This document shows positions 1 through 19,320 of a stretch of DNA of 19,320 nt, piece by piece. Within the stretch, counting starts at the first letter, position 1; each line of letters begins with the position of its first letter. The DNA comes from an uncultured archaeon. Its GTDB lineage: Archaea > Asgardarchaeota > Heimdallarchaeia > Heimdallarchaeales > Heimdallarchaeaceae. The translations under genes were made by a program, and so were the position numbers. The notes under the pieces were generated by a model. That model was not told the DNA's origin, did not search any database, and worked only from the letters and a program-made list of their open reading frames with translations. The stretch covers positions 1 through 19,320 of the forward strand of contig CAZJUB010000047.1 in assembly GCA_964549075.1 (NCBI GenBank), given 5' to 3'.

Positions 1-48
1 GGACTACCACCTTTGATAGCCCCCTCACTCTCACGGTAGAATCGGTTA

Positions 49-1233
49 CTACTCAACGGGCATCTCCTGCCTTAATTCAAAATGCCCACTGGTAAACTTA
101 TAGGCCCACATACTCTCTTTGGGTATTGGATAACTCCCGAGTGTAACATCATACCGATAGAGACTATTGATAATTACATTACGATCTGGAGTGTTTATAC
201 CTGCTGCAAGTGTCTGTGTTGCACTAAGGATTTTTCTATTACCTTTGATGAAATTTTTTTCAACTATTCTTCTTTGAGATGAGTTTAATCCTGCATGGTG
301 GTAGGATACCCCTTGTCTAATTAGCTGTGCTAAACCACGTGATTGTTTGGTTTGTTCACCAGTACTCAATATCTCTGATGAAGCAAGATTCAGTTTTTCT
401 AAATCTTGTTTAGTTAGAGTTTTTCCCACACTACTCGCAAGTTTCTTAGCTGTTGATTCAGCCATATTTCTAGTAGTGACAAAAATAAGCGCTTGATTTT
501 TCTTGCTAAGTATATAACTAACTAAATTATTGAAACTATCTTTATATTTCAAAGGTATAGTAAGTTCTGTTCCATCTCCATAAACTATTGTTTTATCATA
601 AAGAACTCCTTCTTTGAGTTCTACCGGTCTCCAGTCACTAGATACTAATTCAGCTTCTAACCAGCGAGCAATCTGGTCAGCATTATGTATAGTAGCACTC
701 AAGGCAAGTAATTGTGCGTCAGTTACTTTTCTGAGTAATGCAAGAACTACTTCAAGTGTCGGACCTCTTGAAGAATCATTTATTAGATGAATTTCATCTG
801 AAACTATTAATCCTATTTTATTCAGCCAGTTCGCTTGATGTCTGATTGCAGAATCAATCTTTTCGTTTGTCGCGATTATTACATCAGCATATTTTGCACT
901 AGTATCTTCCGCATCATAATCTCCAGTTAGTAAAATGGTTCTTTTGTTTAATGGATCAAGATAATTTTTAAATTCAACATATTTTTCATAAGCTAGTGCT
1001 CTCAAAGGTGACAGATATAGTGTCTTTAGTCCTGTATCAATTAAATTTTTAATACAAGCTATAATTGCAACAAGAGTTTTACCAGAAGCTGTAGGTATAG
1101 CCACTACCAAATTATTGCCTTTTAATAATCCCTTATCAATTGCTTGAGCTTGTGGTGGGTATAGCTTTGTTATGCCTTCTTCCTTTAATTTTTCTTTTAC
1201 AACATCTGGGATTGGAAGATCAGTAATATTCAT
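49..1233 (-). CDS. hel308: Hel308/Hjm (Ski2-like SF2) DNA helicase, N-terminal ~370 aa; 3' end truncated or corrupted at the window edge
   Basis: Q motif LYPPQ, Walker A IPTASGKT, motif Ia PLRALAYEK, Ib TNEKIDS, DEIH box, RGPTLE, motif III LSAT, WRPVEL, HHAGL and motif V-like TLAAGINTP are present. Motif VI (QMxGRAGR) and the C-terminal domains are absent, and homology is lost after YPIP (~pos 120). Confidence 0.92.
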   Translation of the reverse strand: MNITDLPIPDVVKEKLKEEGITKLYPPQAQAIDKGLLKGNNLVVAIPTASGKTLVAIIACIKNLIDTGLKTLYLSPLRALAYEKYVEFKNYLDPLNKRTILLTGDYDAEDTSAKYADVIIATNEKIDSAIRHQANWLNKIGLIVSDEIHLINDSSRGPTLEVVLALLRKVTDAQLLALSATIHNADQIARWLEAELVSSDWRPVELKEGVLYDKTIVYGDGTELTIPLKYKDSFNNLVSYILSKKNQALIFVTTRNMAESTAKKLASSVGKTLTKQDLEKLNLASSEILSTGEQTKQSRGLAQLIRQGVSYHHAGLNSSQRRIVEKNFIKGNRKILSATQTLAAGINTPDRNVIINSLYRYDVTLGSYPIPKESMWAYKFTSGHFELRQEMPVE

Positions 1234-1249
1234 TAGATTACCACATAAA

Positions 1250-4200
1250 TTACGCTAATTTGACATATCCGTCTCTAGGGGAGTAGATTTCTCCATTACT
1301 TCTAAGTTGATTTATAACTTTATCAACAAATTCCTCCTCTACATTTTGCTCTTTTGCTAACTCTTTGACTCTTTTAACTGATACAATATCAGAACTTCCT
1401 TGTCTGGATTCCTCTTTTATAATATCTATTATTGTTTGCATTTTTGAACGTGAAGATTTGGTTGTACCAGAAAGTAAATAATCAATATCTACACGACCTG
1501 TAATAGGATCTTTCCCAACTTGTTCGAGTGATGTTCTTAATAAATTAATAGCAGCTTCCACATGGTCAATTGTTACATCTTCTTTGAGAGCCATTCGAGC
1601 TTGTGCTTCAGATAAACGTATAATAGCTTCAAGGTATCTTGGAGTAATTGCTATCGCTGTTGTGTCATCTGATTCCTTTCTCAAGTTCAGATAAAATTTC
1701 TCTATTCTTTCCATAGCTTCATCAGTCAGAGAAGGTTCAACATGCTGTTTTGCATAACTTATATATTTTCTCAACAAATCAGTTGGAATGGTAGGTTCAG
1801 CTTCTTCTAAAACGTGACCTCTTCTTAGTTCTAAGATGTGTCTAGCCATTTTCTTATCTATATCATCATCTGGTTCATCTCGAATAACATAAATAAGATC
1901 AAATCTTGAAAGGATTGTTGCAGGAAGATTGATATTCTCTGAGGGAGGTCGAGTATCTTCATATCTACCAAAACGAGGATTAGCTGCAGCAATAACAGCA
2001 GCACGAGCGTTTAGTGTAGCTACAATACCAGCCTTAGCTATGCTAATGGTGTTATGAAGAACAAGTCCATGAGATATAAAATTCTCTGTTGGTTCTATAG
2101 TTACATCATAAACCCACTCTGCTGCAAATTCACCTTCATTCTTGATGATTTCAACTTTCTTTACTCTTAACCACTTGAAATTCTTAATTTCATCAATTTC
2201 TGCAAGGTTATCTTTTACAGAATTCAGCTGTTGACCAATCACTTTTCTATATTTTTGAAGAAGTTCTGTTCGATTTTGATTTTCATATTTCAATATTGTA
2301 GGAGTTGAATAACCTACGAGTTTAGATATTTTTGATTTTGAATATTGTATATACTCTCTAAGATTTTTTGCAGACTTGAAATTGTGAATGTTTTTTACTA
2401 GTAAATTGTATCGGTTTATCAGAGTAGAATAATATTTGTTAATAGTTTTAATTGTAATGCCATAGTTGTTATTAAGATGTTGATTGAAATAACCATCATT
2501 GCTTAATCCAAGTTTATGGAGAGAATCAATGACTAGATGTGCTACATCTGGTGGCAAAACATCATGTTTTCTACTTGATCTTCTATTCTTCATTAACAAT
2601 TTCTTTAATTTGGGAGAGGTATGAGTGTTTCCAATTATTAAATCAACAAATTTTTCGAGACTATCTCCCTCGATATATACTTTGTACCTAATTCTTACTT
2701 TCTCGTAGTCTTTTCCATATGTATATTTTTCACTCAAAATTTTAGTACTAATTCCTAGTGTTAACAGAAGATCTTGATAATCTTGGGCTAATCCTTTTGA
2801 TGCAGTTGAGTAGGAAATTGATGTACTTTCAATTGAGCTATTACCTCTAAACGCAGCTCTTAAAAACTCAATTCGGAGGTTTTCATTTATACAGAATACC
2901 TTCCTATCTATCCGTTTTTGATGACTTTTAAGCATAATTTGTGGGAAATTTTCGTGAAGATAATTGTAAATATCAATAGAAATTATCCTAAGGACTCTGT
3001 TTATATCTGTAGAGTCTATAGGTTCTAAATCAAATGAGTTCCTAATGCAATCCTTCATATCAGCTATGATATCTGAATCAGTATAGCTTAACCTTACTTC
3101 CATGGATGGACTTTCGTACGAATATCCTTCAGCAATATAATAACCTAGAAACTTAGCTAAATTGGGAGTAATTTCATCAGGTAAATTGACTTCTTTTCTT
3201 CCTTGTGAGAAGTCAGTTGTTAAGGTTGAGCTGTTCCTAAGATTCAATTTTCTTACTCCAGGAATAAACATTGTTGGAGTAACTTTGTTTGCATCTATTG
3301 TCTGAATTTTACCATTTTGTCTTACGTAAATTGGATGTTCTGGCGTAACAATTATGTCTCTCCCATTTGAATAGGTTATTTTAATAAAATGATCAGGTGC
3401 AGAATGTCGACTGACTCGATTGACATTAGTTTCAAAGATATTTTTGAAATTGGTAGTTAGTACGTTGTAATCCAATCCTTGAAGAGAAAGAATTTCACAA
3501 TCTTTTCCTAAGATCTTTCTTTCCTTGTATTTGTTGAAAAGGTCATCAACAAAAGGACCGATTTGGTTTTTCTGTCCATTTAGAAAAGTCATCTCAAAAC
3601 TTGGATGATAAGATTGTTGTTCCATCGCTTCGTGGATTGAGGATCTATCTACAGGATTCATCTTATCAAACTCGTCGATCATGCAATTATGGACTGGAAT
3701 AAAATTTGCAAAGAATGTATTATCATTTTCTATTTCTAAGTTATAAACTGCTTGTGGTTCTGTTTTGTTAATATTCTTGAGCTTAATAAAATGAACATCA
3801 TTTTCCAAAATTCGTTTTAGTAATTTGAACTCAGTGCATTGTTTAATATCTTCATTTTGTGAAAGATTATCTAAGGCAGTTCTAATATTACTCTTATTTA
3901 TACCAGAATCCTTTAACTGACTTTTTCTAATACTGTTAAGATAAAGTGTTGATTTTTCTCCATGAGGAATTTTAGACGATATTTTTTCAATGATTTTGTC
4001 AATCTTATATATTTTATCAGATTTATCTTGTCTCTTCATAATTTTATAATAAGCTTTTTTCTTTGGAGACATCAACTTATCAGGTGTAAATCTTCTAATG
4101 TTAGAAACACCTGTTATAGAAATCTTATAGATGACATATTTTCCCTCATTCACAACACCTCCGCCTTTATGCTTTATTTTATTTAATTGTGCAGCAATTC

Positions 4201-7200
4201 CAATTTTCCTTAAAAGCTTTTGATAAAAAACCGCTGTTTCTTTATTTCCAGCAACTATATCAATGATCCCTCCATATTTTCGATTCGAAATAGATCCATC
4301 TCCATTTATAATTCCAGACAGAAATGCGTGTATGATATTTACTGGTGCACTTAATATACTTGGTATAATACAAGGAACTTTTGATTTGTTAATGTTTGGA
4401 ATACCTAGACTTTGTAGATATGAGTGTACTTGTTTGTTATTAAAGTATAACATAGTAATCATATTTCTTTCATCTACATAGTTCCCTGTTTGTATTCCAA
4501 AAACCTGTTTAACTAAGAATTTATATCTATCTAATAGTTCATTAGATTTTGAGTAAAAGGATACTTTATATTTCTCTTTTGAAAGATTTCCATCAGAAAC
4601 TAACAAACCTAAAAACTCAGCTAATTCCTCTGTTAGTGAATAATCCCCCCCCTCATTTAGATTGGAGTTTAAGAAAGGATAGTTTCTAAAATCAATAATT
4701 ATATCTCCTATTCTTAACTCTTCAACTTTTTTCCATACAATACCATTGTCCCATGAAGGTAATGGATGTTCTTTAGTGACTTTGAGAAAATCTCCAGTTG
4801 AGAATTCTAATTCAAAAACTTCATTACTAAATCTCTTAGAAGTACTAACTATTCTATTTGAACTTAAGGTAAGAGTATTTGAATCAAATGATATTACTTT
4901 ATCATCTATTCCTCCTTGAGCAATTTTCTCGATAGTTACAATTTTACCTGAAGAAAGAAGTATCTCTGTATCTGAAGCTAAACAAACCCCTCGATCTGCC
5001 AAGACTAATGCTCCTGCCTCTAAGCCAAATTCACCTGTATCAGGGTCACGAATGACAGCTGCGGTATTATGAGTAACAAAACCATTTATTATGAAGTTGT
5101 GTGTTTCTGGAATTGTTAAATCATATACAAACTCATCTGTACTTTCATATTCTTCTACTTCAGTGATTTCATCCCACAAGATGTCAGAGTTTACCAATGC
5201 TTGGAGGAGTTCATATTTTTTTAGAAATTCTTCATGTTTCTGGGTTGTTTGTTTAATTGTTTGTTCTAATTCTTTCATAATTTCTTCAGGAACCATGCTA
5301 CAATCTAATTTTAATAATTTTACAAAAACTCTGATAGGGATAGTAACTTTACTCTTCCTCAGAAAGTAGTCTTGGATATTGTGGTTTTTAAGTTCTGCTT
5401 GTTTTTCAATATGATATCTGGTATTTTTCAAGAGTAAGGTTTTGTAAAATTGAGAACGAATATGGTACTGAATGGTGATTCTGTGCCTTAACCAATCAGG
5501 TTCAAGAATATTCAATATTTTTCTTAATTGTTTTTGTGATATTGTTTTTCTTATACTCGATTGAGCAAATGCTCCTTGATAACCAGCTAAATCCTTACTA
5601 GAATAGAAATAAAATTCTTTTAGTTGTTTAACTATAAAACTAGCTTCTGGAATATTATCTAGATTAAAGTGACTTGATTTGTTTAATGAACAAAGTTGAT
5701 TCAACTTCTCTCGTTTAGATGGATGTCTAAAACCAATTTGCTTTTTGAAAATCTGAAAATCATTAAAATTACTTAGAGTAATCTCAAACTTCTTTTGTTT
5801 TCCAATTATTTGAGTTCCATCGATTTTTGTTGCTGTTCTTAGCTCTCTTTCTCTTCGGAAAGTTACAACATGAAGGATTGATAAAGCATTTTGTACAAAA
5901 TCTGCAAGTTCTGAGCTTGTGGTGGAAAAACCTATGTGAGATGAGCTTTCATCTCTTATTGTAATCCATCCATCAGCATCAAATAAACCTTGAAGGATGC
6001 TTGTAAGATATTTTGTTTCATAAAATAGAATATCCGAAATTGGAGAAATTCTAGATGATTTAGGAGTGGTGCAAAGACCGAAATAAGAGAAAATATGATA
6101 GAGTAGTTTTGAACATATGCAGAATTCAGCTGGCCTTTTAGTGGTTTCTGGAGTCTTTGTAATAGTTATTCCTAGTGATTTAAAAAAATTCTCAAAAATG
6201 TTAAGCAATTCTTTATTTTTGTTTGAGAAACCGATTGTTATACCACCATATCCATCGGTACTTTGATCTTTTGATATTCGTCCATCACCAATAAGTAATC
6301 CTAAGATATAGAACCACTCAGAATCAAGATTTTTTGGTAAGGATATTGTCTGCCCTCGTTTTATCTCTACCTCGATTGTTTCTGGAAGTAATATGGAAAC
6401 TTCTTTATCTAAGATTAAACAAAGCTTCTGGAAGTTTGAAATAGAAATGTTTCCTCGGATATTCTTGTTTTTCCATGTATGGATTGTTGATTCAGAAACA
6501 TTTAGTAACTTTGCCAATTTTCTTTGAGTTCCATCTTTATCAGTTTTGCTGAATTCTTCAATGACTTGCTGAACAATTGGCGAAACATTTTTCAAAGTAA
6601 TTTCTTCTTGATAGGTTTCCAATAAGTTAAGCATCGAAGGGATAGGTTTCTTATTATAAATAGGTAAATGTTTCACAGTCGCTAATCTTTCTCCTTCTTT
6701 TAGTAAGCTTGCACTTTTCCATACTAAACCATCTTTATTATTGATAGTCAGCAAACTTGTTTGTGGAGTGATTTTGATTTCTTTTCCTGTTTTGGTTCTT
6801 ATTTTCCTCATTCTTTTTGGGCTTTTTATTTTCCAGAATTTAGATATAGGTTGCTTCTCAAGTTGAAGATTTTTTGAATGAATCGCTTGATTTTTCATAT
6901 TTGTATTCTTGATATAGTCCATATGATCATTGTATTGAAGAATCTCACCAGTCTCAAATTCTCGTTCTACAATATCGGCTATTTTAACGATATTATCGTG
7001 CAAAAAGACTTTGCTATCACCTGACACGCATAAACCAGCTGCAGTACTTGCTTTTCCTGAGGTTAAAAGACCTCTTGGTGCCAATCTTTTTACATACTGT
7101 AGCATTTGTGATTTTGCTGTGCCAGGATCGCCAATTAAAAGTAAATTTGATTCTCCTCTCTGTTTCATCCCGTCTGGAGTAACTCTAGTTATCCCACCAA

Positions 7201-8152
7201 ACAGCACTGTAGCTAGTGCTTCTTTAATCGTTTCCATTCCATAAATTGATGGTGCTAGCGATCTAATGATTTTTCTATGGATATTGATATCTGTTGAGAG
7301 ATCAAGTATTTTTTGTTCTGTTTCTGGATCTATATCTATTTCTTCAAATTCTTTCTCGCTTGAAGAAACATAGTTTACATCCAACCAAGGATCAAACGTA
7401 GCTATTTTACCTGTTTGTTTTCCTTTTACTTTCATCCTTAAGATTCCAGAAACAATTGCTCTATCACCTGCTCTAATTGTATCAACAAGATCACCTACTA
7501 ATCTAGCAGGTACAGACCGAGGTATTTGTCCTGGAGGTAGAGTTTCTGGTTTTTCTTGAACTGTAACCGTTTGAAGATCAGTATAGGTAGATTCTTCAGT
7601 TAAAAGATTAAAAGGACCATTTTTTCCACAGTTAGGATTCACACATCTTGTAGGTTCTGTATAATATCCTCCTTCTTGTTTAAGATCTGGTTGTATTTCT
7701 CCACACCTAACACACTGGAATTTACCTTCAATAAGGAGTGGCTTTACAATACTCTGACGTATGATAATTCCTTCTAAAGATATTAGCTTACCAAGATGAC
7801 CTGATCTTAACTTTCGAAGATCAACTTGATTTGGAGTGTTGCCTATACGTACTTTAAATTCAAGCTTTTCTTCTTTAGCATTTTCCACATACATTGGGTC
7901 TTCTATTCTAAGAATTTCAACAAGTGCTTCATCAGCTGCTTTGAAAGTGTTTTCAGGTTCCTCCTCTAGACTCTTGGCAATCATAGGATCAAAACGTAAA
8001 AAATCATCATGGTTAACAAACAAGGAAGTTAATCCTTCAAGGGACATTTTTTGGACTTGTTCAACATAAATAAATCTGCCATTTTCGTCTTGATAAGCTT
8101 GAAGAAACTCTTTAAACCTTCCAGTCGGAGTTGATTGCATATCGATAACCAT
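1250..8152 (-). CDS. mcm: Replicative helicase MCM precursor containing three inteins; spliced product 691 aa
   Basis: Zn finger CVRC...CVNPNC, QEKPETLPPGQIPRS, APSIYG, Walker A GDPGTAKSQ, GKASTAAGL/TAAV, LEAGALVLADRGV, Walker B IDEFDKM, HEAMEQQ/TISIAKAG, AAANP, Arg finger LSRFD, ITPRYLE, C-terminal winged helix GEIYSPRDG. 2300-655-433-521=691 aa, typical of archaeal MCM. The start may be the second ATG (8140). Confidence 0.98.
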   Translation of the reverse strand: MVIDMQSTPTGRFKEFLQAYQDENGRFIYVEQVQKMSLEGLTSLFVNHDDFLRFDPMIAKSLEEEPENTFKAADEALVEILRIEDPMYVENAKEEKLEFKVRIGNTPNQVDLRKLRSGHLGKLISLEGIIIRQSIVKPLLIEGKFQCVRCGEIQPDLKQEGGYYTEPTRCVNPNCGKNGPFNLLTEESTYTDLQTVTVQEKPETLPPGQIPRSVPARLVGDLVDTIRAGDRAIVSGILRMKVKGKQTGKIATFDPWLDVNYVSSSEKEFEEIDIDPETEQKILDLSTDINIHRKIIRSLAPSIYGMETIKEALATVLFGGITRVTPDGMKQRGESNLLLIGDPGTAKSQMLQYVKRLAPRGLLTSGKASTAAGLCVSGDSKVFLHDNIVKIADIVEREFETGEILQYNDHMDYIKNTNMKNQAIHSKNLQLEKQPISKFWKIKSPKRMRKIRTKTGKEIKITPQTSLLTINNKDGLVWKSASLLKEGERLATVKHLPIYNKKPIPSMLNLLETYQEEITLKNVSPIVQQVIEEFSKTDKDGTQRKLAKLLNVSESTIHTWKNKNIRGNISISNFQKLCLILDKEVSILLPETIEVEIKRGQTISLPKNLDSEWFYILGLLIGDGRISKDQSTDGYGGITIGFSNKNKELLNIFENFFKSLGITITKTPETTKRPAEFCICSKLLYHIFSYFGLCTTPKSSRISPISDILFYETKYLTSILQGLFDADGWITIRDESSSHIGFSTTSSELADFVQNALSILHVVTFRRERELRTATKIDGTQIIGKQKKFEITLSNFNDFQIFKKQIGFRHPSKREKLNQLCSLNKSSHFNLDNIPEASFIVKQLKEFYFYSSKDLAGYQGAFAQSSIRKTISQKQLRKILNILEPDWLRHRITIQYHIRSQFYKTLLLKNTRYHIEKQAELKNHNIQDYFLRKSKVTIPIRVFVKLLKLDCSMVPEEIMKELEQTIKQTTQKHEEFLKKYELLQALVNSDILWDEITEVEEYESTDEFVYDLTIPETHNFIINGFVTHNTAAVIRDPDTGEFGLEAGALVLADRGVCLASDTEILLSSGKIVTIEKIAQGGIDDKVISFDSNTLTLSSNRIVSTSKRFSNEVFELEFSTGDFLKVTKEHPLPSWDNGIVWKKVEELRIGDIIIDFRNYPFLNSNLNEGGDYSLTEELAEFLGLLVSDGNLSKEKYKVSFYSKSNELLDRYKFLVKQVFGIQTGNYVDERNMITMLYFNNKQVHSYLQSLGIPNINKSKVPCIIPSILSAPVNIIHAFLSGIINGDGSISNRKYGGIIDIVAGNKETAVFYQKLLRKIGIAAQLNKIKHKGGGVVNEGKYVIYKISITGVSNIRRFTPDKLMSPKKKAYYKIMKRQDKSDKIYKIDKIIEKISSKIPHGEKSTLYLNSIRKSQLKDSGINKSNIRTALDNLSQNEDIKQCTEFKLLKRILENDVHFIKLKNINKTEPQAVYNLEIENDNTFFANFIPVHNCMIDEFDKMNPVDRSSIHEAMEQQSYHPSFEMTFLNGQKNQIGPFVDDLFNKYKERKILGKDCEILSLQGLDYNVLTTNFKNIFETNVNRVSRHSAPDHFIKITYSNGRDIIVTPEHPIYVRQNGKIQTIDANKVTPTMFIPGVRKLNLRNSSTLTTDFSQGRKEVNLPDEITPNLAKFLGYYIAEGYSYESPSMEVRLSYTDSDIIADMKDCIRNSFDLEPIDSTDINRVLRIISIDIYNYLHENFPQIMLKSHQKRIDRKVFCINENLRIEFLRAAFRGNSSIESTSISYSTASKGLAQDYQDLLLTLGISTKILSEKYTYGKDYEKVRIRYKVYIEGDSLEKFVDLIIGNTHTSPKLKKLLMKNRRSSRKHDVLPPDVAHLVIDSLHKLGLSNDGYFNQHLNNNYGITIKTINKYYSTLINRYNLLVKNIHNFKSAKNLREYIQYSKSKISKLVGYSTPTILKYENQNRTELLQKYRKVIGQQLNSVKDNLAEIDEIKNFKWLRVKKVEIIKNEGEFAAEWVYDVTIEPTENFISHGLVLHNTISIAKAGIVATLNARAAVIAAANPRFGRYEDTRPPSENINLPATILSRFDLIYVIRDEPDDDIDKKMARHILELRRGHVLEEAEPTIPTDLLRKYISYAKQHVEPSLTDEAMERIEKFYLNLRKESDDTTAIAITPRYLEAIIRLSEAQARMALKEDVTIDHVEAAINLLRTSLEQVGKDPITGRVDIDYLLSGTTKSSRSKMQTIIDIIKEESRQGSSDIVSVKRVKELAKEQNVEEEFVDKVINQLRSNGEIYSPRDGYVKLA
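2051..3613 (-). mobile_element. MCM intein 3 (521 aa, residues 1514-2034; MEQQ|TIS site, CDC21-c type), Ser1 nucleophile, endonuclease possibly degenerate
   Basis: Begins SYHPSFE, block B VTPEHPI, block C FLGYYIAEG, block E FLRAAFRGNS, ends WVYDVTIEPTENFISHGLVLHN followed by +1 Thr. Confidence 0.95.
3686..4984 (-). mobile_element. MCM intein 2 (433 aa, residues 1057-1489; ADRGV|CMIDE site just before Walker B) with LAGLIDADG homing endonuclease
   Basis: Begins CLASDT, block B VTKEHPL, LAGLIDADG blocks FLGLLVSDG and FLSGIINGDG, ends VYNLEIENDNTFFANFIPVHN followed by +1 Cys. Confidence 0.96.
5066..7030 (-). mobile_element. MCM intein 1 (655 aa, residues 375-1029; AAGL|TAA site, CDC21-b type) with LAGLIDADG homing endonuclease
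   Basis: Begins CVSGDS and ends FVYDLTIPETHNFIINGFVTHN followed by +1 Thr. LAGLIDADG blocks YILGLLIGDG and ILQGLFDADG. Removing it restores GKASTAAGLTAAV. Confidence 0.96.
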
Positions 8153-8321
8153 AAATCCACTACCTAATCACTATAACTTCTCATTTTTAATCAAAGTAAT
8201 AAGTCTTACTTACTATTAGTCTTAGATATTTTTTCATTAGATATAAGGATTTATTAGTATTTAAAGCACAAAATTAATTTAAGCAGAAATTTCTCATAAA
8301 TTTATAGTATTGGTGAAATAA
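8153..8321. promoter_or_regulatory. Divergent AT-rich promoter region (mcm / membrane hydrolase) with a GGTGA ribosome-binding motif before ATG 8322
   Basis: 169-bp very AT-rich gap between head-to-head genes, with TATA-like TTTAAA/TTTATA hexamers and ggtga just upstream of the ATG at 8322. Individual boxes cannot be assigned confidently. Confidence 0.45.
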
Positions 8322-9671
8322 ATGACTTACACTACAACTCATTTAGCATTACAGAGTTTAATCGTTTGGTTATTATTATCTAAACAGAATAAGAGTTACT
8401 ATAAAGACCATAGGTGGGAATATATTGTTATCAGTTTATTTGCTATGTTTCCCGATATAGACTTGTTATTTGGAGCACATCGAACTTTTACGCATAGTCT
8501 GATAATTCCTTCGTTTATACTTCTCAGTATGTTAGTAATTGAAAAAGTGCATAAAGAGGTAAGTCCAATTGAATCTCCTACAAGAAAAATGGTACGATTT
8601 GTAAAACTTGCTTCAATAATGTGGATAATGCATATCTTTCTAGATTTAAGTTGGGGGCCAATTATGCTTTTTTGGCCATTAGATTCTAACTTATATGACC
8701 TTTCTATTTACTTAAGATTTGAAAACACTCCATGGCTTTTCTTTCCTTTAACTTTTGTTGGTTTAATACCAGATTGGTCTATCTATTCATTATCTGAAGG
8801 ACAAAACATCTATTTCATCAACATGACCCAACAACAACGTCAAGCTATATATGGTGATTACATTAATTTATACATTGCATCATTTACCCTTCATGTTACA
8901 ATTTTTGTTGTGTGGCTTATTGTAATCTTCTTTCCAGCTTTCAAGAGAAAGAAGAGGAAACAGGATAATAAACAAGTGAAATTTGTTATATTTACCAAAG
9001 AGTTCTGGAAACGGTTAAAACGTCATATGACACTACTAGGACTTTTTTTGATTTTTATAGGAGTGCTGTTGGGACCTAGTATTGGGAATAATAAAGAAAT
9101 GGATCATACTGTATCTTCAAAATACAAGAGCACGCAAACTGATTTTGATCCTACATTGGGTGTTTCTATAGAAAGTAAAACTCATGCTAGTACCACTGTT
9201 GTGTTCTCTAGTGAGCAAAACCTAGTTGATTATAATGTCTCACTACTGTTGACAGATAATGATACCTTCATTAATTTCTTTACAGACTTTGGAAATTTAA
9301 CCAATGTTTATTATAATGGTAATATTACGTTTAATAACCTCTTAACAGGATATTTCTCACTTGTTACACAAGTAAAACTAACAAGTCTATATGAAGAACG
9401 ACTAATTAATGAGAATGTTATTAACGGTACTACAATTATTTTAAATGCTACAGAAGAAGCTACTTCTTTTTATCTCATTACTCTTGTTGACGAATGGAAT
9501 CTAACTGAATCCTATATTTATGATACATCTCTCAGTATAAAGTATAATATTAACAGGGATGTTGCTCAAATTGAAGGTGGAATACTAGACGGTTTTGGAT
9601 TAGTTTTGATTCTGGTTGATCAACTGTTAGCTCTAAAAGAAAAACGAATGAAAATTACTCCACCAACCTAG
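8322..9671 (+). CDS. Membrane-bound metal-dependent hydrolase (YdjM/DUF457-like) with extended C-terminal extracytoplasmic domain
   Basis: N-terminal TH, FPDID...HRTFTHS and HIFLD motifs typical of the YdjM/LexA-binding membrane hydrolase family; several hydrophobic helices; a ~160-aa soluble segment bounded by TM helices. Confidence 0.8.
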   Translation: MTYTTTHLALQSLIVWLLLSKQNKSYYKDHRWEYIVISLFAMFPDIDLLFGAHRTFTHSLIIPSFILLSMLVIEKVHKEVSPIESPTRKMVRFVKLASIMWIMHIFLDLSWGPIMLFWPLDSNLYDLSIYLRFENTPWLFFPLTFVGLIPDWSIYSLSEGQNIYFINMTQQQRQAIYGDYINLYIASFTLHVTIFVVWLIVIFFPAFKRKKRKQDNKQVKFVIFTKEFWKRLKRHMTLLGLFLIFIGVLLGPSIGNNKEMDHTVSSKYKSTQTDFDPTLGVSIESKTHASTTVVFSSEQNLVDYNVSLLLTDNDTFINFFTDFGNLTNVYYNGNITFNNLLTGYFSLVTQVKLTSLYEERLINENVINGTTIILNATEEATSFYLITLVDEWNLTESYIYDTSLSIKYNINRDVAQIEGGILDGFGLVLILVDQLLALKEKRMKITPPT

Positions 9672-10611
9672 AAGTAAGTTCAACTAAATCTGAGTTTTGA
9701 TGTAATTCTTCAAAAGAAACATTTGATAATGAAACTACTTCATCTACAAAAGATACTCTTCGAAATGTTTTAACATAGATGATTCTCAAATCAGGAATCT
9801 TCTGGATTACAGGAAGGGGATTCTTTCCCGTTGTCCTCTCTAAATCGCTTATAAGATAAATGATCTTTTCTCTTGAAGAACTGAATTTTATTTGATCTAT
9901 TGCAAGATTTAACGCTTCTTCTAGGTTGGTTTTTCCACCACTTTCGATGTTTAAAATTTGTTCTACTAATACATCATGATTAATACTTTCTGTCATACCT
10001 TTGAGAAGATAAGCTTTAGAATCAAAATCAATGACAGCAAAATTATCTTTTTTTACTGACAAAGAAAGAACAGAAGCCATCAAAACAATTTGGTGTATAA
10101 GCTTCAACACGCTCATACTGCGATCGATACAAATAACAATACTTTTCTTGCGTTTAAAAGGTTCTTTAGCTACAATACTCTCATAATCAGGAGAGAGTTT
10201 ACCAAGACTTAGCATCTTTTCTATTGTCATTTCAGCTTCCCATGAGTTACCTGGTTCATAATTAATATACCTAGAAACTGAAGAAGAAATACCTCTTTGA
10301 AAAATCTGTTTGGCTTTTTCAGTAATGAAAGGAATCAATTTATCAAGCATTCTCTTTCTGATTTCAAAATTTAGATGTTTTTTTGTACGAGAATAAAGTT
10401 GTATTAATTCTTCACTACTGAGATTTTCTAACATTTGTTCAGAAAGTTCGATTTTGTTGAGGACTTGAGCTACTACTATAGGATAGTTTGTTGCAATTAA
10501 TCTTAATCCTTCCAGATTTGTTTGCTCAGCAGCACGTTTAGCTAATTCTAAGATCCGAGACATATCCTCAACTTGTCTTCCTAGCTCTAGGTTAATCTCG
10601 TTAAGAAGCAT
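9655..10611 (-). CDS. von Willebrand factor A (vWA) domain protein, MoxR partner; reading frame is open upstream to 10707
   Basis: MIDAS motif VICIDRSMS (DxSxS), GGKTNL (Thr) and LISD (Asp); helical N-terminal region; lies directly downstream of the MoxR-type ATPase. The start is uncertain (see frameshift finding). Confidence 0.85.
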   Translation of the reverse strand: MLLNEINLELGRQVEDMSRILELAKRAAEQTNLEGLRLIATNYPIVVAQVLNKIELSEQMLENLSSEELIQLYSRTKKHLNFEIRKRMLDKLIPFITEKAKQIFQRGISSSVSRYINYEPGNSWEAEMTIEKMLSLGKLSPDYESIVAKEPFKRKKSIVICIDRSMSVLKLIHQIVLMASVLSLSVKKDNFAVIDFDSKAYLLKGMTESINHDVLVEQILNIESGGKTNLEEALNLAIDQIKFSSSREKIIYLISDLERTTGKNPLPVIQKIPDLRIIYVKTFRRVSFVDEVVSLSNVSFEELHQNSDLVELTSRLVE

Positions 10612-10679
10612 TCTTTCTGCATGCTTTGTATCCAGAGTTAGAAAAGGTTCATCCCCTAAAATTGAAGAAATAAGGTCGC

Positions 10680-11573
10680 CTAATTCTCTTTTTTTCTCAA
10701 AACTCTCTTATCATCATATTTTGAAAGAACCTTCGAAACTATTTCTATAATGATTTCATCTTCTGTCTTTCGACTAGTTGTTTTGCATCTTACTTTCCTA
10801 GAATGAACTGCTAGTGAATTAGCGATTAACGATTCTTCTTCAAGTACGTCCGTTCCATATACCAGACTTACTAATTGAATCGCTCCTCTTACAGTTGATC
10901 CATATTCTAGCTCTGGATGATTCAGAGTTGCCTCAACTATCTCACATGAGATTTTGTTAAGAAGTTCATCTTCAGAATTAGTTCTAAGTTTAACAATCTG
11001 CATCATTTCTTCTAATGATTGGTGAGTAACATTAATCCACACGCATCTATCATAGAATGCTTTTGGTAAAGGATTGGTTGCAACTGTATCATGTGGATTG
11101 TATGTAAAAACTCCAATAAACCCTTTTTTAGCCTTAATCTCACCTAATTGAGGTATAGTAATTAGATTTTCATCTAAAGCTGTTAAAACAGCATTAATTG
11201 TCTCTGATGGTGCTCTGTTTACCTCATTATAGAAGAAAATTCCACCTTCTTCCATTGCTTGAGTTAATGGACCTGGTATGAAAGTTTCTCTTGAGAATCC
11301 TTTTTCAATAACTAATGGAGGATCATACCATCCTTTCAGCTTAATCGAAGTTAAACTGTCATCACCATCAACTCGAATAAACAATCGATTAAGACTACTA
11401 GCTAAAGCTTTTGCCATCTCAGTTTTACCTGTACCTACTGGTCCTTCTATAATGATAGGTAATCCTTTTGCAACTGCTTTTATCATTAGTTTTAATTCTT
11501 TTCTTCTCCCTATTATTAATCTAGACATTTGATTAAAAGCTTCTATTGATTCGGTGTCTTTTTCCAACATCAA
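10680..11573 (-). CDS. MoxR-family AAA+ ATPase (AAA_5-like)
   Basis: IIGR N-terminus, Walker A GPVGTGKT, FIPGPLTQAM, Walker B variant FFYNEVNRA, sensor TYNP, Arg finger YDRC, sensor-2 STVRGAI. The likely start is ATG 11570 (11573 is TTG). Confidence 0.9.
   Translation of the reverse strand: MMLEKDTESIEAFNQMSRLIIGRRKELKLMIKAVAKGLPIIIEGPVGTGKTEMAKALASSLNRLFIRVDGDDSLTSIKLKGWYDPPLVIEKGFSRETFIPGPLTQAMEEGGIFFYNEVNRAPSETINAVLTALDENLITIPQLGEIKAKKGFIGVFTYNPHDTVATNPLPKAFYDRCVWINVTHQSLEEMMQIVKLRTNSEDELLNKISCEIVEATLNHPELEYGSTVRGAIQLVSLVYGTDVLEEESLIANSLAVHSRKVRCKTTSRKTEDEIIIEIVSKVLSKYDDKRVLRKKEN
10689..10695 (-). other. Candidate -1 frameshift/slippage site A_AAA_AAA linking the MoxR and vWA frames
   Basis: Minus strand reads TTG AGA AAA AAA GAG AAT TAG in the MoxR frame. 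The -1 frame, GAG AAA AAA AGA GAA TTA GGC GAC..., has no stop before vWA ATG 10611. Confidence 0.6.
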
Positions 11574-11707
11574 AGATAGAAAAGATAGAGAAATTAAAAC
11601 TGTTATTGTATATGATAAAGAAAAGATGAGAGATTTTTATCTAATTCTGTGGAAACTTATTTCCAAAGTTAAAAACAAACAAAATTTTAAAAATCCAGAG
11701 TCACAAT

Positions 11708-12274
11708 TTAGACCTTTAAAGCACCTCGAAATCCCCTAGCACTGTAGTAAGATGGTGCACTATTGTGATATACGAAGACTTTGCCATAACGATAATCAGC
11801 AAAGAGTGCTCCTCCAAGTTTTCTGATATCATCAGGTGTTTTCAACCAGCTTGATGTCTTTGTATCGAACTCTCCAAGTTTTTGCAACTCTCGATATTGC
11901 TCTTCTGTTAAAAGCTCAATTCCCATAGTTGTTGCCATGTTAATAGCACTATTTTCTGGTTTATGTGCTTTCCTTGACTCTAGTGCTTCATGGTCGTAAC
12001 AAACATTTCTACGACCTTCAGGGCTTTCTTCTGAACAATCATAAAAGATGTATTCATCTGTTTCTTTATTATAACCAACAACATCAGGTTCACCACCAGT
12101 TCTTTCCATTTCATTAAGTGACCAGAATTTTTCAAGATTAACTTCCAGTTTTGCTCTTATTTTACCCCATTCAAGGTCTTTGTGGCGATTCATATTTTTC
12201 TCAAAACGAATTTTTAAAACATTAAGTTGTTTTTCACGCTGTTCTGCTGACATCTCTTCTTTTCCCTTGGACAT
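11708..12274 (-). CDS. DUF4256 family protein
   Basis: Recognised from memory of family motifs: RFEKNMNRH, LNEMERTGGEPDVV, DCSEESPEGRR, GIELLTEEQYRELQ, FDTKTSSW, IRKLGGALF, VFVYHN..SYYSARGFRG. Confidence 0.88.
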   Translation of the reverse strand: MSKGKEEMSAEQREKQLNVLKIRFEKNMNRHKDLEWGKIRAKLEVNLEKFWSLNEMERTGGEPDVVGYNKETDEYIFYDCSEESPEGRRNVCYDHEALESRKAHKPENSAINMATTMGIELLTEEQYRELQKLGEFDTKTSSWLKTPDDIRKLGGALFADYRYGKVFVYHNSAPSYYSARGFRGALKV

Positions 12275-12337
12275 GAATAAAATAATATAAATCTGTTTTA
12301 TATACTCTAATGTTTTACAAAAAATGGGAAGAAAGAG

Positions 12338-13723
12338 TTATTTTATTTTATGGAAACAATTCCTTTCTACAAATAAATCTATCTTGTCATTTTCTTTAAT
12401 TTCAAAATGTACAGGTAACGTATTTCCAAAATTGTAGACATAGAATTTATAATCCTCCATCTTTGGATCTTTTGGAATAAGCACATACCTTGTAGTTATC
12501 TCTCCAAGGGTTGTTTCACCAACAAGTATCCCATTATCAACGAATATCTTGATTTTATTTAATCCTTTATAGTTTGTATACTCTCCAGATAATTTTTCCA
12601 TCCTTGCTTGAATTCCAAAGAATGGTATTTCCTTCTCTGGATTTTTACCTATAAGAGTGCTTAAAATTGTTTGACTAATTATGATACCCATTCCATTTCC
12701 AACATTAGCTTCAGTCACCATCCCCATGTTAAGTTCAGGTATAATAGAAAATTGAGCGCTAGATAAAGCTGTAGACCCACCATGTGATACGATTTTTTGT
12801 CCAAAAAAGTCTTCAGAAATAGCTAGACCAAAACCATACCCACTTCGTCCTAAGAAATTTACTGGAGTTTCAATCTGAATAGAGAACATTTCTTGAAGTG
12901 ATTCTTTACTAACAATCCTCTTTCCATCAAATTCTCCATTATTCAGCAACATAATCAGAAAATTGCTCATCTCATTTACTGAGCTAAGTAAACCTCCAGC
13001 AGCATAGATAAAATGATCAAAAGGATGTTTCTTGACTACAGGTGTATCTTTTTCGATTAAATATGCTGTCATCTTATCCTCATCTTGGGAGAATTTCTCT
13101 TCGGAAAAGGTAGATCTTTCCATCTTTAATGGTTTTAATATAAATTCTTCGATGTAATCTTCAAATTTCATAGAACTTACAGCTTCAACAATCTCTCCTA
13201 GCATTGTAAACCCTGAATTGAAGTAGAAATACCTCTTTCCAGGTTCATCTGTAATTTCATTTTGAGCACCATTTATAAAAGTAAAAAAATCGTCTTTACT
13301 AGCGAACGGAATCCAAGTTTCTTCTATAGGTGCATGTCTCGTTATCAACACTGTAGCTGCACCTAGGTTTGGTAAACCTGATGAATGTGACATTAAATGT
13401 CGAATTTTAATTGGATGATTTTTTAGACCTATCTTGAGGGGAATATATTTACTAACAGGATCATCTATCGATAATTTACCTTGTTCTGCAAGTTGCATTA
13501 TAGCTAAGCAAGTAAATACTTTTGTGCAAGATCCTATTCCAAAAATTGTATCTGAAGTAGTGGGAAGATTTTCTGCTAAGTTTTTACTTCCAAAACCCTT
13601 TGAATAAATAACTTCTTTATCTTTAATAATTGCAAGGCTTAATCCAGGGATCTTACCTTTCTGCATAAATGTTACAATTTTCTGTTCAATCTCTTCAAAC
13701 GACTTATCCAACATATCTATCAA
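12338..13723 (-). CDS. Serine hydrolase, beta-lactamase class C-like / Pab87 (CubicO) peptidase
   Basis: IPGLSLAI, SxxK (GSCTK), LMSHSSG, YxN (YFYFNSG), AAGGLLSS, HGG triad. The ~95-aa C-terminal beta domain ending FVERNCFHK resembles the Pab87 oligomerisation domain. Start is TTG 13723 or ATG 13714. Confidence 0.88.
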   Translation of the reverse strand: MIDMLDKSFEEIEQKIVTFMQKGKIPGLSLAIIKDKEVIYSKGFGSKNLAENLPTTSDTIFGIGSCTKVFTCLAIMQLAEQGKLSIDDPVSKYIPLKIGLKNHPIKIRHLMSHSSGLPNLGAATVLITRHAPIEETWIPFASKDDFFTFINGAQNEITDEPGKRYFYFNSGFTMLGEIVEAVSSMKFEDYIEEFILKPLKMERSTFSEEKFSQDEDKMTAYLIEKDTPVVKKHPFDHFIYAAGGLLSSVNEMSNFLIMLLNNGEFDGKRIVSKESLQEMFSIQIETPVNFLGRSGYGFGLAISEDFFGQKIVSHGGSTALSSAQFSIIPELNMGMVTEANVGNGMGIIISQTILSTLIGKNPEKEIPFFGIQARMEKLSGEYTNYKGLNKIKIFVDNGILVGETTLGEITTRYVLIPKDPKMEDYKFYVYNFGNTLPVHFEIKENDKIDLFVERNCFHKIK

Positions 13724-13768
13724 CTTATTATCTTTGAATCTAATTCATCGATAAACTTTTAAGACTTT

Positions 13769-13923
13769 GGTGAGCAACATGTTTTAGAGTACTGATGTTA
13801 AAGAATGAGCGACAGAATAAAGTCAATTGTTATACACTTTTAGTGGATACTGTCGCTTTTGGTCCAATTAGCTAAGTATAAACAGAAAAAACACCAATGC
13901 TCAAAACACATTCTGTTCTCATC
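13769..13923. repeat. Long imperfect inverted repeat with nested internal stems (candidate structured RNA or MITE-like element)
   Basis: GGTGAGCAACATGTTTTAGAGTACTGATGTT (13769-13799) pairs imperfectly with AACACCAATGCTCAAAACA..TGTTCTCATC (13890-13923). A perfect inner stem is formed by AGCGACAG (13808-13815) and CTGTCGCT (13850-13857). Confidence 0.5.
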
Positions 13924-14043
13924 CTTTTTCTGTAAAAAACTGATTGAATCGCTTGTTTACAAATTCTCTCTATCCTATTGGAGATTTTCGATTTTGAACC
14001 AGGAAAGACATGTAAACCAACTAATTATAGGAGTTAGAAACAA

Positions 14044-15276
14044 ATGTTAACACAAACAAGTGTCCAGGAACTAACTAAAAACCAAATTATTCACAAGAAT
14101 AAGTGGTTGTTCATCTTAACTAAATTGGACCTGACATCAATGGTTGTTCCTGTAATAGTTAAGATTTGGGAATCTGCAAATCTAAGTTTCAGCAATATGC
14201 TATTCCTTCAAGGAATCTTCGCCTTATCTGTAGTTATCTTCGAAATTCCGAGTGGGGCAATCTCCGATGCTTTTAAACGTAAATATGTTTTAGCATCTGG
14301 ATATCTGTTCCTTGCTATTGGTTCGTTAACATATTCACTAGGGCATACTTTCATAATGTTTGCAATAAGCGAAACACTCTTCGGAATAGGACTAGCAACT
14401 ATATCTGGATCAGATTCAAGTTTAGTATATGATACTCTAGCAGAATTTAAAGAAGAAAAACAATTTAAATCAATACTTGGAAAAGCTTCAACTCTATCCT
14501 TTATTGCTGCAATGATTACTTTGATGGTTGCTGGTGTGATAGGAGAATATTCACTCAGATTACCTTTGTATATTCTAACAGGTACCTTTGTAGTCAAAGT
14601 GATTCTATGTCTTCAAATGGTTGAAATTGAAAGAATCAAAGCTAAAAATGCTGGAAGTGCAACCAAACAGGCATTTCAAACTCTATTCAAATCAAAATAC
14701 TTAATTGCAGTATTATTCGCATTCCTAGCTTATTCGGTTGCTCAACGTGTGACGTTTTGGGCATATCAGCCAAAATTGTTTGAATATGGAATTACTCCTT
14801 TACATATCGGTTTCATATTCGCAGGTATGAATCTTGTTGCTGCAGGATCAAGTTATTTGTTTGGTAAAATAAATGAAAAACATGAAGATTTGATGTTACT
14901 TGGCTTTATGATCATTGAGATTGTTAACACTATTGTGCTTTGGAAAATTGACAACCTCGGAATTTTATCAACCATATATCTAGTCCAGATCGCTAGAGGA
15001 GGTAGAGCTCCTATAGTGGGAACCATGATTCAGAGAAAAGCAACATCTGAACAAAGAGCGACCTTAATATCTATATATTCATCACTTGGAAACTTACTTT
15101 ACTTTATAGCCAGTGTTTTCTATAACTTATACACTGTTTCACTTGACAACTCATTAATTTCTGTGCTAGTGCTTTCTCTTGTGTTTCTAGTCATCTATTC
15201 TACCTTGATCAGAAGTAATAGAAATGGAATTAAAAAAATAAAAGAAGAGAAGATTAAGGAACTTATTCCTTCTTAA
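14044..15276 (+). CDS. MFS transporter
   Basis: About 12 hydrophobic segments; FEIPSGAISDAFKRK (MFS motif A variant), SGSDSSLVYD, QRATLIS; AGGAG ~10 nt upstream of the ATG. Confidence 0.9.
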   Translation: MLTQTSVQELTKNQIIHKNKWLFILTKLDLTSMVVPVIVKIWESANLSFSNMLFLQGIFALSVVIFEIPSGAISDAFKRKYVLASGYLFLAIGSLTYSLGHTFIMFAISETLFGIGLATISGSDSSLVYDTLAEFKEEKQFKSILGKASTLSFIAAMITLMVAGVIGEYSLRLPLYILTGTFVVKVILCLQMVEIERIKAKNAGSATKQAFQTLFKSKYLIAVLFAFLAYSVAQRVTFWAYQPKLFEYGITPLHIGFIFAGMNLVAAGSSYLFGKINEKHEDLMLLGFMIIEIVNTIVLWKIDNLGILSTIYLVQIARGGRAPIVGTMIQRKATSEQRATLISIYSSLGNLLYFIASVFYNLYTVSLDNSLISVLVLSLVFLVIYSTLIRSNRNGIKKIKEEKIKELIPS

Positions 15277-16720
15277 TAGGAATTATTCCTTCTTCTTTTA
15301 ATATCAATTTTGCAGGTTTTACAAGTAGAATAATAACCAAACCAACTAGCATGATAGCTCCGACAACTCCAACAGCAAATGCATATACTTGATTAAGAGC
15401 TAAGCCAACTGTTGTAAGAGCGATTATAGCTCCCCAAATAATCGGTCCTATCGAAGATGATACTTTTCCAGAAAGTTTACTAAAACCAAAATATTCACCA
15501 AATTTCTCTTTAGGAGCTAGTTCAAGAACCATGTATCTTTGTGCCACCCATGTTCCACCTAAAGCTGGACCAGCAAGTAATCCCATAATTATCACCATTA
15601 CGAATGGGAATGTCCATCCTCCTGTCCCACCTAACATTGTTGGAACTTCAATTGGAGACCACACTAGAGTAGCTATTATAGATATACCAAGAGCCACAAA
15701 CCATAATGAACAAACTAGAATGAATGTCGCTTTTGCACCTTTTTTATCTGCAAACATTCCGACTGGGTAAGTAAAAAGAACAGCTGAAACTGTAGCTATA
15801 ATGATGAAGTAATTTGCGAATGTATAATCCATCCCCATTCCATCAGTTACTATTAATATCATTTTTATTATAACTACATTCGCTACTTCAACTACAAGAA
15901 AATATCCAATGATAAATTTGAACATCTCTTTGTGTCCTCTTATATCCTTGAAAGTTTCCCCTAGCTGTTTAAAGGAAGTTTTTATTGCCATTTTAGCTGG
16001 AGGTGCTTTTTCTGATCTTTTTCTCTCCTTTACAAATATGAACGGTATAGCAAAAACCAGGAAAATCGCCATAGCAATTGCAAAAGTTTCCCATCTACCT
16101 AAATAACCATATTTCACAGGAGGGGGATTAAGGATAATATTCCCTAAATCAGTAGTTGTCGATGAGACGCTCCTGGGAGATCCCCAAAAGCTTTGTAGGA
16201 CCAGCATTGCAGCTAAACCTAAAATTGTTCCTAAATAGCCAAAAGCAACACCAAAACCACCTACCTTACCCGCATGTCTTGGAGCCGCAATAAAAGGTAA
16301 CATCGCATCATAGAACCCAAGACTCCATTGATAAGCCATATTAGCTATTACATAAAGCAATAAAACCAACCACATGCTATGCCATATACCTAATAAACTT
16401 GCGAAAATCAAAATGACGCCTGTAAGTACGATAACAAAAGGTTTTCTTCTTCCAGCAACATCACTTAATGCACCAACAATAGGCATACCTATAGCTATGA
16501 TTATTTGCATTACCATAACAACAGTATCATAAATAAATTCAGATTGAGCATAGTTTAATCCATTTTCTAATTGTCCAATAATCAGAATATATTGGTTGAT
16601 TATTAACGATACAATCACCATCGAGTAAACAGTATTTGCTAAATCATAAAGTGACCAAGCAAAAACATTCCAGAGTGAAGTTTTAGTTTCTACATGAACT
16701 TCCGCCAATTCTTCAGACAT
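15263..16720 (-). CDS. MFS transporter, UMF1/Atg22-like family
   Basis: WSLYDLANTVYS, GALSDVAGRRK, FYDAMLP, GVAFGYLG, GMFADKKGAK, EKFGEYFGF..LSGK; about 12 TM helices. Confidence 0.88.
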   Translation of the reverse strand: MSEELAEVHVETKTSLWNVFAWSLYDLANTVYSMVIVSLIINQYILIIGQLENGLNYAQSEFIYDTVVMVMQIIIAIGMPIVGALSDVAGRRKPFVIVLTGVILIFASLLGIWHSMWLVLLLYVIANMAYQWSLGFYDAMLPFIAAPRHAGKVGGFGVAFGYLGTILGLAAMLVLQSFWGSPRSVSSTTTDLGNIILNPPPVKYGYLGRWETFAIAMAIFLVFAIPFIFVKERKRSEKAPPAKMAIKTSFKQLGETFKDIRGHKEMFKFIIGYFLVVEVANVVIIKMILIVTDGMGMDYTFANYFIIIATVSAVLFTYPVGMFADKKGAKATFILVCSLWFVALGISIIATLVWSPIEVPTMLGGTGGWTFPFVMVIIMGLLAGPALGGTWVAQRYMVLELAPKEKFGEYFGFSKLSGKVSSSIGPIIWGAIIALTTVGLALNQVYAFAVGVVGAIMLVGLVIILLVKPAKLILKEEGIIPIKKE

Positions 16721-16781
16721 GAAAACCTTATAAAACTAGCCATTTAAAAAATTATTCCAAATTTCATTTGCAAAAGAAGTA

Positions 16782-17834
16782 TTAAAACTTCCAAAATTCT
16801 CTATGGTATTTCTTAACTTGTTTTAACATACTTGTAGCGTGATCTGATAGCTTAATTGTGGAGATTTTATTCAAAATATCAGGTTTGTTACCAAGAAGTC
16901 CTAAAATAAATTTCTTACTAACATCTTTTAGTTGGTCGATTTTGTAACCTCCCTCTAAGGTACAAGAAATTTTTCCCTCACAAAGATTTTCTGCAATTTC
17001 ATTAAGTAGATATCCAGCAGCTGCAAAAGCAGAAGTTCCTAAATTAAAAACACCTACAGGGTCGCCTTCTAGCGTATCAAATCCTACAGAAACAAGTATG
17101 AATTCAGGTTGGTATTGTCTTACTATATCAAGAGAAAAAATAAGCGCATGAAGCCAATCAGTTGTATTTGTACCAGGTAATAAAGGTATATTTACGTTAT
17201 AACCTCTTCCTTCAACAAGACCAATTTCATTGGGAAATCCTGTACCAGGATAGGTATACATTGGATGTCCGTGGATTGAGACATATAATACATCTTTTCG
17301 ATGACTGAAAATATGTGAAGTACCATTCCCAAAATGCTGATCAATATCGATAATTGCTATTTTATTATACCCCTTGTACTGAATAAGCCAATCAGCTGCA
17401 ACAGCTATATTATTAAAATAACAAAATCCTCCTGCTGAATTACTTTCTGCATGATGTCCAGGAGGACGAACAAGTGCAAAGCTTCTTTTTGTCTTACCTT
17501 CATCAACAAGTTGTGCTGCCTGTTTTGTAGCACCCGCAGCATATTTTGCAATAAAAAATGTATGTTCATTCAAAGTAGTATCAACTGATATCATCCCTCC
17601 TCCAGCTTTGGAAATAGCTCTTATTTTTTCTATATGATCACTGACGTGAACAGAAAGCAGAAGTTCTTCATCAATCAACTCAGGCATAAGAATAGATAGG
17701 CTATATATTTTCTCTTCTTGAAGCTCTTTTATTGCTTTCATAATCTCATCTAGACGTTGTGGAGATTCTGGATGTAATTTGTCCATTACATGTTTTTTGA
17801 AAATTTCAGAATAAATGAAAGCAATGTCGCTCAT
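16782..17834 (-). CDS. Histone deacetylase superfamily protein (Zn-dependent, AcuC/APAH/class II-like)
   Basis: HPESPQRL, RPPGHHA, GFCYFNN, DIDQHFGNGT, VSIH, YPGTG, NVNIPL, SVGFD..GDP, LEGGY. The catalytic His pair, Zn ligands and Tyr are all present. Confidence 0.95.
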   Translation of the reverse strand: MSDIAFIYSEIFKKHVMDKLHPESPQRLDEIMKAIKELQEEKIYSLSILMPELIDEELLLSVHVSDHIEKIRAISKAGGGMISVDTTLNEHTFFIAKYAAGATKQAAQLVDEGKTKRSFALVRPPGHHAESNSAGGFCYFNNIAVAADWLIQYKGYNKIAIIDIDQHFGNGTSHIFSHRKDVLYVSIHGHPMYTYPGTGFPNEIGLVEGRGYNVNIPLLPGTNTTDWLHALIFSLDIVRQYQPEFILVSVGFDTLEGDPVGVFNLGTSAFAAAGYLLNEIAENLCEGKISCTLEGGYKIDQLKDVSKKFILGLLGNKPDILNKISTIKLSDHATSMLKQVKKYHREFWKF

Positions 17835-17947
17835 TCATATTTACATAAGAAACACTTACAATTAATCTTTTTGCTAATATTTTATTCAGATGTCTGTCTC
17901 CACATATTTTATATAATATTAATTTTAGCAAGAGCCATTAATTTAAT

Positions 17948-18493
17948 GTGATACCTATGGGATTCTTTTTAGATGTAGGATTAGCGTTTTTGTTTGCTGC
18001 TCCTATCTTCATTTCAAATGCAGCTCCCGCTATGTTTGGTGGAGGTTTTCCAATTGATGCGTACAAAAATTTTTTTGATGGAAAAAGGATATTAGGTGAT
18101 CACAAAACTATTCAAGGACTAATAAGTGGACTTGTAGCTGGTATATTAACAAGCATTATTGTATACTATCTTTCACATGACCTCATGATAGAGTTATATG
18201 GTTCAATAGGTTTTCAATATCCTATGTGGATTGGTTTTTTAATGGGTTGGGGGTGCAATTTTGGTGATATAGTTGGTTCTTTCATTAAAAGAAGAGTAAA
18301 TATTCAGTCTGGTGATAGTTTTCCAGTATTTGATCAAACTGGCTATATGATTTTTGGACTACTATGGAGTTGGCCGGTTTTTCGTGTTTTACCTTGGCAG
18401 TTTCTGGTCACTCTTCTAGTAATTGCCCCTTTATTACATCTAGGAGCTAATGTATTAGCTTATAGTCTTGGAGTCAAAGAAGTTCCTTGGTAA
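17948..18493 (+). CDS. carS: CDP-archaeol (CDP-2,3-bis-O-geranylgeranyl-sn-glycerol) synthase
   Basis: SNAAP..FGGGFPID, DGKRILGDHKT..G, GDIVGSFIKRR, PVFDQ, LH..AN..AY.LGVKEVPW are CarS/DUF46 signatures. Start is GTG 17948 or ATG 17957. Confidence 0.93.
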   Translation: MIPMGFFLDVGLAFLFAAPIFISNAAPAMFGGGFPIDAYKNFFDGKRILGDHKTIQGLISGLVAGILTSIIVYYLSHDLMIELYGSIGFQYPMWIGFLMGWGCNFGDIVGSFIKRRVNIQSGDSFPVFDQTGYMIFGLLWSWPVFRVLPWQFLVTLLVIAPLLHLGANVLAYSLGVKEVPW

Positions 18494-18518
18494 TTTTTGA
18501 GAAAATTTTTATGGACTT

Positions 18519-18540
18519 GAAAAAAACTTTTTAAATAATA
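18519..18540 (+). promoter_or_regulatory. Putative archaeal BRE/TATA promoter for the 18578 gene
   Basis: GAAAAAAAC followed by TTTTTAAATA (purine-rich BRE-like element then TATA box), ~40 nt before ATG 18578. Confidence 0.4.
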
Positions 18541-18577
18541 TTTATTTTCGTTAATAAAATTAATCAAGTAGTTTTCA

Positions 18578-18904
18578 ATGACAGCCAGTTCTTCTGACCG
18601 AGAATGTAAATTGACTTGTAGATCTTTTTACTGTAGTAAACAAATGTTGAAAATAGTGAAGAATAGTAATAAGAAGACATTTTTATGCCTAATGGATGAA
18701 GGCGAATGTTTGGGATATATGTGTAACTATGCAGAGTGCAGAGAACGCAAAATGAGCGACTCTGGGCAGTGTTTACTTCCATTTAAACCTCCACAAAAAA
18801 CAAAACTTCAACCTGAGAAACGTAATAAATATTCTGAATATGATTATTTGACTCCAAATGAGCTTGATGACAAGCTTAGAAAAAAATTAGCTAAGAAATT
18901 TTAG
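18578..18904 (+). CDS. Small Cys-rich hypothetical protein (8 Cys, putative metal-binding)
   Basis: CKLTC..FYC...FLC......EC....C....C.........C followed by a charged tail. It fits the gene layout between carS and the RAD55-like gene and resembles, from memory, uncharacterised Cys-rich proteins of TACK archaea. Confidence 0.75.
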   Translation: MTASSSDRECKLTCRSFYCSKQMLKIVKNSNKKTFLCLMDEGECLGYMCNYAECRERKMSDSGQCLLPFKPPQKTKLQPEKRNKYSEYDYLTPNELDDKLRKKLAKKF

Positions 18905-18968
18905 GTTTTGAAAGCTAGCACTACCTTTTAATATACGAAAACCTTTAGATTTGATTAGTATAAATGAG

Positions 18969-19320
18969 ATGAATTTTATGTTTTCACCAAATTCTGCTCA
19001 AGGAGATAAGAAATTATTTACTTTTGGTATTCCCACCTTAGACGAGATACTAGGAGGAGGGGTTCCTGCAGGTTCAAATGTTCTTATAGAAGACGAGATA
19101 GGGGCTGAAGCAGATCCTTTTGTCTTACAATTTCTTGCGGAAGGTTTAAGATCAGGGGAATATGGGTATATTTTTTCAACAGAACACCAATATGAATATT
19201 ATAACCAATTTATGAATGGAATCGGTGTAAATCCTGATATGTTAGAAGCTACGGGAAGGATGAAGTATATTGATGCTTTCAGCAATCAGGATCATCATTC
19301 CCTCCTTATGACTTCCAGTC
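18969..19320 (+). CDS. RAD55/KaiC-like RecA-superfamily protein, 5' part only (runs off the window), degenerate Walker A
   Basis: Manual translation from ATG 18969 (or 18978): ...LFTFGIPTLDEILGGGVPAGSNVLIEDEIGAEADPFVLQFLAEGLRSGEYGYIFSTEH...GRMKYIDAFS, with no stop before the end. GIPTLDEILGGG, QFLAEGL.SGE and YIDAFS are typical of RAD55/KaiC. Confidence 0.88.
   Translation, partial: MNFMFSPNSAQGDKKLFTFGIPTLDEILGGGVPAGSNVLIEDEIGAEADPFVLQFLAEGLRSGEYGYIFSTEHQYEYYNQFMNGIGVNPDMLEATGRMKYIDAFSNQDHHSLLMTSS

Follow-up and report, generated by a model that had tools for sequence, protein, structure and literature searches.

The ATPase and vWA adaptor genes that lie side by side on the minus strand of a 19,320-nucleotide stretch of DNA from an uncultured Heimdallarchaeaceae archaeon (hereafter the window) are most likely a single gene read in two frames. 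Programmed recoding of this gene, ribosomal or transcriptional, is in our judgement highly probable. Comparison of the locus with its relatives at the sequence level reveals a phased slippery heptamer, a −1 relation between the two frames, a coding linker, a vWA start codon that is not conserved, fused relatives and a downstream RNA structure. The standard frame would yield a free ATPase, and the shifted frame an ATPase that carries its own adaptor on a tether.

The two reading frames and their junction

The ATPase ORF (10680..11573, minus strand) supplies the 0 frame and the short product, and comprises 297 codons from a TTG start, or 296 from the next ATG. Its 3′ end reads GTT TTG AGA AAA AAA GAG AAT TAG, in which exactly seven A residues (10689..10695, minus strand) form the heptamer A_AAA_AAA, phased as X_XXY_YYZ in the ATPase frame and followed two codons later by the stop codon TAG (10680..10682, minus strand). 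The −1 frame is open from 10707, where it is preceded by TAA (10708–10710), and its translation, ESFEKKRELGDLISSILGDEPFLTLDTKHAERMLLNEIN..., runs without a stop into the ORF annotated as vWA (9655..10611, minus strand), which begins with an ATG at 10609–10611 and encodes a helical domain and, after it, a vWA fold. Reading of the sequence bears out the first-pass annotation, which had proposed both the phased A7 two codons before the stop and the stop-free −1 frame from 10707 into the vWA ATG; its estimates of ~296 residues for the ATPase and ~638 for the fusion compare with predicted products of 297 and 639 residues computed here.

The ATPase ORF matches the Pfam families AAA_5 (7.5e-21, 75 bits, cut-off 22) and AAA_3 (5.8e-12, 46.1 bits, cut-off 27), and NorQ in the PDB (9qh4_A, E = 6.4e-12). 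It had been called a MoxR ATPase; the class stands, and within it the protein is best described as AAA_5/NorQ-like. The second ORF matches VWA_2 (1.2e-10, 42.4 bits) as well as VWA and VWA_CoxE. A PDB search with this ORF as a single sequence returned nothing useful, and a search with a vWA profile returned generic vWA matches only, the best being 8s05_A at 9.6e-4. The AlphaFold2 model of the vWA part has a pLDDT of 82.9, and its top Foldseek matches are NorD (9qhe_G, 1e-7) and the MIDAS domains of MDN1/Rea1, which rank third and fourth; the predicted vWA fold is confirmed by the model and the fold search together. The MIDAS motif DxSxS (GAT CGC AGT ATG AGC) is located at 10111..10125 (minus strand). 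The MIDAS residues D195, S197, S199, T260 and D288 are invariant among 18 aligned sequences, which indicates purifying selection on the vWA part.

Between the two ORFs lies a stretch annotated as intergenic; read in the −1 frame, as it would be beyond the slip, it gives a linker (RELGDLISSILGDEPFLTLDTKHAER; 10612..10689, minus strand). The gap itself (10612–10679) is 68 nt long and contains no ATG, GTG or TTG in the −1 frame. Entropy by codon position in this frame is 0.73/0.51/0.96 over 24 sequences, and this periodicity, together with the conserved residues, shows from the alignment that the linker is coding, in agreement with the earlier remark that the 68-nt gap looks like a coding linker. 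The linker is conserved in homologs, a point that had been put forward for checking. Residues 1–25 are predicted to be disordered (pLDDT < 50 in the AlphaFold2 model).

Conservation of the slippery site and the downstream hairpin

Two sets of loci were compared. The first consists of 30 loci from 61 related genomes, and in 29 of these loci the vWA ORF occupies the −1 frame and a phased heptamer is present; the second consists of 31 loci from named public contigs, and the same holds for all 28 that were analysable. Removal of 22 duplicates left 35 unique loci from Heimdall-group Asgard archaea, all of them from metagenome assemblies, and kin among these loci are not independent. The −1 relation and an identically phased heptamer, whose conservation the first-pass annotation had singled out for checking, are present in every unique locus (35/35). 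The heptamer is A7 in 33 loci, A_AAA_AAU in one (L030) and part of an A10 run in another (L055), and in-frame A8 or A9 variants are absent from the 35. Identity across these loci falls to 44–48% in the AAA part and 30–33% in the vWA part. The site is found in at least 35 Heimdall-group species belonging to at least five genera of two families, plus further named lineages.

Ten columns of invariant Lys occur in an alignment of 26 sequences, and only the two heptamer codons are AAA throughout, AAG being present in 1–11 of the 26 sequences in each of the other eight. By this codon comparison, the heptamer Lys codons are under synonymous constraint. The codon 5′ of the heptamer varies among homologs (CGA, AGA, UCA, CCA or UUA), changing the amino acid yet always retaining A as its third base. 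The 0-frame stop follows 0–15 nt 3′ of the heptamer in the homologs, mostly at 3 or 6 nt.

A candidate stimulatory hairpin (10646..10680, minus strand), drawn from the consensus structure of the 26 sequences, begins 8 nt 3′ of the heptamer, and its first base is the G of the stop codon TAG. It is composed of a basal stem GGC/ACC with one mismatch in the window, a kink-turn-like 5+2 internal loop (GA/GAUGA) and an upper stem CCUUAU/UUAGGG closed by a 10-nt loop. Six of the nine pairs show changes on both sides among the 26 sequences; the covariation score is 0.323 against 0.220 in shuffles, a value reached by none of 500, and does not exceed 0.141 when the structure is slid. Stem pairing is maintained despite non-synonymous changes on both arms in L021/L022, L023 and L105. 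The clade-1 hairpins have a mean z of −2.29, with 18 of 26 at or below 0.05 relative to windows of the same gene. Clade 2 has a different hairpin, GGCGGGA/UCCCGCC, in eight of nine loci, 6–7 nt 3′ of the heptamer, and L104 carries a third version, GGGGGGUC/GACCCCCC, the spacing being 6–8 nt throughout the three. The sole locus devoid of the hairpin 5′ arm, L055, is the one with the longer run. The heptamer–spacer–hairpin layout is textbook-like in the family, whereas the hairpin of the window itself is the weakest of all (−4.0 kcal/mol, z +0.16; whole-region fold, z −0.49). A site conserved in this way would provide a clearly delimited model, taken from a cellular gene, of how Asgard ribosomes frameshift. 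Two hairpins had been pointed out earlier from the window alone, and both are present as sequence, but neither is conserved: AAGCAT-N9-ATGCTT has counterparts in the two closest relatives only, and TTAGGGGA-N6-TTTTCTAA differs from the consensus pairing. A search of Rfam over 10500–10800 gave no meaningful match; the best, SNORD22 with E = 0.83, lay on the opposite strand.

In a kink-turn, a C stem is joined to an NC stem through a 3-nt bulge and tandem sheared G.A/A.G pairs, which corresponds to a 5+2 internal loop. The GA at columns 22–23 and the GA at columns 49–50, the latter within (G/A)AUGA (46–50), the five-nucleotide 3′ strand of the loop, are invariant in all 26 sequences with both stems flanking them, and L105 has the same kink-turn-like layout with a different upper stem. 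The invariant GA dinucleotides occupy codon positions 1–2 of conserved Asp/Glu residues, so that constraint on the peptide could explain their conservation. That the clade-1 stimulator is a kink-turn bound by L7Ae, with a protein-dependent frameshift and a ratio of plain to MIDAS-tethered subunits tuned via L7Ae availability, is a speculation that we consider unlikely. If true, it might place roughly one tail on each hexamer, a midasin-like architecture from two products of a single gene, and would be the first natural case of recoding stimulated by a kink-turn and L7Ae, in the archaeal lineage closest to eukaryotes.

Proposed ribosomal frameshifting and alternative explanations

In the mechanism proposed here, most ribosomes would terminate at the TAG at 10680–10682 and release a free ATPase of ~297 residues, which should form hexamers as other MoxR-class ATPases do. 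A fraction would slip back by one base on A_AAA_AAA, where both Lys-tRNAs can re-pair perfectly, probably aided by the RNA hairpin that begins 8 nt further 3′. The slipped ribosomes would then read the disordered 26-residue linker followed by the helical domain and the MIDAS-bearing vWA domain, giving a ChlD-like product of ~639 residues comprising ATPase, tether and adaptor. Rings of mixed short and long subunits would bear a covalently tethered vWA adaptor, comparable to NorQ6 with NorD and ChlI with ChlD, and the proportion of the two products might tune the hexamer. We infer the ribosomal nature of the shift, its efficiency and the assembly of rings, and regard a programmed −1 ribosomal frameshift as reasonably probable. 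The run fixed at seven and strictly phased, the A_AAA_AAU of one locus and the hairpin at 6–8 nt all favour the ribosomal route, as judged from the aligned loci, and so do the stem pairing maintained despite non-synonymous changes and the longer run of L055, where the 5′ arm is lost.

A −1 ribosomal shift and the insertion of one A by the polymerase, both of which the first-pass annotation had named, yield an identical protein. Transcriptional slippage, in which some transcripts gain an extra A as the archaeal RNA polymerase stutters over the A7/T7 tract and so encode an in-frame fusion, is a credible though rather doubtful source of the long product. Runs of A9–A11 occur at the same junction in related families and in higher-GC relatives, and are in frame or −1 among close relatives (G049/G057 versus G047, G042, G038, G044 and G043; L100 versus L098, L099 and L101), as slippage-prone runs would give; from their sequences these junctions look like transcriptional slippage sites, and slippage of this kind may act on A7 as well. 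The A10 of L055 without a hairpin fits the same explanation, as does the reported rise of fs-chlD efficiency with run length (PMC3711429). Polymerase stuttering, however, requires neither a fixed run, nor A6 followed by U, nor a hairpin, whereas the run is held at exactly seven in 33/35 loci, one locus has only A6 and then U, and the conserved hairpin stands at a spacing typical of ribosomal stimulators. In addition, the paralog family has U_UUU_UUN immediately 5′ of the stop. Besides the ATPase/vWA family itself, two paralog families of these genomes have slippery junctions of other kinds.

It is quite improbable that the locus holds two ordinary genes, with the vWA protein starting at the ATG at 10611, perhaps by coupling to termination, and the A7 merely encoding Lys-Lys. 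As a rule, a MoxR-class ATPase and its vWA partner are encoded by different genes, NorQ/NorD being an example (PMC13036017), and an ATG at or before the window-Met position is present in the window and in 22 other loci. A7 runs are also common in this genome (1979 A7/T7 runs at 32.3% GC), and a lone A7 is not unusual. Nevertheless, between the opening of the −1 frame and the window-Met position 12 of the 35 loci have no ATG and ten have no ATG, GTG or TTG at all, and the independent vWA start, which the first-pass annotation had asked about, is thus not conserved. The other 25 loci, the window included, have a possible start codon, so a vWA-only protein may also initiate independently. The annotated ATG lies 77 nt 3′ of the heptamer and corresponds to Met33, inside the first predicted helix (residues 27–42) of the AlphaFold2 model. 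Against two genes also stand the −1 frame, which no stop interrupts within the gap of any locus, the coding periodicity and conserved residues of that gap, the synonymous constraint on the heptamer and the invariable −1 relation of the unique loci. Finally, in-frame ATPase–vWA fusions of 606–638 residues, also anticipated as a check, do exist among relatives: five database proteins are such fusions (606–622 residues, 47–51% identity), and G031 has a 638-residue fusion directly behind a separate 277-residue ATPase gene without a heptamer. By its gene arrangement, G031 is a gene-duplication solution in which both forms are still made. The annotation would accordingly be corrected, the vWA 'genes' having been given false start codons and the 'intergenic' linker being coding.

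An assembly or sequencing error that conceals a true A8 and a plain fusion, or a decaying pseudogene, has a negligible probability: homopolymers invite errors, and this genome was assembled from a metagenome, but A7 is found in 33 independently assembled species and both halves are under purifying selection. The contigs of four other runs (X4, X5, X6 and X7) likewise span A7 without an indel, which answers the earlier question of A7 versus A8 at the level of contigs, where rare variants and minority A8 alleles are invisible.

The genome was also scanned for ORFs of at least 150 codons in which a phased heptamer lies no more than 21 nt from the stop and the −1 frame stays open for 150 codons or more. 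Only seven of 2470 ORFs qualify, although a lone A7 is common; one is an N-run artefact and two are the ATPase/vWA locus and its paralog. Candidates C21, C31 and C8 were rejected because a start codon directly follows the heptamer, as in ordinary adjacent genes. The neighbours of the locus (YdjM-like, DUF4256, beta-lactamase-like and MCM) were dropped as a clue to the substrate since the clades do not share them: on the downstream side the convergent gene codes for a membrane protein, YdjM-like in clade 1 but of the Peptidase_M48 family in clade 2, and the genes upstream are likewise different.

Relation to known recoding and AAA+ systems

The closest counterpart is fs-chlD of the Mg/Co chelatases, reported to undergo a −1 shift on an A_AAA_AAR or poly-A site (PMC3711429, PMC9227772, PMC5009743). 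As these reports describe it, fs-chlD resembles the Asgard locus in having its slip site at the border of the AAA+ module and the linker–vWA module, in giving a small AAA+ subunit by standard decoding and an AAA+–vWA subunit by the shift, and in being annotated as two genes, with in-frame fused homologs and downstream stem potential. Its described hosts are Methanococcales or bacteria, whereas the present locus belongs to Heimdall-group archaea. The fs-chlD frameshift efficiency is reported to grow with run length, from 10% at A7 to 40% at A9 and 63% at A11 (Antonov et al., PMC3711429); unlike fs-chlD, the Asgard locus keeps its run at A7, with a kink-turn-like hairpin behind it. Membership of the chelatases themselves was rejected: the Pfam family Mg_chelatase (PF01078) scores 17 bits, below its cut-off of 20.3, and TIGR02031 (BchD-ChlD) reaches 22.7 bits where 499.55 are required. 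CobN/ChlH (PF02514) was not found in the genome of the window (G000, 89.7% complete), while the control search matched 5/14 reference genomes.

In Escherichia coli dnaX, an A-rich X_XXY_YYZ heptamer with a downstream hairpin produces two AAA+ forms, tau and gamma, in a set ratio. The dnaX shift truncates the protein, whereas the Asgard shift extends it; in-frame A10/A11 paralogs would be the dnaX-like configuration. Within the Archaea, a 2021 review gives fucA1 of Saccharolobus solfataricus as the only −1 frameshift reported, and treats the chelatase case in methanogens merely as a suggestion (PMC8211752). According to this review, fucA1 is an archaeal cellular gene with A_AAA_AAU and a putative stem-loop, is known from one species and yields a functional protein only by the shift (PMC8211752). 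Its heptamer recurs in L030/L057 of the Asgard family. The Asgard site, in contrast, is spread over at least 35 species, and by sequence both of its products are plausible working subunits.

Among AAA+ systems, NorQ/NorD and CbbQ/CbbO are described as pairs of a hexameric AAA_5 MoxR-class ATPase and a MIDAS adaptor (PMC13036017; PDB entries 9qh4 and 9qhe). NorQ is the best single-domain sequence match of the ATPase (48.8 bits) and NorD (9qhe_G) the best fold match of the vWA part. The NorD or CbbO adaptor, as described there, is a separate polypeptide with its own gene, whereas recoding would attach the Asgard adaptor directly to an ATPase subunit. Neither a NOR nor a Rubisco context surrounds the locus, and the GvpN equivalog (TIGR02640) scores 68 bits, below its cut-off of 266.8. 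Midasin (Rea1/MDN1) combines AAA_5 domains with a C-terminal MIDAS on a long tether, as the Asgard fusion would. Midasin was the top PDB match, but a special relationship with it was rejected, as its whole-chain E of 1.7e-35 adds up the scores of six tandem AAA domains, the best of which reaches 36.5 bits on its own, less than NorQ.

A literature search found no description of the Asgard ATPase–vWA frameshift locus, and chelatase genes are so far the only ones described as giving a short ATPase and an ATPase–adaptor by one slip. The locus would carry over to the NorQ/CbbQ-like branch of MoxR ATPases the principle, known from ChlI/ChlD, that one gene supplies two subunits, and the comparison suggests that a single adaptor tethered by recoding to an AAA+ ring is a general design.

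The ATPase–vWA locus and its slippery site

On the minus strand of the window, an ATPase ORF of 297 codons (10680–11573; Pfam AAA_5, 7.5e-21; AAA_3, 5.8e-12) is followed in the −1 frame by a vWA ORF (annotated ATG at 10609–10611, end at 9655; VWA_2, 1.2e-10). The ATPase ORF closes with GTT TTG AGA AAA AAA GAG AAT TAG, in which a run of seven A's phased as A_AAA_AAA (10689–10695) shortly precedes the stop codon (10680–10682). Starting at 10707, the −1 frame stays open across the 68-nt 'gap' between the annotated ORFs (10612–10679), reading ...KKRELGDLISSILGDEPFLTLDTKHAERMLLNEIN.... The first-pass annotation had proposed that a −1 frameshift here yields both a free ATPase and an ATPase–vWA fusion, and every one of its coordinates was found to be correct on re-reading the window sequence.

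The ATPase belongs to the AAA_5 proteins of the MoxR class; among solved structures, NorQ gives the best match for a single domain (48.8 bits, E 6.4e-12). Kinship with midasin was rejected, as the E value of 1.7e-35 is a sum over tandem AAA domains, the best single domain scoring 36.5 bits. Chelatase identity was likewise rejected, with Mg_chelatase and BchD-ChlD scores far below threshold, and CobN/ChlH was not found in the window's own genome (89.7% complete) by a search whose control worked. The MIDAS motif of the vWA part is invariant, and in a fold search this part came closest to NorD of NorQD complexes and to the MIDAS domains of MDN1/Rea1.

The downstream neighbour of the locus differs by clade, being YdjM-like in one and a Peptidase_M48 in the other. 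On the 5′ side of the ATPase gene, the window (11708–13723, minus strand) encodes two proteins, one of DUF4256 (E 1.4e-89) and one of beta-lactamase fold that bears a Pab87 octamerisation domain; neither neighbour is conserved at the locus, an MFS transporter or a MarR/coiled-coil protein being found instead in other genomes. The window also encodes CDP-archaeol synthase, which marks its source as archaeal, and, at 1250–8152 (minus strand), a 2300-codon ORF that is an MCM helicase interrupted by inteins, with three Intein_splicing stretches and five of LAGLIDADG_3 surrounded by MCM N, OB, P-loop, lid and WH domains.

The window's genome (32.3% GC) contains 1979 A7/T7 runs, so an A7 run by itself has little meaning. 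The full configuration is nevertheless rare there: of the 2470 ORFs scanned (≥150 codons), 187 carry a phased X_XXY_YYZ heptamer no more than 21 nt from the stop, and only seven of the 187 also leave the −1 frame open over ≥150 codons. These seven comprise one N-run artefact, one EcfA–EcfT pair, the window locus and its paralog, and three cases with a start codon immediately 3′ of the heptamer, which appear to be ordinary neighbours.

A search of 61 related genomes yielded 30 homologous loci, 29 of which have the vWA ORF in the −1 frame and a phased heptamer 0–15 nt before the ATPase stop. A scan of named genome contigs yielded 31 loci, and all 28 of these that include the upstream ATPase show this arrangement. 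With 22 duplicates removed, 35 unique loci remain, in which the heptamer and frame relation on which the frameshift proposal depended are conserved. The run is exactly A7 in 33/35 unique loci, A_AAA_AAU in L030 and A10 in L055, and in-frame variants with A8 or A9 are absent from the 35. The slip site is kept in both clade 1, which holds the window, and the more distant clade 2, although the two share only 44–48% identity in the ATPase and 30–33% in the vWA part. The codon preceding the run varies in amino acid (CGA, AGA, UCA, CCA, UUA), its 3′ base always being A. Ten columns are invariant Lys among 26 clade-1 sequences; AAA in every sequence is confined to the two heptamer codons, the other eight columns having AAG in 1–11 sequences each. 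Comparison of these metagenome-assembled genomes points to a genuine recoding site that has been kept over deep divergence.

The linker and the downstream RNA

The 'gap', which had been read as a coding linker, is conserved as protein (KKR.xGD...GDEPF), and its entropy in the −1 frame follows the pattern of coding DNA (0.73, 0.51 and 0.96 at codon positions 1, 2 and 3; 24 sequences, two with linker indels excluded). Between the opening of the −1 frame and the Met column of the window, 10/35 loci have no ATG, GTG or TTG and 12/35 have no ATG. AlphaFold2 modelling of the −1-frame ORF (pLDDT 82.9) leaves residues 1–25 disordered and puts the window's Met within the first helix (27–42). The absence of start codons from the 10 loci, together with the position of this Met within the first modelled helix, suggests that the annotated vWA start is an internal Met particular to its lineage, at which initiation is probably not conserved.

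For clade 1, RNAalifold predicts a hairpin beginning 8 nt 3′ of the heptamer. At its base GGU pairs with ACC; above this, GA faces (G/A)AUGA across an asymmetric 5+2 internal loop, and an upper stem of 6 bp is capped by ~10 unpaired nt. Both sides have changed in six of the nine pairs, and the covariation score is 0.323, compared with 0.220 in column shuffles (0/500 reach 0.323) and at most 0.141 with the partners slid. Several double changes replace the amino acids encoded on both arms yet preserve pairing (L021/L022, CUCUAUCA/UGAUAGAG; L023, CUUAG/CUGAG; L105, CUUUACUG/CAGUAAAG), which favours selection acting on RNA over selection acting on peptide in the hairpin arms. The GA/(G/A)AUGA pattern, a possible kink-turn by the consensus of that motif, is invariant in 26/26 sequences; its GA dinucleotides are also codon positions 1–2 of conserved Asp/Glu residues, so that constraint on the peptide may account for the invariance. 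Measured against 45-nt windows of the same genes, the clade-1 segment stands out for its stability (mean z −2.29; 18/26 sequences in the ≤5% tail).

Clade 2 has a different, GC-rich hairpin of 7 bp (GGCGGGA/UCCCGCC) located 6–7 nt 3′ of the heptamer in 8/9 loci (mean z −3.23), and L104 has yet another (GGGGGGUC/GACCCCCC, z −2.22). The only clade-2 locus lacking the 5′ arm of the GC hairpin, L055 (CAZALJ010000120.1, about 2351–2400), is also the only one with A10. The weakest member of the set is the window's own hairpin (10646–10680; −4.0 kcal/mol, z +0.16), and the region around it folds no better as a whole than shuffled sequence (z −0.49).

Fused and split relatives and other junctions

In-frame fused homologs, whose existence would accord with a frameshift product, were found: five database proteins of 606–622 aa are ATPase–linker–vWA fusions, 47–51% identical over the ATPase part. 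A genome of the same order and a different family (G031) has an ortholog without the heptamer; on its contig C74 (L062, 1895–4653, minus strand) a stand-alone 277-aa ATPase gene is followed after 8 nt by a 638-aa in-frame ATPase–vWA fusion with the junction CCG AAA AAA CGC. Two genes, arranged as in ChlI-plus-ChlD, would here provide both products that other genomes would get from one recoded gene, and this supply of each from its own gene argues that the short and long forms are both needed.

Further relatives from metagenome contigs of 30–58% GC (L098–L103, L107; 45–51% ATPase identity) carry A10 at the junction. The A10 persists even at 47–58% GC, where its occurrence by chance is very unlikely. 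Six of these (L098, L099, L101, L103, L102, L107) are in the −1 frame and L100 is in frame; L100 differs in frame from L098, L099 and L101 (about 60% identical to the same query) through a single base adjoining the run.

Other junctions of this kind were also observed. The window's genome has a second AAA_5–vWA paralog (L097; contig C14, about 28906–30881, plus strand; ATPase 41% identical), which ends GAT TTT TTA TAG, with a phased U_UUU_UUA directly before the stop and a vWA ORF in the −1 frame open across the junction. Its 20 relatives (L065–L084) show U_UUU_UUN plus stop in 15/20, G_GGU_UUU in 1/20, no clean heptamer in 2/20 and a vWA ORF shifted to +1 in 2/20. A third paralog family has A9–A11 at the junction (L085–L091: G049:C32, G057:C116, G047:C52, G042:C293, G038:C131, G044:C156 and G043:C585). 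In G049 and G057 the two parts are in frame, in a reverse configuration resembling that of dnaX, with a −1-frame stop 3–4 codons after the run; the remaining five have the −1 relation. Finally, a 520-codon EcfA-like double ABC ATPase (L094; contig C18 of the window's genome, about 10900–13210, minus strand) ends G_GGA_AAT TAA, and the CbiQ/EcfT-like ORF downstream lies in the −1 frame with neither ATG, GTG nor TTG in the first 150 nt or more past the heptamer; this could be a further recoding candidate, or an unusual start codon could be in use.

Proposed mechanism and comparison with known systems

We consider a programmed −1 ribosomal frameshift at the ATPase/vWA junction to be the probable reading of these alignments. 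Translation terminating after the heptamer would give the free ATPase, and ribosomes slipping in tandem on A_AAA_AAA, with the downstream hairpin as stimulator, would make an ATPase–tether–vWA subunit of ~639 aa. Rings mixing the two forms would hold the MIDAS adaptor by a covalent link and would be analogous to those of ChlI/ChlD and NorQ6–NorD, in the latter of which a finger of the vWA domain is described as entering the ring pore (PMC13036017).

An RNA-level route, in which transcription inserts one A and the resulting protein is identical to that of a ribosomal shift, is a possible though distinctly less likely origin of the fusion; the long, length-variable runs of the related families favour it for those families. 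That the ATPase and vWA ORFs are simply separate genes is improbable, being poorly compatible with the comparative data. A sequence error or pseudogene, also at odds with those data, is hardly credible: the reading of A7 rather than A8 holds in contigs from four other runs (X4–X7, salt-marsh metagenomes), which cover the site with zero indels, as assembled contigs from which minority alleles may escape.

A search of openly accessible full texts found no description of a recoded MoxR/AAA+-vWA gene or of an Asgard case, and the papers it returned on midasin and Asgard archaea did not concern an ATPase/vWA recoding site. The published precedent for such a junction is frameshifted chlD, described as having an A_AAA_AAR site, A7–A11 runs and fused homologs, with frameshift efficiencies of 10–63% in E. 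coli reporters and hosts including Methanocaldococcus, Methanococcus and several bacteria (PMC3711429; PMC5009743; PMC9227772). The window locus would follow the same logic of one gene and two AAA+ subunits. It differs in its host and ATPase family and would represent a variant of the chlD-type device in a different ATPase family, in Asgard archaea.
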